DNA of 62,845 nucleotides, filler included, from Atractiella rhizophila (taxonomy: Eukaryota): assembly GCA_021432655.1 (NCBI GenBank). It is 3 parts of 3 records of this genome, joined end to end, with 100 filler letters (N's around TTAATTAATTAA, not from the genome) between each part and the next. Parts side by side here need not be neighbours in the genome. Positions count along the whole stretch, not along the records: positions 22,804 to 49,497 come from MU271756.1; positions 49,598 to 62,845 come from MU271760.1; 1 more part is not named here. One strand, given 5' to 3'. Within the stretch, counting starts at the first letter, position 1. Every line of letters starts with the position of its first letter. Under the pieces are notes generated by a model that saw nothing but the letters and a program-made list of their open reading frames with translations, had not been told where the DNA came from and searched no databases. Positions 1 through 62,845 of the stretch are shown here, in pieces. The translations under genes and the position numbers were made by a program.

Positions 1-410
1 TCTCTGCTTCGAGGCTGCCCTGTTCGATGAAGGAATCGAAAAAAGTGAGAAAATCGCCGTCTGAGATGCTGACTGCGGCGCCGTCGGAGGGCTGAGCGGT
101 GCTGGGGAGGAGCGAGGACAGGGTTGTGGTAGCCACGGCGCTTTGTACTTCTGGATGGAGTGAAATGGGCACCAAAAGTTGGTCAGGTGGAAGTATGGAT
201 GGATGAGTGGACGGAGGATCGTGAGCAGTGATCGCTTTTCGGAGTTGGTTCAGTTCGATCAGTCCTTTGGACAGTATGAATACTATAACCAGTTGGCCAG
301 AGAAGGAGTAGCTGCTGAGCGCAAAAAGATGCTGCGGGAGGCTGAGGATTCGTGAGATCGTCGTCGAACTCGCTGAGAAGAATAACTTGAAGGAAGAGGA
401 ATGCGAAGGC
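1..410 (-). CDS. Hypothetical protein, partial (runs off window start)
   Basis: A stop-free minus frame of >120 codons (…SASSTTISRILSLPQHLF…FDSFIEQGSLEAE) begins after a CTAATAG acceptor-like site near 410. The start codon was not located and no family was recognised. Confidence 0.3.
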
Positions 411-571
411 TATTAGGCACAGCCGGGATATCCCGGTCCGCATTCCTCGCTGGATAAAACTTTAATCTTGCATTAACATTGCACACGTGATATCCTTCAG
501 CATCACTCTTGTAATATAGCTTATCAAGTACATCCATTGCAGCACGCTCTGTTGTAGAGTCATATGCCAAC

Positions 572-1117
572 ATGTCAACCTCAACAGCACCCGCTCCCTC
601 GCCCTCCCTCGTCCGATTCGCCTCCAGCGTGCTCTCCCTCCTCCGCTCCTGGTCCGCTCTCACCCTCGTCCTCTCGCACAACCCCACCACCGGCTGCACC
701 GTCGAATCCTTCGCCGAAGAGATCGTCTCCCTCTTCCTCGCCGAAGAAACGATCCCGTCCCAAGAAGCGGTCGAGGATTTCGTGCTCGGGTATTTCGATG
801 AGGACCTTTCGACGAGTTTGGAGGATGGGTCGGAGGTTGGGGTTGCGAGGGATTTGAGGATGTTGTGGACGGAGAGTCTTGGGGAGGGAGAGGGGGAGAC
901 GATGCGGAGGGTGAGGGAGGTGGAGGGGAGGATGAAGGGGAGGAAGGTCGAGGCGAAGGTGGATGAAGATGAGGAGGTTAGTGGGAGTGATAGTGAGGAG
1001 GAGAGCGGAGAGGACGATGTGCAGGTGGATGTCGTGGAACCTTCTACAAAGGGGAGAACAAAACCTGAGCCTGTCGTCGATGAGGACGGTTTTACGTTGG
1101 TGCAAAAGAAACGGTGA
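572..1117 (+). CDS. TSR2: Pre-rRNA processing protein Tsr2 (eS26 escortin)
   Basis: Single-exon 181-aa ORF with W(S)AL near the N-terminus, a VEDF…FDED…LEDGS core, an acidic linker and the characteristic C-terminal VDEDGFTLVQKKR. Confidence 0.85.
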   Translation: MSTSTAPAPSPSLVRFASSVLSLLRSWSALTLVLSHNPTTGCTVESFAEEIVSLFLAEETIPSQEAVEDFVLGYFDEDLSTSLEDGSEVGVARDLRMLWTESLGEGEGETMRRVREVEGRMKGRKVEAKVDEDEEVSGSDSEEESGEDDVQVDVVEPSTKGRTKPEPVVDEDGFTLVQKKR

Positions 1118-1506
1118 TGGTGAGCTTTTATTATTTGTTTTGGGATCCAGTATTCATAGACATCAAGTGTAAAATGCGTCTCTCCTGCTTCCAGACGGTC
1201 TCATGTAACAAAATGCTCCACTCCATCAACGCGTCAACAAGCATCGATCGTAACATGCAAAAAGTAGAAATTCAGATCTGTGACGTCATATGTCGTTGTG
1301 TCCAGCGTTCCGTTTTCAGTTTCTTCCTCATTTCCATTTAAATGCTGCCCTGCTCTACCTACTATCGATATATTATCCCTGGCAGGAGCATCCCAGCAAG
1401 CATCCCATATCCAACAAGCAAGGGCATCGGCCAACCCTCGCTCCCGCACCGACTGAAGTCGTATATAACAAACCTGAATCTGGTAGCATAGCTTGAGGAG
1501 GTCAAC

Positions 1507-3929
1507 ATGGCTCCCACTCTCCCAGAGGTACTGTACACGCTCCACACCAAAGCTAGAAATGCTGAACGCACGGCTCAGGATCCAAGGAAAGGAAAGAAGT
1601 ACGTATCATCCCAGCGCGCTTAAACCGCTGCATTCATCCATGGACTCATATAATTGACGATGTTGGAAAGGCCAACGGAGGAATCAGAGGCACATCGAAT
1701 CTTCAGAAGCTACCCTGGGACGACTCCGAAGAAGGAATACCACCATCATCACAAAGCGAGGAAACATGCGATTCCCACTCCCAGTACGGCCGTTGGAGCC
1801 CTCAAGAGCGCCATTTCGCCTGATGGTGGGTTAGGCAATGAAGAGAAGCAGAAGGAGGCGGAGAAAGAGATGGAACAGGATAACCATTCTGAACCGTTAC
1901 CTGGCATTCAGAATCCTGGAGGTCTGTTCGTTGTTTCGTTTCTACTGTGGTTTGCTGATAATATTTACAGCTACGGGTGACGCACTTTTACAGTCGAGCT
2001 GATAATGGTCAGGGACTGATTCGAGGGGACGGCAGGTGTGATCTTCGTTATGGATCGGGCTTTCGCAAACGGCTTCACATATACAAGCGATGAATGGGCG
2101 AATTTCGGACAAGGTCCCTTCTGCTGCTTTGGATTGCCTGGGTGATTAACACGAATTGGGTAGGTGCACCGGAAGTGGGAGAGATCCCCGGAGCTCCACC
2201 TCGTCCTACTTCAATCTCGCTCGACAGCACACCGGATATCAACGAATATGCTCCCACCACAGGAGTGAAAGAGCTGAGACAGGCTGTGGCGGATTACTAC
2301 AACTATTCGTTTAGGGAAGGGAAGGAGTCCAAGTACACTTACGAGAACGTGTGTATCGTGCCGGGTGGACGAGCTGGTAGATTTTCTCTCATCATTCAGT
2401 TTTATGCTGACGAGTCGTTGAAGGATTGACGAGGGTTGCGGCTGTTGTTGGAGACGTTCTTGTTTCCTATTCCTTGCCTGAGGTTCGCCAATGTCCCTGA
2501 CGTAGACTAAGACTGAATATTTGCCAGTACACGGCATACGATCAAATGCTGTCGGTTTTCAAAAGAATGGTGCCCATACCCACGTCGCTTGACGCTACTG
2601 TCAGTGTTCCATTTCCCTGTTCCCTGTAGAGCATGCTGAACCGGTTCACCACAGGACAATTACAGGTTGAATGTGGACAAGCTTCGAGAGAACATCCATA
2701 AGATGGGCTTATCGGTGGTAGTCGTGTCCAACCCCAAGAATCCTACTGGTCAAGCGATCGAAGGTTCCTTTCTTGTTCTCTGGTGATTTTTTAGATTTTT
2801 GCTGACCAACTGATCATTCAGGAGAGGAATTGGAACGCCTTGTGTCTTTGTCTCGAACAGATCAGACCACGCTAGTCCTCGATGAGTTCTATAGCGCCTA
2901 TAATTATGAGGGGAAGGAAGGAGACGCTTTGAGCGCTTCGAGATACATTGAGGATGTCAACAAAGATCCTGTCATTTTGATCGATGGCCTTACGAAAGGA
3001 TTTCGGTAGGTCCTGCTATTCACATTACCCTGAACATTCTTGCTGATCGTCTTCAGGTTGCCTGGATGGAGATGTTGCTGGGTTGTCGCTCCGCGAAACA
3101 TCATCTCAGCCCTCAGCGTACGTTTCTCGCCTTGATACTGGTTCGCAATCCAACCTAGGATTTCTCTAGCAATCGGGCAGTTTCCTTGACGGAGGGGCCT
3201 CTCATCCAATCCAGATCGCTGCCATCCCATTCCTGAAGAAGGAATTCGTCATGCAAGACCGCCTTGCTCTTCGTTCGTCCGCCGCTCCTCTCTGGTTTCG
3301 TCTTATCAGTTGAATTGAACAGAGCGACACTTCAAGATGAAAAGAGATCACGTCTTGAAACGCTTGAACGACATGGGTTTAGAAGTCAAGGTTCCACCTA
3401 AAGTGAGTCTCCCCACACAGAGCACGGAGACTTGTTCCTGAGACTGGCCATAGTGGACTTTCTATATCTGGTTGGACCTCTCCGGCCTTCCTGAACCTCT
3501 TAGCTCCGGCTTGGTATTCTTCGAAGAGCTGCTCAAAGAGAAGTGCATTGTAGTCCCTGGCCTCTTCTTCGACATGTGCGATTCCTTCCCTTCTGCTACT
3601 CATTTCCCTGACGTTTGTGCGATAGAAACCCATCGCATAGAAGAAACCTCAGCGATTCTCCTTGTCACCATTTCGTCCGTCTCTCCTTTGGTCCGCCCCT
3701 CGAACAACTGGATAAAGGTCTGCCTTCCGTTCTTCATGTAGGGCTAGAACGTTGATGGCTAAACCTGTTTGGCATTACAGGACTGGACTCGATCGAAAGG
3801 GTGTTGAAGAAAGCTCGCGCACACATGGAAGAGAAAGGTCATTTGAACGAGTTCGGCCAGAACCTCAAGTTCAGTGGTCCCTCACATTTCTCCAATTCTT
3901 CGACACACGGCAGACCTGGTTGGTCATGA
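1507..3929 (+). CDS. PLP-dependent aminotransferase class I/II (aspartate aminotransferase-like), multi-exon
   Basis: Spliced translation gives GQGAPEVG, YAPTTGVKELR, SNPKNPTG, VLDEFY, IDGLTKGFRLPGWR (catalytic Lys) and IVVPGLFFD, with a stop at 3927-3929. Confidence 0.85.
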
Positions 3930-4101
3930 ACACGAAAAGTGTTGGCGAATCTGTAACTCGATCGAATTCCATGGTACGAATACAATGATGTGCCGTCGTC
4001 TCAATAGTGTACATAGTCAAATGCGAAGGAATATATACAAGAAATCATCAAATGCCCAATTTTGACGTGATGGATTAAGCACTCAGAGATCGAAAGAGGG
4101 A

Positions 4102-6973
4102 TTAACGAACAAAGACACGATAGGTGATCCAAGCACCGCAGATTGCAATTGCTGCCAACCCTGCAAGGATGGAGAAGAACCAGTGAAGGTTCTCAACGTC
4201 CTGTCCGGGAACATGGACGTTCATCCCCCATAGACCAGTGATCAAGCTGTTTCTCTCTCAGTACGAGTTGCGATCTAGTGTGAGTGAAGGGGACAAACTT
4301 CATTGGGAGAAGGATTGTACCTAGAGCTGTGAGGCGACCGAGCACGTCGTTGATTTGATTGTTCGCCTCCGTCACTGTACCCAACGAGAATCAATATCTG
4401 CTAGCTCTATTAATGCAAAGGGAGAGAAAGAGCGCACTCTCGATTGATATTTGTGCAAGGTAATTTGAATGCGACCTCGACAGGATCTTTTCGTAGTGAT
4501 TTAAGTTCTGGGTCATGGTGATCAAGTGATCCTATCATCGAAACATCCGTCAGTACAGCCATTCATACAGTTGTTGTTGTTGAATGATGAGGTGTCGAGA
4601 TGACGGAGAGGGAGGAAAGCGCACCTGGATATCCGAGAGATAAAGCCCGATATCACTCTTGGGAGCCACGCTCCAATTCTCATTACACCTCTTCGCGAGA
4701 CCCTTCACCACATCCGCCTTATTTCCCATCAGCCTCAACAAACCCATCACCTTCTTCCGACACGTTCCTATCCTGCGTCCCTCCCCTCACCTCAGCCACA
4801 TCCACAACCATGGGAATGAAACCATGGGGAGGGAGGGAGGAGAGGAGACGCACCGACGGAGCATGTCGCTTTGTTCGGTCTCCTTGAGTATGAGCACGAG
4901 CTCGTCCACGCTGTCTACTTCGTATTCGATACCTTGAATCAAGGGACCGAAAGCGTCGGTGATGTCGTCGATGAGCGCGTAGGATATCCAGTCCGATGTG
5001 ACGTTGATGTAATCCTTCAGTTGTTTTATCCTCCTCCTCACGTTCTGGGGATGAGGTGTGCCTCTGAAATGAAACTGGCACGACACACCATATCAGCAAC
5101 AAGGAGAGGGTAATCAAAAATGAAAGAGAGATGACATACGGAGAGAGTGCCCTCTCGGAAGACTATGATGTACATATTGAGCGGTTCGAGATAGGTCCTG
5201 GAATAAGGATCCTGGTCGAAAGATCTGAAAGAGACGAGGTAATAATTCCTGAACAGCTCGATCTTTTCACGCGTTTCTTCCATCAAAACGTCCTCCGTAG
5301 TGAGCGGATGTATCCCGAACGCCTTTCGTCACTCATCAGAATCCTCCTCTCATCCTCCTCCTCCTTCTGCAAAGGCATAGAGAGATGTAAGGACGGACCT
5401 TGGAGAGGACCTTCATCTCCCCATCCGTCGGACACAACACATCCAACCACCAAGTGTTGGCTTCCGCATCCTCATCGCTCCTCACCAAACCCATCATTCC
5501 TGTCATACCCGCTCCCATAGCAGCCGACGCTCCATACTCCCTCCTTTTCGTGCCCGCACCCATCGTCCCTATCCCAGCGGCACCATCCCTTGCATACCCC
5601 ATCCAGCGTCCTGCACCGACCTCCTCCATGTTTGTGTTCGTGTTGGTGGTGGCACTGGCAGTGGTTGAGATTGTGGGACTAGGTCGATTTCCGACGAAGA
5701 GTTCTTCGAAAGTCTGTTCCTCCGAGCTGGGGAGCTCAGAGAGGGATTTGGCGTGGATGGTGGCTGGGAGGGAGTTGGAGTAGAACGAGAAGCGATATGG
5801 ACGTTCGTCCACCGACGAGGTCGTCGTGTCTTTCCTCGTCGGAGAGGCTGCCGAGGCTGACGGTTGACGATGGGTCGAGGAGGGTTTGAAGGTTTGAAAG
5901 TCTGGACGGTTATCCGTTGCTCCGCTCGCACCAGTGCTGGGATGGTGGGAAGAAGAGAGGAGAGGCGTCTTCTGGTCTGCCTTTGGTTTCACCCCTCCTT
6001 CTCCACCTTGGCGACCGAAAGGAAAAGCGCCGAGAGCGGTCCCCTCTTCGAAGAGAGCCAATTTCTTCTGTCTAACCGGGCCTATACTCTCACTCAGCCT
6101 CCTATTCGGCCTCCTCTTCATTCCCTCCCTTCCTCCTCCAGGCGCTGCTCCCTCACCGGGAGAAGAGGATGACATGGCGGCATTGACGAAAGCGACCCTC
6201 CTCCCCTCCTCTTTCTCCCTCCTCAAACTCTTCCTCTCCTCCCTCGCCCACTCCTCCAACGCTCCAAAGTCGAAAGGATACAAGAAACCAGGCAAAACCC
6301 CAGGTAGCCCTCTCGGCCTCTCCGTCCCGACTCCCTCCTTCTCGATCCCGTCGCTCGACTTTTGAGAGCCCGAGTCTGGCGCAATGTCGGCAGAGGTGGG
6401 AAGCGGAAGAGGGATCGGGATGGAAGATGTTGGCGCGGGGAAACAGACGTCAGATTCAGGGTCGGCCAGGAGGGAAGGACGGCGTGAGAGGTCGGGAGGG
6501 AGGTGAGGGTCTGCGTGAGCCTGGACATTCGGATGGATGTGGGAATGAGACGGTGTGTCTTCTCCTCCATCGTCCATGTCGATAGCCGACTCGTCCGGTA
6601 GGTTACGCGAAGCCAGCTTAGATGGAGACTGGACCAGTGTGGCACTCCTCCCTCTACCCACAGCTGCATTATGGGCCAAAGAGATCGAAGGAGACGTATG
6701 CCTGTGATCTATAACGCCGTCATTCTCCTCCCCATCCGTCTCGTCGCCATATCCACCAGCAAACACCTCCCCACCCGCCTCTCCCTCCACATCCTCCTCG
6801 CTCCTCCGCTTCCTCCGTGGACGCTGGTGCGGATGGGGATGGGGACGGGTGAAGGAGAAGAGGCGGTTGGTGTGCGAGGACCCGATGAGGGAGGTGGCGA
6901 GGTGGGCGTCCTGTGCTGCTTGGTGGGAGTCTACGCTGTTCCGCCGTGAGGAAGGGAGCGAAGGTGATGCCAT
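4102..6973 (-). CDS. CorA-family Mg2+ transporter (ALR1/MNR2-like), multi-exon
   Basis: WWLDVLCPT, EETREKIELFRNYY, WISYALIDDITDAF, LTALGTILLP, the GMN signature (GLWGMNVHVPG) and a C-terminal TM helix. Confidence 0.9.
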
Positions 6974-7327
6974 GTCTTTATTTTTATGTCGTCGTTTTTG
7001 GCAGGTAATTCTTGGAGTGGAATGCGTTGCGTTGTTGAAAGTTGGCTTGATCGAGATCAACCAATCTCCCCCAGTCAACCCAGTCCTAGATTGATTGCAA
7101 ACAGTACATATTGGTGTAGATAGGGAATAACGGAATAAGAGGGATAAAGGAAGGATTAGGAATACGAAGCAGCAGGGACATAAGAAACGTGCGTTCCATT
7201 TCCCTTTTCCATGGAGAAAGAGAAGCACGAAGAATAGGGGTTCATTACGTTTCTTACTTTATATCTAGATATCCTATATTATCTTACATTTATCCTACTC
7301 CTCATCAGTATACTACCATTTATCCAC

Positions 7328-10612
<3,285 letters not shown>

Positions 10613-11149
10613 TCTCTCTCGTTTTCTTTTCTCCATTTGTTTCGCGAGTGCCTGAATGAGTTCTTGGGATCTTGACTGAAGCCTTCGGTTTCATTAATCG
10701 CATCTTCCTTGTTTACTTCTCTAATTAGCCTCGATCGAGAAGAGAGCTATGTTGTACTCGTTTGTTTAGCACCAAGAATTTGTGTCGACTGATTTGTTTT
10801 TATTAATTCCCTCTCCTCCCTAACTTCCTTCCTCATTTGTCTTATCATACCTAGTGCCCGCTTCACTCTCACGTTCACATTCCAAATGACCGATATGTTC
10901 GCAAAATAGCCTTTCATACAATTCACTATTTCTGTGTTCAATTTATTTGGGCTCAAGTGAAGAATGGGAATATCATTGGACTTGTTGATGCTGTTATACA
11001 GATCTATCCGTACTTCGTATTTCGACCGAATGAAAATTGATGTACCAAAGCACTGAGTTGCTATGCATTGATCATTTAAGTCGTCAAAAGCGATCAAAAA
11101 CTGGGTACCAAAAGCAATACCATGCAAGCTAAAAAATCAATTGCTCAGA

Positions 11150-12761
11150 TCACACAACCTTGCCGAAATCGTCTATGTCGACCGTCGAGTCCCGATCAGA
11201 TACCTACATTTATTCGGTAAGTGAAAGCAAGAGGGAAGCTCCAAACTTACAGCAACCTCTTGCAGCTCCACTGAAACAATGTTCATATTGCTAGCCCTAG
11301 AAACGGTCCCATCTTGCCTTCGACCTGATGCTCGAGATAACGATCTGTCAGCTTGGGAATCTGTGGAACCGCCTGTATCTGAAATTACTAGTTACAACCA
11401 CTATCAATCGGACAAGTTCTGACAGAAAACGTTCTGCTTACTTTCTTCCTCCTTGATGATATACTTGGAGATTCCTCGTCCCATCCCGAAATTCCTCGAC
11501 GGCGTCCCTTCCACAGGCGAGAACTGCCCTGAGCCTCTGGCCGGCATTTCAATGCGTACCTCTTCTTTCGGGAGAGAAGGCCACGTTGAAGATCCTCTCA
11601 ACCACGATTTCGTTCGACCGGGTGACTTCCGAAGTGGTGTGGTTACTGCTTGACTTTGTTCGGTCTGCTCCCCACGATCGGGCCCACTGAGGAGGATGAC
11701 GAGAAAGGAAACGGAGTAGATCGAAGGTAGGATGGTGACCATGAATAGACTCCAAGCCGCCTGGTCCGACCCCTCGACCCCCTCCCAGATGGCCAACGCG
11801 ACGACGACGGCTTGGGAAATCCAAAGTAGCGTTCCGCTACAGATGATATACACAATGATGTTGTCGATAATGCTCCGCACGCGCACGGATGTGGCGGTCA
11901 AAGAGTTTTTCGCGTTCCGAAGTTCGGCGACAAGGAAGAATGACAAGCTGACATCGACCACCAACGAGACAGTAATCCAACCGGTGAGGATACCTTCAAA
12001 GCCCTGCAAATGGCTGATTATCCCAAACTTGAATATTATAAACATCCCGCCAACGATTCCAAGTGGCACATTCAGGACAGTGAAGATGAACGTGATCCAG
12101 AGGACGGCTTTCACCCACGTCTTATTCCATGTCACAAGTTTGCTCAGTTGCAGTCCACCTGTGAGGCATTCAACGCCTCCGCAAGGAGAAGGAGGAAGGA
12201 GAAACATACGGTACCAGATAAAGAGTTGGCACTGTGCCTGGAGCAAAATTGTTGTGACACTGAGTATGGCGTCGGCCCATTCGTCTCCTGGCTTCAGGAA
12301 ATAGTTCACGTCTCCCCAATGAGCAGCATGGAGGAGAGAGAACTGTAGACTAAAATGTTAGCACTTGTAAACAGAGGAACATACGACAATTCACCTTTGT
12401 GACGCCGGCAACGTTCATGAGGGTTTGTAAAAAGACGACAAATGCAACTATCCATTTCATCTTCTCGAACGTTTTGCCCTTGGCCAGCCTGAAGTAGCGA
12501 TTTGCGAGCACGACGATAATGCCATACAATATACAACAAATGAATGTGCCGAGCAGACTTGCTAACAGCCGATTATGCTGGTACGACAACGGAGCTCAGT
12601 CCACGAACCTGAAAAGAAAAAGACCTCACATAATTTGGCGGCAATCGTGAGAAGATCTCATCTGTGGTGCCGTCTTCAGTTGTGACATTTGTAGCATGAC
12701 TAGATATTGTGGTGATGATCGGAAAAGCTGACAATCCGCGTGTATGAAGATGAAGACCCAT
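11150..12761 (-). CDS. Multi-pass membrane protein, DUF6534-like basidiomycete family
   Basis: Spliced model contains LLGTFICCILYGI…RYF…WIVAFV, several hydrophobic helices, VDVSLSFFLV and ILPSIYSVSFLVIL. Two more 3' exons end at TGA 11150-11152. Confidence 0.6.
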
Positions 12762-14395
12762 TGGATTCGACTAAAACTGGCACGTATGATAAAAGAAAAA
12801 GCGCTAGAAAGAAGAGCAGCGTTTGCGTGCTGAAAATTCTCAAGTTTTTGCTCTCCTTTGTCCCATCCTAAAATTCGTTCCTTCAATCCTCCCACAGCAC
12901 CCTAGAGCTGTTATACCCTCGCCGCATCAACACAGTGAAGTTTCCTCCGTCCACCGAAACCCATGAGGGGTAGTGGTACTGAAAGTGCTGCTCGTTCAGT
13001 TTTAGAATGGACCTCGATGGGGCAATCAGCAATTCAGAAAGACGGGCGAGAATTTAGAGTGCCTCAAGCCTGGACCTCTACGAATTTTGCAGTTCAAACA
13101 GGTTAAGCTTTCAAGCGGAGAGTTCAAGGAGCAACTCAACTGCAACAGTGTGGGGTGTAGAGCCATTCTCTTTGCATCGATCGATGTCGAGGCCAACTTG
13201 TCCACGACAAAGGAAGCGGAGCTGGCTTCGGTTTGCCTTGAGTTTGCTCCACGCTTGGACACGGGGAGTTAGAAGTCTACTAAGCTTCTTGAAATGCGCA
13301 GCATCCCTCAGAGAAGGCCATCATAATTGGAAGCAACCGCGCAATTCAAAGGCTGCAGGACTTGGACGCCATTAAAATCAGAGTCAAGCAGAATACTCCG
13401 CTTGATTGGCGAAGGGCTTCCAAGGAAGCGGTGGCAATATCTCGGGATCACTGTTGGACCAATTCAAGCCTGATTTCAACCGAATGTGGTCTCATTCGTG
13501 GAGTGTGCTGATCGCGTCCAGCTGTGAGAAGGAGCAGAAGCGAAACCAGAACCGTTGAACCTCTCTCTCTCAGTGTACACAATATCCAACAGTTGGCTGG
13601 CTTCTTCGGAAGTGGGAAAAGAACACGAATTAGAATGGTTGGGGCTCACAGATAAAGGTCTCTGAGCTCCCATGTCTCCTTCCTTTGCACTCAAAAACAT
13701 TGCATCCTTCCCCCGTCCCCCATTCGTCCTCTATCAAAGAGGCCCATCATCCGTAAATTCTCGCACGACTCGGTGGTCAGAAGCCCGTTTGAATTTGTTT
13801 GAATGCTTCCTGATGATCTTGACACCTCTGTCTGAGCACCTTCGTTCCTTGACCGTCCTGTTCTTGTTTCCTTCCCGCAGATCCCGACCCCATTCCTTGT
13901 GCGCACGTTGTCACATTGCTGGTGCGTCTAGATGCGACGTCTTTGTGTCTCTGCAGCAGAGGGCAGCGTCTACTCTACTATCAAGCTTCACTGTGAACAA
14001 GTGCGAGCAGCACGCCTGGAACGTGTAGACCAGCAAAACTAGATTGATTGCTGGTTGAAATGGGTCGACTTTCATTCTGTTATGACTAGCAATACAAATC
14101 CAGCCTCCATTGTTCCTCCAAATCAATAATTCTGTACGAAGAATTGAGCAGGAATATTGACAAAGGTTGATAACGAAGCGTGGATACGAAATGATGGGCT
14201 AAACAGGAGTCGACAGAATCAAAAGGATCGAATGGGAGAACCCGTTACCAACGGAATCCTGTGCAACATCTTCCACCTGGAAGACTGTACACGATAGATA
14301 AATCACGAGGAAATCTACAACAGGATGAAAAGAAGATCAGAAACGAAGCCGCGTGCCAATGCACGTCATTTTAATGCTTTAGTTGTTGGTGTCGT

Positions 14396-17300
14396 TTATG
14401 GCGCCATCATCATGGCGTCCGCATTTTCCTCTTCGATTGTGTCCAAAATGGCTTTGATAATTCTTCCACCTTCCTCAGCTAAATAAGACGAGTTTCAGCA
14501 TTACATGCTAGAGCGAAAGAAGGATAGACAGACCAATTTCCCATCGGCTATCCTTGATAAGCTCCCAGATGGTGTGCAACAATCCAGCAATACCATTCAA
14601 GTCGTCCATTTGTGGGAGAACTAAAACCGAAGGTGAGGAGATTCTCTTGGTTCGTTAATAAACTCACTGTCGGGAGATTGTGTGCACAAGGCATCGAGGT
14701 ACGCCATCGCTTCCTCCGTTGGACGACCCCTACCAGGACGTGGGGGACCGGATATTGAAGTGCCTGCACAACAAGCATGACACGGGGTCAGTCATGAATT
14801 AGGACGCAACCCCACGTGAACTGCGAGGCGTTGCTGGGGGAGGGACGACTGACTATATGCATATAACGTCAAGGTTGAGATGTACATTGACCAGTTGAAG
14901 TGGACGCAGGAAGAGAGGTCCGATGGACTCTGGTTTCTGTGCAAAAGCGTGGACCTGCATTCCCACACCAAAATTTAGGCTGTAATTCGGATAAACCAAA
15001 GGCGACCATATATACCGTAAGAAATGAGCAGAGTGCCATGTTGCCTGCCTGCCCTCTTTTGTTGAAGACCAAGAGAAAATCCTCGTCTTTGTAGCCTCCA
15101 CGACAGCCGGGGCAACAGCGAGACCCAGAGCTCTTTCCGCACCCTGTCCCATTCAGCGCCTTCAATTGATGGGGTCAGCAGCCTGGCAGTTTGCTTACAG
15201 CCCAAATTTGGAGTTCGTGGACGTCAACTCCTTGGACTATGTGGGCGATCGCATACATCGATATCGAGCTCCGGAGAAGCTGCGAGTCGGGATACTTCGA
15301 GTTGATCAGACTGGTATCTAGTCGGGCTTTCCAACAGTTATACGCTGCAGACATCATCTCGCGCCAATCTTTTGTTGGCCCGTCTGGTGTTGCAATTCCA
15401 AGCTGTAAGATTCAATCTTCAGCAAAGATCTTTTGGGAAGAAAAGGGGGAAAGACCATAAAGTGATCTCGCCATTGCACTGTCAGGAGATACTGTTAGAG
15501 CCATTCCAGTGTTGAAGATGGACAGCGCACTATCGAACGAGACACTCATCTATTCACCATGGTTAGTTCTGTCCAGGATGCATTGGAGAGGAACTCACAA
15601 GTCCATGCAGGATCAAAATCCTCGAGAACGCATTCAGAACCGGCGGAGAATGCCCGGGAATCATGGATGCCTTGAGTGCTACAGGTAAACAGTTATCGCA
15701 CAGTCGTTTTTGATCTCTGCTGTAACGAGAGAGCGTACGTACCAGAGATGAACGGTAGTGGTGGGCGAGCAGCATGATGCCTCCTATTCCACTCACTAAC
15801 TGATGTGGCCGTCCACACGCTCTCATCAGAGGGCAGGGTGAGCTGAAGCTGGAATGCTGAGAGCGTGGGAGTGTGACGAAAGATGGCGGCGTGCTCTACG
15901 TCAATTAGAAAAGCCGAGAAGGCACATCGTTTTGCTGATTCTTCTGCGATCCATGCTCCTGGATGTCATTCGTCAACAATCGGATTGATGCATCAGTAAT
16001 GAACCAAGGGAGACTCACTCCATCTTGCATCAGCTTTGTCTTTGTGATTGTCAATCTCTGCAACTGATTTGGGAGAGAACAGCGCGCTCCTGCGTGCTAG
16101 CTGTATATTGCAACTCCATCTTGCATCAGCTTTGTCTTTGTGATTGTCAATCTCTGCAACTGATTTGGGAGAGAACAGCGCGCTCCTGCGTGCTAGCTGT
16201 ATATTGCGTTCAACTGGAAATCCTGTGTTTAAATGCGAATCATACCGTCACTACGGATCCCCAGAAAATATGACTCTTTAGATGGTGGTTAGTCAGTATT
16301 GTTCAAACGGCAGTGAAGAAGGGGGAGACCATTTCATGCGCCCTTCGATCGGAGCACATCTTCCCAAATATGATACAGAGTAAAACAGCCTGGAAAAGCC
16401 ACATTTCTGCCCGTGGCACGTAATGTTCCGACTGTTCATCAACATTATTAGTTGAATACAATACAAAGGAATAGAAATTCGAACGCAGATGATCATGCCT
16501 CGCAATTTTTCATGCACAATCTTCGCCATCGTGTGCGCCTCCAGATCGGCATAATAACATCCAAAGAGGAACATGGAGCATAATAGCGGCGTCGGCGTTG
16601 TTTCCGTCCTGCATTATTTAAATCTGCCTAGGGTAGCGCGTGCAATATAATGACGCACCTGAATGTTGCTTTGTGGATGATCGGGAATTGAGTTTCATGC
16701 ACGCGAGTCCAATAGAGGTGCAGGTAGAGTTGAATAGATTGTGGAGTTAGTTTCGGATGGTTGATGACCATTGGGATACTCGGCTTCGATGATTTCTGAT
16801 CAGCTCTTCGATAGAGAAGGAGGCAATGAACTTACAGAGAGATAATCAATGATCCTCTGAAAAGTGATTTGATCCACAAACGTGGTCGGGTCCTCTCTCT
16901 TCAGCGGCGCGTCGTCCTATTTCACATTCAACATCACTCCCATCTCTTCAAGCGATGAACGTACTGGAACAGGTTCCATCATGTATGGTAAACAAGGTGA
17001 GCTCTTATTGCTCGCATTGCTTCCCTCTCCAACGCTAGGTGGTGTATTTGTATTCTTCATGCCCATCGAAGGATCGAACATGTTAGGCGGCATCTGGAAA
17101 TTCTCCAATATCCGCGCGGCATTCGGATTGGACGGGTCGTTCATGTCGCCAATACCATCCAGAAGCCATTGAAGGTCGATAGCAGAGGCAAATGGTGCTT
17201 CACATCCATTAGATGAGCATGTAACGCAAAGGATGGAGTATCATGAGAAGAAAGATGAAAGACGACGTACCATCGTTGTGCCCTCCGAAGGAGAAAGGGT

Positions 17301-18385
17301 CGAAGAAAGGGTCTTGATCCTGTCCAGGACCTCCGACTGGTCCTCCCATTCCATTTCCCATTCCGCCACCTACTACTCCTCCACCTCCCACTCCCAACTG
17401 CAATTCCAATCCATTTCCAGCCGTCGCCGTCGTCGGGGATACGTTAACTGGAACAGAGACTGGTACAGTCCCTCCAGGCATTGGGAGCGGCGTAGTAGTA
17501 GGGAGAGGGATCATGGAAACTGGGAGAGGACCAGCGCCGTAGGGATGGGGATATGGTCCGTTTCCCATCGGCTGAGCGATGGGAACTGCGATCGAAGTCG
17601 CAGTAGTGATGGGAATGGTCGTGCCTGCGCTAGTTACCACGACTGGCATTCCACTGGCGGTGGTCGTGACGAGGATCTGTTGACTTCCCGAGGTAGGCGA
17701 GAAGAGAGGCAGCTGATTAGTGGTAGGGGAGAAAGGCATTGTTGCTCTGCTCGTTGACGGCGAGGGATCGCTTTCCGTTCCCGTATTTGTGCTCACGCTC
17801 GACTGTCGTCCAACACCTACATTTCCTTGAGGAGGGATAGCCTGGACGCCTGTATATCCTATGCGCTTGAGAGGATCGTTCGGCGGTCTACCCGGGGCTA
17901 ACGGAGCCTGAAGTGGTAGTCGACGAGGATCCATACTCGCTGGCTGAGGAGGGATAGCGCCGGGCATGATGGATGCTGATGAGGGCGGTATGGAAGCGTT
18001 GATTCGCGGGATATTGGCGAACTGAGCGGTAACAGCTTGAGCCTCGCGTTCCCGACGATCATGTCGCTCGGCGTGGCGTATCAGTAGGTCAGCTTTTAGA
18101 TTGGAAGAAGGACAAGTCGGCGGAGGAGTTGGAGAAGGAGCGGTCCGGGAAGACCAGCGAAGTGCGGGGAAGGAGGGTTGTGCATGCATGGTCAGGATTC
18201 GAGTTCGGAGGAGAGAGGAAGCGGAGACGACTCACCACGAACGAAGACTTTGGCACAACGGTCGCAGCTGTATATCTGGCTTGGAGTATCTGCATCCAGT
18301 TGCTTCATCAGTATTGATGCAACGACTAGTTAAATGAAGGGAGACGAACGATTCAGTCGGTGTCTACTCAAGTGGTCCGGTCTTC
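14396..18385 (-). CDS. C2H2 zinc-finger transcription factor with fungal-specific (Fungal_trans/MHR) domain; 5' exon(s) not found
   Basis: Spliced [40 protein letters not shown] gives one partial and one full C2H2 finger. Later exons give YWTRVHETQFPIIHKATF, WLFQAVLL and WIAEESAKRCAFSAFLID…LTLPSDESVW, with a stop at 14396-14398. The Cys pair of finger 1 is missing at the junction with the 1.29-kb repeat. Confidence 0.8.
16017..16207. repeat. Perfect tandem duplication, period 96 bp, covering an exon and its acceptor in the TF gene
   Basis: 16017-16111 is identical to 16113-16207. Confidence 0.95.
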
Positions 18386-18398
18386 ACGTAAACAAAGT

Positions 18399-20907
18399 CC
18401 TACATATTCTATTATCCTCGCAATCAACCAGTTCACTTGCACGAAGGAGTGGTAATGATTGAGTGCTTCCGCGGCGCTGATCGGGATTCATGGATTCTTT
18501 TCTTCGCTTTCACCTGATTTCCTCGTCACAAGTGCAGTTCACATGCTGGCAGACGTCAGCTTGATCTGAACCGTCCTGTTCTTTAGATGTACATACCCAC
18601 GTCTTTGGATGCGTTTCCATCTGACAGCAGGTGGAGCCTTTCACTTTTCGAACGCTGCATCCGTTCCGAACTTCATCTGTGCTGATACACCTATACCGCA
18701 TACCTGGGCGATGAGAAGGCTCCGCGGCCGGCTATTATGCGCGTTGAACGAAGGAAAGTCGTTGACGCTCAGGAGCTCGTTCCTTCTGTAACATGGTGTA
18801 GGAAGAAGGACTTACGCACACCAGCAGAGCAAAGAAACCGGTTTCGATCACCTTTTCTCCTCTCTCGATTCGTTCGAGACCGTAACTCCTCCCGTTACGT
18901 TGCCAAACTTCTGCCATAATGAAGATTTTGGAAAGGCAGCAAGCCGTCGCATCCCAAGTTGAAGTTCCATTTTCTTCGTGTCCTGCTTGATTCCGTCTGG
19001 CAGCTCCTCTGTGGATGACTGTCCTTCGATTCGACGGTCGAGTAAACATGACGAGACAGGACAGAAGTGAACTAGAAAGGATGATTTTCCATTTCCTAGG
19101 TGTACGTGGAAAAGGGGATAGGGAGAAAGGTGATCGAGTTGGCTATTCCCAAATGTCTAGAACCTACACTTGGACTACCACCCCGCTTGGTCTCAGCCTG
19201 AAGGGGAAATAACGGCATAGATCACACAACTGTCCTCACACCGTGGTCTGATGGCGGAATGTTTTGAAGAGACCGATTTGGATTCTTTTCACATCTCCTT
19301 GTTCTACTTTTCTAAAGGCTCGGAGGCACTACTAGTCATTGATAGGAGAATATGGAATGAGTTGGAATGAGGATGGTGGATGGATATGCAGGCTTGAGAT
19401 GGAAGTTCAGGAGTTCAGGCGCGCCGCGCGCGGAATCAGGAGTGCATTTCTTCAGTTAGTTGTGATGATCTGTGTGAAGATTGCGCTGGTCATTGCGTAT
19501 GATGATGAATGAACTGAACATCATTGAATCGCTGATTGAATCGATAACGATTTTTAGCATTTCTATTTGTGTTTTCCTTTCCTTTCCTCTCGTTATGAGA
19601 CTGGCTTTGAAATTGAGGTATTCTCTTTGTTATTGTTGACTCCTCTCTCGCTCTTTACGTAGACTTCCACCGCACTCGCGCAAACACCTGACCTACATAT
19701 TCTATTATCCTCGCAATCAACCAGTTCACTTGCACGAAGGAGTGGTAATGATTGAGTGCTTCCGCGGCGCTGATCGGGATTCTTTTCTCTGCTTTCACCT
19801 GATTTCCTCGTCACTAGTGCAGTTCACATGCTGGCAGACGTCAGCTTGATTTGGAACGTCCTGTTCTTTAGATGTACATACCCACGTCTTTGGATGCGTT
19901 TCCATCTGACAGCAGGTGAAGCCTTTCACTTTTCGAACGCTGCATCCGGTCCGAACTTCATCTGTTCATCTGTGCTGGTACACCTATACCGCATACCTGG
20001 GCGATGAGAAGGCTGCGTCGAACGAAGGAAAGTGGTTGACCTCGTTCCTTCTGTAACATGGTGTTGGGGGACGTACCCCCACCAGCATAGCAAAGAAACC
20101 GGTTTCGATCACCTTTTCTCCTCTCTCAATTCGTTCGAGACCGTAACTCCTCTCATCACGGTGTTGTCAGATCACAACTTGAAGTTCCATTTTTCTTCAT
20201 GTCCTGCTTGATTCCGTCTCTGCAACTAGCAGCTGCTCATGACTGTCCTTCGATTCGACGACGGTTGAGTAAACATGAAGAGACAAGACAGAAACAAACG
20301 CGAAAGGATGATTTTCCACCTCCTAGGTCTCCATGGAAGAGGGGATGGATAGACGATGATCGAGTTGGTTATTCTCGAATGTCTAGAACCCATACTTGGA
20401 CTACCACCCGCTTGGTCTCAGCCTGAAGGGGAAATAACGGCATAGATCATACGACTGTCCTCACACCATGGTCTGATGCGTATGCGCGGAATGTTTTGAA
20501 GGGACCGATTTGGATTCTTTTTACATCTCCTTGTTCTACTTTTCTAAAGGCTCAGAGGCACTACTAGCCATTGATAGGAGAATATGGAATGAGCTGGAAT
20601 GAGGATGGTGGATGGATATGCAGGCTTAAGATGGAAGTTCAGGAGTTCAGGCGCGCCGCGCGCGGAATCATGAGTCCATTTCTTCAGTTAGTTGTGATGA
20701 TCTGTGTGAAGATTGCGCTGGTCATTGAGTACGATGATGAATGAACTGAACATCACTGAATCGATAACGATTTTTAGCATTTCTATTTGTGTTTTCCTTT
20801 CCTTTCCTCACGTTGTGAGACTGGCTTTGAAATTGAGGTATTCTCTTTGTTATTGTTGACTCCTCTCTCGCTCTTTACGTAGACTTCCACCGCACTCGCG
20901 CAAACAC
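18399..20907. repeat. Head-to-tail tandem repeat, ~1.29-kb unit, at least 2 diverged copies, running into a gap
   Basis: CCTACATATTCTATT… starts at 18399 and 19692. Both copies end …CGCGCAAACAC (19687, 20907), and they differ by substitutions and indels. Confidence 0.95.
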
Positions 20908-21742
20908 NNNNNNNNNNNNNNNNNNNNNNNNNNNNNNNNNNNNNNNNNNNNNNNNNNNNNNNNNNNNNNNNNNNNNNNNNNNNNNNNNNNNNNNNNNNNN
21001 NNNNNNNNNNNNNNNNNNNNNNNNNNNNNNNNNNNNNNNNNNNNNNNNNNNNNNNNNNNNNNNNNNNNNNNNNNNNNNNNNNNNNNNNNNNNNNNNNNNN
21101 NNNNNNNNNNNNNNNNNNNNNNNNNNNNNNNNNNNNNNNNNNNNNNNNNNNNNNNNNNNNNNNNNNNNNNNNNNNNNNNNNNNNNNNNNNNNNNNNNNNN
21201 NNNNNNNNNNNNNNNNNNNNNNNNNNNNNNNNNNNNNNNNNNNNNNNNNNNNNNNNNNNNNNNNNNNNNNNNNNNNNNNNNNNNNNNNNNNNNNNNNNNN
21301 NNNNNNNNNNNNNNNNNNNNNNNNNNNNNNNNNNNNNNNNNNNNNNNNNNNNNNNNNNNNNNNNNNNNNNNNNNNNNNNNNNNNNNNNNNNNNNNNNNNN
21401 NNNNNNNNNNNNNNNNNNNNNNNNNNNNNNNNNNNNNNNNNNNNNNNNNNNNNNNNNNNNNNNNNNNNNNNNNNNNNNNNNNNNNNNNNNNNNNNNNNNN
21501 NNNNNNNNNNNNNNNNNNNNNNNNNNNNNNNNNNNNNNNNNNNNNNNNNNNNNNNNNNNNNNNNNNNNNNNNNNNNNNNNNNNNNNNNNNNNNNNNNNNN
21601 NNNNNNNNNNNNNNNNNNNNNNNNNNNNNNNNNNNNNNNNNNNNNNNNNNNNNNNNNNNNNNNNNNNNNNNNNNNNNNNNNNNNNNNNNNNNNNNNNNNN
21701 NNNNNNNNNNNNNNNNNNNNNNNNNNNNNNNNNNNNNNNNNN
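20908..21742. other. Assembly gap (N run)
   Basis: Continuous Ns. Confidence 1.
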
Positions 21743-22703
21743 ATGGCACATTCAAAACGGTTCCTTCTTGTCCGATCACTTGTGCCTTCGTGCACCCATC
21801 ATTCTTTATTGTTTAGCAGTGGTACGTCAACCTGCTCCGCTCTTTCGATCAAGCGGAACGTTCTACAAGTTGGGAAGTGCCCCAGATTTCCTGTCTTTCG
21901 GCGAGAAGTTGTCGCTTGATCGCTATCGCCATTCCTCCCTAATGCAAATCAGATTGATTGTTTCGTCTCACGGGAGGCATTGTACTTGTTCTCCCTTGCC
22001 CCTTGACAACGTTCTTGTGGCTTGACATCCCTTGGCGCATCTGAGATACAATCGACCAAAGCGTGCGAATGGAGATCTCGCAAGATTGCTTTGGAAAGCC
22101 CATGGCACCCACGATTCAGATACTCAGAAACCACGCTTAGCTCATGCGAGCATTCATGATCGTCCAGTGTCTGTTTGTCGCTTCTGGACCTGTCGTGCCG
22201 ATTCTGAAGCACCTTCAAAGGCGTTGAACCGAGCTGGATTCCATGTTTCTGGAACTGTGACGACAACCAGAGTTTAGAAACGGCAAGATAACCTTACACA
22301 AGACCTGTCAAGATCGTCCAATCGCAATTCGCCATCTTAACACCTCCTATTCGCTCAACTTCTACGGCACAAAAGTTTCCGAGCGTTCGTCCAGGTTCGG
22401 GCTCTCATCCATAAAAAGGGAGATGTCGTCCTCTTTCTTCACAGTGAAATCTGTAACCGATGGAGAGAAATAACGAGCAATACGATTGTTTTGCGAGGAA
22501 TGATTATTGTGAGTTCTTTGTCACTGTTCCTTTGCTTTCGAAAGAATCATGGCTGACGAAAGAGTAATCAGGGTCAGATACCGCTCTTCCCGTTCAATCA
22601 TTTCCACAGTGGGCAGCCACGCCTTGCGTTCCGCTTTTGAATCAACAATTTGCAACTCACGCATCAACTTTTGAGGACGTGGTCAATTTGGCTTCCACCC
22701 CCG

Positions 22704-22803
22704 NNNNNNNNNNNNNNNNNNNNNNNNNNNNNNNNNNNNNNNNNNNNTTAATTAATTAANNNNNNNNNNNNNNNNNNNNNNNNNNNNNNNNNNNNNNNNN
22801 NNN
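22704..22803. other. Assembly gap with artificial TTAATTAATTAA spacer
   Basis: N run, then ttaattaattaa, then N run. The same pattern occurs at ~49498-49597. Confidence 0.95.
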
Positions 22804-23606
22804 GGGAAGGGAAACTCTGCAGGACGAGGAAACAAAGGACAGGGACAGCGAAAAGGGGTGTCACTGCTATTTGAAGGAGGACAAACACCAATGACAATCA
22901 AGTATCCTAAGTTCGGACGGCCTGCAGGTCGCACGTTGTACGTCTTCTTCCTCTCTGTTTTGCTCACGGTTGTAACGGGACTGGTGTGGTGGGGAAGACG
23001 AAAGGAGAAACCTACAGCTCTGAACCTTGGGAGGATCCAAGAATGGATAGATAGCGGACGCTTGAACCCAGAGGAGGAGATCAACATGCGCCATCTTTAT
23101 GTGTCTGGTTGCATTCATAACCTACGAAAAGGCGGCGTGAAGCTGCTAGGCTCTGTACGTCGCTCCGCCCACTCGTTCCAAGCTCAAGTGAATCGATGTG
23201 GTGCGGCGTATGAGTAGGACGCGACGAAATTGAAGGGAAAGATCAACATCGTCGTCTCCCGTGCATCCCAGACAGCCATCAAGCACATAGAATCATTAGG
23301 AGGTAGCGTGAAGTGCGAATATCACACTCCGCTGTCCCTGCGAGCACTGGTGAAGCCGCACACGTTCGAGAGGAAGGGAAGGCCGATACCTGGCCGACCG
23401 ATGCCTGTGCGGAGGAAGGACGTGTTGTTTTATTCCAGGTGGGACAAGCGAGGTTAGTCCTTCTCCCAGCTTCTCTGCTCTTTACCCTGCAGCTGATTGA
23501 TGTGTTGGTTGGGATAGGATACCTCGCGAATGAGTGGGCGGCGATGAAGGCTGCAAAGCCTTCGGTGTCACAAGTGAGTGAGGGAAAGATGGAGGCGAGC
23601 ATATAA
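22804..23606 (+). CDS. Mitochondrial ribosomal protein uL15 (5' end in gap)
   Basis: GKGNSAGRGNKGQGQR…FEGGQTP, LNLGRIQEWID.GRL, GGVKLL and VSRASQTAIKHIESLGG are uL15 motifs. Confidence 0.88.
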
Positions 23607-23887
23607 TGAAATCATAATTTGGTACATGCTGGGATAATAGTGGTTATTCTTCCATTCTACATGTGGCAAAGAGCAAATACAGTCCGTACATTCGTCCTTC
23701 GGAGGAGAGGATTCAGAAAGAAGTACACAGCAGAGAACATCTCAGAAAGCAGATTCCAGTCTTGACCCCACCACGATCTTCCTGAACCTTCAGCCCGCCT
23801 TCAACCTCAACACCTACCATTAAACGTCATTAAACGTTCACTGCAAGCGTCCGACACTGCGAACATTCGAAGAAGCAAGTGAATGGA

Positions 23888-25456
23888 TCACTCGTCCGCA
23901 GGTCCGTACTTATCCTTCCAAATCCAACTATTCCCGACGATAGGCGTGCCCCCACTCTTCTCCGCCTTCCTATACCACGTCGCCGCCTTAAACTTATCCC
24001 TCTTCCCCCCTGGACCCCTACCGGCCAAATAAGCGTCTGCGAGACCGTTCATGGCGTCGGGGTCACCGAGGACGGCTGCCATCTCGAGGTACTCGAGACC
24101 CTTCCGCTCGTTCTTTTCGACGCCGAGACCAAAGAGGAAGGAGTTGGCGACTTCGTAGATTGCGAAGCGGAGGTAGGCTCGTTCTTCGTCGTTGCTGTTG
24201 TTGTTGCTACTACTGTTGGGGTTGGTGCTGGTGCTGTGGAGGGATTGTTGAAGGTCAACGATGGCTTCGGAAGCGGCGGAGCGAAGGTAGTGGAGTCCTT
24301 GGGCCTCGTTGGGTTGAATTCCCCATCCATGCCTGTGAGGAGATGGGGAGAACATCATCAACCTGGACCTCTTGCAGGATGATAGTAGAGGATAGGTAAG
24401 ACGGAGGTACGAACCTAAGTGCCAAACCAGCCAAAATCTCGCCTCCCTTAGATCCCCTCTCCGCTAATTGAATAAACATCTTAGTGCTGAGTATCAACCT
24501 CGGATCGTCCTCTACTGTTCCCAACTCGTCTCTCCTAATATGATGTTTCTTCTTTACGACAGTGCTCGCCTTCGACAGTGTATGAAGTTGGACTGCAAGG
24601 TGTAGAACGTCCTGGAGAGGGAGCGAGGCCAGTTTCTCATTCGTTATTGGTCCTCCATCCTTTTCCGCCCTGTCGGGGAAGAGCGCCAACTCGAGAGCGC
24701 TCAACTGGATCGGAACGTGCGGATCGACCCTAGAGGAGCTCCTCGAGCGGGTGACGTTGAGGGGAGGTGGAGGGCTACTGAAGTCCGCGGCGGAAGAGGA
24801 CGAGTCGGACTTTGCGTGACCCCTAGTGAAGAAGGCTGATAAGCGGCTCCTCCTCTTGGAGCTGACTGATGTAGGACTGCCAAGGTCCGAGGTAGGAGAG
24901 AGTGTGTCGTGGTCAACGGGTTGGAGGATGGTGTCGGCGGTGAGGATAGCTAGCGTGCGACTCTCTGGCGTGGAGCGGTCGGCGTCAAGGTCTTCTGGAC
25001 GGAGGTTTGGAGGGACGAGGGAGACGCGAGAGGCGGAGCGCGAGCGGTTCTTTTCCGGTGTGCCGTTCGAGTTGGGTAGATATTCTGTAATACCATCACT
25101 CAATCTATACTTAGCAAAAGAAAGAAGAACGTGCCAGAAGAATGCAATCCGCCGTCAATGACGCTGATGAGCGACTCGTCCTCCTTCTCACGATGAAAAG
25201 GGTTGAAGCTCCTCCGCTTCCTCTCCTTCCCTCCATTACCACCGCCTCCACTTGTAATAGAGTGCTGGGAGACGCGGGACGAGGTTGAGGACACGGACGT
25301 GACGGAGAGATTCCTCGATAGCTGCGATATAGCGTCGTTGTACGCTGGATGGGTATTCTGGTACTGAGATGGATGGGGAAAGTCGAGCGAGTGCGGAGGG
25401 GCGACAGGAGTCTGTGGTGGGATGATGTTTAGCTCTGGCGCTGGGGGAGACGACAT
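23888..25456 (-). CDS. Sel1-like repeat protein (Dsf2/Nif1-like)
   Basis: LALRHGWG, YEVANSFLFGLGVEKN, AAVLGDPDA, AATWYRKA and a terminal GNSWIWKDKY, after a Ser-rich N-terminus. Confidence 0.8.
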
Positions 25457-25721
25457 GCTTGGAGTTTCTTGACAGAATATTGTTATCAGTATGTAAACTG
25501 TAAAGTCGTGAGAAGTTAATTGGGAGGTAATAAAGAGAAGGAAAAGGATTGATAAAGAGAACCAGTAAAGCGGCTTGGCAAGTGAAATTACGACAAGGTT
25601 CCGAAACACTGCCTTGTTCACTTCATTTTACATTACAGGAGATCACATCCTCTTACAGTGTTACACTCATAATAACAATGCGATGAAGTCTGTGAAAGCA
25701 CAACAAACAATATTACATTTA

Positions 25722-26142
25722 TCACTCTTGCAGTAAAATCACATCAACATCGTCATGAGCACCTTGCAACAACATCTGACCCTCAAACGTAACGACTCCC
25801 TTCCTCTTCGCTGCTCGGAGAGTTCCATTGAGCGCCTCGACTGCCATCATAATGTTGTCCAAACAGCGCGGTCGACATTACACGAGCGAATGAGATCAAG
25901 CTCAGATCAGATGCAGATGACGAATAGAGGGAAGAGGAGACGCACAGATGTTGCTGCATCGATCGTCCTTCACTATCTTCCCAAACTTGACCACTGCGAC
26001 ACCTTTCCCGTCAGCTGGCTTCTCTCCCAGTCGCTTGATCTCTACCTGTTAGGCCGACCGTCATTTATCGTTTCCCTCTGAAGATAGCTAATAGATATGT
26101 GCCCACCTTCAACAACTCGACTTCTTCGTCAATATTGACCAT
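25722..26142 (-). CDS. Costars-domain protein (ABRACL/Costars homologue), 84 aa, 3 exons
   Basis: Exons 26107-26142, 25946-26045 and 25722-25840 joined by GT-AG introns give MVNIDEEVELLKVEIKRLGEKPADGKGVAVVKFGKIVKDDRCSNIFEALNGTLRAAKRKGVVTFEGQMLLQGAHDDVDVILLQE, which matches the Costars pattern. Confidence 0.9.
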
Positions 26143-26323
26143 GATGGTAGATGTCACTTCTTGATGCACCGTCTACAGTGGAGGATAGATACTGTTAATA
26201 AAGGTGAAAGATGTGCAGAGATAGAGTTCAGGAAAGGAAGAGATTAGGTTCAATGCAACCAGGATCACAGAATCCGGCCGCTCTGACACAGTGGCAAATG
26301 ACAAGAACTGATTTGTTGAAAGT

Positions 26324-28059
26324 TCAACTTGACGTCTGCGTCTGCGTTGCAGTAACAGTATTGATCTGGAATGTACCTTCCCAACCACGTCAACAAGGTC
26401 TACCACATCATGACACGGCTCACATTGAGGAAGAGTGGAAAAGTCTGCGGAAACTGTACAAGCCAGTCCGAGGTTGGTGAGCGCACCACGAATGGCGCCT
26501 GTCGGGAAGGAGAGGAACTAACCACCTCTCGATCAGCCAGGTTCGTCCGGATAAGAGCCATGGAATATGAAACGAAATAAAATGATAAATGAAAATGAAT
26601 GCAATCGATGAGAATGACTAACCATCCGCGCTCGACGAACCACTTCCTCCTGAGCCGTCTCCAGCTCCCCGTCCTCCCCCTTCTTTCCCACCCCATATCC
26701 ATATCCCACCCACCCCGCCCTTCCCAGTCCTCCTCCCGCAAACCTGTTGTCCTACACCCACAACAAAATACCGCCAAGCATCAACCACCAAAATTTACAA
26801 AGCAAGGGGGAACAAAAATCGAACCTGTAGTACCCAGACTCCACGATGGTTCGTCCGGAGGTTATCGATCTGTTTCCCGTACAGAGTGATCCATAGATCC
26901 TTGCACACGAACTTGATGATCTCCAGCGGTTCCGGCTTCGGAGGCTCTTTCGACGTCGACGAAGGTCCGTGGGATGAAGACGCGTTGGGCATGTTTGGCG
27001 CCGGTTGAGCTTGGAGCGCAAATGGGGGACGGTCGCGCGTCAACCTTTCCGATCAATCCAAAAAAAATGTCACCTCCAGGTACACAGGGGAGGGGTTGGA
27101 GGAAATAGAAACGAACCGCTCGGCCATTGCCCATCCGACTCTGTGTCCAATAGCGTCCAGTCGATGCCTCAACTCCCTCTCCTCCTCCTGTGTTAACACG
27201 GCGGCACTGGGACGCGCGGAGTCGGTCGATGTTGTGGAGGAGGATGGAAGCGGAGGGGGAACGTAGGAGGGATTGAAGAGTTGTAGGTCGTTGTGCACCA
27301 TCGCTTCGAGAGCGGCGCGGGTGGAGGAGACGTGTAAGGTGGATTGAAGCAGGATGGAGATCATCTGCGTGATTTCGGAGAGCCCATTAGTTACTTGGGT
27401 TGGACAAGAGACCTTCATTCATAGGGTTGGTGATGACTGTAAGACTTTGTTCCTCTATTGAATCTGCCACTTTTACACGCGTTACAGCTTCAACCAAAAA
27501 CATAGCAGCAAGTCGCAGAAATAGATTTGTGTCTGGTTGGTGCACGATTAGACAGTGCATACGGTAGTCCTCTCAAAGAACTAGGTATGAAACAGGAAAA
27601 TAAGATCATGGCTGAATGGTAAACTCAGTTAACAGAACAGTCAATCAGCAAGTTACGACGGTTTAACTTCATTCGCTAACTTGTTGATATCATCTCAAAT
27701 GTGCTCGACATCAACACATGCCTAAGATCCATAGTAGTGACACCCTTTCACCGACATCAAGTTGGAAACAACATGAGGCAGAGCACTCTCCGTGTGAAAG
27801 GGAATGCTTTCGCGAACGAGAGCGCGTTGCAGAACACATATTCACAAAACAACCCATATTTTCTATACCACCTTCGTCCAGAAAGTAAGGGACAAACCTC
27901 AGATCCGAAATAATCCCACACGAGACGATCCATCATGCCATCCTGTCTTTCCACGAGCCCCGTCACGGCGGAAGAGACGAGACTGGTTGAGGATCTGTTG
28001 CCTGCTCCGCCGGAGGCTCCTGAAGCTGAGGGAGGGAAGGAGGGTGTGGAACGCGACAT
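26324..28059 (-). CDS. TRS33: TRAPP complex subunit Trs33 (TRAPPC6)
   Basis: [10 protein letters not shown]…[14 protein letters not shown]…[18 protein letters not shown] and [11 protein letters not shown]…TFQI. First exon 27898-28059, then a 533-nt intron. Confidence 0.88.
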
Positions 28060-28182
28060 TAGCCTTGGTTCTAGCAAATTCTATGGGCCACTTTGGATAT
28101 TGTCATTGTTTGAGTAATGCGCCCGCATTGTTTATTACGTAGCAACACCAGCCAGCAAAGCAAGAGGGCGAAGGGAGAAGTG

Positions 28183-30214
28183 ATGCTGCCGTTCCTTCTG
28201 TCGAGTACTCTCGTAGCCTCTACTTCAGCGCTCTCGCCGCACGCTCCCCCAGACCCGCTCTCCCACCCACGCTTCCAGGTGCACATCTCGGAGTCCTACC
28301 TCTACAACTCCACCGCCAACTCGCTCCTCAGCGACGGAAGGGCAATATGGGACTGGGGCGATGGGCACGAGGTGAGCACTCTGCGTCATGGAGTTACCGG
28401 CACAAGCTGAGAGTGGAGGGGTGCGATGAATAGCCTCAGGTCGAGGATCCACACCTGATGCGCACCAAAAGTGGACAGACCTTCCTCTGCTCCGTACCCG
28501 TCCTTTCCCCTCCTTCTGTCCCTCAAGAAGACCCAACATCGGCGACTGCTACTACGTCGGACGTGGACATCTCACCGGCGTCCCTTAACAATTCCCTCGC
28601 AGCTGGACTGGCCCTGTTAGAGCCAATGCGCGGACACTGCTTGTACTATGTCCGTCTTTCCTTCGTATTGTATTGTAGGGCGATCAGTATCCTGACGGTC
28701 TGCGCTTTGTTGGGATGAAGAAATCAGGTTGGTTCACCTATTCGGTCTGCTATGGCAAACAGGTCCGACAATTCCACGAGATCCGATCCCCTTCCAACCC
28801 ATTACAACCGCTCGAAGACCCCTCGAACGACATCTACGTCCTCGGAAACTTTCCTCCCCTCCCCTCCTCCAAACCTCCATCTCCTCCCTCCTCCTCCTCC
28901 GAAAAGCCGTCATCGTCAGCCAGCTCAGAAACGGGATCCGCTGAAGTTGGAGAGGGAGAAGATGAACAGACAGTCTCCCTCGCTCCCTTCCATTCCACCG
29001 CACTGACCTCCCACGCCCTCTCCGCCCCTTCCCGCCGCAAGGCACACTACCTCCTCACCCACTGGACCTCCGGCACGATCTGCGACATGACCTCTCGTCC
29101 GCGCCGCGTGCAGGTAGAATACCACTGTTCCTCTTCCGCCCCGCTCGTAGACCGCATCGTCCTCATCAGGGAGTTGGCTATATGTGAATATAGCATCGTG
29201 GTTCATACCCCGAAGTTGTGTAAGGAGCAGGCGTTTGGGGATGTGGCGAAGGAGGATGAGGAGGGGAAGAAGATCGTTTGTAGACCGGTCGTCAGTGATG
29301 GCTGGACGGAGGAGCAGCCGTTGCCTACTCTAGGAGGCGAGGCGGAGCCTGAGCATGAGGCTGGGACGACGAAGGAAGAGCGAGTTGAAGGAGATTTGAG
29401 TGCGAATTTGAATTCTAATTCTAAGGGAGGTGTGGAGGAAGAGGAGGAGTATTATGAAGATGCTCTAGAGGGCGACCTCACCGCTGGGGACGGTGACGAA
29501 TTCGAGACCCTTCTCCTCGTCTATGATCCCGAGACGAACAGCCTGACGACGGCGACGGACGAAGCTGGTCTAGCCGAATCTCTGGACGAGAAGTTCGGGA
29601 AGGGGGGGAGGGAGGAGGTTGAGAAACAGTTGAAGGACCTGCGGGAGCAATTGAAGGAGGCGCTCGGACACAACTTCAAACCTCACGATGCCGATCGCGA
29701 ACGCGACCGTGAGCCCGCTTCTTCGGATGGAAGAAGGGCCGGACGGGAAGAGAGGACAGGAGGGGGAGGGGAAGGCAGAGGAGGACAAGCGCAAGGTGTG
29801 AAGGACGAAGAGATTCATAGACCCCCACGCGGATTGAACGACTTCATAAGCTTCATAGCCGGAGGTTCGAATACACCTCAATCCTCGTCCTCGAAGAAGG
29901 AGGAGCCGAAAGAGAAAACCCAAAAATCGCCTTCGTCTTCTTCGTCTGACGCGAACTCGAACACGAATACGGACAAGAAGGACCAAACGGCCCCTCGGTT
30001 GGGCAAGGGCAAGGGGAGGGGAAAGGGCATGACGTCCCTCGGTGGAGGGCGAAGTGGAAGTAAGACGGGAAAGGCCGGACAGGGTTTTAAGGGAAGCTTG
30101 AAGGAGTGGGAGGCGGCTAAGTTCTGGGGATCGAAGGAGCAGGAGGGGCTGAGGAGTAGATTCGGACGGAGTTGGGAGGGGAATGAGGAGAAGAAGAAGA
30201 AGGACGAGCAGTAA
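28183..30214 (+). CDS. YOS9: ER lectin OS-9/Yos9 (MRH/PRKCSH domain)
   Basis: Signal peptide, CLYY..GWFTYSVCYGKQVRQFH, WTSGTICDMTSRPRRVQVEYHC and ELAICEYSIVVHTPKLC. Confidence 0.88.
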
Positions 30215-30543
30215 TTGGATTCTCAGTCTCATCATAATCCTATCTTCACTGTACTGCACGTTCTACCGCGCTTGTAACTGGAGACTTTGCACTGGGACCG
30301 CAAAGAAGGTCTGAATTGTTAGAAGTTTAACCTGATTTAACATTTATGGAATATGCTACATTGCAGAACTCTGAATCCTACCTAACCTTCTTTGTAACGA
30401 AAATGTCTGAATCTGAGTCTGATATCCATACCGAACCACAGCAAGCCAACTCACCAAGCCAGTCCGCAAACATAACCCTAGTCGCCATCAATATTAAAGC
30501 AGTAAATAAACCAAGCACCTCTCCTCCAGACTCGCACATCGTC

Positions 30544-32364
30544 TCACTTTCTCCTCTTCACGCTCGGCGGATTAGGCCACACTCCATCCTCCTTAAACCT
30601 GTCTAACGTCTCTTTCAACACGTTCTCCTCCACCTTCGCATACTGCGGCTTCCATCCTGTGACCCTAGCGAGTTTACTTCCATCAAGAGCGATCGGTTCG
30701 TGGGATAACATCTCTCGTGGCAGGACGGGGGAGAGTGGTGTAGAAGCGATTGGCGGCTGAGAGGCTAGTAACATGTCTAGCCACGGACCCTGATGTTTGT
30801 CATTCGCTTCTTCCACCACTTCGTCCATGTTCAACTGTGCACACGACATCAGGTGGAGCATAAATATGGACTGAGAGAACAAACCTTGGCCAGATTGGAG
30901 ATGAGTACGCCGTGGAATCCACTTGGAACGCCAACGAGTTTACTGACCAGTTTGCTCATCTTTTCCTGAGTCGTGTCGCCTTCGTCGACCACATTGAAGA
31001 TTGGAGCTCTAACGGTCTGAGTATTGTTGGGAAACCCAGGATCGTCGATTTCGATCTTGTAATTAGTCGGCTTCAGATCGTTCATCACCTCTTCCGTTAT
31101 CGGGTGTGAAGAGTAATGTTGGGCGAGGGCGAGGACGGCGCCTCCGAAATCCAAAGAATGGACGGTGTGCATTCGGAGGGACGGTTCCCAGAGAAAGTCC
31201 ATTTTCTCGTTCAGGTACTTGTAAACTTCGCCGATAAGTAGACGCGGGGTTACTGTTCATGCACATTCATCTCAAATTGGTTCGCGTGGAAGGGCGAAAG
31301 AAGACGCACGACCACCGACGATGTATGGGCCGTAGATGATTGCTGGCCGGACAAGGATGAGGTTTAGCCTACTCATTTCAGCGATGCGTCTATCAGAATC
31401 TCCACAAGTTGATGCCACAGAAGAGAAAGATAATAACACACCGAGGTAATGCAGCCAAACCCCTCGCAGCCTCATGCCATAACTTTCCCCTATCCGACCA
31501 GCATTCCGCGTCAGAGTCTTCCTTCACAGCTCCCTTCCCTGTTCCACCAGACATCATTCACAATACCAATCGTCCGCCATCAGCATCAATTACGAGAAGG
31601 GTAGGTGATGGGATAGAGAAAGAGGCACCTTTCCACCGATAATAATAGGTGATCGGCCGTACATATACTTTTGGTCCTCCAGCCTCTAACGCCGCCTGTC
31701 CTAAGTGTCTGGCGAGGTGGACGATCCGTTCGACGTGTACCTACACCATAACGCAGCATCAGATTCGGACTCGATCAACGCTCGCCCGATCAAGAATCGA
31801 TGGAGACCTACCGATACTGGTAAATCGAATCCTGTTGCGTCTTCAGACCCCGTGAAGTCAAACACCCAATCGTACGTCTTCCCCGATGCAGCATATTGGC
31901 TGGGGAGCTGAAAAATCTTCCTCCTCGTCTCTGTCGTGGAAGAAGCTCAGGACCCGTCCTTGTGCCATAAGGAGAGGAAACACTTACCTGGAAGTAGCAG
32001 GTTGCCTTGCATATACTCTAGCTTCCCTCCTCGACCATCCTCAAAGTATTTACGCGATAGCTTGTCGACGTAGGCCGTGTAGAGACCCTGTCCCCCGTCC
32101 TACACCATCCAATACCCCATTAGCCATTCGTCTGCAACTGATGATATGCCCTGCAAGAAGAAAGAGGTGTGAAGCTGAATAAGCACCTGGGGTATGATGA
32201 GATACTTGTCGACTATCCTGATGTGCTCGCAGATTGGAAATATGCATGGAAGCAGTGAGAGAGCTGGAGCATGGGTGGGACGCGTTAGTCCGCCTGTTTA
32301 GCTGATCAGTTTGAATGCAGGTCTGGATAGGACACGACACACCGAGTATAAGGGCTGTAGGCAT
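30544..32364 (-). CDS. NAD(P)-dependent epimerase/dehydratase family protein, multi-exon
   Basis: N-terminal ALILG, FDFTG, LVRPAIIYGP, HTVHSLD, FNVVD and DGSKLARVTGWKP. Confidence 0.8.
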
Positions 32365-34442
32365 CCTGAGAGATCCTGTCCTCGATAGCCAGATGGTGGA
32401 CGAAAGTTTAGCAACGACGCATTCCACCTCACCAATTTGAAACTGTCAGGAATCACGAACACGCCACCGATCAACCAGCACCTCAGTCGTTCTCCCTTAA
32501 ATTCGTGGGGTGGATAACCGGCCTATGTTGTTAGGCATGTCGGTTGTGTTGCCGCGGTGAGCAGGTCTTTGTTATCAGGCCGATTTTCGCTCTGGGATAT
32601 GGAAAGGCGATGTCTCTTTGCCAGGAGTGCATCTGTGGAGCTGATGAAGTTGTCACTTCACTCACCGTATTGTGCTACTGCTTGATTGTGGATTACGCAA
32701 TTGTGCATTCGGTCCGGGCATTTATTTCTGTGTGAGTTAGCCAAAAGCTACAGTTCATAAGTTTATGGACAATCTGTATGTCAATCGAAATGACACCGCG
32801 AAGGAAGGGCGAGAGAAAACCTGGACCGCCCAGGAGTGTCCATGCATGAAAGGGAGGATGGAGTTAACAATCTCCCAATAAAAACTGCAAATTCAAACCT
32901 GATCCAACTGAATTCCCTCCTTTAGAGCAGCTGCTGCCTATTTCTGTCAGAGATAGCATTTCACTTTATGAAGACCCTGTTATCCTTTCACAAGCAAGTG
33001 ACTCTCAAAGAACGAGATGATGATTTTCCGCGAATTGTACGCTTGTACACTTCGACTTTCAGGTCAACACAACCATGCGGAGTTCTGAGTCGTTCAGCAG
33101 TCACTTCTCGTAATTCTTCCTGAACGAGAGAGGAAGCAAGAACGCCTCTCTACCGCGATTCCACGCTACCCATAGAGTCTTCTTGGCTCCCCCAATTCCT
33201 CTAACTGGGCCCGTTAGAGCTGGGTTCACGAGCGTGGAGCTTCGAGCGCTCTCCTTTTTCCTCGAAAGAGGTCGCGTTAAGCACGTGCTGTGCCAGAGAT
33301 CTTTCTTTCCCTGCTCTACTCTTGGATTGATGGATGGAAATGTAGACGTCGCATCTGCGTTGACTCCTCATGTCTAAAGCGTCGCTGTTAAGGTGTAACC
33401 ATGATGACAGCGAAGATCGAACCCCGGGCGGTCAGCGCAGACCTGCACTGTTTGTGAGAAACTTGGCGTAAGGGACCTTATCGGGAAATATCCGAAGATT
33501 CACTTGAAGAGAGTGATAGGATTTCTAATTTCCTCCTTGTCCCGGATAGAAAGGGGAAAGTAACTGAAAGATGCAGCATTAGAGCATGTTCGCTTCTTCC
33601 AAAGATGTGATAGTTTTGACTACTTCGCGGTGTACGACTTTGAGCCCATCAGTGAAGGTTCATCGTACTTATCTAACTTGTTGCTCGGAGAGAGAGGATG
33701 CGTTCTTCGTATCTAGACAGCTGAACTTGCATGATGAGCTTGTTGCCTGACTACACATACCTCTCAGGTAGTGTAATGCAAGCCTCTGATTAAGTTCTGT
33801 CTAACCTGTTCATTTTCCATGGACTGGCAGTTTCGTTTCTAGAAATACTCCTCAAGACCTTTACACCAATGATTTGATGTTCAAATGACACCAGCCGTCA
33901 GAAATTATCAACATATTAATCAAACATGAGTTCCATGTTGCCCGCTACTATTCTATTTCATCTTCCGGGGCTTTTGCTCTGTCCTGTATGAAAGCCATCA
34001 AGCTCCAGTTGGGAGATTTCTTTTGTTCAGCTAACCTGTTAGAGTATACGGACATATCAATGTTATTTGGATCTTGTGAGTAAAACAAGCGGGATAGGCC
34101 CTATGCTAATCAGAATGCAAGTAAGTCTCAGGATTGGTTATCATTGATTCCATCACTGATTGGTGAACGAACGTAACAGGAGTATTGCCCAGCACGAACG
34201 TTACGATCTTCCAGCAATAGCACTTGACCATCGAGTTAGCTCCTATGGGATGCAACCGCATCCTTCTCGTAAATGGTTTTCCCCTGTACAAAGAGCCTGT
34301 ATTTATTATTGTTACCTATATAGACGTAACTCATCCATCACTCCCTGCCCTACCATCAGCAGGCAGTTTCAGTGTCAGTGTTGAGTCTGAGAAATAGCCT
34401 TCTTACCACATTCCCTAAACTCTGATAAGCGAGGAAGACAAA

Positions 34443-36045
34443 ATGTCTTTCAGTCGTGGTGCTCGAGCTTTACGGCCACTGTCTAGAGCTGCAGTTTTGT
34501 GAGTCTGTTGTGACTTGCCATCTAAATTGCGCCCTGATGGCCACTTCAGCAGGCCCAAGCGTAACTTCGTCACAGCTGCTCCTTCCTCCCTTGTCCCAGT
34601 CGTCGATTTTGGCAAGGTATACACCTTCATCCCGCTTTCAAAACTCATGACCATGTTCTATATAAGTGCAGTTTTTGAATGGAAATGAGGCCGAAAAGTT
34701 AGAATCGGGTGCAGAGGTCTTGGACGCCTTCAAAAGTGCGTCGCTCTTCCAGTGCTGATTTCTTCAAATGTTTGGCTAACTTTCCCACAATGTAGATGTT
34801 GGGTTTGTCTACCTCTCCAATCACGGGATTCCCGACTCTAAGCTGTCAAAGGTCTTTGAGTTGGTGGGTTTCCTCTGCATCCTGTTGAAGATACATCAAA
34901 TTGAAATTGTCTGCGCAGTCCTCAAAATTCTTCGCACTCCCTCAGGAGCTGAAGGATGAATTGGCATGGGATGATCCGAGGTCTAATCGCGGATATGTCA
35001 CCATTGGTCTGTTATCTACCTTTTGTTCTCTATGACCTGACTATTGACACTCACCGTGGTCTCTTTTTACTTGGTCTTTCAGGAAGAGAGCGTGTAACCC
35101 AAGCGACTTCCGCAGAAGAAATCGCCAAGCTTCGTGCTTCTGCTCCTGTGCGTCTCTCATTTCATCACAATATACAGAATGCATCATTATTTAAATGAAT
35201 TACAGGATGTGAAGGAGACAATGGAAATTGGCCGGGACTGGGAAGGGCAAGAAGAGGTTTGTCCTTCTTAGCTCCCTGCGCGACTGCCTCACGCGAACTA
35301 TTCAGTGGCCAAACAAATGGCCCAACGAAAACTGGGCTTCGGGGCAAGTTTCCGGCTTCCGGAATACAATGGTCGACTTCTACGTTACCTGTCACAACCT
35401 TCATCTCAACGTCATGTCTTCTCTGGCCCTTGGCCTTGGACTTCCACGAGACTACTTTGTTCAATTCTGCAACAAACAAACGCATAATTGCAGACTGCTC
35501 AATTATCCTGCAACATTGAAAAAGGTTTTGCAGCAGGGTGGAGGGAATAGGGCTGGTGCTCATTCGGAGTGCGTACTTACTCCGGTTGTGTAAGATCGAC
35601 TGTTTAGATGTACTGAACCACAGTTACGGCACCGTCACTCTTCTCTTCCAGGCAAGTTTGAATTTATTCGGCGTGAACTGGACTTGACAAATTGTTACAA
35701 CAGGACTCTATCGGTGGCTTAGAAGTTCAGGACAAGTCGGGGGCTTTCGTTCCTGCCCCTCCTATTCCGGGCACTGTCGTCATCAATGTTGGAGACCTGC
35801 TAGCACGATGGTCTAATGACCTTTTACGCTCAACGCTACACCGTGTGGTAATGCCGCCATCTTCGCTCGATAAGGATGGGAACTATGTGACCCCACGGAG
35901 GCAGTCCATTGCATTTTTTTCCAATCCCAACATGGATGCTGATATCGAATGTTTACCCCTGAAAGAATTGGGCGAACCGAAGTATGAGAAGATCAAGACT
36001 ATTGATTATTTAGTGTCCAGGTTGAGCGAAACTTACAGAATGTAG
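34443..36045 (+). CDS. 2-oxoglutarate/Fe(II) oxygenase (DIOX_N / IPNS-like) with probable mitochondrial presequence
   Basis: VPVVDF, VGFVYLSNHGI, NRGY, RLLNYP, HSDYGTVTLL (HxD), STLHRV and RQSIAFF (RxS). The N-terminus MSFSRGARALRPLSR is Arg/Ser-rich. Confidence 0.88.
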
Positions 36046-36335
36046 TTCAGGAATGCTACTTTTGGTTTGGGGAAGTTTGCAAAGTATTACATTCACACGG
36101 GCTCTGTTGGGAGAATATTTCTCTCTCTAATATCAAACTAAGGGCACCATAAGAAGCTACTAACAATTTTTATGAGAATGCTTGCACAGTCTGGCTTTAA
36201 TTCTCACATTCTAGCATATGCAATGTGAATAGGCATAACACGCCCTCCGATTTGCATGCTTCAGCCACTCTGATCCAATTCCCCTCCTTAACTGCACAGC
36301 GTGATGTCGCGGCAGCAGCTGCAAGCGTCGTCAAC

Positions 36336-37307
36336 TCAACTTCCAAGGTACTCCTTCATTAGTGCCTGCTTCTGGATCCTGTTTCTACCATCAGCGTCTC
36401 TTCATAGACCAGATAGAATAGGACGTACTCAACAATCTGAGCGATAAATTCCTCATTGCTGATGATTTTCGGGGGTCGTAGATCCTCCTCCTCCAGCACA
36501 CTCTCAACTTCAAATTCTGTGTTCCCTCCTAGAATTTTGATTTTCTTCATCTTTGGTGCCGGTATCTCTTCCTCAATCCCAAGCTCAGCAGCAGTCTGCC
36601 GAAATTGAGCATCCCACTCTTCTTCCTCTCGCTTCGATTCATACTCTCGTAATGCGGCATCATTCTCATCCACGTCGCCGTAATAATTGGGTTTGGACGC
36701 TGCAGTTTGGAACTTATCAACTTTTGGTCCAGTTTTGTACGATTCCAGCTCCCGTTGATGCTCCGCAGTTGATTCAAAGAGCTCGCGTACTCCTGGAAGG
36801 TCCCGGGCTCTTCCAAAATATCTGTAGTATATTCTGTCAACATACTCCCACGTAAGTCAGTAAGTTACGAACTTGTAGCCGCGCATCCCTGGGATTTCAC
36901 GTCCCTCAGCATCAGTTGTTTTCTGCGCGGCGCGCTTGTAATTCGCTCCTCCAAGAGCGATGATTTGGTTCTCCCAGTTCGCCTTCTCCCGCAGAAGCTT
37001 GTTGATTTCATCGTTCAAATCTCTTACTTCGTAATCAGTCAACCCCACTATGTAAACAGGCCTCAAATCTTCTATTCCCAATTTCGCAATAGAACTGTTA
37101 CGCACCATCTTGAATCTTAGAAACTTTCCTACTAATATCTCTAAGTACTTCACCACGCCATCTCTCTGCCTGTCTCAAGTCCTTGCAGTTGCTTACCATC
37201 CTTGGACGTCGATCATATTTCTGCCCAGTTATGAGACCTAGCTCAGCCGCTTGAGCTTCTCGAAAGCGATAGAGCATAGACTGAGCCTTTTCTTCATTAC
37301 GAGCCAT
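36336..37307 (-). CDS. ISY1: Pre-mRNA splicing factor Isy1
   Basis: MARNEEKAQSMLYRFREAQA, AERWRGEVLRDISRKVSKIQD, RDLNDEINKL and GYKYFGRARELPGVRELF. Confidence 0.95.
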
Positions 37308-37463
37308 CTTACCGAGGTTAACCGGAGATGGAAAGTATTAATAAGGATTAATGAAAATGTTGAAGAGAAGCTCGTCGTTATTGTCCCTGGATCCACCCCA
37401 ACCCTAATCTTGAGCGCGGAGAGACCCCGACCAGCATCCATTCGACAAACGAAAACGACGAAG

Positions 37464-39579
37464 ATGTCTCTGCAAACTCCCAAAGTGCATTTTCCCGTAC
37501 CCGAGCGCATACCTGGTGAGGAGGTGTATGATAGACAGAAAGTGGATATGTTACGGGCCCATATGGCTCGCATTTGTCAACTTCGCGATTCGAGGTGAGT
37601 ATCTCATTCATGAATTTGGGATGTCGCAAGTTCAGGGAGGTCTTGTTTATATTGGCTTTCTAGAACTGCCTAGTTCGCTCAAGGGTAGAAGCCCTAGTGT
37701 GGCTGTTCATTGTATTTAAAGTCACGTGATCTGAATGGTTTTACTGCTAGGTTTCCCGGATCCCAACCTGTCAGCTTCTCTCGACAATCATTTGCATTAT
37801 TAGAATCAGAAGAGTAAGTTATCTTTCCTTGTAAGCTTTAATGCTGAAATGGAGATTTAGTTTCTGGGTGTGCGAAAAATCAGATGGATTGAGGTTAATG
37901 ATTATGATTCTCTCTCGTCCAACCGGGCATCAGGAAGTATATCTGGTCGGTAACACATCTCTCCAATGCATTTAGCGAATAACTTGAATTAGATTGACCG
38001 CAAAGAGCGCTTTTTCGAAGTTCAGAACTTGCGTTTCCCACATCAAGATGGCGAAGAATACAATCACTCTAATACCATAATTGATGGAGAACTAGTCATC
38101 GATATTGAAAGACATAATTCTGGGCTCGAGGTCTGTCACATGGCTATGCGTCCTTTGTGTCTGACACTGTGCAAAGATTCAGGTTTTGCGCTATCTTGCC
38201 TTCGACTGTATCGTTCTCGATAGCGAAAGTCTTATGCAGCGTCCACTTAGCAGTCGGTACGGGGTGCGAATTTTATTGCATTAAACCTGCCTGTCATCTC
38301 TTAATGTGTTGCGCAGAGGCTGAAGTCGTGGATCATTGAACCGATGGTTCGATATTTGCGGAAGCATCCACACGAACAGGCGAGAATGCCATTTGAGTAA
38401 GTTGTTTCTAGCGATGAATGATACAAACCAATGTTAACAAAATTGTCGTCGCAGGGTGACATTGAAGCCTATGGAATTGTCGTACGGGATTCAGAAAGTC
38501 CTTGAAACGCACATGCCAGGATTAAAGCACGGAAATGACGGTCTGATATTTACGAGCGCTGAAGCCCAATACACAATTGGCACAGATCGGCGGATGTTTG
38601 TGCCTCTGAAGAATATTCTTTTTGCTTACAGGTGATTTCAGATTAAAATGGAAGCCACCATCGGAAAACTCCATCGACTTTCGCCTTGAGCTACGTTTCC
38701 CTGCACTGGTCCACACTAGAGTGGAAGGAAGTTCGCGAAATGGGTATGGAGTTGAAGACGTGGATTGGCAGGCAAAACCGGCTTTCCTTCTCATGATGAA
38801 TGCAGGCAAGGGATCTGAAACTTTCTTCGATTGGCTGGATATGTCCGATCATGAATGGGAAGAGTATATATTCTCTCTCTCCTGATTCGACTTACTAACG
38901 GTCAGCTAGTTGGAAATCCAGAGGGGAACAACTCGATAATCGCATTGTTGAAGTTGTTTGGAACGCCAGCGAACAGAATTGGAGGATAATGAGATTTCGA
39001 GACGACAAGCGCGAAGGGAACTACGAGAGTATTGTTTGGAAGATCATTGATAGCATCAAAGATGGGGTTGAAGCCCAAGACGTTGGTCATGTCTTTCTAT
39101 TATCAATTTGTGGCTGACGACATTTAAATTTCAAGCTCGTCCTCGGAGCTGATGCCATTCATCGACGGTGGGCCGAACGAAAGGCTATTCGATCAGGTCG
39201 CCCTCTCCCAACAAACCCCTCGCAGACAGTCCAGCCGACGCCTAACGTTCAGAGTCAAAGCCAATACCAGTCTCAAGTCCAACCCGCGCCGCCGTCACAA
39301 CAGCAACTTCGACCTCCGCAGCTATCTAACCAAAGTGACCTTCCTCAACCACTTCCACCAGAACTCTCAAGCTTCCCTCCACTTTCTGGGTTTGAGCGTC
39401 CACCTCTTACCTTGCCACCGTCGAGATTTGAGCCGATAAAACCTCGAACTGAAGCATCAATGAAGGACTATGCACATCTGCTGAACGGATACAGTCGTCA
39501 AAGGGGCAGTGCTTTCGATCGTTCGTTCCAGGAGAAAGGACGACCGTTGCGACTTCCTTTCAGTGACCAGCAACCTTAG
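37464..39579 (+). CDS. CEG1: mRNA capping enzyme, guanylyltransferase subunit
   Basis: FPGSQPVSF, VCEKSDG (KxDG motif I), TIIDGELV, HGNDGLIFT, LKWKP..ENSIDF and MRFRDDK..GN. Confidence 0.93.
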
Positions 39580-39987
39580 CCGTCTGTTCCCTTTGAACTA
39601 GTGTTGGCTTTCTTTAGCATAGAGTGTTTTCATCAACAATGCTCCTGAAAGTTTCATTACTCAGTATCTTGAGGCCGTTGCAGTAATATCACAACAGTTC
39701 TTTTGGTTGCTTTAGTTTCCATCGCAGTGCCAACGGTGAAGCGAGACTGAACTCTTTAATTTTGATTTCGAGATGCATGAAAGCTCAACATCTCAGCACG
39801 ATTTCTCAAAAACGGTGCGACGAATATGCTGTTTGGTTCCATAGCTCAAATGTACCGTGTCGCTTTGCGCACCATAACAGAATATTGAACAGCACTCGTG
39901 TTCTTTTCAAAACCGCTTCTCATACATGAATAGTATCACCAATGTAATCCTCCACCTCTCCCAACAGCAGCGCGCAACGGCCGAATC

Positions 39988-41676
39988 TCAATCCACCTTC
40001 TTTTGACTCTCCGCGTCTTCCGTGGTCAACCAAACGAAAGAGAACACCAAAAATGCTCCCATAGTGCTGACAGCGCCGACATACCAAGGGAAAGCGCCTT
40101 TGATCCACCTGGGGTATTCATTGTGTCTGAGCGGGGTCACGCTGACTTTCTTATCGTCGTGCACGTCGGACAGTCCCCAACGTCTGTAATCGACCAGGAA
40201 GGTGAAGACGCCGTGTCTGTCTGGCGCTGCGAAGGTCGCAGAGAGTGTACCGTTGGAGGATGGGTGGAGGGGGATGCGGAGGTGCGGGTCGAGCATGCGG
40301 AATTCGAGCTGCATGTCGAGGGGTTGGAAGGGGACCCATCCTTTCGGGGTCAGCTCTTCGACGGCGAGGACATAGGTCTGACCACACGATGCGATATGTT
40401 AATGGGAACTGGGAGGAAGAGATGTGGAACTGACAATGGTATCTTTGATACGGTAGATCGAAGGGTTGAGCTCGTTCTCAGCTCCTTTCTTGAAATGCCA
40501 GCTGTCTTTTACCCTCAATGTGCCCTTCTCGCCGAAGTTCCACTTGGTCAGTTCCTCCACAAACTGTTCATTGCACGACTCTTCGTTCCTACCCATCATT
40601 ACCAGTCAGCCTAGTCCTTCAATACATAAAGGAAATAGAAGGAAAGAAGGAGACTCACCAAAATTTGTCCGAAAACATCTCGGTGCTTCCAGCGAGAACG
40701 ACTCTACCGCCTCCTCTAGTCTGGAAGGCTGTGACGAGTTTGGCATCTGTTCCGGTAACGACATCCTCACCCTCTTCCACGCCTCCAATGGTATCCGGAT
40801 CCCAGACGTATCCTTCCTTCGGTCCCCAAACAAGTGGTTTTGCCAGCGGTATATCAGCAATCTCGTGCGCTGCGCCTTTGTACAGCAACGATTTCCCCTC
40901 TGTCGGCGTGAAGAAGGACTGTTCGATGTTGTCACCTCCGAGCTGGAGCGTGAGCGGATCCGATGTGGGAGGATAGTGGGAGAGGGCGTAGTTGGAGGAA
41001 AAGGAGAAGTCGGCGCTGAATTCGCGTGCGAAGTCGCGGAGGAAGTCGGACGAGGAGGGAGGGACGAGGAGGAGGAGGTTGCCTGGTGTGCTGGGCGAGG
41101 TGAGGTATTTGTATAACGATTGAGGGGAGATGTCAGGCGAGTAGACTGTTCACATGATTAGCTAGATTGTCCATCTTCTATAATGTCTTTGTCCCCAAAA
41201 TCTTCGTTCTCTGCGACAAGTACAGCGTGGTGATTCGAATAAAGCTTTGCGCAGTACAAATAGAATGAAACGCCTTCCTCATCAATGCTCAAACTTATGT
41301 AGAGAGCCTCCGTGAGAAAGAAAGGATGTTGCTTTATTAACGCGATTCGTCATAGGCAAGGGATGGAAGGAATGGTAGCTCACCTTTGCTAGGTCCACCG
41401 ACTACAACGACTCCCTTCCAATCGGCGATTCCATCATCCCAGAGCCGTTCGCCATCTTTCTCCGACCTGAATACAAGTTCGTAGCCCCTGCCTGAATACG
41501 GCGTGAGCACAGAAGCCCACAATCACGGGGTACATACGCTGTAGGGACGAGAAGAAGGCGGAGTGGTCTTGGGTGAAGGTGGTGTAAGTAGGAGAGGACG
41601 ACGGGAGTAGGACAAGGAGTCTGGAGGCGAGGGTGAGAGTGGGCAAGAGAGCGAGCAGTGATAAAAGTGGTTTCAT
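39988..41676 (-). CDS. WBP1: Oligosaccharyltransferase subunit Wbp1/OST48
   Basis: Signal peptide, LVTAFQTR, YRIKD, QLEFRMLDP, PDRHGVFTFLVDYRR, PLRHNEYPR, a C-terminal TM helix and a KKVD dilysine ER-retrieval end. Confidence 0.92.
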
Positions 41677-41785
41677 CTTTCCAACGAACGAAATAATAAT
41701 AATATCGTTTACGTGGAGCTTTGGATTGTGATCACGAATTAAGGACCACTATACTTACAAGCAACATCATGACATAATCAGCCGA

Positions 41786-43779
41786 ATGTCGTCCTCTTCT
41801 CCAGCTCAAAGCTTCGAGGTATGGCCAATTCGACGCGTCGAATGAAGCTTATGACGCGTCCAGGTGCTCAGCGCCGAAATATCAGACGTCCGGCCCATTG
41901 CGAGCGTGCTACGATGCATTTCTTTCTCTCCCGTGTGCTTCTCCGTCGTCCGTAACAGTGTGGATGTTGATGTGACCTCTGCGTTTGGTGGGATACTGTA
42001 GAGAGCTGTGCTGATGATTTCAGAGAATGGCATCAAGTTGACCGTCATGTGTGGCAAGACAGCTCAAGGTGATCTTTTGTCATTTCACTATCCTTCCATT
42101 TTTGTTTGTTCGCGTCGCGTCCTCGAATTGAATGAGGCTAGACTTTATGTAGTGACGCTGTGTGATTATTCAACCATCGAACGATATGCGTTGTTAAAAA
42201 ATTCTTCTGCCTGCTTTCATATTTTATCTCGATAAACATCTCCAGGTACAGGTCAAGAAAACCTGTGGAGTAAAAAAGAAACGACGCGTTGTTATTATGG
42301 GAAATATATCTAATCAAGATCTATCCAGAATCAGTCCTCGGAGAGGGCAAATCACTTACTGGAAGCTTTGTTAGGCTGTACGAAGCCAATGCGTGCATTT
42401 AGCTTCCCTTGAAAGTTTTGATAATTTAATTCGTCCTTGTATTCAACGTGAGCAATTACAATTAGCAAGGCAGAAGTGCCTAGTACAATGACTCTTTGAA
42501 AAACCTTCATACAACTAGAAGTACCAGGCTTGCATATCATTTCCTGACTCTTTTCCACAACATGACTGCTGAGCTTTCTTCTTTATGCACAGCGCACGCT
42601 TATCTCCTCAAGCCGCTCTTCAGCACCTACACCTACACTCCAGGCCTTCCGTCAACGATCCCAACCTCCTCACCCTCCCTCTCTTCCTCTCAACCAAATG
42701 GCAATGGGCCGTCCGCACACGACGACATTGAGATCAATCTACACACGATGATAGAGTGTCTCAACATCTTCGGGTCGTCCAATTCCTCCTTCGCAGGAGA
42801 AAGGAATGAGTGGAAGAAGAAGAAGAGGATGGGTTGGGGTAGCGATGATGAGGACGAATCGTTTGAGAGGGGGAGGGAGAGGGAGGAAAGTGGTGGAGGG
42901 ACGGGAAAGAGTACGAGTTTGAGGATCTCATATAGAGGCGAGGGACATCCCTTTATCCTTATGCACGTTTCATTCCTCACTTTTGGGGATTGGAACTGAT
43001 GCCGTTTTCGATGGGCATAGTTTGGAAGAAGGAGGTGTGGTGGCTCGATCCGAGCTCACGACTTACGAAGCAGAGCCTGAACTCGACCTTCATTTCGTGC
43101 ACGATGAGCAGAGATGGATGGTGATCATGAAGGTGCTGTCTCTCGTCCATCGGACCTAGAATCCACTTAACAAATGATGGTGTTTGATAGAGCCAATACC
43201 TCTCTGACGGTCTCTCCTCCCTCGATCCCTCTGCCTCCTCCCTCTCTTTCATCTTCTCTTCTCCCTCTTCCTCTCAAAACCCAAACAAAACCCCCACACG
43301 CTCTCGGCCCACAAAGCGACGAAAGACGGAAGAAGGTACTGGGAACGTCTTTCGATTGGAGGCGAAAGGAGCGTTGGGAAGTTCGTCAACTGAGTTTGGG
43401 GAGGATAGGGACGTCGTGGAGCTATTTGAAGGTACTGGAAGCGAAGGAGAGGAGAGGTATGCATACAAGTATGGGGTCATGTTGAACGTGAAGAAAGCGC
43501 TTCAAATATCTCAGAAAACTGTCCGTCTTTTTTGCTTTCCTGCTTTGTATTGACCGATGGTGGTTTGGGAAACAGTCGATGAGAGTTAATGAAGAGGGAT
43601 TGCTCAGTATGCAATTTCAGATGCTCCTTGATCCTGGGAGTGGCGGAAGGGGCAAAGGGGAGACACATGGCTACGTCGAATTTTTGGTGTGTATCCAATG
43701 TGTTTCCCCTTTGACTTGTGGCGTCGGCAGAGCTATATAATCGACTTAGTGTCTGCCACTGATTGACGGGGAGGATTGA
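41786..43779 (+). CDS. RAD1: 9-1-1 checkpoint clamp subunit, Rad1/Rec1/Rad17 family
   Basis: Spliced GIKLTV…QAHAYL…FSTY, IECLNIFG, LRISYRGEGHP..L, MKSQYL, and KALQISQKTSMRVNEEGLLSMQF. Confidence 0.82.
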
Positions 43780-44902
43780 GCACCTTCTAGATTCAGGCAT
43801 ATCATAGTTATCCAGGTAACAACTTCTATTTCTTCGAAAGCTCCAGCTAACTGAGACTGTGGATGGAGCAGCTTTGCGGCTTGCCTCTCTCTAACCCATT
43901 CCACCTGCTTCGACCCACCAGAATTCTTGTCATGTGCACATGCCACCACTCCATTTTGTCCCACAACATTTATTCTCACAGTCTCACGATCAGTGCAATG
44001 CAATCCATTATCCGTCAAGCCCCCGTCAAGCCCCTTTGACGTCTTTCAGCCATTAATCCGACGTTCCAACCTGGGAACTCGGTTCGAATTGCATCCACAC
44101 CGCGCTCTCCGCGATCTTGTCATTGGACCTAACAGAATGAATGCTTTCACACTGTTTCTGGGTTTTACTCCAGAAGGAGAAGAGGAACGAGAATGAGATC
44201 TGGAAGAGACCACTGCCTCTGCTTGGCATTTGCTCTGAAAGCGCTCATAATTATCACGTATTGCACTCATTGGACAGGAAGTTGCAGGAAAACTTTGTTT
44301 TTGCCTATCAGGCTCAATCCATCCAGTTCAATCGATCATCGATGTGCGGCAATTGATATCTATCATAATTTCCCTCCGAGTACGGGCCGCTCCTTTTCTT
44401 TCGATTCTTCGCGGACGAAGGCAGGGACAACGGTTCTAATCCTGTCTTGTCGTCTTTCTTCTATGATCTGCATCAGTCTGCATGCAGGGACGTAAATGTG
44501 TCATGAAAGGCAGCCGATATTCAGCCGAAGACATCATGTCTGACTGATGGACTGATCCTGATGTACTTGCCTGGACACGTTTTGGCTGAGTAGACAGGTG
44601 AGCGGACCGCCCTGCAGAATAATCACGCTGCGACACAGCAATGTTGTTCGTTAGAAGAAGGGACACTCCAGCGCCGTGACGAGAATTCATGCATCATGTG
44701 TGCGTGGAGGCACGAAAGTTGGGCTCCATAATTCGTAGTAAACACTCTCAATTCCAAGCAGAGACATCTAGTGTACAATATAGCTGAGAAGACATACTAA
44801 AGAGTGACTAGGCCATCCTCCTACACCTATCGAAGTGAATCAAGCACCGAGAGTCCATCTAGTCAGGAGATGATTGGGTATTCGCGCTGAGAGAGAAGGA
44901 GA

Positions 44903-45941
44903 TTAAGCGATCTGCTCCTCAGTCGAGACATCGATCCTAATGCCTCCATATTGAGCACGAAGCTGCATTTCCTCATCCTCGAGCTCCCTATCCACCCATC
45001 CAATTTTAGCTAGGAAGGAGTCTGAAGGAAAGTTCGCACCTCGATTCCTGCGTCAATTGGCAGGGGACACAGAAAACGGAGGCCAGGCAGTCAGTCACAG
45101 GGTGACCACGGATAGCGTATCTTTCCCTAACGCGACCACGGACAAGGCACTGTCGTTGCGTCCATATATGTGAGCGTCGGTGATGCAGACGGACAGAACG
45201 GGCAAGAGGGAAGAATGTACCTGGAGAATAGATGCTGCAGCACCCCCGAAGGTGAAGGAGCAGAGGGCATGAAGACCACAGTCTGTTCCGAGGCAGCGAC
45301 CACCAGAAGGATGGGCTGTACCATCCCTCAATCAACTCCATCCTGTCATAGGTGATAGGGGGAAAGGAAACGTACGATTTCCTGCAGCGTTGAGCCAATC
45401 GAGACGGCTCTTGTTCCTGCCATAGACGCAAGGAGTGCCTATACATCCGCGTCATCCCTATAAGTGCTTCTGCAAGTGGAGGGAGTGGGATGGCGGTAGG
45501 GATGGAAAGCCGAGACAAGAAAGGGTGACGTACACCAGGTCGCGGCACAGCAAGTTCCACAATCCTCGGTACATTCGAAGAGGCCGTGGTTCCACTCCCT
45601 CTGTCCATTGGTATCCATGGCCTTGTCAAGAGGGTTAGGCGCTGGCCCTTCCTGGCGGGGAGTAGATAGGGACATCATCGCCCTGAAGCTCTACACAGCA
45701 GCCACCATAAATCCATCATTGAACTGGCCCTTGATCCGGTATAAGAAGAAAGGCTTACGGGCTGTACACCCCTCACTCCCCTGGCAGGAGCAAAAGGCTC
45801 GGATTGAGCAAGCAAAGGCTCAGCTTCAACGTTCTTCTTGTCTCCAGGGACAACAATGAGGTCGTCAGACTCCTCGTATGAAGGTGGCGCTTCGATAGGC
45901 TGCTCCTGGGCGGAAATAGGAAGGGGAGCTTTAGAATCCAT
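44903..45941 (-). CDS. PLAC8-family Cys-rich protein
   Basis: REWNHGLFECTEDCGTCCAATWC, RVRERYAIRG…DCLASVFCVPCQLTQESRE. Confidence 0.88.
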
Positions 45942-46966
45942 AGTTGTGATTGCTGGTGCGTAAGAAAGCAGGGACAGCTAAAGTCGTCGTTCGTGGTTCT
46001 GGACACGGTGACACTGCTTTGTGAGTCATATACTGTTCGATTTCACTCCGTCAGACGCATATTGTAATGGTTACAACTATTTCATTAAATCATAAGGATG
46101 ATACGTAGACACCTATGGGTCTAGAACGAATGTACTCAAGGTTGCTTACTCATGGACAAAGGCTGGTTTGAGCTGGTGCTGCTGCATTTGAAGGATTTGA
46201 GGATGATAGTAAATGAAATTGTCAGTTATTCTTCTGTGTGTCCATCCCAGCAATAGCCTTTGTCTTCTTACAGTTGCTGAAGCCGTTTACGGTATCGTCT
46301 AAATGCCAGTGGGCGAAAGACGAAGCTTAGCGATTTAGAAATGTTATAATTATACGGCTTCTTAGCAACTCTTTCACGGAAGCAAATCCTGCAGCGATTT
46401 CAAAGCTTGCTATCTATGCGTGATGTTGTCTTTAGATTAAACAGTCTAGCATCTTTAACTAAGAAAGATGAGAGCTCTTGATAGCACCTTGCTCCTGTTT
46501 TATGTCTGACTCGACAAGTCACATATGAGTGGCTAACCTGGTAGTCAAAATGGTTACAGAAACTCGAAGTTTGATATTGACACGCCCATGATCTTTTGAC
46601 GATCAGCACCTTGCAAGCTTTCAGCCTTGTTTCAGCGCAAATTCACCTGTCAATGGCCTTAGCTTCTACGCACAGACATCTTCGAAATTGAGGCCGAGCA
46701 CGAAGGCAGAATACTTACCCGTTGATGCAATATGATAAATTCGAAAAAGATTCAGTCAATAAAAGCCCAGAAAACAAAGTTCTGGTCCTAGTCCAACGCA
46801 CGTGAGTAAGTCACTGAGTCGCGCGGTGATCACCAAAACTCATCAACCAACCGCTCTCCCAAGCTCACTCAGAGCTCTCCATTCAACGCTCTTTGATCGC
46901 ATCCTTTCTTTGCCACCAAGTCTCCAACCCAAGAACACATTCCCTGCACACCCATCAAGCCAACGC

Positions 46967-49497
46967 ATGACCTTCTTGAAGGAAATGGCACCAGAGGGCG
47001 GTCAGATGAGTAGCAGCACCTTGCTAGACATGAATTTGGGTCTCTCTTTCTTCGTTCCGGAAACTTCCAATCCACACTCTCATTTTCTCTACGAGCTTTC
47101 AGTCTTGGCCAACGTTCCGTATTCTGCTGAACCCGGGTCTCTCATGGACACTTGCTACAAGGGTCTCATAGAGGTGGCGGAAAGGGACGGCGTGGACGTG
47201 AACGAGGCCAAAACGACGCATTTCTTTGATACCTTTGACAAACTTTGGAAACCTTTCTCCAGTCTGAATCAGAAAGACTTCGCGGATGCTGTACTTCCCT
47301 CTCTACCTTACAAGTTTGTAGACGTTCTCTCTGACCCTTCAGACGCCTCCAAGTTTGAGGACAACGTTTATTCCCCACTCCACGTCGAGGAGCAAGCAGA
47401 ACACATCCTAACCTTTGTGGCTCGCAGAACCGGCACGCCGCGCACCTCGAAGTTTCGCCCCCAACTCATATCGCGAGCCATTGACATGTGGTGCTACGTC
47501 CTCAGATCAGGCCTCCCCCTCCGAGAATTCACTCGAATCTACGCCTACAATAAATTTGCCGGAGAATGGGTCCATCTCGTCAACGTCATGTCCTGGCAAG
47601 ACACCACCGACTGCCTGTTCTACAGCAGCTCTCGCTGGCGCCAGAAACCCCACGAAAGAGTCAACTTTAGACCACCAGCGGCGGAAACAGCTCAAGTAGG
47701 ATGGACGGAATTGGGCATGCCAGTATTCTACACCTGGCATACACCGGAAGAGCTGGGCTTGGAAGTAAAGAGGGAAGCGATGGAAGATGCAAGACGGGAA
47801 GAAGAGAGGGAGGAGGAACTGGAGGAGGAACAGCAGAACTCAGTAGAAGCAATCCAATACGTCCTCGAAGCCACCGAACCGGAAGAATTCAACCGTCGCA
47901 TCGAGGAGCGGAACCTATCGGCGCAACAGATCCAAGTCCTACGCATCTCCTTCGACAAGAACTACCGGAGGATTCAGAAGGGGAAGGGGAGGCAAGAAGA
48001 GCCATCCCTATCCTCCCATCACTTCACCAATGCCGGACTCACATACAGGCCATTCTCCGTGGTGAGACCGCAGGGCGGGTCGGCGGGCCCCCACACTGGG
48101 GGGGGTCTTCGCAACGACGCCTTTAACCAGTAAGCAGCTCCACGTGGTGGGAGTGCCTCTACTAAGGTGTGACGGCTATAGTACCGTACAACCTGTCGGA
48201 AACCCTCTTATTAGGGAGGGACCTCTCAACATCCCTATAACATCGTGAGCAGCTCCACGTGGTGGGAGTGCCTCTACTAAGGTGTGACGGCTATAATACC
48301 GTACAACCTGTCGGAAACCCTCTTATTAGGGAGGGACCTCTCAACATCCCTATAACATCGTGAGCAGCTCCACGTGGTGGGAGTGCCCGTACTAAGACGT
48401 GAGGGTTGCAGTGCAGTACACCCGATCACAAACCCTCACACTGGGGGAGAATTACTCACCTTCCCCCCAAACTCAGCTGCACAAATGACAGCGAACCCTT
48501 TTCCTAGCGAAAGGTTCCACAACAGCGCTCCACCACCACCACCAAGAACCCCCCATAGCTGGGGAGGCCCCCTCCCAGCCACCCTTAAGTCCACCTGGCA
48601 TCCCCAAGAAGGGACTGCAGTTAACCGCCTCCGAACACAGCTACCAGGAGCTAACGCTGGCCAGGGAAACCTTCAGAACCCCACACCCGTCAACCCACCA
48701 AATCACCAAGACCTGGGACAACAACAGCCCCGGGGTGGGTGGGGAGACACGGCACTACCCACGCAACCCATACAGCCCCTGCTGTCGCCGCACGCCCCGA
48801 TCAGGGGATTCCCCGCAAGCTTCGTGCAAGCAGCGGGCACCATCCCACCTTTCGCGAATCCCGGCAACACCCCCCCAACCAGAGCCCAATTTCTCCACGC
48901 CTACCAGAACTTCGCTCAAGCCAACCCCCCCGGTATAGGTCCAGAAGCGCCTCATCCGGCGAAGGGGCGACAGACACACCCACATGCCCCCCCCTCAGCC
49001 AGCGCGACCGCCCAGCCGCAGGAGCAGCCGGGGCACGCTCTGGGCCACGGTGGAAGAACGAGAGAAACTATAGACCAGCCAGAAGCAATGGCTTCGAAGG
49101 GAAAGCCCACAGCAAGGAGGAAGCATCGAGCTCCTGACTCCTCTTCTAGTGGGGATGACGGGGAAGGGAGGAAAAGACGACGGAAGAAGAGGAGAAAGAG
49201 CACACGGCACGCCAGCCGAGGACCAGACGCATCAGACCACTCCTCTAACTCAGACGCATCAACAGAGTCAGAGCGTTCGCGCCAGAAGAGACTAATCAAG
49301 GAGGCAAAATCTCAGAAAGACTGGAAGTATTCCGTCATCAACAAGAAATCCATTCCCACCATCCAAGTCGATTTCGACGTACCGGAGCTCAAAAAGAAAA
49401 TACACGAGAACCCACACGCCTACATCCCTGCCCACTTACCAACGGCGTGGAAACAACTCTCCGCAGAGTACGGGCTGGACGAGTCAAAGGAAATCAA
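46967..49497 (+). CDS. Element-encoded protein of unknown function, copy 1 (spliced ORF1+ORF2; possibly gag-like)
   Basis: First ATG common to both copies is 46967. Removing 48130-48181 and 48245-48411 joins the 443-aa and 391-aa ORFs in frame. Contains an acidic coiled segment, a Pro-rich region and a basic RKRRRKKRRK stretch. Confidence 0.7.
48130..48411 (+). repeat. 115-bp intron+exon tandem module (three intron copies, two exon copies)
   Basis: GT(A/G)AGCAGCTCCACGTGGTGGGAGTGCC starts at 48130, 48245 and 48360. Confidence 0.92.
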
Positions 49498-49597
49498 NNN
49501 NNNNNNNNNNNNNNNNNNNNNNNNNNNNNNNNNNNNNNNNNTTAATTAATTAANNNNNNNNNNNNNNNNNNNNNNNNNNNNNNNNNNNNNNNNNNNN
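49498..49597. other. Assembly gap with TTAATTAATTAA spacer
   Basis: N run with the same spacer as at 22748. Confidence 0.95.
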
Positions 49598-49649
49598 ATC
49601 AGCGCTATCACCTCGTCTGATGTTCGATGTTGAATCTCTGCTCTCCAGC

Positions 49650-51237
49650 TTGTTTATGTCATCGGCTTGCTGTCCTTCATGACCATCACGGCCGTAGTAG
49701 CTTCATCAATCAACCAGTCTTGAGTATGGTAGATTAACACAGTTCCTCTTTCAGGGTTCCACCAGTTGGAATCGACGGTGGAACATCGCTTCCTTTTCGA
49801 TGTATTTTCGAAAGCGTCACGTCCATCACATTCAGCTGGCCTCTCGAGAGTCGTACACCCCATTTCACGAATCGATATGGTTGTGGAAATGATGGTGGAA
49901 TCAGAATCTTATTGAGCTTTATCTGAGTGCTCGAACTTCTTCGTTCAGCACTTTCACAGTTTCTCGTCAGTCGCTCGAAAGGCAGCCGGAGACTCTCGAA
50001 GCGGCGAGGGAGGGACTTGTCTTCACAATTGGTGTGCGAAATCTTTGCCTTCGTACCAACTTCCGAACGGATGAACGCGAAAGGGAAACGCACCTTGGGA
50101 AGGGACAACTTTCATGCTAGCTTCTTCACCGGAACTAAGCTGTGGATAGCACCACTCCCATTCCATGGTCAGTGAAACATTGAGAAAACGCAACCTGTGA
50201 CATAAAAGTCAATGATAGCATTTTATCCTATAAGATGGGGACAGCGCAATCCGAAGTACTAGTTGGGACCGTTCAGTGCATACTATGTACGTCGATGCTG
50301 CTCGAAGAATAAAGAATCAGTGCATACTGAGCACGTCAATACTCGTCGGGAGAACAACAAAATGTAGGGTAAATGGCAAAGGGCAGGAGGTATTTGCGGT
50401 GTGGAAGCAGTATATGGTGGGATGGGCAGAGAGGATAGACACCGGTGAGTGATCTAAATGTAGAAAGTGAGAGGGGTTTGTTATGTCAGCTTCAAGCTTG
50501 GAAGAGAAGTTTTCGGCCAGACTGCAGGCTTGGATCAAGCAAGAATGTATTTCCTTTCTCATCTCTTCTACCTGTGTGGATTCAGTGCTATTTGTTGCAT
50601 TGCGAGCGTGCCCAGCACCTTACGACATCTCAATTGAAGCGCAAAAAGGCGTCTTGATCTGAGAACTTGTTAAGCCAAGCTTCTCGGTGGCTTTCCAGAA
50701 TGTTAGAGCGGTTTTGATCGCGAGGAGTTTCTGCCTTGAAGATGGGAGTGACATGTGTCTGTCAAATGATGCGACCGATGGGAAGCACCTCCACATCCCG
50801 AATTCGTTCACGATTGACGGAGACTTCAGCAATTTTGTGCTTCCACACGATGTGGAAGGGTCAACGTCATGTCCCACGAGGTTGAAATACTGTACAAAAG
50901 CGAGTTTGTGCTGCTGTCCCTCATACTCGAGATTGAAAAGAAGAAGGACCTGTGCGAGGCGGAAATGACGCTTTGCTGTTGCCCGCTTCTAACGAATCAC
51001 AACGCATCTTGCTGGATCCTGGCACATCTCGAGCGTACCAAGAGTCCTTAGCCCGAATAGAATACTTGATGAGTGCTTTTGCCTTTGTGAAAGCTGCAAG
51101 ATTCCTCCAGACAGAGGTAACAGCTCCGAAACGCGTAATGGAACCCTGAAAATCGGGCAACTGGTCATCATGTTCGTAGCCGAACCGTGCATCATCAATT
51201 ATAACGATATTCGATGGTTTCATTTCGTTGAGAAAGC
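49650..51237 (-). pseudogene. Degenerate gene fragments, weakly F-box/LRR-like
   Basis: Successive minus ORFs in different frames. SFLNEM…RFGAVTSVWRNLA loosely resembles the end of an F-box. Confidence 0.25.
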
Positions 51238-51671
51238 TCAAGATGTGATGGACGAAGTGCGAGATATTTGAGGATACGACACTTGATAAGCGTTTGGATC
51301 GCTCGATATATCCTTCCCTCCAGTGAAGCCAGGTCCCTTGATGGGGACAGCCTTCTCGTCATCACCCAACTCTACTCCCCGATGAGCTGTGATGGAAACA
51401 AGGATTGAATACGAACTCTTTCGACTTGTATGATCGTTTCATGCTGGACCGAAATGGCATTCATGAGCATGCTCGGTGTATTTGCCATTGACTTCGGGCC
51501 AGTGGTATTTCCCGGAGTAGTGAGGGATTCCCTCATCAAGAGATTCACAAGCAAGGTGATGGAGTAGGCACGGCCAAGATTAAAAAGAATGCCCGTCGGT
51601 ACATTGCTGAGATAGATCAGCAGAGGCAGTAGCCGGGAGCAGGCTACATACGTTGCATTGTTTTGCAAGTA
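51238..51671 (-). pseudogene. 3' remnant of a DUF6534-like membrane protein gene
   Basis: Intron-flanked exon NVPTGILFNLGRAYSITLLVNLLMRESL plus a tail exon. Its upstream part is replaced by the element terminus. Confidence 0.5.
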
Positions 51672-51860
51672 GGTTGGTTGATGAGTACTGGTGATCACCG
51701 CGCGACTCAGTGACTTACTCACGTGCGTTGGACTAGGACCAGAATGAAGTCCGTAGGATATCCGAAATTACACTTCTGAGCACCTCTCACAAAAGGCTTT
51801 CGTGAACTTTAGTCAAGATTCACATCCGTTGGATTAGGACCAGAATTTGCTCCTGGGCTT
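51672..51860 (-). mobile_element. Terminal relic of the 46758/60143 element (two tandem terminal motifs)
   Basis: 51672-51744 is the near-exact reverse complement of TTCTGGTCCTAGTCCAACGCACGTGAGTAAG…CAACCAACC. A diverged AAGCCCAG…TTCTGGTCCTAATCCAACG lies at ~51827-51860. Confidence 0.85.
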
Positions 51861-52045
51861 GACACAGCTGCCGTTCAGGATCACTGTCCGCTAGGTAACT
51901 CGCTCTTGACGATCCCGAAGAACTATCATGCCGCTCAGCAAAAAGAACTACTTGCACAGCATAGATCCAGTTTCCCTCAAAACTTTGTCCAAGGGATAAA
52001 GAATCGATGGCGTTCCGTGCCTGCGATAGAACGTAGCTAGTTTCA

Positions 52046-53503
52046 ATGATTATCAGCCGTTTAGCTGAAGCAATTCACGCAGCCTCATCTCCTAGAACTT
52101 TGGATTCGTCACCATTGCGACGTCGCCAAACATCCCCAATTGCCCTGTTGCCAATTGAGCTGCTCTTCCAAATATTTTACCTTTTCTCGCCTCCACTTTC
52201 TCGCGTGGAAGATCTGGATCAACAATTTGTCGCGCAATTTTGCATCTTTCGACAGGTTTCCTTCGCGTTCAGCGAAGTCGCCTTGTATGCCCTACGACAC
52301 TACTGCACTTCTTTTGACGATTCCTTTGTTCCTTATGCACTGAACATCAGGTATCTTAGAAACATGGCGACCGAACATAGATTTCTGAAATGGGAGAAGG
52401 GCGAATGGCTCAACTTGGGTCTGCCGCCTCCATTGTCCAACGAGCCGTGGTTAGAAATACTGCGCACTCTCCTTAAACATCCGGGCCATCCGAATGTGCA
52501 GATGTATAACCTTCCATGGATCAATTTTGGTCTGAATGACGTCTTGGGATCCATTTGTGCGCACCTACCAATGTCTTTGAGACTTTTCTTTGTAAATCAG
52601 CGAGCCGAACTATCTTTGCACCAAATATTCGATATCCTGTCCTACAAAGTCCAACGTATCGCGATATGTGGACTAATTCCTTTTCAACCACGTCTTTTGC
52701 GAAAAGCAGGACCGACAGCTTCAACGTCGTTGTCGAGTCCATGTCGATATCTTGATTTGCTTCGATGTAGCCTTTGTGATGAAGACCTGTATAGCTTGGG
52801 ACTACCCGAGAAAAGGAATGCCAATACACTGAGATTCAGCTCTTTCCATCGCTCCCTGACTGCTGATGGCTTATGTCACTTTCTAAAACGACTTTATACT
52901 CGTCATCTTGCCTGTGCTTTCCAGCAGCTTTCCGATAACAGCCAACACAGTTTGGATAGACCTCTCGACCGCGAACTGCTTGACACGCTCTCCAACAGAT
53001 CAGAGAGTACACTATATCTCGACGGAGGACGAGACGATTCGAGCTTTATTTCTGAACGATTTCTGACAGTCAATTTTGATTGGAACCGCCTTTCAGAACT
53101 TGTTTTAATTTATTGCCATTTTCCGTCCGGTGTAATCTGCGTGTTCCTGCAGGCTGCGTGTCAAATCTGCAGTCATGGACGTTGCAAAAAAACGATTGTT
53201 CAGCTGAAGCCGTTCTTTGGAGATTGTGATTTCTCTACCTCCTGGTTCTCCGAAGCACTCGGGACGTTCCAAACCTCACTGGTGTCGTCTTCCGTCGAAT
53301 TATTCCACAATAGATATTGGCAAGAACCACGCTATCCGCTTCAGTTCGATCCGTCGAGGTCTGGGACAGTGTACAGCATTTTCTGCATGGGGGATACCTT
53401 CGATGTTGATCTTTGGATTATTGATCAAGATGATGCGCCGGGAAACGAGGAGTCTATCTTCTTTTGGAAAAATTTCGATGTAAAAAAGCGGTTGACGTCT
53501 TGA
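52046..53503 (+). CDS. Intronless F-box-like protein with Leu-rich C-terminal region
   Basis: 485-aa ORF. PIALLPIELLFQIFYL…FRQVSFAF fits the F-box pattern, followed by LRR-like LxxLxL segments (CRYLDLLRC, LSELVLIYC). Confidence 0.55.
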   Translation: MIISRLAEAIHAASSPRTLDSSPLRRRQTSPIALLPIELLFQIFYLFSPPLSRVEDLDQQFVAQFCIFRQVSFAFSEVALYALRHYCTSFDDSFVPYALNIRYLRNMATEHRFLKWEKGEWLNLGLPPPLSNEPWLEILRTLLKHPGHPNVQMYNLPWINFGLNDVLGSICAHLPMSLRLFFVNQRAELSLHQIFDILSYKVQRIAICGLIPFQPRLLRKAGPTASTSLSSPCRYLDLLRCSLCDEDLYSLGLPEKRNANTLRFSSFHRSLTADGLCHFLKRLYTRHLACAFQQLSDNSQHSLDRPLDRELLDTLSNRSESTLYLDGGRDDSSFISERFLTVNFDWNRLSELVLIYCHFPSGVICVFLQAACQICSHGRCKKTIVQLKPFFGDCDFSTSWFSEALGTFQTSLVSSSVELFHNRYWQEPRYPLQFDPSRSGTVYSIFCMGDTFDVDLWIIDQDDAPGNEESIFFWKNFDVKKRLTS

Positions 53504-54399
53504 CCGTGATTCCTCCGTTGCCCTCAGACTTTCATTCCGCATTTCGAAGAAGGACAGAGTGAGCAGGACATCTTCAAGGACTCGTATGGATTAATTAACA
53601 TCGTGACGGTTGGTGTTACTTCTTATATAATCACATCGCAAAAACAAGTCTTGTGTGGTAAACAGTGCATACTGTTCCTACATCTTTCCACAATACCGTC
53701 ATCAACCGCTGAATTTCAATAGTATGTTAGCTGCTCAAGGCAGCGGGAAATGACGATAGGATTTCGAAGCCCAGTCTACAGGCAACGTAAAATTGGGGCG
53801 TGAGCGATTTTCTTCTGCCGTGCGATTCAGTGAACAGAATGGAGTCCGCTTTTCTTGAGCAGTGGAGCTCGCCATGCCGGTAGCTAGTAGCACTTGTCCA
53901 TCACATTCATTCTCTTTGTGGGATCATGTGGGGAGAGACTTCCCCTGTATTATGGAGACAAAAACCGACAATGGGATTGGTCCAACCAAGCTCTGAACGG
54001 AATACAACAAAGTTTTAGTCACGAGGTTACTAGGGACACGAAAAAGGACGGAGAGTAAAGAGTCAAAGCAAAGGGAGCAAACACCGTGACCTCAGAAAGA
54101 AGAGTTCATGCAGGCGTTGACGCTAGAATTCTAAACTGACATGGAAAGGAAGAAACAGACGAACGACATTGAAGGACAGCACAGCACAAGTTGTCCATTA
54201 GAGATCCCGACACCACTCGGCAAATCGAAATAAATCTGGATGAGTTTTGTGCAGCGTGCAGCGTTTTGTGCTGACCACATGAGAGCTATATGGTGGGTAA
54301 GCAGCAGTTTACAGATAACATACACAGAGCCTACATAATAACTGTTGGTCTTTTCCCATCAAATTTGAACGATGGTTTGTGCGAACAGTCACCTATGAG

Positions 54400-56000
54400 C
54401 CAATATCATCGTGAGACTGAATGAGCCTAAGCGAGAGGGAACTAATCCTACCAATTGATTTTAGTTGTCCTTTGAGAAAATCTACAACGTAGATTAGACC
54501 AAATATGAAACCAAGTAATCTCACAGTTCCGCTCTGTCTGATTCCTTGCTGAAGGCAGACACTCCTTTCCGCCGACCGTAACTTCAACGTATTCCTGGCT
54601 CTAATCTTTGCTAAAGACAACAGGACCTTCCAACACTTCTTTGACTAGACCTCGACCCTGTTTCAGGAGTTCTTCCAAGATCCAAATCTTTCTTGCGCCT
54701 CTTTCGAGAGAATGAATGTCCTTGTGAATGGGGTCCCCAGAGAAGTTCAGTCCTGGTTAAAAGCTACTTGGGTCCGAGACAAAGCTTTGATACCCTGGAG
54801 TAGAGACTGACGAATGGGTGTGTTAGTGCATAATTAGCATTCGGGAAAAGATGTTAATCGTATGCTCTAGTGAAGCTGAAAACGTACCTGCAAATGTACC
54901 ATGTGCCGTGGAAGCTAAAAAGGACGGGTTGACCTCTTGGAAAATTCCCAAGGCCGTTTTGTGGAAAAGCCTCGAAGCCAGAGCATCATTTGGGTCAAGA
55001 GGACAGTGGCTCCCATGAGATGTAGTCGAGGGACTGAAGTCGTAGGAAGTGCAGCTGAGTTTGGAAGCTGCGATGCAATTGAGACGACAGGTACTTGAAA
55101 GTTTTCAGTGTCTAATGTCTGGTGCTCAGAGGAAACTGAGGTGACCTTGATCGAGTCGCAAGGGCAAAAGTTCCTATGTGTTTCGGGAACTGAAGAATCA
55201 TTTGAATCATTTGCACCCAGAGATGGATAAGGGAGAATGGGATCCTGAGGAATATGTTCATTTGGTCCAGCTGCAAAGTCAAAGGGTATCACAGGCAAGA
55301 ACAAAAAGTTCTGGCTTTCAGGACCACTCGATGTCAGCTGATGCGGTCATTACCATTAAGGTTTCAGCGCAATGTAAGGCTAACAACTGGAACAAAGAAC
55401 AGTGCGAGCTAAAATTAAAACTTTCTTCGCTCTCCGTACTTGTGCCAGTATACTTTATACTCCATCCAAGAGGATGTGACGTAGCTCTTTCCAGTTCTGG
55501 TGTGGTCCGCTAGACCGTCATCATTCGCATTCGGGCGAAAAACGAAGAATGACAATTGATGACATTTGAGACGTAGACTTCTGCGTCTGCAAGATCATTT
55601 TGATTGTTTGTTCTTGAGCACCCACTTTGCGATTCCTTTCGCGGACTTAGGCAGTCTTCGAAAATAGGCCGCGTTCCACTGCAGTTAACCGTGGCAGTGG
55701 AAATGTATCCTCGCTTCAGAAAGTCTGCATCCTCCAAATCGTTTCGAAAAGCCCTAAGTTCTTCAGCCGCGAGCTTCAGTTCCTCAACGACCTTCTGAAA
55801 GATGCTTCTGATGCGTGTGGACCTTGCATCATCAGCTTTGGCACATTGTGCTATTCATAAACCGCTGGTGGACAATACATGTCAAGTGCATAAATCAATG
55901 ATCATAATCGATCTTGGTTTTGGCGAAGATCTGTCGCCATTTCTCCAACCTTTCCTTGGCTAATTCGTCCTGTGGCAGACCGGTTGTAGCAAACGAAACG
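54400..56000 (-). pseudogene. Decayed coding sequence of unknown family
   Basis: Helical, protein-like fragments (DELAKERLEKWRQIF; FQKVVEELKLAAEELRAFRNDLEDADFLKRG) broken by stops and frameshifts. Confidence 0.25.
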
Positions 56001-57787
56001 AAACGGGCGAGACACGATCATTAAAAGGGAAAGCCCGAGCATCAGAACTGAGCTAGACATGGTTAGACAGAGCTACGAAGCGAATTTGGAATGCCTTGAT
56101 GGAGCTATTAGAGCTAAGCAACATCTATCAGTTAAGCCTAAGCGACCAGGACCGCGCGCCTATACTTAAGCATTGTTTTATAACAGGTGTCTTGGGGTCA
56201 CGTCAGACGACGACCTTCAAGGCGACTGCTCGGAAGCTGCACAACCTCTGATCAGCAACGCCTCAGCGCTGGTGAAGTCGGCTTGATTGTAACTACCAAG
56301 CGGCAAACTCATGCAAGTCTCCGGGAACGTTCGTGACGTTCACATGCCATCGATTCTAAAGTGGATCACGGTACTGCATAGGTATTGCTGGTTTTTGAAA
56401 ACATAGTATCGATTGAGAACGGTTCGGCCGAATATATACAGCACACGCACAGAGTTCGTTAGACTGTTTCTGCATGCGGATAACGATTATGAGCACTTCT
56501 CTTCTTCAAAAGATACCCGGTGTAGGGAGGAGCAGGTTGAAGGCAGTTCTTTGAAGCACCATTTTAAGCGAGTTCGCTTTTTGCAAGCGCCTCAGACCGA
56601 GACGTCTCAAATTGAGGGGGCTTTAGGGGATGTGCAGCTGGGTCGAGCCAGTCCACGATTCATGGCCCTTGAGGCTGAGGCCAGACGGGCCTCTGGAGCC
56701 CGCTGTAGCGCTGCTCCGTAAACCGCGAACATCCTGTTCAAGGACGCGTCCGGCCGGCATCTTCTATTACGCCGAGGCAATAAAATAATAAACGCCAGCA
56801 TAATGGAAGATGAAAGAGCAAAAGCGCTGATTGCCCAAGCGCACCATGCAATAGCTCTCACAGGATACAGGCACACTCCTGAGCTTGCTTTAATGACCGC
56901 AACCGCAACCCTTACCTGAACAGGCGACGCACCTCAGATGCCAAAGTGGCTGTCCTCTGACCTTTCCTTCCTATACTTGAATTAGTCCCACCGGATGTGG
57001 AGAGCCGTAAAAAATCGAGCCCTGATGGCGTGGCGAAAGTTCAAAATGAGGAGGTAAATGAGGTTTAAAAGCACCTTGCCATCCCCAAACACTCTGTAAG
57101 ACCTGTCGGATCCAGCTAGGTGAAGAAACAAGATATGGATTGCCTGCCATTGAACCGTGGAAGAGGCGGAAAAAGGTTGAGCAAGCGACTGCGACCAGGG
57201 GCTAAATGGACAAAGGGGCTTCAGGTGAGTCATGTCAACGGACTTTGAAGCTCCGTGTTACGTAAGGAGACGCGTTTGGGTCCGATTTTTTTCGGTACAG
57301 AAGGATGTTGGAGATCAATGATACAATGGAAAGGAGAGAGAGAGGAGATGGGTGTGTGGACACAAATCTCGATCGTTTGCCTTGCATTCCGGATGCCGTG
57401 TCAAACATGTGCACTTCACCGCTAGTCCGGACTTATAAAGCATGGCTATGGGTTTTGCTTTCTGTTTTCCCCAATCAAATATCTTTACTGTATTCGCATT
57501 TGCTTATACGTGATTGGGGAACATTAGAATCTGCGAGTAAAGATAAGAGCTACTATTTTCATTTAAGGACCTTTCTGAGATCAAGAGGAAATGACCTTGG
57601 GTCGCGCGTGCTCATGTCCTGCTCATGTGGTTTCTTGAATTCACGAGACATCTCTGAAACAAGTGTGTCAGGGCCTTCATCCCTCAGGCCCCCAACCCAC
57701 TCGCAAGGGGCATGGCCCCTTGAACCCCACACTGATCATGTAAGAGTTCGAGTCCAGTACGGTTCCGTCTCTGCTGGGCCAGGTTAC

Positions 57788-57951
57788 TAAGGCTCCCATA
57801 CGGGGTGCCCGTGGCTCGTACGGGGAAACCCGTGCGGGGTTTGAGGTTTAAAAAGTCAACCCATCCCCTTCCCTCCCCCCGTAGGCGCGCCCCGTGACGG
57901 GGAAGGGGAAGGGGACCCTGCGGGGAAACAGCTCTCGGGTACCCCAAAGGG
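57788..57951. repeat. GC-rich cluster of CGGGG/CCCCG motifs, possible DNA-transposon terminus
   Basis: Starts TAAGGCTCCCATACGGGG and has many direct and inverted CGGG(G) motifs. No partner TIR was found in the window. Confidence 0.35.
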
Positions 57952-58671
57952 ATCAGACCAATGAGATAATGGATAATAATTGTACGCAAAATAATCAGCA
58001 CCAGACATGAGATTGACGATTAGTTACGTCTTCAATTGCCGTCCCTCTGTTGTGAGGGCTTACTGTGGCGGCTGTTCCTCAGGCTGTTCCTCCTTTCCTG
58101 CTCCTACGCGCCATGCGTCACATCGGATTGAACCACGCACTGAACCATGCGGAGATCCACATCCACAAAAGAATTTTTTGAGAAATCCGGCAGACCCGTC
58201 GCCCAGGGGTCGGCGATAAAACTGGTCGACCAGTTTTGACCTGCTTTTTGGCTGCAAATTTTCTCAAAATTGAAGCCCAAAACCATTTTTCGCTTTACGC
58301 AAACCCCTGGGGGCGACCAGTTTGCCCGCTTTCTACCCGTCAACCAACCTGAGGGGCCAGGGTACGTAACGGCCCCTCAGGCATCCTCCCTTGCCGCAGG
58401 TCATTGTGCGAAGAAACATTTCCACCAAGCCGCTTTCACCAGGACGCTTTAGAAGGTGCATTTGCGAGTCAAGAACAAGAGAGAGCGAAACAAGGTAAGT
58501 ATTCTTGTGATGTACGGGTGCGAGAAGCTGGTGGCGGCTGGTAATAGATGGGTGCTGATTGATCTCGATTGCCCAGCGCGAGGGATCACACCGTATCTTC
58601 ATCTGTTGTGATAAAAATCATCCCATCGATCAGCTCCATACCCGTCAGCGAAGATCACGTCACTCGCGGTC

Positions 58672-59187
58672 ATGTCGAGATCATCTCCTGAGCACCTGCT
58701 GCATACTTTACCATCCGAAGAAGACCCTCTCCTCAGGAGGGAGAACGTGGTCCTTAGGGAACGAGTGGACGTTCTTGAGAATAAAGTCGTCATTCTCAAC
58801 GCTGAAGTCGTCACCCTCAAGAAGATTAATTCTCAACTCAACGCTGAAGTCGTCACCGTCAAGAAGATTAATTCTCAACTCAACGCTGAAGTCGTCACCC
58901 TCACTGGGAGAATGGAGAACATGGAGCGGCAATTGCAACTAGTCTTTCAACGGACGAACGCCGATCAAGCAGCAGGTGTGAAAACCTTGTCTCGCAGCGG
59001 GGAAAGTGAGAGGGGTCTCTCAAGCCATCATTCTCACTTGGGATCACACCATGGCTCTCACCCATCTTCCCTCGTGCCAACAGAGCCGGTCCCCGAATCC
59101 CGCGATGCTCCTCCAGGCACATCTATCGAGCATATTATTCTTAGTAACGCAATGAGCAATCTTTCCTTCAATCGTCAAGATGGATAA
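58672..59187 (+). CDS. Hypothetical coiled-coil protein with 14-aa tandem repeat
   Basis: 171-aa ORF with heptad-phased LNAEVVTLKKINSQ repeats. Confidence 0.4.
   Translation: MSRSSPEHLLHTLPSEEDPLLRRENVVLRERVDVLENKVVILNAEVVTLKKINSQLNAEVVTVKKINSQLNAEVVTLTGRMENMERQLQLVFQRTNADQAAGVKTLSRSGESERGLSSHHSHLGSHHGSHPSSLVPTEPVPESRDAPPGTSIEHIILSNAMSNLSFNRQDG
58795..58903 (+). repeat. 42-bp tandem repeat, ~2.6 copies
   Basis: CTCAACGCTGAAGTCGTCACC at 58795, 58837 and 58879. Confidence 0.95.
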
Positions 59188-60142
59188 ATGGAATTTTCTG
59201 TTGCAATTCGGTTTCTCCTTAGGATGATCACGACATAGCCTTTTTTTCTGATGCCTGACTAAGGGAAGTCGACCAATATCCAGTGAGAGTTTCAGGACAG
59301 TTGTCGACATTGGTTTATCTTTGCTCAGCACTTTAGAACAAAAAGATTGAAAAAAGGTAATGCCATGATATCGCTTGAATGACGACCTTACTTCCTCCGG
59401 CAAATCCTTCCAATGATGTCCCTCCCTAGCAAACATTTGAAGTGTTAACTGGTTTGATATTAGATTCTGGAGACACCTGCACCAGCCATCCTGAGGAATC
59501 TGAGCATTTCCGCGGTGTTGTGGGTTCCGGCATACTTAAGATTGCATCGGTCTTGCTCTTGAACTGATGACGCTTTGATGGTCCAGTCCACACCGACACC
59601 GTGCCACATTCTCTCTATTTCTGGTTTCAGGAAGTAATCAGATTGAATTGATATCATGCAATGTATTACGGCTCAATTGAAAGAGATAAGTACTCAGTAC
59701 TGATAACACGGCATCAGTGATGAAAGATAATATAAGTCATGTTTTGGGAAAGACTCTGTTGCAGCTCAAAGAGGACACGAATCTTGAAGGCCGTTGCTTG
59801 AAAGTGGATGTGTCTGATGCTCCAATGCTGAACGAGGTGTCTTTTCTTCTCACTGGTATTCTCAGAGACGGTCAGGGCAGACGGCCATATTATATAGTAC
59901 CATTGCAATAGAAGACATCTACACACAAACACAAATGAAAGATGTACTGGCTTACCATCTGTACGCTCTGTCTTATGCCTCAGTTGGCTTCTTCTCTTCT
60001 TTACGTGACCACAGCAGTGAAATTTAAAGGGAGGGAAGGGGAGAGATGGGATGTCGTGCATTTTCCACTTAGTATACAATTCACACTCAATATAACTTAG
60101 GGTATAGGAGTATAGGGGATACGACATATATTGATTTAGATA

Positions 60143-62516
60143 TATAAAAGCCCAGAAACCAAAATTCTGGTCCTAGTCCAATGCACGTGAGTAAGTCACT
60201 GAGTCGCGCCGTGATCACCAACACTCATCAACCAACCGCTCTCCCAAGCTCTCCCAGAGCTCTCCTTTCAACTCTCTTCGACCGCATCCTCTCTTTGCCA
60301 CCAACTCCCCAACCCGAGAACACATTCTCTAACTGCAGCCACACCCACCAAAGCCAACGCATGACCTTCTTGAAGGAAATGGCACCAGAAGGCGGTCAGA
60401 TGAGTAGCAACACCTTGCTAGACATGAATTTGGGTCTCTCTTTCTTTGTTCCGGAGACTTCCAATCCACACACTCTTTTTCTTTATGAACTTTCAGTCTT
60501 GGCCAACGTTCCGTATTCTGCTGAACCCGGGTCTCTCATGGACACTTGTCACAAGGGTCTCATAGAGGTGGCAGAAAGGGACGGCGTGGACGTGAACGCG
60601 GCCAAAACGACGCATTTCTTTGATACCTTCGACAAACTTTGGAAACCTTTCTCCAGTCTGAATCAGAAAGACTTCGCAGACGCCGTACTTCCATCTCTGC
60701 CTTACAAGTTTGTAGACGTTCTCTCTGACCCTTCGGACGCTTCCAAGTTTGGGGACAACGTTTATTCCCCACTCCACATCGAGGAGCAAGCAGAACATAT
60801 CCTAACCTTTGTGGCTCGCAGAACCGGCACGCCACGCACCTCGAAGTTCCGCACCCAACTCATATCGCGAGCCATTGACATGTGGTGCTACGTCCTCAGA
60901 TCAGGCCTCCCCCTCCGTGAATTCACTCGAATCTATGCCTACAACAAATTCGCTGGTGAATGGGTCCTTCTCGCCAACGTCATGGCCTGGCAGGACACCA
61001 CCGACTGCCTGTTCTACAGCAGCTCCCGTTGGCGCCAGAGACCCCACGAAAGAGTTAACTTTAGACCACCAGCGGCGGAAACGGCTCAAGTAGGATGGAC
61101 GGAATTGGGTATGCCAGTATTCTACACCTGGCATACACCAGAAGAACTGGGCCTGGAAGTAAAGAGGGAAGCGATGGAAGATGCAAGACGGGAAGAAGAG
61201 AGGGAGGAGGAACTGGAAGAGGAACAGCAGAATGCAGTAGAAGCAATCCAATACGTCCTCGAAGCAACCGAACCGGAAGAATTCAACCGTCGCATCGAGG
61301 AGCGCAACTTATCTGCGCAACAGATCCAAGCCCTGCGCATCTCATTCGACAAGAACTACCGGAGGATTCAGAAGGGGAAGGGGAGGCAAGAGGAGCCAAC
61401 CCTACCCTCCCATCAACTCTCCAATGCCGGACTCAGATACAGGCCATTCTCCGTGGCGAGACCGCAGGGCGGGTCGGCGGGCCCCCACACTGGGGGCGGC
61501 CTTCGCAACGACACCTTTATCCAGTAAGCAGCTCCACGTGGTGGGAGTGCCTCTACTAAGGTGTGACGGCTATAGTACCGTACAACCTGTCGGGAACCCT
61601 TATATTAGGGAGGGATCTCTCAACATCCATACAACATCGTGAGCAGCTCCACATGGTGGGAGTGCCCGTACTAAGGCACGAGGGTTGCAGTGCCGTATAC
61701 CCAATCACAAAACCCCACACTGGGGGAGAATTCCTCAACTTACCCCCAAACTCTGCTGCACAAACGACGGCAAATCCTCTCCCTGGAGAAAGGTTCCACG
61801 ACAGCGCTCCACCACCATCAACTAGAACCCCACACAACTGGGGAGGCCCCCTCCCAACCACCATTAAGTCTAACTGGCGCCCCCAAGAAGGGACCGCAGT
61901 AAATCGGCTCAGAACCCAGGCACCAGGAGCCAACGCTGACCAGGGAAACCACCAGAACCCCACACCCGTCAACCCACCAAATCACCAAAACCCGGGACAC
62001 CAACTGCCTGGGGGTGGGTGGGGAGACACAGCATTACCCACGCAGCCCCTACAGCCCTTGCTGTCGCCGCATGCCCCCATCAGAGGATTCCCCGCAAGCT
62101 TTGTGCAAGCAGCGGGCACCATCCCACCTTTCGCAAATCCCGGCAATACCCCCCCAACCCGGGCCCAATTTCTCCACGCCTACCAGAACTTCGCACAAGC
62201 CAACCCCCCCGGCATAGGTCCAGAAACACCCCATCCGGCGAAGGGACGACAGACGCAGCCACATGACCCCCCTTCAGCCAGCGCGACTGCCCAGCCACAG
62301 GAGCAGCAAGGACACCCTGTGGGCGACTGCGGAAGAACGAGAAAAATTATAGACCAGCCAGAAGCAACGGCGTTGAAGGGAAAGCCCGCAGCAAGGAGAA
62401 AGCATCGCGCTCCTGATTCCCACTCTAGCGGGGATGAAGCGGAAGGGAGAAAAAGACGACGGAAGAAGAGGAGAAAGAACATACGGCACACCAGCCGCGG
62501 ACCAGATGCATCAGAT
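60143..62516 (+). mobile_element. Dispersed repeat element, copy 2 (similarity to copy 1 ends at ~62516)
   Basis: Collinear with 46758-49236, then similarity stops abruptly after GCATCAGA. Confidence 0.7.
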
Positions 62517-62537
62517 CGAGACCGGGCAAGCTACTAG
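60361..62537 (+). CDS. Element-encoded protein, copy 2 (spliced; C-terminally truncated)
   Basis: ATG at 60361. Removing 52-nt introns 61524-61575 and 61639-61690 joins both ORFs in frame. Confidence 0.65.
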
Positions 62538-62845
62538 AACACTCAAAACAGCAGCCTGTTCTACTCAGCCAGAGGACTCAGCTTGAACTAAAGAAAGCTG
62601 AGCAGGTCGGGCATGAGACGTCTCTCAACAAAGGTGCGGCAACCATCCACCCGTCCCTACATCCGCACGCCTAAGAGCACATAAAAGAAAAACTCGAGAC
62701 CTTGCAACTTTAGCTGAACCTACCACCCCTGCCTTAAGAATAACTACTGCCTCATGAAGGTCAGAAAGACTCTAAAACGGAGGAACTAATCAGAGAAGAC
62801 GACTCTTGAGAGACTGAGACAACTACTCAGGCTCAATCTCCTCCC

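Follow-up and report, generated by a model that had tools for sequence, protein, structure and literature searches.

A probable Ngaro-type tyrosine-recombinase retrotransposon with four introns behind repeated gag-like sequences of Atractiella rhizophila

Retroelements normally lose introns. Spliceosomal introns were reportedly described by Goodwin and Poulter in 2004 in Ngaro elements of Histoplasma and Phanerochaete; that work is not known to include an intron position shared across families or the tandem duplication of an intron-exon unit. The Ngaro class itself is known, and introns within it are probably not new. In the literature outside the papers of Poulter, Goodwin and Butler (2004, 2005, 2015) and Repbase Reports, no description of introns in Ngaro elements was found, and the available portions of PMC3212892, PMC5718144 and PMC13465315 hold nothing on them.

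Pucciniomycotina and Agaricomycotina are rich in Ngaro elements (Muszewska et al. 2013, PMC3783388), a superfamily defined by the layout A1-ORFs-B1-A2-B2 and by the lack of an MT domain (PMC13465315, PMC3266345). In the VIPER/SIRE elements of Trypanosoma cruzi the repeats were missed by a 454 assembly and found with PacBio (PMC6681497), and the Ngaros of Cafeteria include solo AB repeats (PMC8547959). Retention of introns by a retroelement has been called highly unusual (PMC8557442). Here, we compare with these systems a repeated, gag-like sequence of A. rhizophila.

Copies in the window and the family behind them

The window is the whole stretch of DNA analysed here, 62,845 nucleotides long. 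It consists of contigs C575 (26,836 bp), C577 (26,694) and C581 (26,401), placed in falling order and beginning at base 1 of C575, with N44-TTAATTAATTAA-N44 linkers of 100 bases each at the joins; 22,703 of the 26,836 bases of C575 are shown in it (join at 22704). Since three neighbours stand in falling size order with an identical 100-base linker at each join, the adjacency of C577 and C581 is most likely the result of concatenation.

Comparison of the window with itself recovered the two same-orientation copies that an earlier note on this DNA had described (93% across 1533 bp, followed by 88.5% across 992 bp) as well as the inverted relic of their 5' end. It also revealed an internal repeat of 115 bp, of which copy 1 has three units and copy 2 has two. 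The sharp 5' boundary was likewise recovered, the first base being a T at 46760 in copy 1 and at 60145 in copy 2. The clustering of the copies within 16 kb, in contrast, is probably an artefact of contigs joined by a linker, as copy 1 stops where C577 does, and copy 2 and the relic belong to C581. The features are as follows.

46760..46914, plus strand: A1 terminal repeat of copy 1; element start TAAAAGCCC, with the start fixed by the flank-to-flank joint described below
46967..48129, plus strand: gag exon 1 of copy 1; orphan N-terminal domain (~278 aa) and acidic coil; dN/dS 0.13
48130..48181, plus strand: gag intron 1 of copy 1; 52 nt, GT..AG, containing an in-frame stop; splicing predicted from the sequence only
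48182..48244, plus strand: 63-nt gag exon of copy 1
48245..48359, plus strand: tandem duplicate of the 115-bp intron+exon unit of copy 1; its intron ends AA; matching joint in run X3
48360..48411, plus strand: gag intron 2 of copy 1; 52 nt, GT..AG; acceptor used in the X3 joint
48412..49497, plus strand: gag exon 3 of copy 1; Pro-rich linker, basic run and start of the conserved NPHAY gag core; truncated by the contig end
49498..49597, no strand: linker between C577 and C581; 100 bases, probably not a biological gap
51672..51860, minus strand: relic; two partial A-repeat pieces, 51672-51745 and 51820-51860 (A 24-97 at 96%, A 8-50 at 84%)
60145..60299, plus strand: A1 terminal repeat of copy 2; second subfamily
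60361..61523, plus strand: gag exon 1 of copy 2
61524..61690, plus strand: intron 1 (61524-61575), 63-nt exon and intron 2 (61639-61690) of copy 2
61691..62516, plus strand: gag exon 3 of copy 2, to its departure from the family sequence; dN/dS 0.24
62517..62845, plus strand: non-family sequence interrupting the gag of copy 2; the element resumes past the window with pol, YR and B

Two other features of the window were recorded. An intronless frame of 488 codons (52037-53503, plus strand), F-box/LRR-like by eye and without a Pfam hit, lies just downstream of the inverted relic, and a tandem duplication of ~1.3 kb with 85% identity occupies 18399-20907 and ends at an 835-base N run.

Copy 2 does leave the family sequence at 62516, as had been stated, but it is not a 5' fragment: C581 runs on into pol, YR and the 3' end past the window. 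The gap at 49.5 kb, in which the note had placed the catalytic part unless it was deleted, is probably not a biological one; the pol and YR of copy 2 lie beyond the window on C581. In the assembly, three near-complete copies (on C2, C176 and C581) extend over 7.1-7.6 kb to a common 3' end, and their order is A - gag - RT/RNase H - YR - B, about 7.1 kb, with all parts co-oriented and the YR split in two frames. The repeats of the window are the gag half of a 7.1-kb YR retrotransposon; the note's best guess, the 5' gag-like half of a DIRS/Ngaro-type element with its catalytic part elsewhere, is borne out by the RT/RNase H and YR that full-length copies carry downstream.

Between the two copies, 44 of the 68 differences in exon 1 fall at third codon positions (binomial p 1e-7), and the protein is conserved, both as proposed from the sequence: gag exon 1 has a dN/dS of 0.13 across 387 codons (copy 1 against copy 2; Fisher p 2e-15), with 0.09 in the globular part and 0.24 in exon 3. 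Values of 0.09-0.27 were obtained in 13 of 13 comparisons covering all ORFs, those of pol, YR and the C-terminal gag part between subfamilies being 0.09-0.19 and that of the RT 0.12. All ORFs are under purifying selection. The N-terminal domain of Gag has no Pfam family, no match among 1967 candidates of longer length and no usable Atlas match; its only 3 matches show 76-96% identity, and its single-sequence model has a pLDDT of 35.

The introns, the purifying selection and the orphan N-terminal domain would suit a host gene, either a duplicated one, which had been named as an alternative, or a domesticated one. This reading is refuted: the 5' 1373 bases have 39 dispersed matches in the 51.5-Mb assembly (4 over full length) with unrelated flanks, full-length copies have RT and YR downstream, and stops, frameshifts or deletions are found in many of the copies.

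The pol alignment (pol and 19 of 66 homologues) gave a profile that matches the solved RTs of Ty3, caulimovirus and foamy virus (best E 6e-5); RVT_1 was matched by five of the 20 rows in the alignment. Across YR exon 2 and five sister YRs the R, K, HxxR and GRWK are invariant, and the profile built from them matches Cre (E 0.0015); Phage_integrase was matched by four of these six rows, the element's own row not among them. The element's own pol and YR rows had no Pfam match below E 0.001, and a single-sequence PDB search with the YR returned 0 matches. Named pol homologues are basidiomycete proteins, and among 70 tblastn matches to pol in the assembly there are several families at 30-43% identity.

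Pol ends ~45 residues past the last RNase H motif, so that, judged by length, it has no MT domain of the kind found in the pol of DIRS1-like and PAT-like elements, and the Pfam search of the element gave no match to Dam. Exact inverted matches of one end to the other are no longer than 9 bp, which leaves no ITR or internal complementary region of DIRS1-like type; end-to-end folding for terminal pairing, run without a shuffle control, gave nothing convincing. No long terminal direct repeat was found between the element ends, and this, together with a YR in place of a DDE integrase, separates the element from LTR retrotransposons (gypsy/copia/BEL). Its YR lies downstream of RT/RNase H, not upstream of RT/RH as in the VIPER-like order, and its RT is present and conserved, whereas a Crypton has a YR without RT. 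Based on this layout (gag, RT/RNase H, YR; without MT or inverted repeats), the family is probably a Ngaro-type YR retrotransposon of a basidiomycete-like fungus, with two subfamilies. It is a real mobile element, Ngaro-like in its workings and with putative split repeats. As the Ngaro type is a known superfamily, the "undescribed family" suggested earlier does not stand as a new kind.

Introns and spliced-form joints

The gag part of the element is interrupted by three GT-AG introns and the YR by a fourth, and the reading frames open once these are removed; in copy 1 the spliced frame stays open for 770 or 791 codons, as far as the contig reaches. The first two gag introns, of 52 nt each (GT..AG), flank the 63-nt exon in 5 of the 5 copies read; the old C802 copy has a damaged intron 2 acceptor. 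The duplicate intron+exon unit is carried by copy 1 and the C2 copy, and its intron ends AA; for that reason the 115-bp duplicate of copy 1 is probably skipped inside a 167-nt intron. In all three readable copies, gag intron 3, which is 50 nt long, separates a CX2CX4HX4C-like knuckle from the second zinc finger. The YR intron measures 44 nt, and the sequence on its donor side was found in each of 6 copies, in some of them in damaged form. Between subfamilies 0-4 of 52 bases differ in introns 1 and 2, against 8 of 44 in the YR intron, which hints, on small numbers, that introns 1 and 2 may be under extra constraint. From unspliced RNA, translation would give no more than a Gag fragment of 388 residues, together with a YR that has no catalytic half. 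A role of intron 3 as a gag-pol fusion switch was considered and rejected, as the apparent fusion is a 175-bp deletion in the C2 copy; the spliced gag frame ends past the second zinc finger in two of three copies.

Spliced-form joints were sought in four (X1-X4) of ten public runs against the C2 copy; none of the ten is on record as RNA, and the types of the four are guessed or not recorded. The intron 3 joint was found in three of the four, namely X1 (depth 66), X3 (197) and X4 (3.5), and not in X2. At place 5597 inside intron 3 the depth is 0 in X3 and X4, 492 in X1 and 778 in X2. A joint in X3 uses the acceptor of intron 2 and matches skipping of the duplicate unit, and one contig of X3 breaks off on the base with which the exon past the YR intron begins, with 66 further letters. 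No intron 1 joint occurs among the joints listed (15 of 31, four runs). Such joints represent either spliced RNAs or intronless DNA copies, and no intronless copy is among those read. X3 and X4 look like RNA; X1 is ambiguous, being guessed to be DNA and yet showing the intron 3 joint. Run X3 also has a 64-base GT..AG joint on the antisense strand, within an A repeat (L031:8861-8926).

Sister families of the same assembly have a predicted gag intron at another position. In 8 of 8 copies from three sister families an AG stands exactly 12 codons before [NH]PHA[YF], in phase 0; the survey covered 11 loci, three of which (C124, C84 and C5) had no gag motif found and were left unscored. For these predicted introns there is a single GT(A/G)AG(T/C) donor 308-553 nt upstream, and the frame upstream of it is open. 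The studied family has no intron at this position (2 of 2 copies), and at the five sister loci tested the YR is continuous where the studied family has its YR intron. The predicted 308-553-nt introns are at C409:18722-19205 and on C410, C548, C310, C76, C35, C713 and C706, and several contain short tandem repeats. On C76, within 42153-44700, a 49-nt GT..AG intron is predicted between the gag zinc fingers, like intron 3 (one of four copies by exact donor motif).

Element ends, solo units and missing repeats

The element starts with TAAAAGCCC and finishes with GCTTGGA. Ten of the 11 coding 3' ends have a readable flank, and A follows in none of the ten, so the Ngaro B1-A2-B2 end, and with it the split terminal repeats predicted by the earlier note, is not directly present in assembled copies; C2 and C204 have a common 2.6-kb flank and may be one site. 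The B-A junction pattern has 0 matches in the assembly; in contigs from metagenomes it has 6, each of them amid unrelated sequence. At 12 places there is a short unit of ~480 bp, A(160)-spacer(58)-B(263), its spacer being absent from coding copies. These solo units (3 tested for A, 4 for B) form no clade of their own and cluster with coding copies of either subfamily, the B of solo C691 being 1 base from coding C678 and that of solo C178 2 from coding C176b. Since they group with coding copies of both subfamilies, both recently had spacer-bearing parents.

In one X4 contig the last 11 nt of B run directly into the start of A, and an unrelated repeat (9 matches, with 1 for the control) ends just ahead of them; this is a single low-depth contig from the run with 0.09 of the words. 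A repeat of ~300 bp with a sharp end ...TTTCTCACT was seen at 9 places (L166-L174). No B-to-A joint is among the joints listed (15 of 31, four runs); only 3-4 of more than 20 B-end flanks are covered in X1 and X2, and short-overlap contigs are therefore easily missed. Summed run depths did not separate collapse from real loss. Among the sister families, the third, with a B of 165-168 bp, keeps B1-A2-spacer-B2, partly readable in C410 and complete in C409 (17351-25178), where the Ngaro copy has A1..B1-A2-60bp-B2 with a 168-bp B and carries stops, frameshifts and an insertion. In the second family, with a B of ~240 bp, the 11 matches include 4 coding copies without repeats and 2 solos, and the fourth (C713) has no split repeat in 16 kb.

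The solo units, the intact sister family and the B|A contig point to assembly collapse or recombination. Collapse during assembly we judge an even call and homologous B1xB2 recombination after insertion a possible but less probable route, while excision by the YR seems improbable. That the lineage simply has no such repeats is more doubtful still. In its full form, namely a YR retrotransposon lineage replicating without split direct repeats, with the A-spacer-B units as independent non-autonomous passengers, this last view is very unlikely in our judgement: it accounts for the lack of A2-B2 on all ten coding ends, for the absence of junction matches and for a second family that behaves alike in 4 coding copies, but the solos interleave with both coding subfamilies, the B|A junction is present in X4, and the comparable case of VIPER was resolved as an assembly effect (PMC6681497).

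At one site, X1 and X2 contain a flank-to-flank joint that skips exactly 7096 bases with 0 shared letters, the letters between being "not known". Insertion at this site is precise and without target-site duplication. The flank at the joint is itself duplicated in the assembly, and the joint (L031 near 1858 and 8955) corresponds to an empty site, which is either an insertion polymorphism or a paralogue of the duplicated flank.

Proposed life cycle and known systems

The following scheme borrows its circle, unspliced-template and YR-integration steps from the known Ngaro model. A master element A1-gag-pol-YR-B1-A2-spacer-B2 would be transcribed into spliced mRNAs for the YR and for a Gag that has two zinc fingers. 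Unspliced full-length RNA would serve as the template of reverse transcription, its packaging being hypothetical, so that new copies would inherit the introns. A circular DNA would be templated by the B1|A2 junction, and the YR would integrate it without target duplication. Recombination of A1 with A2 could leave the 480-bp solo A-spacer-B units, and coding copies without B1-A2-spacer would result from the 263-bp length of the B repeats, either by their collapse when short reads were assembled or by recombination between them once the copy had inserted.

The complementary A-ORFs-B and solo forms might also be products of the element's own recombinase: the YR would join the left end with the internal B1|A2, and a 7.1-kb circle with a perfect junction would reintegrate as DNA, Crypton-like, with its introns intact. 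This would account for two complementary forms in two families, for the precise ends and zero overlap at the flank-to-flank joint, and for the lack of intronless copies among those read. We nevertheless regard it as quite unlikely, because strong selection on the RT shows the element to be using the RNA route, the repeats are retained in the short-B sister family, as would be expected from collapse or homologous recombination, and the circles have no direct evidence.

Returning to the RNA route, four introns are an unusual load for an element that copies through RNA. We tentatively suggest, as a rather doubtful proposal taken as a whole, that introns may be an ancient working part of the life cycle of a fungal Ngaro lineage. 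One gag position would have been kept across families with RTs only 30-40% identical to the studied one, the others being gained or lost per family (a tandem intron-exon duplication, an intron splitting the YR), and intron retention would separate genomic RNA from mRNA. In its boldest form, an intron-bearing DNA circle would be cut by its own YR at the internal junction and yield the complementary A-ORFs-B and A-spacer-B forms. A four-intron family, an intron position shared by its sisters and two marked subfamilies together offer a natural system for the choice of unspliced RNA and for intron gain; the element could also test the little-studied model of Ngaro replication, and its copies are of a kind that mimics host genes in annotation pipelines.

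DIRS1-like elements resemble the studied one in having RT/RH and YR and in integrating without target duplication, but they own ITR/ICR termini and an MT domain, and it has neither (PMC3266345). Penelope-like elements also keep introns through retrotransposition; they differ in an unrelated RT class, a GIY-YIG endonuclease and introns located mainly in the 5' UTR (PMC8557442). VIPER/SIRE shares the pairing of a long element, with A and B at opposite ends, and a short A-spacer-B element, but its ORFs are in the order gag, YR, RT/RH, its host is a kinetoplastid, and the word "intron" is absent from the paper (PMC6681497). The fungal Ngaro groups 1-4 are like the studied element in their order of gag, RT/RH and YR, the lack of MT, their basidiomycete hosts and their mostly incomplete copies, often without full repeats (PMC3783388). 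The main text of that paper has 0 occurrences of "introns", whereas the element described here carries four, one of which splits its YR.

Follow-up and report, generated by a model that had tools for sequence, protein, structure and literature searches.

The 52-nt introns that join two open reading frames, ORF1 and ORF2, in a dispersed repeat of Atractiella rhizophila (GCA_021432655.1) are, with a probability of about 0.8, ordinary short spliceosomal introns of a species-restricted multi-copy gene, which became paralogous by tandem duplication within the gene and were duplicated once more in one of the two gene copies that we analyzed. In the gene structure that we propose, the mature mRNA would consist of exon 1 (ORF1), one 63-nt exon and exon 3 (ORF2) and would encode a single protein that is more than 760 residues long. 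The window, by which we mean the whole stretch of 62,845 nt that was analyzed, is nuclear DNA of a fungus. Besides the repeat it contains a protein kinase gene, whose frame stays open only without two GT..AG introns, one of 55 nt and one of 63 nt, as well as a DUF6534 gene and a PLAC8 gene.

The repeat unit is 2.4–2.7 kb long and is present twice in the window, on the plus strand in both cases, as copy 1 at 46760–49497 and copy 2 at 60144–62515. Self-BLAST pairs 46759–49236 with 60144–62515 at 93% identity over ORF1 and 88.5% over ORF2. An assembly spacer (49498–49598, N runs around TTAATTAATTAA) cuts copy 1 past 49497, where its 3' part is lost. The likeness of copy 2 to copy 1 stops at 62515, shortly before the stop codon at 62535–62537, and the 3' end of the repeat is therefore absent from both copies, by the gap in copy 1 and by truncation in copy 2. 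Assembled contigs of public sequencing runs were aligned to the locus at 85% likeness, using four of the 16 matching runs (X1, X3, X4 and X7) and leaving out those of small share (X2, X5, X6 and X8–X16). In X1, which we guess to be DNA, four contigs exit the repeat at 46760 into differing flanks, revealing a sharp 5' edge that adjoins the TATA-like sequence AATAAAAG. The same run has 208 contigs on the stretch, 109 of them at 99% or more, 49 at 95–99%, 27 at 90–95% and 23 below 90%. From the number of contigs together with their differing flanks it follows that the repeat is dispersed and present in many copies.

Reading copy 1 from its 5' end, exon 1 with the coding part of ORF1 extends from the first conserved ATG over 46985–48129 (+) and is followed by intron I1a at 48130–48181 (52 nt, GTAAGC..TACTAAG..AG, phase 2), which is identical to its counterpart in copy 2 at all 52 positions. 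The next unit is exon E1a at 48182–48244 (63 nt, 21 codons by direct reading, TVQPVGNPLIREGPLNIPITS), followed by the chimeric intron copy I1b at 48245–48296 (52 nt, GT..AA, 50/52 identical to I1a), the exon duplicate E1b at 48297–48359 (63/63 identical to E1a and probably intronic in this copy), intron I1c at 48360–48411 (52 nt, GTGAGC..TACTAAG..AG) and exon 3 with the coding part of ORF2, which is cut by the gap, at 48412–49497. Copy 2 is simpler, showing intron I2a at 61524–61575 (52 nt), exon E2a at 61576–61638 (63 nt, TVQPVGNPYIREGSLNIHTTS), the counterpart of E1a, and intron I2c at 61639–61690 (52 nt, 48/52 identical to I1c), all on the plus strand and with no extra module. The arrangement of 52-nt introns around a 63-nt exon, as given in a preliminary description of this DNA, is confirmed in both copies, with the deviation that copy 1 has an additional module and an I1b ending in AA. 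As copy 1 possesses three intron-like and two exon-like units, its second intron must either be 167 nt long (48245–48411) or use another acceptor, for which the junctions listed in that description leave room.

All five intron units start with a GTAAGC or GTGAGC donor, and four of them have GT..AG ends, the exception being I1b with GT..AA. The motif TACTAAG is invariant in all five units, 16 nt ahead of the 3' end, and resembles a branch point, CTRAY being the branch-point consensus of U2-type spliceosomal introns. Their size is also ordinary for this genome, with 52 nt compared to 55 and 63 nt in the kinase gene of the window. The stop codon of ORF1 indeed lies within the GTAAGC donor, as had been noticed before, with TAA corresponding to donor bases 2–4 and CA|T (H) as the junction codon after splicing. 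However, an in-frame TAA (ORF1) or TGA (exon) arises at these donors because the introns are in phase 2 and begin with GTAAG or GTGAG, and the stop at the donor is a consequence of the donor consensus with no special design behind it.

When the introns are removed in silico, copy 1 shows no stop from ORF1 up to the assembly gap, and in copy 2 the frame is open from ORF1 over both junctions to the ORF2 stop codon at 62535–62537, confirming that ORF1 and ORF2 are fused in frame in both copies upon intron removal. Retaining I1b would introduce 13 stops. A comparison of the two copies gave a dN/dS of 0.13 for ORF1, where third positions account for 44 of the 68 differences, and of 0.24 for ORF2 in the frame defined by splicing, with 58 of 102 differences at third positions, whereas the other frames have values of 1.0–1.66 and contain stops. 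No indels were found between the copies in 1145 + 825 coding nt (94% and 88% identity), and E1a and E2a differ in 4 of their 21 residues. The 24 codons that precede the first ATG of ORF2 are conserved and carry on the peptide repeat begun in ORF1. To judge from these substitution patterns, purifying selection acts on both ORFs, and precisely in the frames that splicing would join.

The public contigs were then compared with the predicted splice sites. For X3 and X4 it is not on record whether RNA or DNA was sequenced, and the contigs give no ratio, strand or level; their joints bear the alignment flag ‘between: not known’, and stretches lacking contig cover in X4 and X7 were not counted as evidence. 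In X3 (run kind unrecorded) one contig of depth 46 connects 48244 directly to 48412 with GT..AG ends, and one contig of depth 87 (side 64) connects 48359 to 48412, also with GT..AG ends. The latter joint, which corresponds to removal of I1c, sits in a 667-nt record of a paralogue in which the upstream exon is also joined to the 63-nt exon; the joint at the sites of I1a is seen in X3 record 12, a paralogue. In X4, record 21 (177 nt) follows the locus up to 48129 and then reads TACCGTAC, which are the 8 opening letters of E1a, record 22 (225 nt, 0 differences) begins at 48412 with 0 other letters, and the introns are without contig cover. As for X1, the introns are covered and none of the joints is present. 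Annotated relatives show the same sites as well, namely P0004 (..TTPST|IPYNL..) for the first intron (I_a) and P0009 (..TTS|AVYP..) for the second (I_c). A further position, 46957, at which contigs of X3, X4 and X7 all begin, was considered as an additional acceptor and rejected as a splice site; it marks a stretch that varies between paralogues, as the unaligned letters of these contigs are found in copy 2 at 60324–60350 with 2 mismatches.

These joints could in principle have other sources, such as paralogues that have diverged, breaks in the alignment or DNA copies without introns, with ORF1 and ORF2 being separate products or parts of a decayed gene that is not spliced at all. The unrecorded kind of the runs and the flag on the joints would fit such an explanation, as would an annotation that has the ORFs as separate genes. 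But three joints coincide to the letter with the predicted GT..AG ends, with no ambiguous letters (0), and in the X4 contig 8 exon letters stand directly after 48129. The conserved 24 codons ahead of the first ATG of ORF2, which continue the peptide repeat, and the purifying selection on both frames together with the lack of indels also speak against it, and we regard a gene without splicing as very improbable. That the units are real spliceosomal-type introns is supported by the exact GT..AG joints in two runs and by the selected frame. We infer that the contigs of X3 and X4 derive from RNA. One X3 contig runs through I1a alongside the spliced contigs, and X3 contigs enter the repeat at 46761 and 46762 from differing flanks, which fits read-through transcripts as well as DNA. 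Were X3 a DNA run, its joints would represent intronless copies, which would still imply past splicing but not current expression.

The introns resemble each other within the gene at 41–43 of 52 positions in the old pair and at 50 of 52 positions in the recent pair; both the count of 41/52 reported earlier for I2a and I2c and the exon peptides quoted with it are exact. Each exon matches the next one at 37–39 of 63 positions, and about 31 nt of the upstream exon take part in the likeness as well. In addition, self-BLAST aligns 48099–48322 to 48214–48437 with 87% identity, Tandem Repeats Finder reports 2.3 copies of a 115-bp period at 48133–48396 (97% matches), and at the protein level V.P..NPHTGG.L.N occurs three times across the units. 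As introns and adjoining exons are both paralogous, intron and exon were copied together by a segmental duplication. The earlier proposal of intron gain by tandem duplication of an intron+exon module is thus borne out, both by the paralogous exons and by the 115-bp re-duplication in copy 1. The ancestral unit was probably one peptide-repeat exon plus one intron that was duplicated in tandem within the gene, and the two 52-nt phase-2 introns are paralogues from a segmental ‘same gene duplication’.

The same description had named introner-like behaviour as something to look for in the genome. Near-identical intron copies with a conserved core speak for an introner-like mobile intron of 52 nt that inserted twice into the gene. 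A search for this core (25 nt, up to 3 mismatches) gave five matches in the 62.8-kb window, all of them within the two gene copies (0 expected from 100 shuffles), and its pattern had 0 matches in metagenome contigs. Moreover, the adjoining exons are duplicated too, which is the mark of segmental duplication, and the introns have an ordinary length for the genome and no stable structure. From the window and the metagenome contigs, a mobile intron is therefore extremely improbable, and copying of the introns together with their exons is by far the better description.

The second round of duplication can be followed in copy 1. I1b is a chimera with a G at position 3 like I1c and with positions 29–51 like I1a, which places the duplication breakpoints within positions 4–29, inside the 25-nt stretch that the introns share. 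A 115-bp duplication with its breakpoints in this core would have generated the third, chimeric intron and the second exon copy, presumably by unequal exchange or slippage between cores, although breakpoints placed at random would land in the 26-nt core interval in 23% of cases. Since then a single base of the duplicate has changed relative to its parents, namely the acceptor G of I1b, and the chance of a lone change hitting the AG is 2/115. As this later change removed the AG of I1b, E1b is most likely skipped within a 167-nt intron (48245–48411), whose acceptor copy 1 would presumably use, and the ancestral mRNA would be restored. Two other outcomes are also in frame, namely the use of a cryptic AG 33 nt into E1b (85-nt intron, same phase) and skipping of the whole module. 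The joint 48244>48412 mentioned above fits the 167-nt intron and could equally derive from a single-exon copy, and no contig specific to the 167-nt intron of copy 1 was found among the contigs of the four runs.

The core itself corresponds to intron positions 4–28 and holds the palindrome CCACGTGG. The introns are the best-preserved part of the locus, with 4 differences in 104 sites between the two copies, compared to a divergence of 0.217 at synonymous sites (binomial P = 2.9e-7), and the excess of intron conservation persists when 16 signal bases per intron are left out (P = 1.7e-4). Compared to the three neighbouring exon pieces the difference is not significant (100/104 vs 171/189 matches, P = 0.10). 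Among paralogous units, intron positions 1–28 match at 27/28 and 26/28 and the exons at only 39/63 and 37/63 (Fisher P = 3e-4 and 1e-3). The hairpin-like intron core described previously was not supported, as folding is mostly near the level of shuffled sequences (z = +0.39, +0.30, −2.34, +0.39 and −0.82); against 200 shuffles each, three of the five units fold no better and the others only weakly so. A search of Rfam with 47900–48700 gave 0 matches at E up to 1, and the longest pairing between the core and the rest of the pre-mRNA is 8 nt, compared to a shuffle mean of 7.97. Selection on a splicing signal would be the simplest reading of the intron conservation.

It could also be possible that this core tunes splicing, so that, as the earlier description proposed, unspliced transcripts yield the short ORF1 product and spliced ones the fusion, a role that frameshifting or readthrough has in other two-ORF elements. 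Such a regulated intron retention is compatible with the duplication history given above, and it would agree with the few intron differences between copies, with the 27/28 matches in the 5' part of the introns against 39/63 in the exons, with the X3 contig that runs through I1a next to spliced ones, and with model P0009, which keeps I_a and removes I_c. However, any phase-2 intron with GTAAG or GTGAG brings a stop at its donor, the contigs give no ratio of spliced to unspliced molecules and those of X3 may include DNA, the frame in which P0009 reads I_a is not that of ORF1, so that this model may be a prediction artefact, the core is devoid of a stable fold, an Rfam match or complementarity above chance, and ORF2 has no enzyme domain that would give a gag/pol-like ratio a meaning. 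Taken together, we consider regulated retention unlikely, though worth keeping in mind. More speculative still is the idea that the core is a selected cis-element which sets intron removal, and hence the ratio of ORF1 to the ORF1–ORF2 fusion, and which at the same time serves as the recombination substrate for expansion and contraction of the module. If this were true, a mobile species-specific two-ORF unit would control its product ratio by splicing instead of recoding.

What the encoded protein might do was approached by homology searches. Pfam holds no family for ORF1, ORF2 or their annotated relatives at E up to 0.1–1, and PDB sequences gave no match below E 0.08 for the same proteins. The structure of ORF1 predicted from 8 near-identical rows has a mean pLDDT of 40 and a pTM of 0.21 and is too poor for a fold search; the best hit in the ESM Atlas (score 0.87, low recognition), a bacterial DUF3114 cluster, was treated as noise. 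Among 1.84 billion representatives ORF1 has three matches, all fragments, one relative of ORF2 was found by homology search, and the ORF1 protein gave 590 pattern matches but no relative in metagenome contigs. All relatives are ‘hypothetical proteins’ of Atractiella rhizophila, two cluster members being identical to the copies in the window, and the homology searches returned none from outside this species. Among the papers listed for the Atractiella rhizophila genome, no title or opening of an abstract points to this family. The gene family is thus an orphan, seen only as hypothetical proteins of Atractiella rhizophila.

Among the annotated proteins, P0007 is 100% identical to the ORF1 part over its 236 aa and P0009 is 86% identical to the ORF2 part over 361 aa; the C-terminal 100 aa of P0009 were not found past the assembly gap. 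In the annotation the locus appears as three separate models, with 236, 133 and 533 residues and no fused model among them, and no annotated or database protein covers ORF1 and ORF2 together. With respect to the nature of the repeat, the earlier description had remarked that retained introns would be notable in a retroelement, and the dispersed multi-copy unit with its sharp 5' boundary at 46760, different flanks and two-ORF layout would be in line with a retroelement whose introns persist through retrotransposition. Nevertheless, neither the part before the gap (ORF1 and ORF2) nor P0003 or P0009 matched any family of reverse transcriptases, integrases, proteases or gag proteins, the relatives are confined to one species, and neither copy shows the 3' end, copy 1 being cut by the gap and copy 2 truncated. 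From the part that is present, the identity as a retroelement could not be upheld and is very improbable. A multi-copy gene of this species with paralogous spliceosomal introns is the reading with which we compare known systems in the following.

Tandem duplication of exons in repeat-containing proteins has mostly been described in animals with long introns. The gene analyzed here shares with these cases a symmetric exon that encodes one repeat and has been multiplied together with a flanking intron, the matching phases keeping the frame, but its module measures only 115 bp. For fungi, half of 82 introns from same-gene duplications (SGD) in 24 species are reported as segmental duplications by Collemare, van der Burgt and de Wit 2013 (PMC3609843), who also state that SGD introns are like ordinary introns in length and folding energy. 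The situation is the same here, with near-identical introns in one gene, duplicated exon sequence on both sides and ordinary length and folding. Three points are different: the old intron pair is far more alike (27/28 in the 5' half) than the exons are (39/63), a second and very recent round has taken place in one copy and left a dead acceptor, and the host gene is itself dispersed and multi-copy.

Introner-like elements, according to PMC3609843 and PMC4457414, are longer than regular introns, have stable predicted folds and occur in hundreds of copies in many unrelated genes. Those of the Dothideomycetes have in common with our units that multiple near-identical spliceosomal introns are present, whereas the units in Atractiella rhizophila have a normal length and no stable fold and are confined to one gene family in the available sequence. 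In the AGGT model, a new intron arises from duplicated exon sequence, as outlined in PMC4974935. Common to that model and our case is a tandem duplication over intron and exon sequence that raises the intron number, with inherited splice signals. In contrast to it, whole existing introns were copied here together with a whole symmetric exon, none having originated from an exonic AGGT, and the effect in copy 1 is reversed, as the duplicated exon has likely been absorbed into a longer intron. The duplication in this gene is thus a known and ordinary route to extra introns that calls for no new category; the oddity is the conserved intronic core.

In summary, the gene from Atractiella rhizophila offers a small and clean case of intron number growing by copying of intron and exon together, with an old round and a fresh round in which one base has changed. 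Furthermore, the proposed structure would correct the annotation of this orphan family with many copies, from three short proteins to one long protein. Finally, as the introns are kept better than silent sites and better than the exon that they flank, the 25-nt core may be regarded as a candidate for splicing control in this family.

In the public annotation of Atractiella rhizophila the gene carried by the repeat unit (46985-49497 in copy 1 and 60379-62537 in copy 2) is split into three short hypothetical proteins, and one of the annotated models treats I_a, the first 52-nt intron of the gene, as coding, in a frame different from that of ORF1. At its 3' side copy 1 is followed by an artificial assembly spacer (49498-49598), consisting of N runs around TTAATTAATTAA, and the DNA past 49598 need not be a neighbour of copy 1. 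We looked after this spacer for the C-terminal 100 residues of P0009, the annotated hypothetical protein related to ORF2, and did not find them there.

An NDR/Dbf2-like protein kinase gene with Pkinase and Pkinase_C domains is located at 7861-10612 and has two inferred GT..AG introns of 55 nt (9492-9546) and 63 nt (9875-9937). The window also contains a perfect 95-bp tandem duplication (16017-16111 and 16113-16207, 100% identity) and a 1.3-kb tandem duplication (18399-19687 and 19692-20907, 85.5% identity), the latter extending into a stretch with a G+C content of only 27% and long open frames in all six frames (20001-22000). A 42-bp tandem repeat with 2.6 copies at 97% (58795-58903) sits within an open frame without assigned family (58615-59187).

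Each of the two copies of the repeat unit carries at its 5' end a 73-nt stretch on the plus strand (46780-46852 and 60164-60237), which recurs in inverted orientation on the minus strand at 51672-51744 with 95-97% identity, the sequence on either side of this recurrence being unrelated. The stretch includes a CACGTG motif, and its first 20 nt have a second, weaker copy near 51828. It may represent a shared promoter or terminal piece.
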